DNA of 60,000 bases, taken from NCBI GenBank assembly GCA_038087875.1, contig CM075989.1, positions 7,690,001 through 7,750,000 of the forward strand. Reading direction: 5' to 3'. The notes beneath the pieces were generated by a model. That model did not search any database. It was not told the DNA's origin and saw only the letters and a program-made list of their open reading frames with translations. Below are positions 1 to 60,000 of the stretch, piece by piece (within the stretch, counting starts at the first letter, position 1; each line of letters begins with the position of its first letter). Position numbers and translations under genes: made by a program. This DNA comes from Malacoraja senta. Lineage: Eukaryota.

Positions 1-2658
1 TTTCCAGTTATTCGCGATTAAAGCTTTAAAAATGCCAACTTTAACAAGGTTTTTACTGTTAAAATCCTTCCTCCCAGCTTCCAACACACATCGATACAAA
101 GTTGCAAGACAGGAACACTCTGAATTTCACCTCAATAGGATATTTCAACAGGAGGAGGAGGACCAATTGGTATTGCAATTGGAACTGCTGCAGCAGGCAG
201 AGGAGGTGCTGAGATCCACTTCTGAGGGACGCAGGGGAGTGCTGGAACCTTACGTTTAGGAATGGCTTCAGTTGCATTGGGGGAACGGGTGAGTGGTGGA
301 ATATTGTGTTGGAGGACCACACCATTGGGGGAGCAGACCCAACGGGTCTGCACTTGGCCTAGTATATTCTTAAATTCTCTGTTAAAGTGGTAATTTCAAA
401 TGGCATACGAAGTTGGGTCCCTTCTTCAGACCCAAAATATTGTCTGTTCATTTCTTCCACAGATGCAAGCTGACCCGTGGGGTGACTCCAGTTCCTTGTG
501 TTTTGCACAAGACTCCGGCATCTGAGGTTCTTGTGTCCTCACAATCTTCTTTATTTTCAGTTTTCTGTATTTCACAATTTTATATTTTCCTTTGTTATTT
601 TTTTCTCTCACTCCCTAACTGCTGTCATTAATCCATCAATCAGATGGGTTCATCATCAGCTATGGCAACCCTAGCCTCACCCTTTGTCCAAACTGCTCTG
701 CCACATCTTGTGTGCCACTTAAAAAACTAACTGGTTTTATCACTGACGAAGGGTCTTCACCCTGATATTAGCCATGCTTCTCTTTCCACGGATGCTGCCT
801 GAACTGCTGAGTGTTTCACTTATTGCTTATATAATAACAACAGTTTGCCACAAACATGTCCTTCACCACAAAACACGCAATGTGCAGAATAAATCGGGGT
901 CAATACAAAGGAATGTCAGACCTGCAGGGCTGGTTCCTACACTAAAGCAATATCACAAATATCTTTCATGTAAATTGAATGACAATTCACTGTTATTTGC
1001 TGTTATATCAGTTAGATATTTTTCGCTCCGTAAAAGAATGATTGATATTTATTTAAGTTTTCACATTGTGCCAAAATACCTGTCAGCTTGAAGTGTTGTC
1101 AATATTTCAGTAAATGCAGCAGCCAAGTTGAAACACCACACAAACAACATGGTGAAATTAACAACAGAATCTATTTTTGTGATGTTGAATGAGTGTAGAT
1201 ATTGGCTCCTGCACGCTAGGGTGAACTTTCTGTTCTTTGAAATAGTGTCATAAGATATTTTACATTCAATCATGGTGGGAGCAAACACGGCCCCAGTATC
1301 ACATTCCTTCTGAAAGATGATTACTCCCAAAGAGCAGCACTTGACAAACTAGAGATGCTTCACTTATCTAACTGGGCACCTGACAGATGTACAGTCATAG
1401 TTCATACAGCACAGAAACAGGCCCTTCGGCCCAACTAGTTCATGCCGGCCAAGTTGGCATTCTGGGCTAGTTTCATTTGCTTGTATTTGGCCCATAACCT
1501 CCTAAACGCATACATCTAACAAATGTCTTTTAAGTATTTTTTTTAAATTGTTTTTGCTTCTATAGCTTCCTCTGGCAGCCCGTTCCAGACACTGACCACC
1601 CTCAGAGTCTGAAGAAGGGTCCAGACCCAAAAAATCACCAATACATTTTCTCCAGAGATGCTGCCTGATCCATTGAGTTACTCCAGCATTTTGTGTCTAT
1701 CCCCGAGTGAAAGAGTTGCTCCTGAAATCCCTTCTAAATCTCTCCCCTCTCACCCTAGGCTTATGCCTTCTGGATTTAGACTGGGGAAAAGGCCTGAGCA
1801 TTTGCTTTATCCATATCCAAAACTTGTTAGGGTTGGGTTTGTGTATTAATGTCATATGTAGTGAGATATACTGAAAAGCTTTATTTACCATTACATAGAC
1901 ACGATCAGTTCAAACTATGGATAGACCAAAGGGGGAGATGCAGAGTGTAGAATATAGTTCTCAGCATTGTAGTGCATTGTAAGCATATTAAAAGGCTTCC
2001 AGATTTTTACATTTGGAAAAATCTGATTTCAGGAGGATCCCGAACCAAAATGTCACCTATTCATGCCGCCTGACCTGCTGAGTTGCTCCAGCATTTTTTT
2101 TAAACGATGGTAAAGCAGCTCTGATAAAAATCCCAGTCAAGACTTTGACTTGACAGATATGAACCTTGTTGTACTATGCGACCTGATGGCCGCAGTCTGC
2201 AATGAAGTGATGGCTGGCAATGAGTGACAGGCTCTGTGCTTCGACCCAATGGCTCTGGAAGCACCAACATCGCCACCTACAGGTAATTCTGATTCAGCAC
2301 AGGTTCCACTCGGATCTCCAGTGCCAGCGAAACGGCAGCTCTGGACTCCGGTGGAAGAAACTCTTAATAACATAGCCACTCACCTGTGCACTCCACTTTT
2401 ACTGTGGCTCATCACAACATTCAATGGGCCCCACGTTCTCCTGACATACCTAGGGTGCTGATCATTTTTTAATTCCATGGCCAACCACATGATTCCCCAT
2501 CAAAATATTTAGCTTTATATATGGAGACAACAAATGTTGATCAATACACAAAAGGACACAAAGTGCTGGAGTAATTCAGTAACGTCACCTATCCATGCTC
2601 TCCAGAGATGCCTGATCTGCTGAGTTACTCCAGCACTTTGTGTGCTTTTTGGTGAGAT

Positions 2659-2858
2659 NNNNNNNNNNNNNNNNNNNNNNNNNNNNNNNNNNNNNNNNNN
2701 NNNNNNNNNNNNNNNNNNNNNNNNNNNNNNNNNNNNNNNNNNNNNNNNNNNNNNNNNNNNNNNNNNNNNNNNNNNNNNNNNNNNNNNNNNNNNNNNNNNN
2801 NNNNNNNNNNNNNNNNNNNNNNNNNNNNNNNNNNNNNNNNNNNNNNNNNNNNNNNNNN
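2659..2858. other. Assembly gap (200 N)
   Basis: Run of 200 n characters; round length suggests a scaffolding gap of unknown true size. Confidence 0.98.
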
Positions 2859-5274
2859 AATGTATGCGGGATAGTTATCTAAACCAACATGTAGAGGAAC
2901 CAACGAGAGAGCAGGCTATTCTAGACTAGGTATTGAATAATGAGGAAGGGTTAGTTAGCAGTCTTGTTGTGCATGCCCCCTTGGGCAAGAGTGACCATAA
3001 TATGGTTGAGTTCTTCATTAGGATGGAGAGTGACATTGTTAATTCAGAAACAACGGTTCTGAACTTAAAGAAAGGTAACTTTGAGGGTACGAGACGTGAA
3101 TTGGCCAAGATTGACTGGCAATTAGTTCTAAAAGGGTTGACGGTGGATATGCAATGGAAGGCATTTAAAGACTGCATGGATGAACTACAAAATTGTTCAT
3201 CCCAGTTTGGCAAAAGAATAAATCAGGGAAGGTAGCGCATCCGTGGATAACAAGGGAAATCAGGGATAGTATCAAAGCAAAAGATGATGCGTACAAATTA
3301 GCCAGAAAAAGCAGCATACCAGAGGACTGGGAGAAATTCAGAGACCAGGGAGGACAAAGGGCTTAATTAGGAAAGGGAAAATAGATTATGAAAGGAAACT
3401 GGCAGGGAACATAAAAACTGACTGCAAAAGTTTTTATAGATATGTGAAGAGAAAGAGATTAGTTAAAACAAATGTAGGTCCCTTGCAGTCAGAAACAGGT
3501 GAATTGATCATGGGGAACAAGGATATGGCGGACCAATTGAATAACTACTTTGGTTCCGTCTTCACTAAGGAAGACATAAATAATCTGCCGGAAATAGCAG
3601 GGGGGCCGCGGGTCAAAGGAGATGGAGGAACTGAGTGAAATCCAGGTTAGTCGGGAAGTGGTGTTGGGTAAATTGAATGGATTAAAGGCCGATAAATCAC
3701 CAGGGCCAGATAGGCTGCATCCCAGAGTACTTAAGGAAGTAGCTCCAGAAATAGTGGAAGCATTAGTGATAATTTTTCAAAACTCTTTAGATTCTGGAGT
3801 TTCCTGAGGATTGGAGGGTAGCAAACGTAACCCCACTTTTAAGAAGGGAGGGAGGAGAGAAAAACGGGGAATTACAGACCAGTTAGTCTAACATCGGTAG
3901 TGGGGAAACTGCTAGAGTCAGTTATTAAAGATGGGATAGCAGCACATTTGGAAAGTGGTGAAATCATTGGACAAAGTCAGCATGGATTTACGAAAGGTAA
4001 ATCGTGTCTGACGAATCTTATAGAATTTTTCGAGAATGTAACGAGTAGAGTGGATAGGGGAGAACCAGTGGATGTGTTGTATCTGGACTTTCAGAAGGCT
4101 TTCGACAAGGTACCACATAAGAGATTAGGATACAAACTTAAATCACACGGTATTGGGGGTTCAGTATTGATGTGGATAGAGAACTGGCTGGCAAACAGGA
4201 AGCAAAGAGTAGGAGTAAACGGGTCATTTTCACAATGGCAGGCAGTGACTAGTGGGGTACCGCAAGGCTCAGTGCTGGGACCCCAGCTATTTACAATTTA
4301 TATTAATGATCTGGATGAGGGAATTGAAAGCAACATCTCCAAGTTTGCGGATGACACTAAGCTGGGGGGCAGTGTTAGCTGTGAGGAGGATGCTAGGAGA
4401 CTGCAAGGTGACTTGGATAGGCTCGGTGAGTGGGCAAATGTTTGGCAGATGCAGTATAATGTGGATAAATGTGAGGTTATCCACTTTGGTGGCAAAAACG
4501 GGGAAGGCAGACTATTATCTAATAGGTGGCCGATTAGGAAATGGGGAGATGCAGTGAGACCTGGGTGTCATGGTACACCAGTCATTGAAAGTAGGCATGC
4601 AGGTGCAGCAGGCAGTGAAGAAAGTGAATGGTATGTTGGCTTTCATAGCAAGAGGATTTGAGTATAGGAGCAGGGAGGTTCTACTGCAGTTGTACAGGGT
4701 CTTGGTGAGACCACACCTGGAGTATTGCGTACAGTTTTGGTCTCCAAATCTGAGGAAGGACATTATAGCCATAGAGGGAGTGCAGAGAAGGTTCACCAGA
4801 CTGATTCCTGGGATGTCAGGACTTTCATATGAAGAAAGACTGGATAGACTTGGCTTATACTCGCTAGAATTTAGGAGATTGAGAGGGAATCTTATAGAAA
4901 CGTACAAAATTCTTATGGGGTTGGACAGGCTAGATGCAGGAAGATTGTTCCCGATGTTGGGGAAGTCCAGGACAAGGGGTCACAGCTTAAGGATAAGGGG
5001 GAAATCCTTTAAGACCGAGATGAGGAAAAACTTTTTCACACAGAGAGTGGTGAATCTCTGGAACTCGCTGCCACAGAGGGTAGTTAAGGCCAGTTCATTG
5101 GCTATATTTAAGAGGGAGTTAGATGTGGCCCTTGTGGCTAAGGGGATCAGGGGGTATGGAGAGAAGGCAGGTACGGGATACTGAGTTGGATGATCAGCCA
5201 TGATCATATTGAATGGCGGTGCAGGCTCGAAGGGCCGAATGGCCTACTCCTGCACCTATTTTCTATGTATCTAT
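2859..5274 (+). mobile_element. CR1-clade LINE, ORF2 (end of endonuclease, RT, 3' end), frameshifted; 5' part lost in the gap
   Basis: LGKSDHNMV, QHGFTKGKSCLTNL, YLDFQKAFDKVPH, GVPQGSVLGP, KFADDTKL, LVRPHLEYCVQFWSP; typical CR1 3' hairpin and TTCTATG-type tail. Confidence 0.95.
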
Positions 5275-5387
5275 ACTCTGTCACAGCAAGAGATTCCCAG
5301 TTGGACAAGGGGATATTCTCAAAGCCTCCTTGAGTAGGTATAACAGGCACACGGACTCGTGGCTACCCCCGGCTAATCGGGCTCATT

Positions 5388-5689
5388 AGGGTGGCACGGT
5401 TGCGCAGCGGTAGTGTTGCTGCCTCACAGTGCCAGACACCCAGGTTCGATCCCGACTACGGGTGCCGTCTGTATGGAGTTTCTACGTTCTCCCCGTGGTC
5501 GCATGGGATTTCTCCGAGATCTTCGCTTTCCTCCCACACTCCAAAGACGTACAGATTTGTAGGTTAATTGGCGTGGTGTAAGTGAAAATTGTCCCTAGTG
5601 TGTGTAGGGTAATGTTAATGTTGCTGGTCGATTCGGACTCAGTGGGCCGAAGGGCCTGTTTTCGCGCTATATCTCTAAACTAAACTAAA
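5388..5689 (+). mobile_element. tRNA-derived SINE (HE1/V-SINE-like)
   Basis: tRNA-like head with A/B boxes (ggttcgatccc), shared central domain, 3' tail gggcctgtttt...(taaac)n; many copies in the window. Confidence 0.85.
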
Positions 5690-6852
5690 TGGAGACAGGT
5701 TGGAAACATGGGGAATTCTAGTGTAAACAGCAGACAGTGCGCACCATCTTAAATGTGAATAAATGGGTCATGGAGCAGATGGATGCAAAGCAATGAGGCC
5801 CAAACACACATGATTATCGAGTAGACAAATTTAAAGGGGGTAATTTTGCAAGTTTCTATTCTTTGCCCAGAGTCACGCTAATCAGACAGACAGTCATACA
5901 TTGGAAAGAAAGGTTGGAGCAGGAAGCAGTCTCTGCAGCCAGCTCCACCACTAAACATCATGGCTGACCCACCTCATCTCCCCACCCTAATCCTTCACCC
6001 CTTGCTCATCAAGAATCTATCCATCTCTGCTTTAAAAATCAAGGACGGTGGAGTGGAGAGTTTCAAAGACTGATCACACTGACAAAGAAACAAAATGCCT
6101 TCTCATGTGTCATAAATAGAGAACCCTTTATTTTATTTAAACAGCAATTCCTTGCTCTAGACCACCAAAAGAGGAAAGAAATGTCCTCTGTAACAGGACC
6201 CCAAGTTCTTTTGAGATTCTTTCTTCCTTGAAATAGCAAGAGAAATTTCTATCTGTTTGTTGAATTCTGGCTGGCTTTGTCTCTTGCTCCATTTCAAGTT
6301 AATCTTTTAATAATTCTTTGCATTTTTTAATATTCTGCCCAACTTCTGACCTGCCACCTGCCTTTGCACAAATGTATGCAGTAAGTTTGCGCTTCCTCAG
6401 TTAACCACCCCACACTTGGAACTTTCCCACTTCCCCACCCAAATTTCTCGCTCTTGGAACCTTTCTTTCTCATTGTCATGCATCTTTCTTTATGTGGTGG
6501 TTAAAAGTCTTCTTAAAAGACCTCAACAGATTGAAGTTTTAACGCAGGTTGCCAGTTCACTTTAGCTAGCTCTGCCTTTGTGCTCCCGTAATTACCCATG
6601 AGAAATAACAGTAGAAGGAAGTGATAGAACAAATTAAATTAATCCTTCATTTCCGTCGTCACAAAAGAGCACGTAAGAAACTTTCCAGGAATGCTGGGGA
6701 ACCAGGAACCAATGGAAATTTGTATCAGTGAGGAAGAAGTACCAGAGGGATTAATGGCACAGCGATGACAACATCGTGGTGACACAGACATTTCACGCAG
6801 ACATTTAAGAAGACATTTCACGCAGATCAATTCCACAGAAAGCAGCTGGTCC

Positions 6853-8371
6853 AAATGGAGTCTCTGGCCATGTCCTCAAGACCTGCGCAGACCAGCTGGC
6901 AGAGGTATTCACAGACATCTTAAACCTATCACTTCTCCATTCTGTGGCCCCCACCTGTTTCAAAAAAGACCATTATCATCCAGGTGCCACAAGACGACAG
7001 TCCAGTGGCTCTGACATCCACCTCCATGAGACTGCTTCGAGACTGGTGAAGGTGCACATTAACTCCAGTCTCACAGCCAGTCTGGATTTACTGCAGTTTA
7101 CTTACTGTCGCAACAGGTCCACAGCGGATGATGCCCCTAGCCTCATCTCTGGAACACCTGGACAACAAGTGCTCAACGTCAGACTCCTGCTTATTGACTG
7201 TTGCTCAGTATTCAACAACATCATCTCATCGAAACTCACTTCCAAACCTCAGGACCCAGGAATCAGCTACCCCCTCTGCCACTGGATCCTCAACTTTCTG
7301 AACCACAGACACCAATCAGTGAGGACGTGACACCTTCTCCGTAATAATTATCAACACTGGTGCCATCTCAGCCCCTTAGTAAACTCCCTATATACTCACG
7401 ACTGTGCGGCCAAGTTCTGTTCTAACTCCATGTACACGTTTTCAGATGATACCACAAAATGGGCCGGATCACGATTAATGATGAGACAGAGTACAGGGAG
7501 GAAATAGAGAACTTAGTGACATGGTGTCAGCACAATAACCTTCCCATCAATGTCAGCAGGACAATGGTGCTAGTCATTGATTTCAGGAAGTGTGATGAAG
7601 TTCGTGCCCCAATCGGAATCAACCAGAAATTGAAAAGGTTGAGAGCTTTAAGTTGCTTCATGTTAATATTACCAATGATCTGTCAAGAAGCAACCATATT
7701 GATTCAACAGCCAAGGTGGCACACTAACACCTCTACTTCCCGAGGAAATTTGGCCTGTCTCCAGTGACTCTTACGAACTTCTACATCATAGAAAGCATAC
7801 TGTCGGGCTGTATCACAGCTTGGTTTGGGAACACAAAATGCTGTAGAAACTCAGTGGCTGAGGCAGCTCTACCCAAGACCACAGGAAATTGCAGAGAGCT
7901 GTAGCTGTAGCCTAGACCATCACACAGACTAGACTTCCCACCATCGACATCACTTGTAAAAAGCAGCCAATCTAAATTAAAGACTTGACCCGCCCCGGTC
8001 ATTCCTCCTTCTCCTTGCCCCCGACCTGAAGGTACAGAAGCTGGAAAACACACACTACTAGGCCCAGGAACAGCTTCTTCCCCTCTTATCAGGCTTCTGA
8101 ACAGACCTCCCATATGCTGGGGTACTGTCCTCTACCCCATTGTGGACATTGAACATTGTCACTGGAACTGATGCGCTACAATGCCGAGAACTATATTCTG
8201 CACTCTGTATCTTCCCCTTTGCTCTGTCTATTGTACTCGAGTTGTATTTATGCATGGTATATCTGATCCATTTGGAGTAGCATGCAAAACAAAGCTTTTT
8301 ACCAACGATACTAAAGATACTATGATCTTTGCTTTTTACCTCAGTACACATGACAATAAGCCTAAACCTAA
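6853..8371 (+). mobile_element. Degenerate Rex1/Babar-type LINE RT and 3' end
   Basis: Decayed motifs [59 protein letters not shown]. Confidence 0.8.
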
Positions 8372-8785
8372 AGTACACCTGTAAATGCTTGCAAGGACTG
8401 ATCAACATTGATTTCTACTCTACAGTCACCCCCGTCACATTCATGTTGACCTGTAGTCCAACAGACAGATATTATTTCTACAAATGCACGCCCCATAGCA
8501 GGCAGCTTGTGATTCATTTGTATCAGCCTGGCTCACAAAGAGCAAATGGAAACAAGGAGCGGCAGGTGTTGGTTTACAAAAAATTAAAATTGCCGGAGTA
8601 ACTCAGTGGATCAACCAGCATCTTCTGAGAACACGGATAGGTGACATTTCCGGTCACCTATCCATGTCTGTCTGAAGAATGGTCCCGACTAGAAAGGTCA
8701 TCAATCCATGCTATCCAGAGATGCTGCCTGACCTGCTGAGTTACTTCAGCACTTTGCATCTATTTTTTGGGAAGAGCAATTCTAA

Positions 8786-9307
8786 AGGCCCTGTCCCACG
8801 GGCAGGCGGTTACTGGCGGTGAAGCAGGAAGTGGGGACCGCGCGTGGACCACTATGGGACCGCGCATGGCCCGCGGGGTCGGTCCCACGCAGACCGCCGG
8901 AACCGTATGTAGTTGGTCCCGACACCGCGCGGTGCTCAGAAAAACTGACTGTCCAAAAATCTCGGCCTGCCGCCCCGCTGCCGCCTCTTCGCCGTGAGCA
9001 CCGCCTGGACGCCGCGAGAACCGCCTGGACGTCATCGCGTAGCGCATTGCGTTGCGCGATGACATCATCACCCGACGCCGCGCTCGCCGCATGCATTCGC
9101 ATGCTCGTGGGACAGGCCGTACGGTACACACTCGGCATCCTCGCGGCAACCGCTTCCGGTTAGGTTGCGCTTGCCGCATGCTCGTGGGATCGGCCGTACG
9201 GTGAACACTCGGCCCCCGCGCGGCGCTCCCGCGGTAGCAGCGCGGTCCCCACTTCCGGGGACGCCGCGCTTCACCGCCAGTAACCGCCTGCCCGTGGGAC
9301 AGGGCCT
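8786..9307. mobile_element. Palindromic MITE, PIF/Harbinger-like
   Basis: Termini aggccctgtcccacgggcaggcggttactggcggtgaagc and its reverse complement; TAA on both sides (8783-8785, 9308-9310). Confidence 0.85.
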
Positions 9308-9340
9308 TAAAGCACAAGCTCAGAAGATCAGATTTTATGA

Positions 9341-9646
9341 AGTTTAGTTTAGTTTAGAGATACAGCGCGGAAACAGGCCCTTCGGCCCACTGAGTCCGTG
9401 CCACCAGCGATCCCCGCACATTAACACTATCCCACACACACTAGAGACAATTTACAATTTTACCAAGCCAATTAACCTACAAATCTGTACGTCTTTGGAG
9501 TGTGGGAGGAAACTGGAGCTCCCGGAGTAAAACCACGCAGGTCACGGGGAGAACGTATAAATTCAGTAGAGACAGCACCCGAGATCGAACCCGGGTCTCA
9601 GGCGCTGCAAGGCAGCAACTCCACCGCTGCACCACCGAGCCTCCCC
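9341..9646 (-). mobile_element. tRNA-derived SINE (HE1/V-SINE-like)
   Basis: Reverse complement of the SINE at 5388, with (gttta)n tail. Confidence 0.85.
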
Positions 9647-9715
9647 TAGGTCTAATGAATGCAAAAGATCCTGCAGCATTATCTCAAGAGCAAAAGAAGT
9701 TCTCCCTAACTCATG

Positions 9716-9938
9716 TGTAGGAAGGAACTGCAGATGCTAGTTTAAACCGAAGATAGACACAAAATGCTGGAGTAACTCAGCGGGACAGGCAGCATCTTTG
9801 GAGAGAAGGAATGGGTGACGTTTTGGGTCGAAACCCTGAAGAAGAGTCTGAAGTAGGGTCTTGACCCGAAACGTCAACCATTCCTTCTCTTCAGAGATGC
9901 TGCCTGTTCCGCTGAGTTACTCCAGCATTTTGTGTCTA
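9716..9938. mobile_element. Fold-back dimer of short Penelope-derived element
   Basis: Two inverted copies of the gatagacacaaaatgctggagtaactcagc...gtgacgtttcgggtc unit, flanked by tctccctaactYatg direct repeats. Confidence 0.8.
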
Positions 9939-10567
9939 TCTCCCTAACTTATGGTCACTTCTCCAAACTAACGACAATGAACCCGATATCATTTTGTTGT
10001 TTGTGGGACCTTCCCAAGTGCAAATTGGCTGCTTTACTTTACAATAGCTTTCAGCATTAAATATGCTTTGAATTAACATTCAAGCAATGACTTCGTAAAA
10101 CGCCAATCAAATTGCTCAGTGCGACACAACAGATGGTAGATAAATGGAACAGGTTGTCAATCCCGACACAGGCACAAAAGCAGCTTACAATTAACAAATA
10201 TTCCAGTTAGATCAGAATTAATGTTCTACTTAAATTATTTATAACAATTTATTGGCCTCTAATTGAACCTCAATTTTAATGTTAAATTCTTCATATCTCC
10301 CACTGTTTAGAAGGGTTTACATTAGATTTTAGTTACAACCAGAAACAGGCCCTTTGGCCCACAGTGTCTATGCCAACCAGCAGTTATCCTGGCGCCTGTA
10401 GTCAGGATAATTGCTGACAGGCAGAAAATCATCAAATATAGTAGTTCTCCGCTTACCTGTATAAAAGAAACAGCAGAAACCAGTGATGCAACTGACAAGC
10501 TGCTAATGCATTTAAACGCATTAGCGCTATTGCGATCGACCGGCAGCAACGGAGCTGCCGACTGTAA

Positions 10568-10899
10568 TGGGCCTGTCCCACTTACGCGACTTTTTCGGCA
10601 ACTGCCGGCACCCGTCCCAGGTCGCAGAAAATTTTCAACATGTTGAAAATCCAGCGGGAACCAGAACAAGGTACGACTCTTTGGGCGACTACTCACGACC
10701 ATACAGGCTTCACCCCACGACATGTCGCCAGGGTGTTGCCTGTATGGTCGTGAGTAGTCTCCTCAGTCACCCAAAGAGTCGTAGCATCTTTCTGGTCGTC
10801 GCTGAATTTTCAACATGTTGAACATTTTCGCCGACCTGCACCGACCTATGACGGGTGCTGGCAAGTCGCCGAAAAAGTCGTGCAAGTGGGACAGGCCCA
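10568..10899. mobile_element. Palindromic MITE, PIF/Harbinger-like (second family)
   Basis: TIR tgggcctgtcccactt...aagtgggacaggccca, flanked by TAA and TTA; internal palindromes ttcaacatgttgaa. Confidence 0.8.
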
Positions 10900-10904
10900 T
10901 TAGG

Positions 10905-12540
10905 GAATTCATGATCGCAGGGGAATCCCCAACCTGGCGGCGTATCGCAGGAACAGTATGTACTGTACCTGGAAACACAGGGGAGGTCTCCATTGTGTCC
11001 GGAAACGTGGCCGGCGGGCAGGACTACGTCAGACTGAAGCGCAGGGGACTATAACCTCCTCTCCCGACCATCCTACTAGCCAATGTACTATCACTGGAAA
11101 ATAAAGTAGAGGACTTAAGATCAAGGCTGCTTTACCAAAGGGAGCTGAGGGTATGCTCTGTGTTCTGTTTCACAGAGCCATGGCTCACACCCGGCTCCCC
11201 AGACTCAGCCGTCCAGCCCGAAGGTTTCTCCATCCATCGTACGGACCGTACCCATGCATTTGGGAAAAGGAGAGGTGCCCTTCTGATCCGCCTCATGGTC
11301 AACTCTTCGTGGTGCTCAGACGTGGCAGTGCTCGCCGCACCTGGAACATCTGACGGTGAAGTGCCGCCCCTTTTACCTCCCGAGGGAATTCACCTCCATC
11401 ATCCTGACCGCGGTCTACATCCCACCACAGGCAGACGTCCGTCTAGCATTGGTGGAGCTGCACGCCGTGGTCAACAAGCACCAGACAGCGAACCCTAAAG
11501 CGTTTACCACCATAGCTGCGGACTTCAACAAAGCCAACCTGAAACTCCCAAACTACCTCGAACATGTCACGTGCAGCACCAGAGGATTAAACACCCTTGA
11601 CCACTGCTATACAACCATCAAGGATGCCTATCGCTCTATCCTCGCCCTCACTTCAAGAAATCTGACCATTCAGCAGTGCTGCTTCTTCCTGCATACAGGC
11701 AGCAACTGAAGAGCGCACCCCAGAGGTGAGGACTGCACAGAGCTGGGGAGGCACAGGAACTACTACAGGACTGCTTGGAGTCAGTAGACTGGGCAACGGA
11801 TCTGAATGAATAGGCCACAGTCCTTACAGACTTCATAAGGAAATGTGTGGAGGACTGTGTGCCTCCAGAAATCTTCTGAGTGTTTTCTAACAAGAAGTCT
11901 TGGATAAGCCAGGAGATCCGCATTCTTCTGAGGACCAGATCCTGGGCATTCAGGTCTGGTGATGCAGAGGTCTATAAGAAGTCCAGATAGGACCTTGACA
12001 AGGCCATCAAAAAGGCCAAAAGGGACCCGCTCAAAGCTGGAGGATGGGGCGGATGTTCGGCAACTGTGGCAGGGTTTGAATGCCATCACCTCCTACAAGG
12101 CGAAATCAGGAGGCAGCTCAAGCGACAGCAAAGCATCACTCCCTGACGAGCTCAATGCGTTCGACGCACGCTTTGATAGGGAGACCATTGATGTGCCTTC
12201 CCGAGCCTCCATACACCCTGATGGTATTACAGTCACAGAGGCCGACGTCAGAGGGGGATGAACCCTCGGAAAGCGCCTGGATCTGATGGTATACCGGGTC
12301 GAGTTCTCAAAATCTGTGCAGGCCAACTGGCTGGTGTTTTTACGGACATTTTCAACCTCTCACTACTGAGGTCTGACGTTCCCACCTGCTTTAAGAGGGC
12401 ATCAATAATACCGGTGCCCAAGAAGAATATGGTGACGTGCCCCAACGACTATCGACCAGTGGCACTAATGTCGGTGGTAATGAAGTGTTTTGAGAGGTTG
12501 GTTATGGTGGATATCAACTCCTACCTCAACAAGAACCACA
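10905..12540 (+). mobile_element. Rex1/Babar-type LINE: endonuclease and N-terminal RT, disrupted
   Basis: [87 protein letters not shown]. Confidence 0.9.
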
Positions 12541-12785
12541 AAGGTGGTGTCGTCGGTGAACTTGAAGATGGAGTTCGCACTATGTCCGGCTACACAGTCA
12601 TGAGTATAGACTGAGTAGAGCAGGGGGCTGAGCACGCAACCTTGAGGTGCTCCCGTACTGATTGTTAATGAGGAAGAAGTATTTCTGCCAATTCGAACAG
12701 TCTGTGGTCTGTGGATGAGGAAGTCGAGGATCCAATTGCGGAGGGATGCGCAGAGACCCAGTTCCGTGAGCTTGGTAACCAGCTT
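12541..12785 (-). mobile_element. Inverted Rex1/Babar RT fragment
   Basis: Minus strand reads [38 protein letters not shown]. Confidence 0.85.
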
Positions 12786-13597
12786 TTTTTTAAAATCAAA
12801 AATATTTTTATCTTCTCCCTGTGACTGCTGTTTCTCCCCATTTCATCCCCACATCCCTGAGATGTCTGGGTTGCTGGTTAATGGACACCATAAATTGCCC
12901 CTAGTGATATACATGCTGGCCGTGGGGAAGAAGAAAACTACAGTGAAAATTAGTGAAGGCATGGGTCTGTAATGCGAGCCTACATAGGCACGATGAGCCA
13001 AATGGGGACTTTCTATTGTACAAGGTCCCTCATGGTAGGCCCATGGGATCAATGGCGAGTTGGGAAATTGGATACAATGAGTTGGTCATAGAAGTCAGAG
13101 GGTAATGGTGGCAGAGTCTTATTCTCAGCAACGATCTATGACCATTGGATTTCTGCAAGAATCAGTGCTGGCACATCTGTTGGAGATGGAAATGCTCCGT
13201 TTCCAAAGTAGGTTTGCAGGCAATACAACTGGCAGAGATAAATTCATAAGTTCTAGGAGCGAAATTAGGCCATTCGGCCCATCAAGTCTACTCCGCCATT
13301 CAATCATGGCTGATCTATCTTTCCCTCCCAACTCCATTCTCCTGCCTTCTCCCCATTACCCCTGACACACTTACTAAACAGGATTAGTATTAATGCAGGT
13401 AGCGAGGAAGGCTGTCGAAGGATTCAGCAGAAAATAGATACGTTGGAAACCTGCCGGCGAAAAAAAAAACCTGATGAAGTTGAATCTGGAAAGCCTATTG
13501 TAGTTGTGAGTGTAGTTTAGGAACCTGGTTTAAGGGGGGGAAAAAGCGAGCTGTGCTGATATCCTTCAGGTGAGATGGTTATAAACAAGCTACTTAC

Positions 13598-13681
13598 ATC
13601 ACAGCCTTTGGGTTCTCCACCATGCAAGCTTTTGGTCCAAACTTCGTGGCTGGGCTTGGCCCGTGTAGTGACTGCGTCCTC
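13598..13681 (-). CDS. NADK: NAD kinase, second coding exon (84 nt, phase 2-2)
   Basis: Translates (R)RTQSLHGPSPATKFGPKACMVENPKAV(M), matching human NADK RRTRSLHGPCPVTTFGPKACVLQNPQTIM; acceptor ttcaccag, donor gtaagt; phase matches the upstream exon. Confidence 0.93.
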
Positions 13682-14352
13682 CTGGTGAAGAGGTAAAGCA
13701 GAGTTATTTAACAGAGCAAAGTAACAACCTTTAGAAGTAAAGCACTTTGCCCCCCCCCCCCCCCCAACCATATTCCAGAGCAATTTCCATTTGGAAAATC
13801 AGCAACCCACCTCCCACCTCTTGCTGAATCCATCTGCTCAGGCTACCCCTCCTATAACTTGAAAGAAAGTGATTTTGTGCATGAAAATCACAAATGTCTG
13901 AGAAAACAGGCAACTCCTTTTGCACGACACCCAAAATGACTTGCCCAAGGCATCAGAATCTGCGTGGGACAATAGATTTGCTTTAATCCAGCATTAAATG
14001 TCCAACGGTTTTATCTACTTGTGACTGTGAGCGAGTTCACACCATGGATAACAGGGTGACAGAGCCAACACCACCAGAGGTGTTCCCACACCTCCCCTTC
14101 CCAGGCAGCCAGTCTACACACAACATTGCAGGCAGCAACGGCCAGCGACCACGTGCTCTCACTGACTCAACGGACTGCCAGCCCTTCTCAAGAGCATTCA
14201 ATCCCACTACCCTACAACACTTGAGGTGCTCATCCGCTGATTATAATTATCCACTCCCCCCATAGCTAGCATAAAGTGACTGCAGTGCATCACATGCAAA
14301 ACACACTGCAGGTACTCAACCAGGCTCTCTGGCAGCAACTGCCAGAGCAACT

Positions 14353-14645
14353 GGGGGCAGCACGGTGGCGCAGCAGTAGAGTAGCTGCCTTGCAGCGCCA
14401 GAGACCCGGGTCCTCATCCTGACCACGGGTGCTGTCTGTACGGAGTTTGCACGTTCTCCCCGTGACCACCTGGGTTTTCCCCGGGTGCTCCAGTTTCCTC
14501 CCACATTCCAAAGACGTGCAGGTTTGTACGTTAATTGGCCCCGTTATAAATTGTAAAAGTTGTCCCTAGAGTGTAGGATGTTGCCAGTGTAACAGTTGTC
14601 GGTGCAGCTTCAGGACCTGTTTCCGTGCTGTTTCACAAGAAAACC
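14353..14645 (+). mobile_element. tRNA-derived SINE (HE1/V-SINE-like)
   Basis: gcacggtggcgcagcagtagag head and shared SINE body. Confidence 0.8.
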
Positions 14646-15659
14646 CCAACTCTCACCAGCTCAAACACCAGCCGGTGGGCAAAAAAACAAAGTGCTGGAT
14701 GAATTCAGTGGGGCTGTTTATTTTTTGTTTAAGATTCCAGCATCTGCAGTCTTGTGCCTCCAAGAGGAGTAGGTGCTTTGGAACCAATAGGCTCCCCACC
14801 AAGTTGCACCCAGACTTGGAAAGATTGCAGTGGTCCTCCATCATCAAGATCCAGAGCTCCTCTCGCATCATCGATGAGGGAAGCACCTACACCAGAAGAA
14901 ATGTTCATTAAAACAGCCAGCCAAGGTTCTGTGGTGGGCAAGGCGCATCTCCACTTCCGGCAATTTCCACCAACTGGACTTGGAAATGTAAACCATTTCA
15001 AACCTGCAGAGCAGTGGTCCTGCCAAGTTTTAGTTTAGTTTAGAGATAAAGCTAGGAAACAGACCCTTCGGCCCATCGAGTACATGTCAACCAGCACACA
15101 AGATGCAAACAGGCCAAGGCAAGTCACACGCAATAACATGACTAACGGAGCAGATTTTAAAAGAAAATGACTTAATGTAAATGAAGTGTAAAACGATCAG
15201 TTAGTACTAATCTTAAAGCAACAATAACAACAACAACTGAAGAAGGGTCTCGACCCGAAATGTCACCAATTCCTTCTCTCCATAGATGCTGCCTCACCCG
15301 CTGAGTTACTCCAGCATTTTGTGTCTACCTTCGATTTTACCAGCATCTGCAGTTCTTTCTTAAACATAACAACAACAATATCGTGTATGAATAAACACAC
15401 CTTTGGTCAATATGTCAAGTTACTTTCCAGGAAGTTACTGATTCACTGCAACCAAAGAATCTATTCGACATGAACAATACTTAGTTCCACAGGGATGGTG
15501 AACAATGTCAGGCAAAGAGAGATGGTGTTGTATCTGTCACTGGGTTATTGCGGTGGAAAGGTCAGCATCTCAAATCAATGGACACCCAACTCCTGAGGAC
15601 ACGGCAACTTGAACATACCTACCTTCCTAAGCTGCCGTAAACTACTGACTACAATCAGC

Positions 15660-15949
15660 TTAGACTTTACTCTGGAGATACAGAGTGGAAACAGGCCCTT
15701 TGGCCCACCAGGTCCGTGCCAACCAGCGACCACCCTGCACACCAGCACTATCCTAAGCACGAGGGACAATTTACAATTTAACTACAAACCTGTACGCCTT
15801 GAGAGTGTGGGAGGAAACCAGAGCACCTGGAGAAAACCCACGCAGTCACAGGGAGAATTTACAAACTCCGTACAGACTGTAGTCAGGATTGAACCCGGGT
15901 CTCTGGAGCTGTAAGGCAGGAACTCTACCGCTACGCCACTGTGCCTCCC
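15660..15949 (-). mobile_element. tRNA-derived SINE (HE1/V-SINE-like)
   Basis: Reverse-complement SINE body and head. Confidence 0.8.
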
Positions 15950-16800
15950 TACGTCCCGTGATGGTAATGACAGTGATCACAAACCTCTTTAGAAACACTG
16001 AATTTCAGTTGTAATTTCCAGTAGATATTTTGAGGGAGGGTCCCAGAATCTGCTCAGATGGACGGTAAGTGGAGAGTTCTCAAGCTGGCAGGCAGATCTG
16101 AATTAAACCGTAGCGAGCCCGGCATTAACTTCGCCTGGAGCTGTGATGCCACGGATGCCAGTACTGCTGATCTTACAGCCAAAATGGAACATTTCTTCAG
16201 AGCATAATCACTCACTCACTCACCTCTCATCTCCTAACTCAACCATTCAAGACAGCCAATGAGAATGACAAGATCTGGGCCATTGCGACACAGATAATGA
16301 ATAGATCTTTCCCCCCCCCCCCGAACAGCACAATGGAAAGGCATTGTAATGTTTGGCAGAGCTAATTGAAAGACCAAACCAGTCTGTGTCCGACAGCGCA
16401 GGAGATGGAGATGTTTTACGCTTCCAAGAACTGATTTTGTGCGTGGAAAAGCTCTTGCGTGCACAAAAGAGCTGTCACATCTGTCAATTCAGTATGTTCA
16501 AACTTAGATCCAAACTTCATCCTTTTCCCAGAAATGCAAAGAGCATTCTTTTACTGTCAGCAGTTAAATAGTTCCTGCCACATTCTCAGGCGAGGCGAGG
16601 CACCCGTGTATGGAGATAAACACAGTTTTAAAGAAGAGACACAAGGAACTGCAGATGCTGGCCCTGATGCTTCGACCCAAAATCGGGACAATTCCTTCCT
16701 GCGCCCCTCACCCTCCCACCACCACAGATGTTGAGTTGAGTTCCTCCAACAGACTGTTTGTGTAAAACAGTCAATTAGTACTAATCTTAAAGCAACAATA

Positions 16801-19800
16801 GAAACATAGAAAATAGGTGCAGGAGTAGACCATTTGGCCCTTCGAGCCTGCACCGCCATTCAATATGATCATGGCTGATCATCCACCTCAGTAACCTGTA
16901 CCTGCCTTCTCTCCTTACCCCCTGATCCCTTTAGCCACAAGGGCCACATCTAACTCCCTCTTAAATATAGCCAATGAACTGGCCTCAACTACCTTCTGTG
17001 GCAGAGAATTCCACAGATTCACCACTCTCTGTGAATTCTTTTTTCTCATCTCGGTCCTAAAAGGCTTCCCCCTTATCCTTAAACTGTGATCCCTTGTTCT
17101 GGACTTCCCCAACATCGAGAACAATCTTCCTGCATCTAGCCTGTCCAACCCCTTAAGAATTTTGTAAGTTTTTATAAGATCCCCCCTCAATCTTCTAAAT
17201 TCTAGCGTGTACAAGCCAAGTCTATCCAGTCTTTCTTCATATGAAAGTCCTGCCATCCCAGGAATCAGTCTGGTGAACCTTCTCTGTATTCCCTCTATGG
17301 CAAGAATGTCTTTCCTCAGATTAGGAGACCAAAACTGTACGCAATACTCCAGGTGTGGTCTCACCAAGGCCCTGTACAACTGCAGTAGAACCTCCCTGCT
17401 CCTATACTCAAATCCTTTTGCTATGAATGCTAACATACCATTCGCTTTCTTCACTGCCTGCTGCACCTGCATGCCTACTCTCAATGACTGGTGTACCATG
17501 ACACCCAGGTCCTGTTGCATCTCCCCTTTTCCTAATCGGCCACCATTCAGATAATAGTCTACTTTCTTGTTCTTGCCACCAAAGTGGATAACCACATTTA
17601 TCCACATTATACTGCATCTGCCATGCATTTGCCCACTCACCAAACCTATCCAAGTCACCTTGCATCCTCCTAGCATTCTCCTCACAGCTAACACTGCCCC
17701 CTAGCTTCATGTCATCCGCAAACTTGGAGATGTTGCATTCAATTCCCTCGTCCAAATCATTAATATATATTGTAAATAGCTGGGGTCCCAGCACTGAGCC
17801 TTGCGGTACCCCTCCAGTCACTGCCTGCCATTCTGAAAAGGACACGTTTACTCCTACTCTTTGCTTCCTGTCTGCCAGCCAGTTCTCTATCCACATCAAT
17901 ACTGAACCCCTAATACCGTGTGCTTTAAGTTTGCATACTAATCTCTTATGTGGGACTTTGTCGAAAGCCTTCTGAAAGTCCAGATATTACACATCCACTG
18001 GTTCTCCCTTATCCACTCTACTAGTTACATCCTCGAAAAATTCTATAAGATTCGTCAGACATGATTTACCTTTCATAAATCCTTGCAGACTTTGTCCAAA
18101 GATTTCACCACTTTCCAAATGTGCTGCTATCCCATCTTTAATAACTGACTCTAGCATTTTCCCCACTACCGATATTAGACTAACTGGTCTGTAATTCCCC
18201 GTTTTCTCTCTCCCTCCCTTTTTAAAAAGTGGGGTTACATTAGCTACCCTCCAATCCTCAGGAACTACTCCAGAATCTAAAGAGTTTTGAAAAATTATCA
18301 CTAATGCATCCACTATTTCTGGGGCTACTTCCTCAAGCACTCTGGGATGCAGCCTATCTGGCCCTGGGGATTTGTCGGCCTTTAATCCATTCAATTTACC
18401 TAACGCCACTTCCCGACTAAACTGGATTTCACTCAGTTCCTCCATCTCATTTAACCCCCGGTCCCCTGCTATTTCTGGTAGATTATTTATGTGTTCCTTA
18501 GTGAAGACAGAACCAAAGTAGTTATTCAATTGGTCTGCCATGTCCTTGTTCCCCATGATAAATGCACCTGTTTATGACTGCAAGGGACCTACATTTGTTT
18601 TAACTAATCTTTTTCTCTTCACATATCTATAAAAGCTTTTGCAGTCAGTTTTTATGTTCCCTGCCAGTTTTCTTTCATAATCTATTTTCCCTTTCCTAAT
18701 TAAGCCCTTTGTCCTCCTCTGCTGGACTGAATTTCTCCCAGTCCTCTGGTAGGCTGCTTTTACTGGCTAATTTGTATGCTTCATCTTTTGTTTTGATACT
18801 ATCCCTGATTTCCCTTGTTATCCACGGATGCACTACCTTCCCTGATTTATTCTTTTGCCAAACTGGGATGAACAATTGTTGTAGTTCATCCATGCGGTCT
18901 TTAAATGCCTTCCATTGCATATCCACCGTCAACCCTTTAAGAATCAATTGCCAGTCTACCTTGGCCAATTCACATCTCATACCCTCAAAGTTACCTTCCT
19001 TGAAGTTCAGAACCCTTGTTTGTGAATTAACTATGTCACTCTCCATCCTAATGAAGAACTCAACCATATTATGGTCACTCTTGCCCAAGGGGCCTCGCAC
19101 AACAAGACTGCTAACTAACCCTTCCTCATTATTCAATACCCAGTCTAGAATAGCCTGCTCTCTCGTTGGTTCCTCTACATGTTGGTTTAGAAAACTATCC
19201 TGCATACATTTCAAGAAATCCTCTTCCTCAGCACCCCTGCCAATTTGATTCACCCAATCTGTATGTAGATTGAAGTCACCCATTATAACTGTTTTACCTT
19301 TGTTGCACGCATTTCTAATTTCCTGTTTGATGCCATCCCCAACTCCACTACTACTGTTAGGTGGCCTGTACACAACTCCCACTAGCGTTTTCTGCCCCTT
19401 AATGTTTCGCAGCTCCACCCATATCGATTCCACATCCTCCAAGCTAATGTCCTTCCTTTCGATTGCGTTAATCTCCTCTCTAACCAGCAACGCTACCCCA
19501 CCTCCTTTTCCTTTAGGTCTATCCCTCCTGAATATTGAATATCCCTGGATGTTCAGCTCCCAACCTTGGTCACCCTGGAGTCATGTCTCCGTGATCCCAA
19601 CTATATCATATTCATTAATAACTACCTGCACATTCAACTCATCCACCTTATTACGAATACTCCTTGCATTGAGACACAAAGCCTCCAGGCTTGTTTTTTA
19701 CAACACTCTTACCCCTTATACAATTATGTTGAAAAGTGGCCCTTTTTGATTTTTGCCCTGGATTTGTCTGCCTGCCACTTTAACTTTTCACCTTGCTACC

Positions 19801-19861
19801 TATTGCTTCTACCCTCATTTTACACCCCTCTATCTCTCTGCTCATGCTCCCACCCCCCTGC
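16801..19861 (-). mobile_element. CR1-clade LINE, near-complete ORF2 (APE endonuclease and RT), frameshifted
   Basis: VESIWVEL, VGVVYRPPN, MGDFN, SDHNMV, KSPGPD, NYRPVSL, GVPQGSVLGP, FADD; 3' tail; caata repeated on both sides. Confidence 0.95.
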
Positions 19862-20007
19862 CAATAACAACAACTGAAGAAGGGTCTGGAGCCGAAACAT
19901 CGCCAATTTGTTCTCTCCATAGATGCTGGCTCACCCGCTGAGTAACTTTAGCATTTTGTGTCTACCTTTGATTTAAACCAGCAGGACACGCGGGGGGACA
20001 CGCGGGG

Positions 20008-20027
20008 ACACACACACACACACACAC
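20008..20027. repeat. (CA)n microsatellite
   Basis: acacacacacacacacacac. Confidence 0.9.
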
Positions 20028-20570
20028 AAAAAGCAAACAAACAAGCAATAATAGTGCTAAAAGACCAAACCAATGCCCCCAAGTTAATGGAGTTTTGACC
20101 TGCAACTCTGTAATTCGTGTGTTCCTCAACTCCCCTTCCGATTCTTCTGCCACTTATCTAATTATACGAGGACAGGCTGCGCTATTTGGTCTCTGCCACA
20201 GGATTGAGAGAACATTGTGGAAAAAAATGCAAGGTTGTACTCTTTAGCAACCGGAATGAAACAGCAGACAGACCATCGCCTCAGTGGAGAGCTCCAAATG
20301 AGTGGAGTACAGAGGAATGGAGGTCATTTTTGTCCACGAATGACAGAAAGTAGGCATGTAGGTGCGACAGATTATTAAAACACAAAAAGCACGAATCAGC
20401 CTGTTTATTAATAGAATTGCACAAAGGGTGCAGGTGAGGCCACACCTTGAGAATTGAACATTGTTTTGGTCCACTTATATAAGAAAGGAAGCTCAAGCAT
20501 TAGAAGCATTCCTGAGATTTACTGCATTCATTCTTGAATGAGTGGGACATCTCATCATATGTTTAAGGAA

Positions 20571-20978
20571 TGTGTAGGAAGGAAATGCTTTTAATCCGAA
20601 GATAGACACAAAAACCTGGAGTAACTCAGCAGGTCAGACAGCATTTCTGGAGAAAAGGAATAGCTGATGTTTCGGGTAGAGACCCTTCTTCAGACAGCTT
20701 TTTGTGTCTATTACATGTTTAAGGAAAACACAAAATGCTGGAGTAACTCAACGGGGACAGGCAGCATCGCTGGAGAGAAGGAATGGGTGACGTTTCGGGT
20801 CAAGACCCTTTTTCGGACTGAGGAAGGCTTCAGTCTGAAGACTTAAATCTGAATAAGGGTCTCGATCCGAAATGTCACCCATTCCTTCTCTCCAGAGATG
20901 CTGCCTGTCCCGCTGAGTTACTCCAGCAATTTGTGTCTACCTTCGATTTAAACCAGCATCTGCAGTTCTTTCCTACAC
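20571..20978. mobile_element. Cluster of short Penelope-derived elements (including a fold-back dimer) inside an old CR1 remnant
   Basis: Repeated gagtaactcagc...gtttcgggt...cccttcttcag units in both orientations; atgtttaaggaa occurs three times. Confidence 0.8.
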
Positions 20979-21734
20979 ATGTTTAAGGAAGTTAGATTGG
21001 GTATTCACTGAAGTTTAGAAGAATAACGGTCGATCTTGTTGAAATGCCAAATCCTAAGGGGACTTCATAGTATAAACAGAGATGTTTCCATTCATGGGAG
21101 ATTCCGAGCCAGAGGATACAATTACAAGATTACAAAATTACATTGGCCAAGCTCTCATTTTGCTCTACCCTCGGGAAGAAGGTATAGAAATTGAGTCGAA
21201 CAACCATGATCACCAGGTTCAAGAATAGCTTCTTCCCAGCTACAAAAACTAACAAAACTAATTGTGGACTGTCTTTGGTTACGCAAAGGACTTTTGTGCA
21301 CTAGTATTGGAGACTAATTTATTGAATTTTTCTGTTCATTGTATATCTACGATTATTGTGTTCACAGGCCAGTTATGGTGCTGCAAGTAAGAATTTCACA
21401 GTCCACTGTCGACAGGTATAACAATTAAACGTTCTTTATTTTTAATAAAGGATGATTATTTAAGACCAAGATGCACAGAAGCTTTGCTGCACAGACGGCG
21501 GTGAATCTCTGCAATTCTCCATCCCGGAGGGTTGTGGAGCCTGGATTACACCTGGTAATTAACTAGAGGATACAAAAATAACTAGAGGCCCCAAGTCACT
21601 GCTGCATGCCACAAATGGAACTTGAGGCATCAGTGGTTGTGTGGAAGAAGCCAGCAGATTGTCAGCTCACAGCAACAGACAGATCCAAAGGTTTAGAATG
21701 GGGATCAACTGAAGCAGCGTCTTTCGTACATCAT

Positions 21735-22050
21735 CACTACGTGGATTGTCACCTTGTCGTGGTGGAGGAGCTTGTGTGGTCCTGAGATCCTGAGAGCGAT
21801 GCCGTCCGGAGCTACGCTCCTGGTAGGGCCACCGGCCAAGACCTCAACAGTGGAACAGGCGGAGGATGATGGCTGACCTTAGTGGAGCGTCACAACGACT
21901 GGGAAGGCGGATGAAGGCTGCAGCAGAAAAGGGTCTCCGGTCGTCTTGGACTCCATGCCACTGGATCCTGACCCAGATCTGTCAAGGACCGTGTGGTGGC
22001 TGTTTGTGCACCAGTCTCCCCACGGTTAAACAAAGTCACGCACTGGCGTC
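21735..22050 (+). mobile_element. Probable RTE-clade (BovB/Expander-like) 5' UTR fragment
   Basis: caccttgtcgtggtggaggagcttg...ggtagggccacc resembles, from memory, RTE-clade 5' leaders. Confidence 0.55.
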
Positions 22051-23846
22051 CTCCAACCCTGGAGACACCCATGGTCAGCCCAGAGATGCTGCCTGTCCCG
22101 CTGAGTTACTCCAGCATTTTGTGTCTAAACTAGACTAAGACACGACTTGCAATCTACCTAATCCCGCACACTCAATAACAATTCCATCTATGCGAGGAGT
22201 GGTTCAAAGTCACAAAAATCAAAGCATTTGCAATAGTGGAAAACCCAACGTTACAGGAGTGAAACTTCACACCCTCTGAATCACCTAGTTCCTTTTTCCC
22301 AGACCCACAATTTGCTTTGCACTTCCTGGTTCGAGCTGACACAGTAGGCAGTCACAAGAAGATCCTCTGCCCAGCCCAGAGTACGGACTTCAATATTGCA
22401 CTGTTATGGTTACCTAGTGTTACTTATCAGTTCATGGCATCATTGATTATTATATATTTATCCATGTGTTATTGTATTAATGGGCCTGTACAGCTACAGC
22501 AATTAAAAATGGCATTGTTCCCTTGCTGGTTCGCATGACAATGAAACACTCTTGACTCTTGATATTCAACCCCTAGTATTTTGTTTTAAACATATGACAC
22601 ACAATTCTTTTCCAAAGACATTTAGTTTTCTCTCATCGGGAAACAACTCCGATGGGCAGACAGAACATTCCCCAGGCTGGCAGGACTGTACATTCCTGGT
22701 AAATTATTGACCACCTGAACACAATTCCCCACTACCTCAATTGTACCTCGAACTGCAACACAGACAACCCTCGCCAAACCTTTCCTCTCAGATGGTCCTT
22801 TAATGGAGCTGTTGGTCTCCTGTCCTAACCTTGTCTTCTGGGACCGGCATGAAATCGAGCACCTCATGAAATACGTTGGGTGACAGATGCTGTTAATGCC
22901 TCTACTTCCTACAACAAAGTATCACTGATAATAATTATACTTCATATTAGCCGTTTGGAAATTTGGAGAACTAGTTTTGTTTTCAGATTAACATTTCTCC
23001 AGAGGTCCACAACCCAAAGCTGAATCATTGCCTCCACCAGCCTCAACTTCCCTTCTGCCTGTAGCTATTTTTGGCCAATTTCACATCACTTTCACTAAAA
23101 AGGAATGTCCCATTCACACGCCAGACAGACGTCACCACAATCTGCGCTACATTACAACTGTAAACAGCACGGGTAACTAAGATCACACTTAAATGGCCAT
23201 AAACATTTAAACATTTACCTTGCCAGCACCGTTACAGCCCAATGTTTTGATAATTAAAACAGGGATGGTGGGAACGAGGGCTTCTAAGAATTTGGTTTAA
23301 GGGATGAGTGAAGGTGGATGCATAGCTGATGATGAACAAGTGTTCCATAACACTGCACTGCTGAGGGGGACAGCTGTCGGATGGAAGGTCCACTTGTCTC
23401 TGACACGTTTCACAACCCTGGACATCCCCATAAAAAAATTTCACAACTGATGAAGTGCATCTCATTTTGTAAAATGGAAGAAACTGTGGCCAATTTGCCG
23501 ACTCCGAGCTTATTTACAAAGCCACACTATCATGAGAATGTGCGTTTCAATGGCTGATTAATAAACATTGGACAAGGGTCAAGAGTTGTGAAATTGTGAG
23601 ATTAAATCAGAATGGACTCCTCCGCCTCCCGCTCGCCTTTTCCCAGTCTCTGCACTCAACCCCTTCACCTTTTCAGCGTGGGTGGAAGATCGGCCTGAAA
23701 CAGCAAGTCTATTGCTTTCCCCGCTGAGTATTTCTAGCATTGGTTTGTTCCTACATCTGCCTCGTTAGATGGCAATCATAGGTTGGGTGGCTGGGTCTGT
23801 TATTCTGTCTAAATACACAGTAGCCAAGCCACACAAACGGGCGAGT

Positions 23847-24146
23847 TCAGTTTAGTTTAGAGATACAGCACGGAAACAGCACTTTCGGCCCACCAAATCT
23901 ACGCTGACCATCGATCACCCACACACGGGTTCTGTTATCCCACTTTCTCATCCCATATACCAGGGGCAATTTATAGAAGGCAATTAACCTACAAACCTGC
24001 ACGTCTTTGGAATGTGGGAGGAAACCAGAGAAAACCACCGCGGTCATAGAGAGAACATGAAAACGCCAGAGACAGCACACAGTCATGATCGAACCAGGGT
24101 CTCTGGCGCTGTGAGGCAGCAGCTCTACCGCTGCACCACTGTGCTG
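23847..24146 (-). mobile_element. tRNA-derived SINE (HE1/V-SINE-like)
   Basis: Reverse-complement SINE with (gttta)n tail. Confidence 0.8.
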
Positions 24147-25964
24147 CAGATCAATCATAAGGACACTGACAGGAGTCATAAAAGCAGAACAGCTATCAAT
24201 ACAACCTCAGATGGAAGAAATGATTTGACAGGTCTAATCCAAATTTGATATAAATGGAAACAAACTGGATTCTCCAAAGGTTGCTGCCAAATCTTGGCCA
24301 ATATGGTCACAAGCAATATGGGCCCATGCTCCTGTTCCCCAATCAATAAAATCAGGGCCGATCCCACACCTTAACTTCACATCCACATTAATCCCCACAT
24401 CCCTCCACCCTTTAGTCCAAACTTAACCTTGAACAAACTGAGCAGCCCCAGCATTGCTTGGAGCACAAAATTCCAATCCCTTCAGTGTTTTGTGAGTTAT
24501 GTTAAAATTCATCTCAAACAACGACAATGTGATCTTGCTGCACAATGTTAATTTACAGACACCAGTTACCGAAACACATTTGCGTACAATAAGAATAGTC
24601 CGTGAAGAAAATGAATAGCTGTATCAGACTTGCCTGCGTTTCGATTTCACTCAAGTCTCTGGCTCTCTTTACAGTTTCACAATTCAGAGATCTACAAATC
24701 AATATCAGTTGTGTTTGGCTCTGCACGGTTGAACTTCATCACAAGTGGAGAACTCGGCCCAACCCTCAGCATATCTGCCCTTGGACAAACAGTACGAGAA
24801 TGGGTGCAGCCAGGTTGTTGGAGATACCACTGGAAAAGTATCAGGTGAGAAGTTAACCTTCCCATAACCTGATCAAGAGCGAGGTCGCTCAATGACCAGC
24901 ATGACAATGATGGGCTGAAGTCTCTTCCTGCGCTGTTACATTTCTGAGACGCTTGGATTATGTTTGGAAGGGGGTGACGAAGACATCAGATTTGCAAAAT
25001 ATTCCCCCAAAATGTCATGATTCCTTACGTTCAAAGTGCCATCAACCATCTCCATGGCAAAAGCAGTAGATGACTGTAAACTTAACTTGGATATCAGTTA
25101 CAGAAATTGAAGGGGACAAGAGGAACTGCAGATGCTGGAATCCTGAGCAAAACACAAAGTGCTGGAGGAACTCAGCGGGCCGTGCAGCATGTGCAGAGGG
25201 AATGGACAGGCGACGTTTTGGATCGGTCCCTTCTTCAGACAGAAAATGAAGGGTTGGTTTTATCTAGATCTCAGCGGCTTGAAACTATAAAGTGGATAAC
25301 ACTCACAGAGTGGGCTTGGAGAACAAACTGATGAAGATGGACAAACAACAAGATCAGACGTGGCTCTGGAACAAGCTGATGTTGAACTTTGTCAGCACCA
25401 CAATGTACCGACACTGCATGATTTTACCGGGTGGTATGCAAAACAAAGTATTTCACTGTACCTGGGTACATGTGACAATAAAATTTCATTGGATCATGAA
25501 CCATCCCGAAACTCACCAACGAGATGTTTGTGTGAGAGACCAGTCAGAACATTGGGACTAGCTAGTGTTTATTAAACAAGGACGGTCGCCATTTGCACAA
25601 CCGTGGGAAGAGGCAATTTGAAACTTTACTTAATTACTGAAACTGATGCACACGGAGGTACAATATGGTCTGCTCAACTCAAAACAGCCCCAGAAAGTGG
25701 CTCGTGTTAAAGATAACTCTTCTAGTTATCTTTCAAGTGGAGAGCACAGTAACACTGCGGAAGAGGTGCTCTGTTAAGAGTGCCAGAGACCCAAGTTCGA
25801 TCCTGACCAGATTAGACTATGGCTATAGACGGGTGCTGTCTGTATTGAGTTTGTACGTTCTCCCCGTGACCGCGTGGGTTTTCTCCGGGTGCCCCGGTTT
25901 CCTCCCACATTCCAAAGACATGCAGATTTGTAGGTTAATTGGCTTCGGTAAGTTGTCCCTAGGG

Positions 25965-28284
25965 GGTTATATTCGGTTCATGACAAGGATACGCAAGCTG
26001 CCATCCTATCTCTCGATGCTCAGAAGGCTTTCGATCAGATCGAATGGCCCTATATGCTAGAGACGTTAAAACAGTTTGGGTTCGGGATGAACTTTATAGA
26101 GTGGATTAAAATAATTTATTCAAATCCAGTATCTTCTATTCTGACTAACATAGAAAAATCCCAACCTTTTGACCTGCAGCACGGTGTGAGACAGGGTGAT
26201 CCCCTTTCTCCCCTGCTGTTTGATATCGCTTTAGAACCTCTTGCAATAGGAATCAGGGGTCACCCGGGTATTCATGGTGTAAAATTTGGTAATGTTGAGA
26301 GTCTTGTGAATTTATATGCAGATGATTTATTAATTTGTTTATCTGATCCGGTAGTGTCAGTTCCCAACCTAATGAACTACATTAAGTCATTTAGTAAACT
26401 GTCAGGATATACAATTAACTGGGATAAAAGTGAATGCATGCCCTTGACGAATAATTTGAGCCCTGCTTTCTTGAAATCTTTGCCATTTAAATTAGTTACC
26501 ACCCACTTTACCTATCTTGGACTGAAGATTTCCAGAAACCCCAAACTTCTACTTAAATTGATTTTTTTGGACATGGTAGACAAACTAAAAGCTAGCATTA
26601 GGTGCTGGAAGCTGCTTCCCCTCTCAATGATTGGTCGCATCAATGCTATTAAAATGGTTGCACTTCCAAGATTTTTGTATCTTTTCCAAAACCTTCCTGT
26701 CTACTTACCTTTGTCTTTTTTCAAACAACTGGATTCGGTTATACTCTCATTTGTCTGGGCAGACAAATCCCCTCGCATTGCTAAAGCCCACCTACAGAAA
26801 AATGTGGACAGGGGTGGCCTCGGCCTTCCGGTACTGAAGCATTACTACTGGGCTGCAAATGCGAGGGCTCTCACTTTCTGGCAGTGGGGCTTTCCTGATG
26901 ATGACCGGTCTGATGTTTCCCCACTCTGGCTAAAAATTGAATCCATGTTTGTTTCAGAGACCTCTCTCCCAGTGTTGCTCTTTTTCGGAGCACAGGTTCC
27001 CTACAAATTAGTTGGCCATAACTTCATTCTCAGAAACTCCGTAAGGATTCTGAATGAAATTTAAAAAAAATTTGGATTGGTAAATATCTCAGTGTATACC
27101 CCTATAGTACACAATCACTTGTTCAAACCGGCACTGATGGATAGAGTGTTTCTGGACTGGAGGGGGAAGGGGCTGTGTTGTATTGATGATCTCTACATAG
27201 ATAATAAATTTGCCTCATTTTTTCAGCTCCAAACTAAATATCGCCTTCCTCAACAACACTTCTATCGCTACCTTCAAGTCAGGCATTTTGTACGGGAGCG
27301 TATCCCAGAATTCATAGTCAAACCAAAAAGTCACATTCTTTATGATCTACTTCTCTCACAGCCTGACTCTAAACACTTGATCTCCCGCTTTGTCACTGCT
27401 TTTACGACACCAGTTGAAGCTGGTCATCTCAGGGAGGCCTGGGCTGCAGAATTGGGCACTCCTGTGTCAAATGAACTGTGGGAGGAAGGTTTGTCCGGTA
27501 TACAGAGTTGTTCTATTAGTTGTATATACAGATTAATTCAATTTAAAGTCTTGCATAGACTACATTATTCTGAAACCAAACTTAACAAGATTTTTGAATC
27601 GGTTTCCTCCATGTGTGACAGATGTGGTACTGCAGAAGGATCACTATCACATTTATTTTGGCACTGTCCAGTATTAAGTAATTTCTGGAGTGACATATTT
27701 AACTGTCGAATAAATATTCCGCCTGATTGTAATCTGACTATTTTTGGTTGCTCTGACAATACAAGAGCCCTTCCTTCCCACCAGAAGCAGATTCTTAGAG
27801 CAGGTATGGTTGCAGCTAAAAAAATAATATTACTAAATTGGAAGTCCCCACTCTCCCCATGTTTTAAGAGGTGGCTCAACGAAATGCTTTATATTGCTAA
27901 GATGGAACAGATTCGTTTTAACAAAGGGAATTTACAAAATTATTTTTTGAAGGTGTGGAAACCATTTTTGATTTTGCTTGAAGAGGCATAATTGTCTGAT
28001 CTGTTTATTTTGCTGCTGTGCTATGTCTTTAATCTGAGCGAACTTTGATCTTGCACTCTGATTGATATTCTGGCTGCCCCCCACTCGTTTTTTGTTGTTG
28101 TTTTTTTTTCTTTCTTTAATTGGTGTTTTTTGTTTTCTGTCTATTGTGTGTTCGTTATGATAAAATTTGAAAAAAAATGAAGCTGTACAATAATTGTATA
28201 ATGGTAGATGCCGAGCGATTTATCCTTGTACAATTGCTTCCAATAAAAATAAATAAATTAAAAAAAAATAAAAAAAATAATAAA
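25965..28284 (+). mobile_element. 5'-truncated L1-clade LINE (RT and C-terminal CCHC) with poly(A), inserted in a SINE
   Basis: LSLDAQKAFD, GVRQGDPLSPLLF, LYADD, GGLGLP, CDRCGTAEGSLSHLFWHC; AATAAA plus A-rich tail; 15-bp TSD aagttgtccctaggg (25950-25964 and 28285-28299). Confidence 0.93.
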
Positions 28285-28880
28285 AAGTTGTCCCTAGGGT
28301 GTAGGACTAGAACCGGTGTAAGGGTGATCGCTGGTCGGTGCAGCCTCGGTGGGCTGAGGGGCCTGTTTCCACACTGTATCTCTAAACCAAACCAACCTAG
28401 TTACCCTTTCAAATCTATTGTTTGCTTTCTTACCACTATACCAACTGCTTGGGTCAAAATCTGCACCATAGATTTACAAGAGCAGAGAGCAGGAGTAGCT
28501 CTTCACAGCTGCTCAGAGATTCATGGCTGATCTTCTCCCTCAGTCCCATACTCCTGCCCTGTCCCCATATCAATGCATTCCCTTAATGTCCAGACATCTA
28601 CCGAAGTCTGCTCTGAATTAACCTAGTGACTGGGTACGTCAAGCCCTCCAGAGGTAGAGGACTCGGATACCAATTTAGCGCAATCCCAGTCCGTAATGGC
28701 CTCCTCCTTAATGTGAGACCGTGACTCCTGATTTTAAACCCTTCCGCCAAGGAAAACATCCTCCATGCAACCACCACGTCAAGTGCTGCAAACGTCAACG
28801 AGATCTCCGATTCTTTTGATAATACGGGTTTTGTCAACACGTCTGCGGCCTATGGATTGCAAGCTGGGAAACAAGAGATA

Positions 28881-28950
28881 TTCTCGTGGAAAGGAAGTAT
28901 TTTCTCGTGAAATGGAGGACTTTTCTCGTGAAAAGGAGTCATTTTCTCGC
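28881..28950. repeat. 21-bp-period minisatellite (about 3.5 copies)
   Basis: ttctcg recurs at 28881, 28902, 28923 and 28944. Confidence 0.75.
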
Positions 28951-30654
28951 CTCCCATTCTCCTTCCCCACCTCTATCTTTCCGTCTGAAGAAGGGTACCG
29001 ATCCGAAACGTCACCTATTCATTTTCTCCAGAGATGCTGCCTGACCAGCTGAATTACTCCAGCATTTTGCATCTATCTTCGGTATAAACCAGCATTTTCA
29101 GTTCTTTCCTGCACAAGAGATGGCCACCTTTCTGAGCTGCACATTTCTACAATTGTAAAGACTTTTTATTAAGGTGGCGCATGAACTAACTCTGCAATGG
29201 GTCTCACTGACCTGGGACTACAGAATGAACAAGATAAATCCAGAGATTGTGTCGGAACAGAGTACATGCACAAAGGGGCGCAACGACAACATACGATTCG
29301 ACCCAGGAGCAACCTGACATTCACCTCCCCACTGACGCTCACGGTCGCTGTGAGGGATGAGGGCAGAGAATGCTGCCAGCAGTTGTTGGATTGCACAAGC
29401 TCAGGAGCCACTTTCACAACAGCTGCAAGAGACAAGACGAAACTTTTGCCGCTTACTGAAACGGATGTGTGGCATGCTTTCTGCTGAACTCATAACGACA
29501 CAAGGTTTCAGAACAGTCCCTGCGAGTGGCACTTGTGAAAGGCAACCCTTTCAGATCCAGTTTCTGTCACTGAAGTGCTCGAACCAAGAGCCGAGGTCAA
29601 AATCGCCACCAAAGTGTTCCACAAACCAGATTTTATTCGCCAGCAAACAATATCCCTTTAGCAATTGAAGGGAACAAGATGAAGGATGATTGAAGGCCCG
29701 GCGTCATGTCAAGTTGTTGGCTTACCCAGCCTTTTCTATACAACAGTCCTCACTCACACAAGTGGGCAACCGTGCCTGATGGCCAGCATTAGTACAGCGC
29801 TTACACTGAACCAGTTGCCAACCAATGCAACTCTTCCATATTCAACAGCTCATCCCTTTTACTTCACAATTTAGTTCCCCAAGGACGGGAAATCGATTTC
29901 CTTTGATAACCCCAGCCTGTAAAAGTTCAGAATGGCGAAAGAATCATCTAATCTGCCTTGCCGATGGCTGCATTGATTCAGGTTAGAACACACTTCAGTC
30001 TGAACAGAGAACAGACGCTGAAATGGGGAAGGCCAGTCCTCTACTCGTCAAGATATATTTAAATAAAGTTGTCCCCAGAGAGTGTTAAGTATTACATTTG
30101 TGCATGCTGCCAGTGGGATTTGATATCCCAGTGGGATTTGATATGTTAACTGATAAGCTAAGTATACAAATATAATTTAAAAGTTATATTATTTCAGTTT
30201 GAACGTTGGGCAGATCTGCAGAGGTGGATAACCATAAGGTTGTGTCTTTGAATAAACTAAATTGCCAAGGTTGCTAATGGTATCTGATGCTCTCTGACCC
30301 AGAGTAATGCAACGGGCTTTATTGATCTGTACCTCATGGCCAATATCAATATCAATCAATCAATATCAGTTTTATTCGTCACTTGCACATAAAGTGCAAG
30401 TGAAATGAATTTGCCAGCAGCGGTACAATGAAAAAAACCCACACAATAACACAATAAAAATTTAACACAAACATCCACCACAGCACTGTGGTGGAAGGCA
30501 CAAAAATTGGCCAGTCCAACATTTCAGTTCAAACATTTAATCCTCCGAGCCCAGTCCCCTTGATCACGTGCTGCCTAATCTGCCCTCACATCACTGCAAA
30601 CTCATCTGCCTCCTCTGCAGCCCTTTCCCACCTTCATTGATGGACGCAACCATC

Positions 30655-31090
30655 ACAAGTTATAGGAGTAGAATTAGGGCCATCGAGTCTACTCCGCCAT
30701 TCAATCATGGTTGATTTCTGCCTCCGAATCCCATTTTCTGGCCTTCTCCCCATAACCCTTAACACCCGTTCTAATCAAGAACTTGTCTATCTCTGCCTTA
30801 AAAATATCCACTGACTTGGCCTCCACAGCCCTCTGTGGCAATGAGTTCCACAGATTAACTACACTCTGACTATAGAAGTTCCTACTCACCTCTTTTCTAA
30901 AAGAGTGCCCTTTAATTCCAAGCCTATGACTTCTAGTCCTAGACTTTCCCACCAGTGGAAACATCCTTTCCACATCCACTCTTTCGATGCCTTTCATTAT
31001 TCTGTAGGTTGCAATGAGGACCCCCCCCCCAACCTTCTAAACTCCAGCGAGTAGAGGCCCAGTGTTGTCAAACGCTCAATCCTGGAATCA
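30655..31090 (-). mobile_element. CR1 3' fragment
   Basis: RVDVERMFPLVGKSRTRSH...VVNLWNSLP on the minus strand. Confidence 0.85.
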
Positions 31091-31455
31091 CCTCACATGA
31101 CTGTGTGCATCCTTGGGCATATTCCCCAGGACTGCTTCCCGTCTACTCCTCCCTCCACATCGAACTCCATAGCCCCAGCCCTTTGCTCTAACTATGCATT
31201 CCATGGCTTTTACTGATACCAGAGGTCTCCTGACTCTTTCCCCTCCTCAATCACACAAGGGGTTGGCAACACTGTAAAAAAACAGCAGTTGTGTTCTCTT
31301 TAACCAACTCTGGACCTTGTGTGTAACTGGCCCCTTCCCGACAGTAGTGGACCACTACATGTTTGTGGGACTGAGTTAAGTTGAATTTTGTTTATTTACA
31401 CATGTACAGAGGTACAATGAAAAGGTTACATTGCGTGCTAACCAGTCAGCTGAAG

Positions 31456-31930
31456 CAAAGATCCTATAGCGGAGCAAGATAGACCACTCCTTCTAAATGC
31501 AATGGGCTGACGTGTAGTACGCAACGGAGCGGAACGTGGGCCTTTTTTTCATCCATTTCAGTAACCCGAACCGACCCGACCCGACTCGCAGTGTAATCAA
31601 CGTTGCGGGGGAACAGTTTGTGTTAGTAAATTATAATTCTGAAAATGAGGAGAATATTTTTACCAAAGAACTTTTATTTTTAGGAGGATGTTTCCGTAAC
31701 TGACGAAAAAGACGTAGTACGGTCATGGGCAGATTCATGGGTAATTTTCGGCCCCATTTCCGTAACCGGCTTCCGTCTCCGCACTAGTATCTTTGCTCCG
31801 CAATGGGATCTTTGGTGCGGAGACGGAAGCCGGTTACGGAAATGCAGCCGAAAATTACCCATGAATCTGCCCGTGACCGTACTACGTCTTTTTCGTCGAG
31901 TGATCTATCTTGCTTGCTATAGTATCTTTG
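31456..31930. mobile_element. Non-autonomous hAT-like MITE with an internal hairpin
   Basis: TIR caaagatcctatagcggagcaagatagaccactc and gagtgatctatcttgcttgctatagtatctttg; 8-bp flanks agctgaag and agcggaag. Confidence 0.8.
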
Positions 31931-34504
31931 AGCGGAAGGACCATACAAGATTACAATCGAGCCATCCACATTTCACAGATACATGATAAAGGGAATAAGT
32001 TGAATAATATATAGTCCAAGATAAAGTATAATTGGAGTCACATACATCGTTATGAACAACATTTCACCTTCACTAAGCACCAGTGATTGCTCTCTAAACA
32101 AAATTATTAATAAAAACAAAACCTTTGGCCACTCATCTCATGTTCAAGTGGGATGTGGCAAGAACAAACTGGATTTGTGATTTATGAGTCACCGTACTAC
32201 AAAAAATTATGAAATGTGTGAAGCATTTGGAAGATATTTGAAAGATATGTAGAGGAATTAAATCAACATTTCAGCTTGCTGAGTTTAGTCTAGTTGCAAA
32301 ATGACTAAGACACTCAAATAAAAGCTATTTCTGAATTTCAGTTCAACCTGAAATTTAAAAACCGTGCATCTTAGACCATGGAGTTCGGCGAATATACTGA
32401 ATAAATTAACCCACACAACTTGCACTGGAATGGCACTCAAGTGAAGTTCCACAATCCAACACCTTCGCACCGTGATTGGTGGCGAGGCTCCAAGGATTGG
32501 ATCTTTAAACAGACAGATCTGGAGTGGTGTAAGGCAGGAGGTTCAGCTCTTCCTGTCAAGTGGGAAGTCACTCCTTTATCCATTCAACAAACGTTGCTCA
32601 AAGTACCGTCACAGCTTGTGAGGTCCCTGCCTTTTCCTTATTCTCCATTATAACTTCTCCCGCCTCAGTCTGTAAGGAACCAGGCCATGGTTGAGTAACA
32701 CATAAATTATAGCCCCTCTCTGCACCAACCTGGAATTCAAAATCCCTCAGACAGTGGTGGTGGTGGAGGCAGATATGATAGTTATGTTTAAGAGGCTAAA
32801 AGCCTGGATATGCAGTGAATAGAGGGATTGGCATCATGTTCAGGCAAAGATTAGTTCATCAAGGCATCATGTTAGGCACGGACAATGTAGGATGAAGGAT
32901 CAGGAGTGTTTTATTGTCATATGTTATATGTCCCAGAGAGAAAATATTTTTTTTTCCTTGCAGCAGCACAACAGAATATATTGTACAGAATATAACAGAA
33001 CAGGTGATGGGCCTGCTACTGTGCTGCCTTGTTCTATTTTCTAATGCAAGTTTTCACTAAATCATTTAGTCAGATTACAGCTGTATTGAGATAAAGTAAT
33101 GTAGGTTGATAAGTTGCCTGCCTATGGTGACAACACCTTACAGCCAACACTGAAAGAATAAATACATAGCTCACGTTTAACTCTCTAAAGTATGAAAAAC
33201 CCAGACAGGGAGAATGGTCCAGCCACATATATTACAGAAGAATATTATTAGATCAAAGGATTTTTTTTTTAATGTTCCCAAAAAAAGCAGCAACTTCAGG
33301 ATTGAGACCATTTTGACATTCAGCAAAGTTGGTTGTCAAGGCAACGATGTGCAGAGTACAGGATTGATCTCTCAAATAGCAGAAACGGACTGTGGCATGA
33401 GAAGGCTTGCAAAAGTTAACGAAGGTCCCTCGCAGGCTGAGGCAGGAGATGTTATATTGGAGAATAAGGAATTGGGGGGGGAAATTAAATAAATATCTTG
33501 TGTCTGCTTTCACGTTGACACAGAATGTCGAGAGTAAATGTGCGGCACAATGAGATTAACATAAATAAATATAGTGTTAGAGAAAATAACGGGACAGAAA
33601 TTGATATCCGCATGGCAGAGTTCGAGGAAAGTGCAACGGCCATGTGGATGCACAAATCATCGCAATATTTCCCAGACTAGAATGATTTCTACAAGGAGGA
33701 AGTTTCAAATACAACCCCCTTAGGAATGGAGAGGGATGAGAGAAGGCAATTTGCTTTAAATTAGTAGGACAGAAAATTCTGTGATCTTTTATTAAGGAAA
33801 TATCAAAGGGGCATTTAGAAAATTATAAATGCAGCGGGCTCAACATGGACTTCTGAAAGGGAAATCCTGTTTGACAAACCCACTTTTTAAAATTTTAAAC
33901 GAGGATAGAACACAGAACAGCACAGGAACAGGGCTGTGGACCACAATGTCTGTGCCAAACCTGATGGCAAGATCAACCCTTATCTGCCTGAACATAATCC
34001 ATATCTATGTACCAATCCAAAAGTCTCTTCAATTGTATCTGAATCCATCACCACCACCCCCCGCAGCTTGTTCTGGGCACTCACCTCTCTCTCTCTCTCT
34101 CTCTCTGTGGGAAAATAAACTTGCCGCACACTTCTCCTTGTAACAGAAATGACAAGGATAAAATCAGATGAGCGGAGTGAGATGACAACAGGCCTTTGTG
34201 AAGGCTCCACACAAAAGGTTATTGAACGAAATAAGAAATCAAAAAAGTGATCTGGTGGTGTATTCATTTGGGTTGAGCATTGTTTGAGCACAGAATAAAG
34301 GAGTCATTTTTGGGGCAGGAATACAGCACGCAGTGGAGAGCCACAGGATCGGTGCTGGGCTCCCAGCCGGACTCACAGGGGGGGAGCAGTGAGAGACGGT
34401 CTCACAGAACTCCCATCAGAGAGAGGAGTATTTCTTCCAAGTAACCATACTTTGAGATAATTTGTGATATATCCAAGCTGGGTGATGATACAAAGCTGGG
34501 TGGT

Positions 34505-34742
34505 TTAAGTTTGGTTTAGTTTAGTTTAGGGATACAGCGTGGAAACAGGCCTTTCGGCCCACCGAGTCCACGCCGACCAGCGATCCCTGTACACTCCCCG
34601 GAGTGTGGGAGGAAACTGGAGGAAACCCATGCAGGTCATGGGGAGAACATACAAACTCCAAACAGACAAACCACCCATACTCAGGATCGAACATGGGTCT
34701 CTGCCTCTGTAAGGAATCAACTCTACCACTGCACCACCGTGC
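34505..34742 (-). mobile_element. tRNA-derived SINE (HE1/V-SINE-like), internally deleted
   Basis: Reverse-complement tail and head. Confidence 0.75.
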
Positions 34743-34933
34743 TGTAACCTTGCATGTGTTGCAGGGAGGAGGGAGAGGCTTCAGGGGGTTCAGGCAGGTC
34801 AGACACACAAGAAAACATTGAGCCAAAGGTCCCTCTTAACTTTATACCCTCTCAACTTAAGGCGATGCCCTCTAGTTTTAGAATCTTCTAACCTGGGAAA
34901 AAGATTACAAGCATTCACCTTGTCCTTGTGCTT

Positions 34934-36690
34934 CAAGTCAAGTCAAGTCACATTTATTTATATAGCACATTTAAAAAACAACTCTCGTTGGCCAAAGTGC
35001 TTTACATTTGTTATAAGAAATAGCACAACAAAACAAACTACATACATATATACATGTAGCCCTCACTCAGAGAACGTCAGGAAAGGCTTGGGAGTATAGA
35101 TAAGTCTTTAGTCTTGACTTAAAAGAGTCGATGGAGGGGGCGGTTCTGATGGGAAAGGGGATGCTGTTCCACAGTCTAGGGGCTGCAACCGCAAAGGCGC
35201 GGTCGCCCCTGAGCTTATGCCTAGACCGTGGGATATTCAGCAACCCCAAGTCGGCCGATCTGAGGGGCCTGGAGGTGGAGTGGTGGGTGAGAAGACTTTT
35301 TATGTAGGTGGAGGCAAGCCCATTGAGGGCTTTGTAGACATGGAGGAGGATCTTGAAGTTTATACGGAACCGCACAGGGAGCCAGTGGAGAGAGGCCAGG
35401 ATCGGGGTGATGTGGTCCCTTTTTCGGGTGCCTGTCAGGAGTCTCGCTGCGGCGTTTTGGACCAGTTGCAGGCGGGACAGGGAAGATTGGCTGATGCCAG
35501 TGTAAAGGGAGTTGCAGTAATCTAGGCGGGAGGAGATGAATGTGTGGATGATCTTTTCCAGGTCATCAAACTGGAGGAATTGTTTTATTTTAGCTATCGT
35601 CCGAAGCTGAAAGAAGCTAGCTTTTACCACGGCATTGACTTGTTTGTCAAATTTCAGTGCTGAGTCAAATATCACGCCAAGGTTTTTGACGTGAGGTTTG
35701 AGTAGTGGGGTAAGGCTTCCAAGGCTGCCTGCTATCATTTTGATTGAGTCCGAGGGGCCGAGAAGGATGACCTCAGACTTACTCTCGTTTAGTTGGAGGA
35801 AGTTCTGGGCCATCCAACACTTTATATCCTCGAGGCAGTGGGTATAAGGTTAAACAGATTTGATTGGTTTTTGGGCTTCAGGGGGAGATAGAGTTGTGTA
35901 TCGTCTGCGTAGCAATGGAAGGAAATGCCGTGCCTTTCAATGGCCTAAGGGGAGCATATACAGGGAGAAGAGAATGGGGCCAAGGATAGAACCTTGTGGA
36001 ACCCCACAGCAGAGATTAGCTGGGGAGGAGAATGAGTTGCCTATGTTAGTCGAGAAACCCCTACCTTTGAGGTAGGAGATGAACCAGCTCAGGGCAGTGC
36101 AATCAATACCAACCCCATACCGGAGACGGTCAATTAGGATGGTATGGTCGACAGTATCAAATGCTGCGCTGAGGTCAAGAAGGAGCAGAATTGCACAGTC
36201 GCCGGAGTCAACGGTGAGCAGTAGGTCATTATTTACCTTCAACAAGGCAGACTCTGTGCTATGGTGAGCCCTGAAACCTGATTGGAAAGTTTCCAAGATA
36301 GTGTCTTGGTGAAGGTAAGGTACAAGTTGACTTAAAATTACCTTTTCAAGGGCTTTTGAGAGGAAAGGCAGTTTAGAAATGAGTCTGTAGTTGCTTGGCA
36401 AGGTGGGGTCGAGGTTTGTTTTTTTCAGGAGTGGTTGGACCACCGCATGCTTGAAGCAGGTCGGTACAGTGCCAGTGGCCAGAGAGCTGTTGAAGATGGC
36501 GAGGATGCTGGGACCAGCTGTTGTAATGACGTCCTTTAGGAGGGCAGAGGGGACAGGTAGTAGGTTTCATGGTGGTGATCAGTTTTACAAGGGAGGGTAA
36601 ACGGGTTGGAAACTGTCTAATTTTGAAGAGCAGACCAATGAGACAGCCAGGTCACGGGTGGGAGGGGAAATATTCGTTCTTATATTCATG
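34934..36690 (-). mobile_element. L2-clade LINE, 5'-truncated RT and 3' end
   Basis: [74 protein letters not shown]; (cttga)n tail. Confidence 0.92.
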
Positions 36691-37129
36691 ATATTGTACA
36701 TGTGATATTGTTAAGGCGGGGAGATTTAATAGGAACCTGAGGGGTAACTTTTTCCCACAGTGGTAGCTGTATGGAATGAGCTGCCAGAAGAGGTAGTTGA
36801 GGCAGGGATTATCGCAATGTTGAAGAAACAATTAGACAGGTACACAGATAGGACAGGTTTAGAGGGATATGGGCCAAACCCAGGCAGGTGAGACTAGTGT
36901 AGATGGGACATGTTGGTCGGTGTGGGCAAGTTGTGCCGAAAGGCCTGTTTCCGCACTGTATGATTCTATGACATCAATAAAGCCAGCCCTCAGCCTCCTA
37001 TGCTCCACAGAAAAACAAGTCTCAGTCTATCCACCTTCTCCCTGTTACTCAATTCCGCAAGCCCAGGTAACATCTTGGTGAATCCTCATTGTATCCATTT
37101 GAACTTAATGACATTATAATAATAACATT

Positions 37130-37593
37130 TTACAAGAATGATCCCAGTAATGAGTAGGTTAACCTATGATGAGCATTTGTCAGAACTGGGCCTGTACTCG
37201 CTGGAGTTTAGAAGGGGGGACCTCATTGAAACATACAGAATGGTGAAAAGCTTGGATAGAGTGGATGTGGAGAGGATGTTTCCACCAATGGGAGAGTCTA
37301 GGACTAGAGGTCATAGCCTCAGAATTAAAGGACGTGCTTTTAGGAAGGAGATGGGGAGTCATTTCTTTAGTCAGAGGGTGGAATCTTTGCCACAGATGGC
37401 CGTGGAGGCCGTCAGTGGATATTTTTAAGGCAGAGATCGATACATTCTTGATTAGTACAGGTGTCGGAGGTTATGCGGAGAAGGCAGGAGAATGGCGTTA
37501 GGAGAAAGAGATAGATCAGCCATGATTAAATGGTGGAGTAGACTTGATGGGCCAAATGGTCTAATTCTACCCCTATCACATATGACCTTATGA
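37130..37593 (+). mobile_element. CR1 3' fragment
   Basis: LGLYSLEFRRGDLIETY...RTRGHSLRIKG. Confidence 0.85.
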
Positions 37594-38439
37594 CATCCAT
37601 CCCACAGTGGGGCAACCCAAACTGCCTCAAGTACTCAAGAGTGAAGTGTTTAATTGTCATATATACCAAAACAGAACAATTGTCACTTCATAACAAGTCT
37701 GTAAACACAGTACTCAATGGATAATAAACCAAAGAAAGTACAATAAATAAAAAAACCATTAGTCACAAGTTGTCACGACTCAACAGCAGTGTGGAAAATG
37801 TGAGGTTACCACTTTAACAGAAACATGTGGAAAAGTAAATAGTGAGAGATTGAAAGGGCCAAGTGAAGGAAGCTACGTGGCATCTAGATGAAGGTTCTGA
37901 CCCAAAACGTTATCTGTCCATTTCCCTCCTCAGATGCTGCCTGACCTGCTTGTGTCCTTTCAGCAGACTGGATTGTTTTTAAACTCAAGTCCAGCATCCG
38001 CAGTCTCTTGTCTACCTAATGATACTTTGGGTTGCATTGCAAGATGACTCGAGTACAGGAATACAGACATCTTGTTCAAATTAAGTAGACCACAACAGGA
38101 ATGGGTCTAAGAACGCGTGTGGTTGTGAATGAGGAAATGCAGGGATGGTTTTTCACATTGATTCCTGCAGCGACAGACTAACTCCAGCCTGAACTGTCTT
38201 AAGTTTAGCAGAATGAGCGGTGACATCACTGGGAGTTACAGGGTCGATATCAAGTGTGTAGGAAGGAACTGCAGATGCTGGTTTACACCGAAGATATACA
38301 CACAAAATGCAGGGGTAACTCGGCGGGTGGGTCAGGCAACATCTCTGACATTATACCCTGAAGATAGACACAAAACGCTGGAGTAACTCAGCGGGTCAGG
38401 CGACTGTGAGATGCAAGCATTTTGTATCTATCTTCAAGG

Positions 38440-39180
38440 TAGATGTCAATCCTGGCCCCTCGCCCTCACGGGGATCTGGGTGCATTGCAGTTCATTCCAG
38501 AGGAGAAGCTGGATACGTAAACACAAGAGGTGTAGAGACACCGGCACCAGGGAGCACGACCCTCCGGCGGGGGTCTCCCACTGAGCGGCTCCGCTCCGCA
38601 CTGCACCCCTCCTGATCCCGTACCCGGGGTGGTCCGGAGACGACCACAAGGCAACTGTATCTCACCTCCGCCCACAACTCCATCCCCAGGCCCCCGAGCG
38701 GGACGAGCAGCGGGTCTCCCCTTACTCACCTGGACACTTTGCTGGCGATGAGTGCGGGAGAGGCGGACAGGCTCCTGCACTTGGCCCTGCCGCGGAGCAG
38801 GGAGCACAGCCCTCTCTCCAGCTCCCGGGGCTGCGGCTGAGGCCCGGCCGGGACACCCGGGCTTGCCTCCTCCATCCCCGCCGTGTCAGGGAGCCGGGTC
38901 GGCGGTGACAGCCCTCGCTGCAGTCCAGGCCCAGCCCGGCTCCGATTGGCAACACAGGGCGACTCGCTACAGGCGCTCCGCCTGCTACAATGTATCAGCG
39001 CCTCCCCCCCCCGCCCGCTCGTAATACCGTAATACCCCGACACCAGCCGGCCCGCCCGCCGCCCTGGCCAGGCTGCAAGTGAAGCAGAGGGCCTCAGATC
39101 AGGAGGGTTACTGCCAGGACATTGTCCATCGCGCTGAGATCCGCAAAGCGGCCACCTAGCCATGGAGCATCGTAAAGCAT
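38440..39180 (-). promoter_or_regulatory. CpG island and probable NADK promoter (CCAAT box 38945-38949, GC boxes near 39000-39062)
   Basis: CpG-dense, repeat-free GC-rich stretch spanning the first coding exon; CCAAT on the minus strand about 70 nt upstream of the ATG; GGGCGG motifs. Confidence 0.75.
38730..38875 (-). CDS. NADK: NAD kinase, first coding exon
   Basis: MEEASPGVPAGPQPQPRELERGLCSLLRGRAKCRSLSASPALIASKVS(R) matches human NADK IRGRAKSRSLSASPALGSTKEFR; donor AG|gtgagt; phase 2 joins the 13598-13681 exon in frame. Confidence 0.9.
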
Positions 39181-39515
39181 GGAGACAGGCCCTTCGGCCC
39201 ACCTTATCCATGCTGACCAAGTGAATATGTTGGCTGGTCCCCTTTGCCTGCATTTGGCCCATAAACCTGTACGTCTTTGCAGTGTGGGAGCAAACCAGAG
39301 TACCCGGAGAAACATACGTGGTCATGGGGAGAACGTACAAACTTCATACACACAGTACTGGTGCTGTAAGGTCTCTGGTATGTGCCATTGTGTTCTTATG
39401 ATGTTCTTGGGCATCACAGTTTGGATATTCCCCACACAGCCAGTGCCAGGTGATCTGAGATTGGTGATTGACCAGGGAATTGCACTCATGGGCAGAGGTG
39501 TGGGCAGAGTATGAG

Positions 39516-39850
39516 ACAACACCGGAAATTGGAGGAAATGCACCTCATATTCCGCTTGGGCAGTCTACATCCTGGGGGCTTGAACATTGAATTCTCCCAA
39601 TTCTGCTAGCCCTTGCTGTCCCCTCCCCTTCATCAGCCCTCTGGTTGTCTTCTCCCCTCCCCTAGCCCTCGGGCTCCTCCTCCGCCTTTTTTCCTTTCTT
39701 CTCCCCACCCCCTATCAGTCTGAAGAAGGGTTTCGGCCCAAAACGTTGCCTATTTCCTTCGCTCCATAGATGCTGCTGCACCCGCTGAGTTTCTCCAGCA
39801 TTTTTGTGTACCTTCGATTTTCCAGCATCTGCAGTTCCTTCTTTAACAAC
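39516..39850 (+). mobile_element. Penelope-like element 3' fragment
   Basis: Encodes HRKLEEMHLIFRLGSLHPGGLNIEFSQFC*, nearly identical to the end of the 45805 ORF, followed by the same 3' UTR. Confidence 0.9.
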
Positions 39851-40354
39851 ATGATGGGATATTGAACTGCCCACAGTGCGTGTAAACAACCACTTGACAA
39901 TATTTCAACTATCACTAAACTATGAACTGTCTTGATTGCACTGGGGATTTTGGGCTTTGGACAGTAATATTAGGGTTTTCAATTTATTATTTTTTTAAAT
40001 TTATTATATGTTATCTATGAGTATTGTCTTGTAATGTTTGGGTGGGAGATTGCAACCTTCACGTGGTCCGCCCAAATGCAACCAACCTGGTGTGCACAAT
40101 CAAATAAGATCAAATAGAACAAGTTGTCCTACAACTTTAGGCTGTGCACGCCGTACGCAAGAAGAAGATGTACTGTTAGTAGACTTGATGGGACGAATGG
40201 CCTAAATCTGCTCCTATCACTTCTGATGTTGCGGCAAGTAAGAATTTCATTGTTCCATTTTCAGTACATATCACAATTAAACACTCTTGACTCTCCCATG
40301 GGTAATGCATGCTGATGAATATTTAGCCGTCCACCCATCAGCAGAAGATATGTT

Positions 40355-40480
40355 TAAGAAAGAACTGCAGATGCTGGAAAAATCGAATGTAGACAAAAAA
40401 TGCTGGAGAAACTCAGCGAGTGAGGCAGCAGCTATGGAGCAAAGGAATAGGTGACGTTTTGGGTCGAGACCCTTCTTCAG
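40355..40480 (-). mobile_element. Short Penelope-derived element with TSD
   Basis: tcagcagaagatatgtt repeated at 40338-40354 and 40477-40493. Confidence 0.8.
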
Positions 40481-41310
40481 CAGAAGATATGTTGTCAGTA
40501 GGCTGTGGAAGCTTTCTGTGCACTAATACACTGCTACCGTTTTTACATTGCCACACAGGTTGAAGCTCTCGAGTCTGACATTCTGTAGTCCAACAACTCT
40601 CCTGATCCACCATGTTTTGAACATGTGGTTCAGATCGATACAAATTAACATTGTAACCATGATCTGTACTAACCTGCAGCTAATTAACCAACCGGTGAAA
40701 CTCCTGCTATTTCAACGGACAGTGTTATTAACTTATTAGGAAACCGGGTCACGGCAGTTCTTGGAACCTTTACGTGACCCGGAGTGCGTCTATTCTTGAA
40801 GATAGTCAGAGGAAGGTGATCAGGGGAGGGCAATTTCTCACACCTATGTTTTCCATGGTCTGGCTCTAGTCTGAGCCCAAGGGTGCTTGGACTAGAGAGT
40901 TTCAACCTGTAGTCACTGCACTTCAACATTGGTTGCAAAGACATGCCAAAAGCTGTCAGTTTTTCTTTCTGTGCTAGTGGTTGCAATGCAATTCCTCACT
41001 ATGTGGTAGATGAGATATGTACCATCCACAGAGTGCACCATCTATAGTGTACCATCCACAGAAGGCACTGTAGCCCCTCTAACAGCACCTCCCAAACCCA
41101 ACCTACCACCCACAGGTGCTCCTCCAGATTACACACCATCCTGACTTGGAATTACTGTATATGGCCATTTCCTCATCTCGCCAAGTCTAATTCTGGAATT
41201 CCCTGTGTGAGCACCTTCACCAGAAGGACTGCAGCGGTTCAAGAAGGTACCTCACTGCAGCTTCTCAGGGCAATTAAGGGCAGTAAGCATGGGACTACCC
41301 AGACATTACT

Positions 41311-41600
41311 GGCGGCACAGTGATGCAGTGGTAGACTTGATTCATTACAGCGCCAGAGACCCGGGTTCGATCCTGACTACGGTTGCTGTCTGTACAGAAT
41401 TTGTACGTTCTCCCTGTGACCGCGTGGGTTTCACCTGTTTCCTCACACACTCTAAAGTCTTGCTAGTTTGTAAGTTAATTGGCTTCGGTAAATTGTCCCT
41501 AGATTGTAGGATAGATCTAGTGTGTGGGGTGATCGCTGGTCGGCGTGGACTCAGGAGACCGAAGGGCTTGTTTCCACGTTGTATCTCTAAACTAAACTAA
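41311..41600 (+). mobile_element. tRNA-derived SINE (HE1/V-SINE-like)
   Basis: ggttcgatcctgactac B-box region; (taaac)n tail. Confidence 0.85.
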
Positions 41601-41999
41601 ATTAAGATGACCAGAGAGAGACAACTTTTAAAAGGTAAAATCGGCAGCAGTAGCAAAGGTTAAATGAGGGTGAAATGAGGGCCTGCACCAAAGAGGTATT
41701 GTTGACCAATAATGTAGGAACTCACACACTTACAGCCAAAGTAACACTGGAAAACTCATCCAGAGTGTAAGAATCCAAACCCACCAGGTGTCCTGGGAAA
41801 TTCACTTTCAGATAATTGAATCTTTAATTAAAAGCACTTAGGCAGTAACAGTGAGTGTGAAATTAATGGGCAACTGGGAAAGTCCGCCTGGATCACCATC
41901 CTTTAGGAGATTGTACAGTTTCCACCTGGTCTGGCCTGTTTGTGGCTCTAGACCCCTGTGCCGATTGCCTCTCTATTGGCCTCAAATTGACCCCAAAGC

Positions 42000-43800
42000 A
42001 CAATTGTCCAAGACTGTTGGGGCCTTTGAAGAATAGAGGGAAGGGAGAAAATAACTCGTGGTGATTATTGGCGTCAAAGGAGGCAACAAAATGGCTTTGG
42101 CGGGATGGATTAAAGAAAATCCCATTAAAAACAAGAACGAAACCGGAAGAATGAAGGGCTACTCAATGTTAAAGGAGAGAATTTGTGCTTGGAGTCTATG
42201 GACATACCAAACGAGTACTTTGCATCTGTTTTCACCAAGGAGAAGGACATGGAGGACAGCGTGATCAGCGAGGAAAATATCAATAAGCAAGGGCAGTTTG
42301 AGACTAAGGAGGAGGAGGCCTTGGGGCTGATGAAGAGCATTAAGGTGGATAAATCCCCAGGACCTGATGGTCTATCCCAGGTTATTGAGAGAGAGGCAGG
42401 AGAAGAGGTTGCTGGAGCCTTTCATGAAGATCTTTGTGTCTTCTCTAGCCACAGACAAGGTCCCAGAGGACTGGTGAGTAGTTCATGTTGTTCCTTTGTT
42501 TAAGAAGGGGAGAGAATCCAGGGTATTATGGGCCGCTGAGCCTCACGTCAGTGGTAGGGAAACTATTGGGGAGAATTCTTCAAGAGAGGATTTACTTACA
42601 TTTGGAAGAGAAAGGGTTAATTAGGGACAGAATGCATGGCTTTGTACAAGGCAGGTCGTATCTTCTTAACGATTACTTTTTTATGAGGTGGTGATGAATT
42701 TGATCGATGAAGGTTTTAGTAAAGTCCACAAAAAAGGACACAAATTGTTGAAGTAACTCAACTGGTCAGGCAGCATCTCTGGTGAACATGGATGGGTGAC
42801 GTTTTGGGTCGTGACCCTTCTTCATACAGATTGTAGGGGGGAGGAGGGGAAGAAAGCTCGACAAGACAAAGCCAGGCAGGTAATAGGTGAACACAGGCAA
42901 GAGAGGTTTTGTTAGGTAGATGGTTGGACAAAGATCTGAGATGCGAAAACTGAAGATGTGAGACAAAAGGATTGAGGAATTGCAAATTGTGAATCTAAAG
43001 GAAGGAATGTAGGTGGAGGGGGAAGGGGAGGGAAGAAATAGATGCAAGTTGCAAGTACAGGCAGGAACAGGAGGGTGGGGGAAGAAAGGGGATTGTGGCA
43101 GAGAAAGGGTAGGGGAAGGAGAGGGGTTGTTAGTTACCTAAAATTGGTGAATTCAATGATTAATTTAATTCTTAATTGAAGGCGGCGGTGAAGCCTCAAC
43201 AGCAGCGGTGGAGCCTCGTGGCGGTAGGGCCTCGGCGGCAGCGGTGGAGCCTTGCTGGTCTACCCGTGGTCGGCGGTCGATGAGAGCGTGGGGGCACTGC
43301 CGTTGAGGGGAGGGGAAGAACAATGGACAATGGTGAGGGAGGGGGGTGAGGGGGAAGACCAAGGGACAATGGGGACCCAACGTTAGGGAACCACTGTGGG
43401 TGAGTGGGGGGGTTGGAGAACAAAGAAGGAGCCCGTAACTTTGTCAGCACAGTAGGTGGCTGCTATTTGGATACCTTGGGTTTGCGAGCAAATAATTTCA
43501 CTGTGCCTTGTCACCTGTGACAATAAAGTATTCCATTCCATTTCATCCATAATTTGATGAGGTTCTCCATGGTAGGCTGACCCAAAAGATTAAGATATAC
43601 AGGACTAACAGTGACTTGGTTATATGGATTTACAACTGGCTTACTCAAGAAGAAAGAGGGTTATGTTAGAAGGACAATATAGTGACTGGAAGTCTGTGAC
43701 CAGTGGAATTTCAGAAGGATCTGCCTGGAGACCTCTTGTTTGTGATTTTTATAAATGACTTGGACACTAACATTGATGGATTGGTTAGTAAATTTGAAGA
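42000..43800 (+). mobile_element. Old CR1 RT remnant interrupted by younger insertions
   Basis: NEYFASVFTKE, DKSPGPDG, LSLTSVVGKLL, HGFVQGRS. Confidence 0.75.
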
Positions 43801-44189
43801 CCTTTGAACCATCTTTAATCGGACTTTATCGGGCATTATCTTGCACTAAATGTTGCCCTCTTTATCTGTACACTGTACACAGCTTAGTTGATTGTAATCG
43901 TGTATAGTGCTTTCCTGGACTGCATGCAAACAAAATCTTTTCTGTTTCTCTGTACACATGATAATAATAAAATAATAAAAAAATTCCGCCACACTTCCCA
44001 CTCTTCCCCCCCCCCCCCAATCTGGACTTGCATCTATTTCTTCTCTCCCCTTCCCCCTCCATATACATTCATTCCTGGGAGTGGGGCAGTCACTGCCCAG
44101 ATCGTAGACACGGTCCCAGTAACACTTCTCTTAAACCCACCATGCCTCAGTATTACACTCTGTGAATTATTATCCTGAAGGACTTTGCA

Positions 44190-44790
44190 CAGAACATAGA
44201 ACAGTACAGCACAGGAACTGCAGCCCACAATGTCTGTGCCTAACGTGATTCCAAGATAAACTAATCTCCTCTGTCTCCTCGGCATGATCCATACAACCCA
44301 TTCCCTGCATATCCACAGAACCATTTAAAAGCTTCTTAAATGCTACTGTCGTATCTGCCTCCACCACCACTCCTGGCAGCACATTTGGGCACCCACCACT
44401 CTCTGTATAAACATTTTGTCCCACACATCTCCTTTAAACTTTGCCCCTCTCACCTGAAGGCTCCGCTCTCCAGTCTTTAACATTTCCACTCTGGAAATTG
44501 GTTCTGACTGTCTACTCTATCCATGCCTCTCATAGTTTTATATACTTCTTCTACCAGACCTTCTCTCAGCCTCCAGCACGCCAGAGAAAACAAGCCAAGT
44601 TTATCCACACTCTCCTTGTAGCCAATGCCCTCGTATCTAGGTGGCATTCTGGTAAACCTCTTCTGCACCCTCTCCAAAGCCTCCACGTGCTTCTTATAAT
44701 GAGGAGACCAGAACTGCAGACAATACTCCAAATGTGTCCCAATCGAAGTCCTATAAAGCTGCAACGACTTCCTGACCCTTACCATGATCA
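44190..44790 (-). mobile_element. CR1 3' fragment
   Basis: HLEYCLQFWSPHYKKHVEALERVQKRFTRM. Confidence 0.85.
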
Positions 44791-45592
44791 AAGATAATGA
44801 GACATTAGGAATTTCCCTCTCAGTATCCAAGAAGTTACCTGCAGCTAATTCTGGCCCCTGTCTCTGCCTTTCCATCTCTGCAGTCAGCTGGATTCTCCAA
44901 TCCAGATCATTCCTTGGCTTTCCGAACAATTCCTCAGTATGTTGCAAATTAATCATTCCTTCTTTTGGTGGAGGTTGGCTACATGTTTAAGCGGTTGTTG
45001 ACTAAAGATTAGACAGTGCGCGGTTGCAGTACATAGAGAATATAGTATAGCACAGGAACAGGCCCTTCAGCCCACAATGTCTGTGCTGACTGTGATGCAA
45101 TATTAAACTAACCCCATCTGCCTGCACATGGTGTACATCCTGCCATTCCTTGCCTGTTCATGTGTTCGTCTAAACGCCTCTGAAACGCCGCTCTCTTACC
45201 TGCCTCCACCACCACCCCTGGCAGCGTGTTCCGGGCAATCACTACCCCTCTGCATATCTCGTTGAAACTTTTGCCCCCTCATCTTAAAGCTAGACCCTCC
45301 AGTCTATGACATTTCCACCCTGGGAAAAAGATTCTGACTGCCGACACTATCTATGCCTCTGATAATTTTATCAAGTCTCCCCTCACCCTCCAGACCACTG
45401 GAGAAAATAATGTGCCTGTCCACCCTCCCTACGTAATACCATAGTTATTAATTGATTGACAGAGTGAGGGTTTTGGATAATCGGATACATTTTCTCTGTG
45501 TCTCAGGGTCCGGGAACCCATTACATAGATTCAAAATTTAAAAAAAAGAATTCAAAGATTCAAACCTTTGAATCCAGCTGCAGATTTGAACC

Positions 45593-47236
45593 GGAGGTAC
45601 ACAAAAATGCTGGAGAAACTCAGCGGGTGCAGCAGCATCTATGGAGCGAAGGAACTAGGTAACGTTTCGGGCCGAAACCCTTCTTCAGACTGATAGGGGG
45701 TGGGGAGAAGAAAGGAAAAAAGGAAAAGGCGGAGGAGGAGCCCGAGGGCTGGGGGAGGGGAGGAGACAACCAGATGGCTGATGAAGGGGAGGGGACAGCC
45801 AGGGCTAGCAGAATTGGGAGAATTCAACGTTCAGGCCACCAGGATGTAGACTGCCCAAGCGGAATATGAGGTGCATTTCCTCCAATTTACGGTGTTGCTC
45901 GCTGTGGCCATGGAGGAGACCCAGGACAGAGAGGTCAGATACGGAATGGGAGGGGGAGTTGAAGTGCTGAGCCACCGGGAGTTCAGGTTGGTTATTGCGG
46001 ACCGACCGGAGGTGTTCGGCGAAACGATCGCCAAGCCTCCGCTTGGTCTCACCGATGTAGATCAGCTGGCATCTAGAGCAGCGAATGCAATAGATGAGGT
46101 TGGAGGAGATGCAGGTGAACCTCTGTCGCACCTGGAACGACTGCTTGGGTCCTTGAATGGAGTGGAGGGGGGAAGTGAAGGGACAAGTGTTGCATCTCTT
46201 GCGGTTGCAAGGGAAAGTACCAGGGGAGGGGGTGGTATGGGAGGGAAGGGAAGAATTGACAAGGGAGTTACGGAGGGAGCGGTCTTTGCGGAAGGCAGAC
46301 ATAGGGGGAGATGGGAAGATGTGGCGAGTGGTGGGGTCACGTTGGAGGTGGCGAAACTGACGGAGGATCACTTGTTGTATGTGACGGCTGGTGGGGTGAA
46401 AGGTGAGGACTAGGGGGACTCTGCCTTTGTTGTGAGTGGGGGGATGGGGAGAGAGAGCAGTGTTGCGGGGTATGGCAGAGACCCTGGTGCGAGCCTCATC
46501 TATGGTGGAGGAGGGGAACCCCCGTTCCCTGAAGAATGAGGACATTTCAGATGCCCTGGTGTGGAACGCCTCATCCTGGGAGCAGATGCGGCGTAGACGG
46601 AGGAATTGGGAGTGGGGGATGGAGTCCTTACAGGAAGCAGGGTGGGAAGAAGTGTAGTCCAGATAGCCATGGGAGTCGGTAGGTTTGTAGTGGATGTCGG
46701 TAAGGAGTCTATCACCTGCGATGGAGATAGTGAGGTCAAGGAATGGTAGGGAAGTGTCGGAAATGGTCCAGGTGTATTTGAGTGCCGGATGGAAGTGAGT
46801 GGTGAAGCGGATGAAGTCAGTCAGTTGTGTGTGGGTGCAGGATGTGGCACCAAAACAATCATCGATGTAGCGGAGGTAGAGGTCGGGGATGGGGCCCTGG
46901 TACGCATTGAACAAGGATTGTTCTACGTACCCGACAAAGAGGCAGGCGTAGCTGGGGCCCATGCGTGTGCCCATAGCTACGCCTTGTATTTGGAGGAAAT
47001 GGGAGGAGTCAAATGAAAAGTTATTAAGTGTAAGTACCAGCTCCGCTAGGCGGAGGAGGGTGTCAGTGGCCGGGTATAGATTGCTTCTACGGTCGAGGAA
47101 AAAACGGAGGGCTTTGAGACCATCCTGGTGGGGGATGGAGGTGTACAGTGACTGGACGTCCATGGTGAAGATGAGGGGTGAGGGCCTAGAGAGTGGAATG
47201 CGCGGAGATGACGGAGAGTGTCTGAGGTGTCTTGAA
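45593..47236 (-). mobile_element. Penelope-like element, 5'-truncated: RT and GIY-YIG endonuclease (ORF ends at 45805)
   Basis: FTMDVQSLYTSIP, QIQGVAMGTRMGPSYA, YLRYIDD, LPFLDL, NLIYCIRCSRCQLIYIGETKRRLGDRFAEH; 12-bp TSD cagatttgaacc (45581-45592 and 47237-47248). Confidence 0.95.
45661..45688 (-). ncRNA. Minimal hammerhead ribozyme motif in the Penelope 3' region
   Basis: Minus strand CUGAAGA-AGGG-UUUCGG-CCC-GAAACGUU: catalytic core boxes, stem II, and palindromic ACGU helix III. Confidence 0.65.
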
Positions 47237-47331
47237 CAGATTTGAACCACCTGATAGTATTGGTGCCACCACCAGGCGGCGCCCCTGAGCAAGGTTCCAG
47301 TCTGGCTCTGTGCTGCTGAGTTTGTCCAGGG

Positions 47332-47577
47332 GTGTTAAAGAAGGAACTGCAGATGTTGGAAAATCGAAGGTACACAAAAATGCTGGAGAAACTCAGCGGA
47401 TGCAGCAGCATCTATGGAGCGAAGGAAATAGGCAACGTTTCGGGCCGAAACCCTTCTTCAGACTGATAGGGGGTGGGGAGAAGAAAGGAAAAAAGGAAAA
47501 AAGGTGGAGGAGGAGCCCGAGGGCTGGGGGATGGGAGGAGGGGACAGCAAGGGCTAGCAGAGTTGGGAGAATTCAAT
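47332..47577 (-). mobile_element. Penelope-like 3' terminal fragment with hammerhead motif (47434-47461)
   Basis: Near-identical to the 3' end of the adjacent element; 12-bp TSD gtttgtccaggg (47320-47331 and 47578-47589). Confidence 0.88.
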
Positions 47578-48220
47578 GTTTGTCCAGGGTCCTGAATCTA
47601 CAGCGGATGAAGTCAGGGAAGAGCACATTCCTGGATGGAATGGTCCAAGTCCTGGATCTCATGGTGCAGTAACAATGAGAGCAGGATAAGGCAGAGCGGC
47701 CAGGAACCCTCTGGCAAGTGGCCATCTTGAATGTCCTGGGAATACCAACACCAGGCTTAGCGAGGCTCAGATTCCTGGTGGCCTTGGGAGTGAGTGGACC
47801 CTGGTGTGAGGAGCCCCAGGCTTCGAGGGAAACAGGCCAGAACTCATTGCCACAGATGGCTGTGGAGGTCAAGTTATTGGGTATTTTTAAAGTAGAGATT
47901 GATAGTTTCTTGTTTAGTAAGAGTATCAACAGTTATTGGGAGAAGGCAGGAGAAGGTTTGAGAGGAAAAATAGATCAGCCATGATCGAATGGCAGAGTAG
48001 ACTGATGGGCCGAATGGACTAATTCTGTTCCTATGTCTTATGGTGTTATGGTAATACGCCAGGTAGTTAGTGAATCGAGGGTGGGTCGGGCCAGCAGAAG
48101 GTGGAGAAGCCAGGAGTGCAGATGGAGAGAGTGTCAGCAAAAGAGAAGGGTTTCCCCAAGTCTGGAAACCATGTTACCCCTCACTACCACACCTTATCAA
48201 GCCATTATCATATTTTTAGA

Positions 48221-48513
48221 GTCTTTAGACTTTAGAGAGATACAGCATGGAAACAGGCCCTTCGGCCCAACGAGTCCACGCCCACCAGTGATCATCCCGT
48301 ACACTAGCACTATCCTACACAATAGGGGCAACTTACAATTTTTACAGAAGCCAATTAACCTACAAACATGTACGTCTTTGGAGTGTGGGAGGAAACCGGA
48401 GCACCTGGAGAAAACCCACGCGGTCACGTACAGACAGCATCCGGGGTCAGGATTGTACCCGTGTCTCGGACATCCAAGGCAGCGACTCTACCGTTGCCCC
48501 ACTGTGCCGCCCT
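48221..48513 (-). mobile_element. tRNA-derived SINE (HE1/V-SINE-like)
   Basis: Reverse-complement SINE. Confidence 0.85.
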
Positions 48514-49187
48514 AAATCCCTCTATTTTATTTGTGTGATCTTGCTGTGTATAAAATGGCTGCTACTTTCCCACATCGCAACAACAGCCATGGTTCCAGAT
48601 AGGACTGTGAAGGAAGCTATGGAAATGCAGGCCTTCCTTTAGACGGCGGGCAGTCTACGGTTGCAGGGCCAGTCTGCCCAGGGTGGCAGGTGGTGAGCTG
48701 TTGGGCCACTCTGGGCAAGGGGAGGCTGCTGGATACACCCTTATCCCAGGGAAACACACCTACGTCTCTTTCAGCTTCCCCTCCCCCCCACCCTTCCCCC
48801 CTTACTCCGAGAATGTCTGTAGAAGGGTCCCGTCCCAAAACGTCGCCTGTCCATGTTCTCCAGAGATGCTGCCTGGTCTGCTGTTACTCCAGCACTTTGT
48901 GTTTTACTGGTTATATTCATCCTTCTTAAATGATTTGTTGGGACAAAGCACAGTTGCACTGGCATCCTGCTCAGCACTGCAAGGAAGAGAGAGCCAGTTC
49001 CTGTGCTGCACTGTTCTATGTGGGCTGTTTAATGCACTTTCTGATCCTCCCTACAAAGCGATGACTTCACACTTCCCCACAGTAGCCTCTCCTTGCCAGT
49101 TGTTGCCCAATCACTCGATCTATCCACATCCTGTTGCAAAACCACAATATCCTCATCACAACTTGCCCTCACATCTATTTTCATATT

Positions 49188-49268
49188 AGGGCGGCGCAGT
49201 GGCACAGCGGGTAGAGCTGCTGCCCCACAGCGCCAGAGACCCGGGTTTGGTCCTGACTTCGGTTGCTG
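49188..49268 (+). mobile_element. 5' half of a SINE split by the hAT-like element (3' half resumes at 52137)
   Basis: SINE head ends at ...ctgacttcggttgctg; the body resumes gttgctctctgtgtggagtatgctcgttctccc at 52137. Confidence 0.85.
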
Positions 49269-50715
49269 CAGGACTGCCAACATTGAGTGACAGTTGGGAG
49301 TGAGAATTTGCGAGAGACCAAGCCCGAGGGAGCGTAGCAACCGAGGGGAGAGGGTGAGTGGGGGGAGGGGGGAGGGGGGAGGGTGTGGGAGGGGGATGTC
49401 CCCCTCCCATTGGTACGCAGCTTTTGCATTTTTCAGCTTGAAATTGTGCAATCTGGTGCATACTGAAGCGAGTTTTTTAACTTACACTTGCAATATTAAT
49501 GCTTTAAATTGGATTAGCTATGAATAAGGTTAGGCTAAATTACATTCCTAATTACATTCCACAGTAAAGCCAGGCTCTGATCAACAGGTGCAGTACATGA
49601 ATGATCTTAGTATATTCATGTATGGAAAGCAGATTATAATCAAACACTTGGCCCATGTTGACCAACCTGGGTCTCACTGCACACCTGGTCCTACTGACTC
49701 CAGTTGCATACCTTCTCTCATTCCTGACCCTGAGTCTAGCCTTACACCTGGCCCCCTATTCTACCATGATCATAGCTGCTTACCTGCTTAGGTTCCCAGT
49801 GCTGAACACTCCCATTGTCCCAGCTTTGACTGCACACCTAGTACTATTCCAGATCTTGACTCTGGATGCACACTTGGCCTTGCTCCTAGTCCCTCTGCAC
49901 TGACAATATATGTGGCCCACACATGAAGCCCCATATCTGACCCCCTGGACTTAACCTATTACATTCAAGTCCACAAGTGCTTATCTAATGTGGTAATCTT
50001 TTATGGGGCACCTCATAGACCAAATTATGTATAACAAAATTTGCCACATCCATTGGCTTCCTTGTTATCTAACATGCTACATACTTTGTCAAAGAAGTCA
50101 TCAATTGGTTGAACGCAATTTCTCATCCATAAAATTATACTCACTCAGCTGTATGTATTCTGTTACCATTTCCTTCATTTTCCTAACAAACTGTCCTGAT
50201 GTCATTTTCACCCCCAATATTTTCAGTATTTTGCTGTCTTCCTCTCAGCTGGGACTTTTCCAAAATGCAAAGTCCAAAAACTATATATTTAAGCAATATT
50301 ATTCTATTAAATGTGATCTTGAGAGTATTGTGGTATTCATAACACAATAATGTAACACAATAATGATAATAAGATCTTTGTTTTGATTGCACCTACCAAC
50401 ATGCATACATTATTATATTACAGTTAATATGTACCGAGGGCAAATTTTTATTCCAATGCTCCCCATTCCCAATTATTTTTACATTGAAGTGATTGAAATC
50501 CAAGTGAAGTTTAAATGGCATCAGAAAAATAAAACCTCCGGAATGGATGATATTCATTACATGGCTGGTTGGAGTCAGTATCAGCACATTTACTATATTA
50601 AAGTTAGAATCTTCAGATGTCCTGGATCAAGCTAAAACTAAAGACAAATAATAATCTCCTCACACATTCCCCTGCAAGTATCTCTGTCACTCCTTTAAAA
50701 TATGCCCCTTCTTTG

Positions 50716-51252
50716 ATGTTTCTATGCTTGAGTATTTGGCAATAAAACTCGACCACTTGATTTTAAAGCATTCATGCATGGTGGAGGTATAATGTAGTCA
50801 TAGAGTGATACAGTGTGAAAACAGTGTGACCCCCCCTCCCACGGTAGGGACTTTTTGAAATTTGATGTATTAAAATCGTGTTTTAGTGCATTGTAGAAGT
50901 ATGATTTCAATGTTTTTTGTTTGAAGTATTTTTAAGAGGTAACTTTTAAGGGATAACTTTTTCCACACAAAGGGTGGTGGGTGTATGGAACAAGCTGCCA
51001 GAGGAGATAGTTGAGGCAAGGACTATCCCAACATTTAAGAAACAGTTAGACTGATACATGGATAGGTTTGGAGGGATATGGACCAAAAGCAGGTAGTGTA
51101 GCTGGGACATGTTGGCGGGTGTGGGCAAGTTGGGCCGAAGGGCCTGTTTTCACACTGTATCACTCTATGACTACATTATACCTCCACCATGCATGAATGC
51201 TTTAAAATCAAGTGGTCGAGTTTTATTGCCAAATACTCAAGCATAGAAACAT
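50716..51252. repeat. 109-bp perfect inverted repeat (50716-50824 and 51144-51252)
   Basis: The two arms read as exact reverse complements, with a spacer of about 320 bp. Confidence 0.9.
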
Positions 51253-51683
51253 AGAAAATGGGTGCAGGAATAGGCCATTCGGTCCTTCGAGCCTGCACTG
51301 CCATTCAATATGATCATGGCTGTTCATTTAAAATCTGTACCTCTTTCCTGTTTTTCTCCATATTCCTTGATTTCTCTAGCCCCAAGAGCTAAATGTAAGT
51401 CTATTTTGAAAACATCCAGTGAATTGGCCTCCACTGCCTTCTGTGGCACAGAAGTCCACAGATTCCCAATTGTCTGTGTGAAGAAAGTTTGTCTTCATCT
51501 CAGTCCCAACTGACCTACCCTTTATTCTTAAACTGTGACCCCTGGTTCTGAACTCCCTCAACATCGGGAAAATGTTTCCTGCAGTTAAGTGAAAATCTAG
51601 CAGGCAAGCAGGATGCTTTCTCCAACCACCCCCATTTGAAGGCCACTATCTTCCACTGCGTCTACCCAGTGCTTGGTACTTAC

Positions 51684-51954
51684 TTCCAGCAGCCACTGGT
51701 TGTCCTCCAGGATGCACCGAGCCGCAGCCTGGTCCATGACGGTTACCAGGGCGAATTCGGCACAGAGACTCTCATGGCAGCGGCGCAATGCTTCCGACGC
51801 CTCCGACAGCCCGGGACTCTTGCACTGAGGGTGCTCCATGGATGAAGCTGCAGCGAACGACTCGCCAGCCCGGCAAACACTCGCCAGCCCGGCAAACACT
51901 CGCCAGCCCCGGCTCCCCATCCACATCTGCCCCCGTTGCTGCTTCAGCTTCCAT
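51684..51954 (-). pseudogene. TDP2: TDP2-like exon 1 fragment (UBA-like N-terminus) with splice donor, frameshifted, inside a transposon
   Basis: RRCHESLCAEFALVTVMDQAAARCILEDNQWLLE|gtaagt versus human TDP2 KRRLLCVEFASVASCDAAVAQCFLAENDWEME|; no downstream TDP2 exons recognised. Confidence 0.75.
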
Positions 51955-52596
51955 CCCTCCCTCAGCCCTGGCTCTCCAACACCCGCGGCCCATGCCGTTG
52001 ATATGAGTTTTGAAATTCTCGTTGATCACAGAATTTCTCACGACAGAGCGTGAGAAATTTGTGATCAGCGTGAGACCGTGAGAATTTGGCCAAATGCATG
52101 ATTCTCACGCTCAATGCATGAGAGTTGGCAGCCCTGGTTGCTCTCTGTGTGGAGTATGCTCGTTCTCCCTGTGACCGCGTGTGTTTACTCCGGGTGCTCG
52201 ATTCCTCCCACATTCCAAAGACGTATGGATTTATAGGTCAATTGACTTTTGTAAATTCCCCTAGTGTTAAGATGTGAAAGTGGGATAACATAGAACTAGT
52301 GTACGGGTGATCAATGGTTGATATGGACTCGGTGTGGCCAAAGCGTCTGTTTCTATGTATAGGAAGAAACTGGTTTACACCAAAAATAGACACAATATGC
52401 TGTAGTAACTCAGCGGGACAAGCAGCATCTCTAGAGTGAAGGAATGGGTGATGTTTTAGGTCGAGACCCTACTTCAGATTGGGCCGTGTTTCTATGCTGT
52501 ATTTCTAAAATAAATATTGGCTGATTTGGAAAGTTGCCATTGCAGTCCCTCCTCCAGGTCATTAATGTACTTCCTGTCTATAACCCAAACACTTTA

Positions 52597-52885
52597 GGGC
52601 GGCACGGTGGAACAGCGGTAGAATTGCTGCCTTACAGCACCAGAGACCCGGGTTCGACCCTGACTATGGGTGCTGTCTGTACGGAGTTTGTATGTTCTTC
52701 CTTTGACCATGTGGACTTTCTCTGGGTGCTACGGTTTCCTCCCACACTCCAAAGATATACAGGTTTGTAGGTTGATTGGCTTCAGTAAAGAATGTAAATT
52801 GTCTCTAGTGTGTGTAGGATAGGATGATTGCAGGCTTGGTGGGCCAAAGGGCCTGATTCCACGCTGTATCTCTAAACTAAACTAA
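52597..52885 (+). mobile_element. tRNA-derived SINE (HE1/V-SINE-like)
   Basis: Full head, body and (taaac)n tail. Confidence 0.85.
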
Positions 52886-55800
52886 TGTAAATTAATTTCT
52901 CGGGAACGGAGTCCTGTCATAACCTGGACGGGAAGGCCTGTACATTAATGACATGGAGGAGGTAATTCATGGACATTCAGCTGCGAACAGAGTCCCCCAC
53001 CTGGCAGGAGATGCCTCTGCCCTGCGGAGAGTCAACAGATCCATCCCACCCACCCATCCCCCAAACATTTGCCCACTATCCTCTATGTTTTCTATTTGAC
53101 ATCCTGTTTTCAATCCATACTGACACACTTCCTCCAATTCTTGGGGCACTTAATTTATGCACCAACCTCACATGTAGCCCCTTGTCAAGTGCCTTTTGAA
53201 ATCTAAATATACTACATCTACAGGTTCCATCTTAAAACTCTCCCAGTTACATCCTCAATGAATTCAACCAAATGTGTGAAATATGATTTGCCTTTCATGA
53301 AACCATTGTTTGATTGTAGACTTGCAGAATCATATACAACATAGAAACAGGCCCACCATGTCAATGCCAACCATCACGCCTATCTATACTAATCCCACAC
53401 GCTAATGGGCCTGTTCTTGTGCTGACCTGTTCCATCGTTATATTTGCTTATTCCGTATCATTTTGTTTCCTGCTCATTCAAGCTCCTGCCCAGATGTCTT
53501 AAATGTTTTTTTTTTATCATTCCTGCCTCCGCCATCTCCTCTGGCAGTTCATTCCAAATACCAACTATTGTTTGTGTGAAACATTCACTTTAAACCTCCT
53601 CCCTCTCACGTAAACCTCTCCCCTTTTATCTTTGACCTCCCAATGTAACACTTGTCCGAATTCAACTCCATCTGCCCAAATTTCCAACTGGTCTATATCC
53701 TGCTAAATCCTTTGACAACCTTCTTGACCACCCATAACTCCACCAATTCTTGTGTCGTCTGCAATTTGTTAATCAGCTCAACTACGTTTTTGTTCAAATC
53801 ATTTACTTGTGCAACAAAGTACATTACCTGCATGGAGAGCGACTGCAGAGAGAGTGAAGTTCAGAGAGATCGAGGTGCTCCAGAGAATTATAACGTTAGC
53901 AAGCAGCTCCAACAAATAGTTAAGAAGAAACACTGTGTGATGTCCTTTATTATGCAGGGTCAGAGTTTAAGAACAGGGAGCTTTGTTTCCAGTTGTCCAG
54001 CGTGTTCGTGAGACCTCACCTGGAATACCCTGCACAGATTTGGTCCCTCTACCTAGAAAATGAAATAGCGACATTGGAGGGAGGAGGTTCCTGCATTCCT
54101 GGATGAGAGGTTTGTCCTATCTAGAATGGGTGGATGGTTTGGGTCTGGATTCCTTGGAGTTTTGAAGAACGAGAGCTGACCTTATTCGAACATAAATATT
54201 CTTAGCTTAGGGATTTGACAGGGTAGATGTTGAAATGTTTGCACTAGTGGGAGAGACCTGAGCAAGGAGACATTATTACAGGTTTGGAGTCTGTCATGCC
54301 TTTTAACACTGAGGTGCATAGAATAGCTGGATGAGGGGTGGGGGTGGAGATTAGTGAAAGGCCTAGATAGAGTGGTTGCTCATGTTTCCAGCAGTGGGAG
54401 AGTGTAGGACCAGAGGGCAGAACCTCAGAATAAAAGGACACACCTTTAGAATAGAGATGAGGATGAATTTCTTCAGCCAGAGGAGATGAATCTGTCGCAT
54501 TCATTGCTATGGATATCTGTGGAGGCCAAGTCATTGGACATTTCTAAATCGTTGATTGATAGATTCTTACTTAGTATGGGTGTCAAAGGGTACGGGGAGA
54601 AGGCAGGAGAATGGGGTCGATAGGAAAAAATAGATCAGCCACGATCGAATGGCGGAGCAGATTCGATGGACCGAATTGCCTAATTCTGCTCCTATGAATG
54701 ATCTTATGATATATTTAAGGTTGAGGAAGATAAATATTTGAGGAATGGAGGATCATGGGGAATTAGCACAGAAGAGGAGATGATGTCAGGGTGGATCAGA
54801 TGTGATCATATTGAAGAGCAGGGCAGACTTGAGGGGCCGAGTGGTCTATTCCCATTATAGACAATAGACAATAGGTGCAGGAGTAGGCCATTCGGCCCTT
54901 CGAGCCAGCACCGCCATTCAATGTGATCATGGCTGATCCTCGACAATCAGTACCCCGTTCCTGGCTTCTCCCCATATCCCCTGAATCCGTTATCTTTAAG
55001 AGCCCTCACTTGTCTTTCTGTGGAATCCTCGCTACGGTTCGAGAGTGGGGTTTGTAGTCAGTGAACGCGTCGAGGGAGGGTGGAGAGAGAGAGCAAGAGG
55101 ATGAACTGCAGGAGGCAGCTCCAACAGAGGGCAGGCCCAGACACAATAGGTCGAATGGCCTCATCCCCTGCTGTAGAACGCCCTGTACCTATAAACGGTT
55201 GGCATGCAGAACTCTGTCCAGCCTCAGAGCTGCAACACTGCTTCACGTGTCACTGCAGCCACAGCTGCAGAAGGCGGGCGGAGGCCCCACTGCAGCACTC
55301 CCTCCGCTGCATTTCCTGCAACCTTGCAGAGGGCAGGGCCTTGTGCTGACAGGCCCAGTCCTCACTCTGCCATGTCACTTTGTGCCACCACAGAGCCACC
55401 ATCGCGGGCCAGCGCCCAGCGCCCAGGGCCTAACACAGAGCATAGCCAGAGCACAGTTTGTGGACACGTCAACAGCCCCCTCAGCTCCCTGCAAGCAGCT
55501 GCCAGAGGAAGCTATAGATGTCGATACACTCACCATGTTTAACAGACATTTGGACAGATATACGGATAGGAAGGTTTTTGAAGGGTACGATACAATACGA
55601 TAGAACTTTATTTATCCCAGGAGGGAAATTGATCTGTCAACACAAGATTCATGAAATTCAAATGACGAGTGGAAAGGATTGGGGATGTGCAAAGATTGGG
55701 GAGAGGGATGGGGGGGGGCAGGGGTGGGGGGGGGGGGGCAGTCTACCCCATGACAGAAGGGGGAGGAGTTGTAAAGTTATACGGGCCAAATGTAGGCAAA

Positions 55801-57494
55801 TGGGACCAGTACAGTTATGCCATCTTGATTGGCATGGATACGATGGGCCGAATTTGCAAGCTGCACAGCTCTTTGACTGGGCTGCGGAGTGTACTTTTGT
55901 CTCAAGAAAAGACAAAGTGCTGGAATAACTCAGCAGGCCTGGCAGCATCTCTGGAGAACATGTATAGATGATGTTTTGGGTCAGGACCCTTCATTGCACT
56001 GCTTATAGGGGGGGGGGGGTAGGGGGTGGGAACGATAGATGAAAGAGAGACTCGAAACAAAAGGAACCAAAATGTCACCTATCCATGTTCTCTAGAGATG
56101 CTGTCTGACCCGCTGAGTTACTCCAGCACTTTGTGCCTTATTTTGTAAACCAGGTTCTGCAGTTTCTTGTGCCTTCATCTTGCTTTTGTCTCAGTGCTTA
56201 TGTCCAGCAGGGGGCACCGAGGAGTCATCGACAACGCCGCATATCCTGGGACAAGCTTCACATCCAGGAGATGGGATCATTTACTCCCCAAAACACAACA
56301 GCAACCCAATCCCAACATCGTGCATGTTCTGAAGTCTGTAGAAAGGTTCCAACCCGAAGCGCCACCCATCCTTTTTCTCCAGAGATGCTGCCTGGCCTGC
56401 TGAGATACTCCAGCCCTTTCTTATGTCAAGCTGTTCAGCAAGGTGATGTATCTTCAAACACAAATACCAGTCTGCAGTGAAAGAGTATTTGAAATGAATA
56501 ATTATGGCAAAAATATTGCATAATAAATTGGAATAGTTTCAAGACTTATCATTGTAAACTCCTCTGAGGATTCTATAGAAGGAACACTCCAGAGCCAGCT
56601 ATAGAAGCAGTTACAATCACCACGTTTAAAAGACATTGGGCAGATATATGAGTAGGAAGAGTTTATCAGGATATGGGCCATCTGTAGGCAAATGGGACAA
56701 CCCAGTATGCCAACGGTTGCCATGGATATGGTAGGGTGAAGGGTCTGTTTATTGTTATCTCAGTTTGTGAAGGTGTTTCCCACCGATAGTCCTCCAAAAT
56801 ATAACAGGTCTCAAGACATGGAAGAGGTTTGAGTATTTGCACTGCCGTTGCTCGCCTGCTGGAGTTTTTGTGCTCAGTTGCCCTCAGCTGTTTTCATCCG
56901 GTCCATTTGCGCGATGCTTTGGAACATTTAATAACATCACACACATGTGATATAAATATATATTGTTTTGCCCGACTTGCCTCCCAAATATTCCCAGTGC
57001 AAGAAAAAGAACGAATAATAATTGTACCTCCAATCACACCACGATTCAGATTTACGTTCCCAAAACCACAGCAGCTGAAAGCTGTGACCAACAATATTCG
57101 TCACAGGAAAACCAGCCAAATCTTTCTGTGGTTAAATGAAATTTGTTGCAGCAACACATAACCCTCAGTGCAAGCTCAGATCATTATTAATCCCCTTATT
57201 TATAAAGTCAATGAGAGGTGAATTGCTGGACTGATCCACACTCTGGGCTCTTTTGGATTACAGGCACTCCCTGATTTATGTAACAGGGGACGGACGTAAA
57301 CTTCCACTTACGTAAACAATTCATAAAAGGTGGACACAAAATGCAGGAGTAACTCAGCGGGACAGGCAGCATGTCTGGAGAGAAGGAATGGGTGACGTTT
57401 CGGGTCGGGACCCTTATACAGAGTAGGTGGTCTGAGTGACCTGTGTTCTTGCAGGGGGAGGATGGAGAGGGCTTCCCGTTCACCTCCTCACAGA

Positions 57495-57501
57495 TATAAA
57501 A
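57495..57501 (+). promoter_or_regulatory. Candidate TATA box upstream of the H1-like pseudogene
   Basis: TATAAAA in GC-rich context, 84 nt before the ATG at 57579. Confidence 0.4.
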
Positions 57502-57624
57502 GCGCCACCTCCCCGCGGGCTCACTGATCTTCCAGTTTCTGCCACTGTCGGTGTGACACAGGGAAGGCGAGTGAGAACATGGGAGGCGGTGGAGAGCAAT
57601 TCCCGGCCGAGTTGCCGACATTTT

Positions 57625-57830
57625 CCACAGGGTGCACCAGCGAGCCCCTCTTCACCAGCTGCCGTCTGGTTGATGCGGCTGTTGTTGTGGCTCATGTCGT
57701 GGCCTCTGGCCCGCAGTGTTTCTTCGGGGCCGCTCTCGGTCACCACGGCTCACCAGCTGCTGCTTCTTTCTGACGACCGTCTCTTTGTCCGCTCCACCCT
57801 CCACAGACCCTTCTTCCTCCTTCTCTGGGG
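57625..57830 (-). pseudogene. Histone H1-like fragment, inverted copy
   Basis: Minus strand: ...LRARGHDMSHNNSRINQT(fs)LVKRGSLVH, matching the H1 globular domain [26 protein letters not shown]. Confidence 0.7.
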
Positions 57831-57831
57831 T

Positions 57832-58123
57832 TTCTGAGGGGGAAGGAGGAGGAGGCAGTAGCAAAGATAGGGCAGTAGTGGTAGATGGGGGAAGTGACCG
57901 AGTGGACAAAGCGACTGCCGATAGGAAGAAGTGTGAGGTGGACGGTGAGGGGTGAGGGAGCTCCACCGTGACTGAGTGAGTCCTGTTGGTGGTGGCGGCC
58001 TGAAAAATGTGCTGTCGGCCAGGGGACTACAACGTGAGCCACAACAACAGCTGTGTCAACTGGACGGTACGGAAGCTGGTGAAGAAGTGTTCGCTGGTAC
58101 AGACCGTGGTCATCGGCGCCTAG
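57832..58123 (+). pseudogene. Histone H1-like pseudogene (linker histone globular domain)
   Basis: STVTE*VLLVVAA/LKNVLSARG(fs)YNVSHNNSCVNWTVRKLVKKCSLVQTVVIGA*, with stops, a frameshift and an internal deletion. Confidence 0.72.
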
Positions 58124-58873
58124 TTTTATGGTGAAACCACTTGTGACAAAGTGCTGGAATAACTCGGCAGCTCAGACAACATCTCTGGGGATCATGGATA
58201 GGTGACATTTCAGGCCTGGACCCTTCTTCAGACTGAGCCTGCTACATATAGGTCATTAATGTTTCGGGGATGTTCATTGTAACATTCACCAAGGATATTT
58301 CAATACTAAACACGAATGTGGGCACCGACTCGATGGCCTCCACCAGTCCACGATTCACCATCAGGGAGTCTTGTCGTGCAGCTCGCTCATTGCCTCAATA
58401 TAGTGAACATACGGATGAAGTGGAAAGTAAATTGCCAGTTCACTAGTTTATTAAAGTTGGTTGAAGTACATAGCTTTAAAGTGAGAGGGGCAAGGTTTAA
58501 GTGATGTGCAGGACAAGATTTTTACAGAGAGAGTATGGTGGGTGCCTGTAACATGCAGCCAGGGGTGATGACAGACATGAAAGTAGCGTTTAAGAGGCAT
58601 GAACATGCAGGGAATAGAGCGATATGGACCATCGCACCATGCAGATGGGTGGGGTTAGTCTAATTTGGCATCATGGTCGGCAGACATTGTGGGCCGAAGG
58701 GCCTGTTCCTGTGCTGTTCCGTGATAAATGTGAACCAGGACATCAGACAACTCTTTGCATAACGTGTTTTTAGAACCTCTTCATACAAGCCCAGATTGAC
58801 GCCTGGTCTAAGCTTTGATCTCCCCAATCAGGCCTCGCTGGATGTAAGGATGCCACAGGCAGGCAAAACCCTG

Positions 58874-59143
58874 GTTTAGTTTAGTTTAGAGATACAGCGC
58901 AGAAACAGGCCCTTCGGGTCCACCATACACTAGCACTATCCTTCCTACACACTAGGGACAATTTTTATTGAAGCCAATTAACCTACAAAATTTTACGTCT
59001 TTGAAGTGTGGGAAGAAACTGGAGCACCCAGAGAAAACCCATGTGGTCACGGGGAGAACGTACAAACTCTGTACAGACAGCACCCGTAGTCGGGATCAAA
59101 CTCGGGTCTTTGGCGCTGTAAGGCAGCAACTTTAACGCTGCGC
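58874..59143 (-). mobile_element. tRNA-derived SINE (HE1/V-SINE-like)
   Basis: Reverse-complement SINE with (gttta)n tail. Confidence 0.8.
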
Positions 59144-60000
59144 ACATGGTTCTTCACCAATATCTCTGCAAAGCCTGAGAAAATAATGAGAATATCGACT
59201 GAATCTTTCTGCTGAAATGCTGGGAGTGAAACACAACACTGTAATTGTAATCCTGTGGCAGCTGCTCGCAGCGTGTGGTATGTGACAGGATCGATGCAGA
59301 ATTCACATCACAGCTGTGTGTGCAACGTGACACCACGGCAGTGAGACTAATCCCGACGCTGTCAATTTCAGCACTTCAAGTCGAGCTATCTTGCACAGTC
59401 CCAATAAAATTCACCCTCCCAATGGTATGTGGCCGTCTCATTACCCAATGATATCGTTCGTGTTGTATCCAAAAACACACAAGTGCTGGAGTAACTCAGT
59501 GGGCCAGGCAGCATCTCAGGTCACAGATAGATGACATTTCGTGTTGGGACCCTTCTTCCGACTGATTGTAGAAGGTAGAGATGAAACAAGGTTAGAGATT
59601 TGTCCACCCATCAGCCCCCTCCCATCATCTGCATCCACCTATCACTCGTCAGACTTTGCCACGTCCCCAGCTCTCCTCTCTACTACAATCACTCGGAAGA
59701 AGGGCCCTCACCCGAACCGTCGCCTATGCGAGCCCTCTTGATCCGCTGATACTCCAGCGTTTTTGTGGGTTTTGTAAACTAGCATTTGCAGTTCTTTGCT
59801 TCTTTATTCATTTCTGTGTTCCATGATACCCATGTTGTTATCTTCATATTAAAATAGGAAAGTGTTTCGCAAAATGACATCTGTAGATATAATCAAAGAA
59901 AAACACTGCAGATGCTAAAAAACTGAAATATATGCAGTGCATGTTCTGGTTACTCAATCAGGATCTGTGGGATGGAAAATAGAATTAATGTTAAGGGTCA

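Follow-up and report, generated by a model that had tools for sequence, protein, structure and literature searches.

Structure of the locus

The window analysed here is a 60,000-nucleotide stretch of the genome of Malacoraja senta (GenBank assembly GCA_038087875.1, contig CM075989.1, positions 7,690,001 to 7,750,000, forward strand), and positions given without a contig name refer to it. In this window, a 2,868-bp segment (49269-52136) interrupts a tRNA-type SINE. The segment is composed of an outer element, an inner element nested within it and, inside the latter, DNA from the 5′ end of TDP2. The individual parts are as follows.

49188..49268, plus strand: 5′ half of the tRNA-type SINE, the insertion target, assigned by its in-register join with the 3′ half
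49262..49268, plus strand: left target-site duplication, 7 bp, 6/7 identical to 52137-52143
49269..49640, plus strand: left terminus of the outer element, with TIR 49269-49281 and a subterminal repeat at 49300
49641..50716, plus strand: interior of the outer element
50717..50833, minus strand: copy-specific inverted duplicate of 51144-51252, replacing about 610 bp that include the inner left TIR
50834..50948, plus strand: remnant of the left subterminal region of the inner element
50949..51683, minus strand: captured stretch of TDP2 intron 1 with LINE-type fragments placed as in the host intron
51684..51839, minus strand: captured coding part of TDP2 exon 1, 52 codons, first part of the UBA-like domain, phase-0 donor GTAAGT
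51840..51982, minus strand: captured TDP2 5′ region, carrying a 19-bp tandem duplication (51860-51909)
51983..51994, minus strand: remnant of the inner right TIR, 12 bp; the same motif begins free-standing inner copies
51995..52136, plus strand: right terminus of the outer element, short form, with TIR 52124-52136 and subterminal repeats at 52036-52108
52137..52510, plus strand: right target duplication (52137-52143) and 3′ half of the SINE

A SINE split by a 2.87-kb segment and inverted termini with gtgaga subterminal repeats had already been described in the first-pass annotation, and both observations hold. After removal of 7 bp, the two SINE halves align unbroken and in register to the intact SINE at 52594-52870. 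The inverted ends are 13 bp long; reverse-complemented, the right end at 52136 agrees with the left one at 49269 at 12 of 13 bases. The GTGAGA/TCTCAC repeats are found at 49300 and throughout 52036-52108. The target duplication of this copy comprises 7 bp with one mismatch (GTTGCTG / GTTGCTC). The left terminus of the outer element (49269..49640) is shared with a second family which carries other cargo. The outer interior (49641-50716) yielded neither a Pfam match in 7 frames nor any similarity to hAT transposases. It also had no match within the 190 kb around TDP2, and the matches listed in a genome search with it were copies of the family.

From the majority sequence of full-length copies, the window copy diverges by 3.3% and 4.5% (one figure per half), and about 610 bp of family sequence are missing, with the inverted copy of 51144-51252 in their place. 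The in-frame ATG of the captured exon is located at 51839. A further ATG at 51993 belongs to the remnant of the inner inverted repeat and is not the start of the exon, while the upstream ATG at 51954 is out of frame because of the 19-bp tandem duplication.

An exon at 13600-13680 matches NAD kinase (E 1e-7), and 38875-38730 is, judging from a motif, the putative first coding exon of NADK. The donor at 51684 lies 12.8 kb from the start of this exon (38875) on the same strand. The earlier placement of the element, sense to NADK and about 12.8 kb upstream, is therefore retained with this motif-based identity of exon 1. A search for NADK exon 1 in Atlas gave only low-score leads, and no NADK exon was found with the PF01513 profile. 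On the other side of the element lie what are, judging from motifs, presumably G-protein-beta-like exons, the last of them ending about 17.6 kb away from it. The stretch 8801-9400, located downstream of the second NADK exon, forms a strong CpG island (GC 0.64-0.67, o/e 1.3).

The captured exon and its parent genes

The exon at 51839-51684 on the minus strand encodes 52 codons ending in WLLE, followed by gtaagt. Its translation matches the N-terminal, UBA-like part of TDP2 in PDB (E 0.001) and is 78% identical to TDP2 of Leucoraja and 72% to that of Rhinoraja, which bears out its earlier description as a TDP2-like first exon; the Pfam hit to UBA_4 remained below the cut-off (E 0.02). To judge from this protein similarity, the genome is likely that of a skate or ray. 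The first-pass annotation had noted no other TDP2 exons; intron 1 is kept after the exon and exon 2 does not follow.

A separate, intact TDP2 locus, expected if the exon is a mobile copy, is present on contig C19 in the form of two complete tandem genes, A (4674572-4712516) and B (4603402-4646618). The outer TIR is absent near exon 1 of gene A, and neither terminus aligns at exon 1 of gene A or B. The cargo runs colinear with the host genes from their 5′ region over exon 1 into intron 1 and includes the same intronic repeat fragments; it was therefore captured from DNA. The PF03372 profile proved unsuitable for locating TDP2, as it returned LINE endonucleases instead.

Within the captured stretch, genes A and B differ by 3.7% and group together in the tree (100/99). 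The element copies differ from A and B by 9-12% and from one another by 6-9%, and the tree of copies and hosts (46 rows) is star-like. Judging from these distances, the capture appears to predate the split of A and B, provided that exon 1 has not been homogenised by conversion. Exons 2-5 and the last exon of gene B are more diverged (57-80% to skate TDP2, tblastn). This, together with the difference of just 3.7% from A around exon 1, may reflect conversion or a faster protein evolution. Two copies of the second family are located on C19 (4689106-4691275 and 4736134-4741051), one of them within an intron of TDP2 gene A. In one free-type copy (L056), the exon has the indel state of Leucoraja TDP2 and not the 24-bp deletion of most copies; it is possibly an early branch.

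Copy number, dispersal and forms of the composite

A 23-mer from the exon matched the genome 1,192 times at up to 2 mismatches, the two host genes included (control: 0), which corresponds to about 1,190 dispersed copies of TDP2 exon 1. A 19-mer from the left TIR had 1,147 exact matches (control: 0). Among the best 40 scored of 2,340 candidates, the right end together with the exon recurred at at least 39 other places with 90-93% identity. In 24 of 30 exon loci, picked by pattern in genome order, the outer right TIR lay within 900 bp of the exon. In another set of 24 loci, the outer left end was present in 21, one of them spurious. Thirty left-TIR loci, likewise taken in genome order, led into the interior of the TDP2 family in 15 cases and shared only about 355 bp in 11, the remaining 4 being other. 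Full-length copies measure about 3.3 kb and are 91-97% identical to the majority sequence, which was built from 15 of them. The prediction that the exon would be found joined to the TIR in many dispersed copies, with different flanks and recurring pairs of ends, is thus borne out by about 1,190 copies and 41 examined end pairs.

The composite occurs in forms with a long, a short and a doubled right end. In the short form, to which the window copy belongs, about 260 bp beyond the inner right end and most of the 70 bp on its inner side are missing, and 12 bp of this end are kept (51983-51994); end-directed and microhomology deletions would account for these losses. The 154 matches of the long right end were rejected as a count of TDP2 copies, as 10 of 14 sampled ones belong to another family. 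In a doubled-end subfamily (L134, L135, L139, L141, L142, L151), which forms one clade (95/92), the right TIR and the TDP2 5′ piece are each present twice, separated by a purine-rich tract.

In a DNA run of organism D, 158 contigs exit the right TIR into unlike flanks (agreement 0.34), and the family is therefore dispersed there too. Between 0.43 and 0.50 of the sampled words were present in 14 runs from eight organisms and nine studies.

An inner element with its own ends

Within the outer element, a second pair of inverted ends encloses the TDP2 DNA. The junction between inner end and TDP2 has 233 matches in the genome. Eleven junction loci were sampled, six of them free-standing and five nested, the selection of loci not beside a listed long outer end having enriched free copies. 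Both ends are present in four free copies of 1.84-1.92 kb, three of which have an exact 5-bp duplication. The inner element is non-autonomous and measures about 1.9 kb. Some 1.2 kb of it is TDP2 DNA, which comprises the 5′ region starting about 235 bp ahead of the ATG, then exon 1 and a part of intron 1.

Nested copies contain less host intron and less inner subterminal sequence than free ones. The duplication at the nested site is GTTCA, kept on the left in L239 and on the right in L242, L245 and L246; in L233, as well as in another family, the site is uninterrupted. At their left ends, the inner and outer elements have subterminal sequence in common. It was this inner element, with its 5-bp duplications, that took up the TDP2 DNA, and it was later nested in the outer one, an arrangement that the first-pass annotation had missed. 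It is the structure that suggests the order of free before nested forms, as the tree gives no order for the two (support 14/78). We found no empty parent of the inner element that carries TDP2.

TDP2 is not the only cargo associated with these ends. The inner right end has 256 matches in the genome at up to one mismatch, and of four sampled loci one carries TDP2 and three carry other CpG- and CCAAT-rich cargo of two kinds. Such cargo lies between ends of the inner family in L247, L249 and L250, of which L247 measures 621 bp and sits within an outer-type element. The second outer family (L069, L070, L076, L088) combines the same outer ends with a different interior, in which a CpG-rich stretch and a donor-like site lie near the right end. 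Parent loci of these other cargoes were not found, and the term promoter-like describes their sequence only. A further family (L222-L231), the terminus of which we take to be Tc1/mariner-pogo-like, has about 300 bp in common with the long outer right end, and modules have therefore been shuffled between TIR families.

Target duplications and the superfamily of both elements

Target duplications were scored in 41 end pairs (the window copy, 21 pairs and 19 of 20 further pairs, one without a right TIR having been dropped). An exact duplication was present in 25 of them, with a mode of 6 bp (14 pairs) followed by 7 bp (8 pairs), 5 bp (2 pairs) and 9 bp (1 pair), whereas shuffled pairs would give at most 0.04 at 6-9 bp. 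Among the 16 pairs lacking an exact duplication, seven recover one at one mismatch, five belong to the doubled-end subfamily with the true end outside the locus and four are unexplained. The 8-bp duplications that had been anticipated for a hAT element did not materialise, with no exact case and a single one with one mismatch in the 41 pairs, and with 7 bp in the window copy. For the inner element, the 5-bp duplication in three of the four free copies is joined by GTTCA at the nested site.

Among the features of the hAT superfamily are short TIRs with subterminal repeats, and a 13-bp TIR with GTGAGA repeats is present here. The group hAT5 is defined by 5-bp and hAT6 by 6-bp duplications, both belonging to the Blackjack lineage (searched parts of PMC12730594). 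The 5-bp inner and 6-bp outer-mode duplications are like those of these two groups and, together with the short TIRs and subterminal repeats, fit hAT5/hAT6. Unlike hAT6 as described there, the outer family has many 7-bp duplications; mixed 6- and 7-bp duplications within one family differ from the hAT6 definition. Going by these sequence features, both elements are probably hAT elements, and the composite would work like a putative hAT5 element nested in a putative hAT6-like one. The searched parts of PMC12730594 do not mention gene capture by the hAT5/hAT6 groups.

No transposase with these ends was found in a protein search and among 60 screened hAT-domain loci, which came from 150 scored of 1,648 candidates. 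Three loci considered as autonomous partners (L161, L166, L170) turned out to be family copies adjoining unrelated hAT remnants. A low-copy, degenerate hAT transposase family (L170 / L178-L183) includes a stop-free stretch of 628 residues (L180), and one of its copies is interrupted by the TDP2 element. Two single long hAT-derived frames of 713 and 689 aa (L098, L107), without near copies among 30 loci compared, are possibly domesticated genes.

P-type elements create 7-8-bp duplications. With the ends being CA...TG, a third of the exact duplications measuring 7 bp and no hAT partner among the 60 hAT-domain loci, the same anatomy could also have arisen if a transposase from another TIR superfamily, for example of the P/Galileo type, had moved the outer element or both. 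This is unlikely, however, as the mode is 6 bp in the outer and 5 bp in the inner element, short TIRs with subterminal repeats fit hAT5/hAT6, and inner and outer left ends have subterminal sequence in common. We thus prefer hAT5/hAT6-type transposases for both elements. Irrespective of the superfamily, all tested features of Pack-TIRs were found: paired TIRs, distinct duplications, a parent locus without termini and a kept intron. Helitrons have neither TIRs nor target duplications, and such an element is rejected for the present copies, which have both. A retrocopy or a LINE transduction, to be known by spliced exons or a poly(A) tail, was likewise discarded, as intron 1 follows the exon and the copies end in TIRs.

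Fate of the copies

The state of the exon was scored in 67 copies, 37 of them picked by similarity and 30 by a short pattern. The ATG is present in 65, the GT donor in 63, and 43 are free of stops and frameshifts; 41 combine all three. Without correction, pN/pS was 0.51-0.54 (p=1e-6) in these copies. After correction with the rates of the adjacent intron (transition bias) and removal of CpG and shared subfamily sites, the dN/dS-like ratio was 0.81 (p=0.20), with 135 nonsynonymous and 61 synonymous changes observed and 155 and 57 expected. The pattern-picked subset gave 0.68 (p=0.09) and a further subset 1.16 (p=0.59). Over the 67 copies, 8 stops were observed against 10.5 expected. The copies are hence likely to evolve close to neutrally, as decaying baggage. 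CpG sites diverge by 12.3% and other sites by 3.1%, a fourfold faster loss of CpG, while both host TDP2 genes differ from the family majority at none of 32 CpG positions. Methylated and unconstrained copies alongside an unmethylated parent island would fit these data.

According to the first-pass annotation, the element could spread a CpG-rich start exon and a strong splice donor, and some copies, including the one in the window, could be alternative first exons or promoters spliced into neighbours such as NADK. The shared strand and the distance of 12.8 kb would allow this, the donor reads GTAAGT in 31 of the 67 copies where the host has GTAGGT, with GT kept in 63, and a bat Helitron carrying a first exon is known to be fused with a host transcript (searched parts of PMC4224331). 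However, the phase-0 donor meets a phase-2 acceptor at NADK and would therefore splice out of frame, and the nearer candidate acceptor at 39071 leads to a stop after 28 further codons. Furthermore, the CpG o/e falls from 0.84 in the host to 0.69 in the window copy, most of the upstream host sequence is deleted in the short form, and the copies evolve near-neutrally. Such a use is very unlikely, and the phase mismatch and the near-neutral evolution leave a functional link to NADK unsupported.

Proposed history of the composite

Taken together, we are rather confident that the window holds one of about 1,190 non-coding, two-tier copies in which an inner element with the TDP2 exon is nested in an outer element, that both were likely moved by hAT5/hAT6-type transposases and that the copies likely decay neutrally. 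The inner element may have acquired the TDP2 DNA by template switching during break repair. A single insertion of the inner into the outer element would then have founded the composite, in line with the GTTCA halves and the empty site. Transposases supplied in trans could have spread it, to judge from its dispersal with duplications of 5-9 bp, mostly 6-7 bp. Deletions at the inner ends would have produced the short form seen in the window, and germline methylation in combination with a lack of protein function may explain the near-neutral substitutions and the fourfold CpG loss.

An origin of the exon copies by retrocopying, segmental duplication or assembly error is hardly conceivable and is ruled out for the family by the target duplications and the star-like tree: although a few loci are paired with the same flank (L072/L073, L081/L092) and the assembly has 6,182 contigs, the intron is kept with no exon 2 after it, the copies differ by 6-9%, their flanks differ with target duplications of their own, and contigs of organism D also leave the TIR into unlike flanks.

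Beyond the nested hAT5/hAT6-type composite itself, a broader idea is possible but rather doubtful: in skate-like fishes, elements of this type would repeatedly capture CpG-island promoters and first exons adjacent to their ends (TDP2 and at least three promoter-like cargoes), nest and seed more than 1,000 start exons and donors, some of which would be used as transcription starts or feed a TDP2-directed silencing by small RNAs.

Comparison with known gene-capturing elements

Animal Pack-TIRs are known, among them Pack-hAT-N8_XT with the 5′ UTR of CAPSL (Tan et al., 2021; searched parts of PMC8277862), and like the TDP2 element they are non-autonomous TIR elements with host gene DNA, a distant parent locus and distinct target duplications. 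In these parts of the survey, four unique cases are multicopy, with 3-5 copies in the examples given, whereas the TDP2 element is built in two nested tiers, falls into several subfamilies and numbers about 1,190 copies. The survey demanded a unique best match for the cargo (searched parts of PMC8277862), a filter which would tend to miss such a family; neither a shark nor a cartilaginous fish is named in the same parts.

As to the kind of cargo, the bat Helitron HelibatN3 is similar, as it carries, also in a vertebrate, the promoter, 5′ UTR, exon 1 and part of intron 1 of NUBPL; it has about a thousand copies, and cargo from 5′ ends was linked to high copy number (searched parts of PMC4224331). 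HelibatN3 is a rolling-circle element (searched parts of PMC4224331), whereas the TDP2 element has TIRs and duplications of 5-9 bp and is therefore of the cut-and-paste type. Plant Pack-MULE and Pack-TYPE elements resemble it in DNA-level capture, sharp boundaries and flanking duplications (searched parts of PMC8616336; see also PMC8903248). They are, however, usually not highly repeated (searched parts of PMC8616336), unlike the TDP2 family, which is so in a vertebrate. Searches of the open literature found no account of the TDP2 element, with Repbase, Dfam and subscription journals lying outside their scope. Its amplification is far above that reported for animal elements of this kind.

A coding first exon captured by cut-and-paste elements can thus reach about 1,200 copies in a vertebrate, a number two orders of magnitude larger than for the multicopy animal Pack-TIRs of the survey (searched parts of PMC8277862), and the step that amplifies it can be the nesting in a second element. 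With its free, long, short and doubled forms, the family provides a dated series on which models of capture and deletion can be tested. It also becomes testable whether promoter or first-exon cargo helps a transposon to spread, and whether a parent gene suffers from the silencing of its copies, the host CpGs being intact here. In practical terms, the true exon 1 of TDP2 in skate-like fishes will be masked or confused when repeat libraries are built de novo or short reads are mapped.

Among the protein sequences, P0002 from another assembly reads through the donor, as an element copy would.
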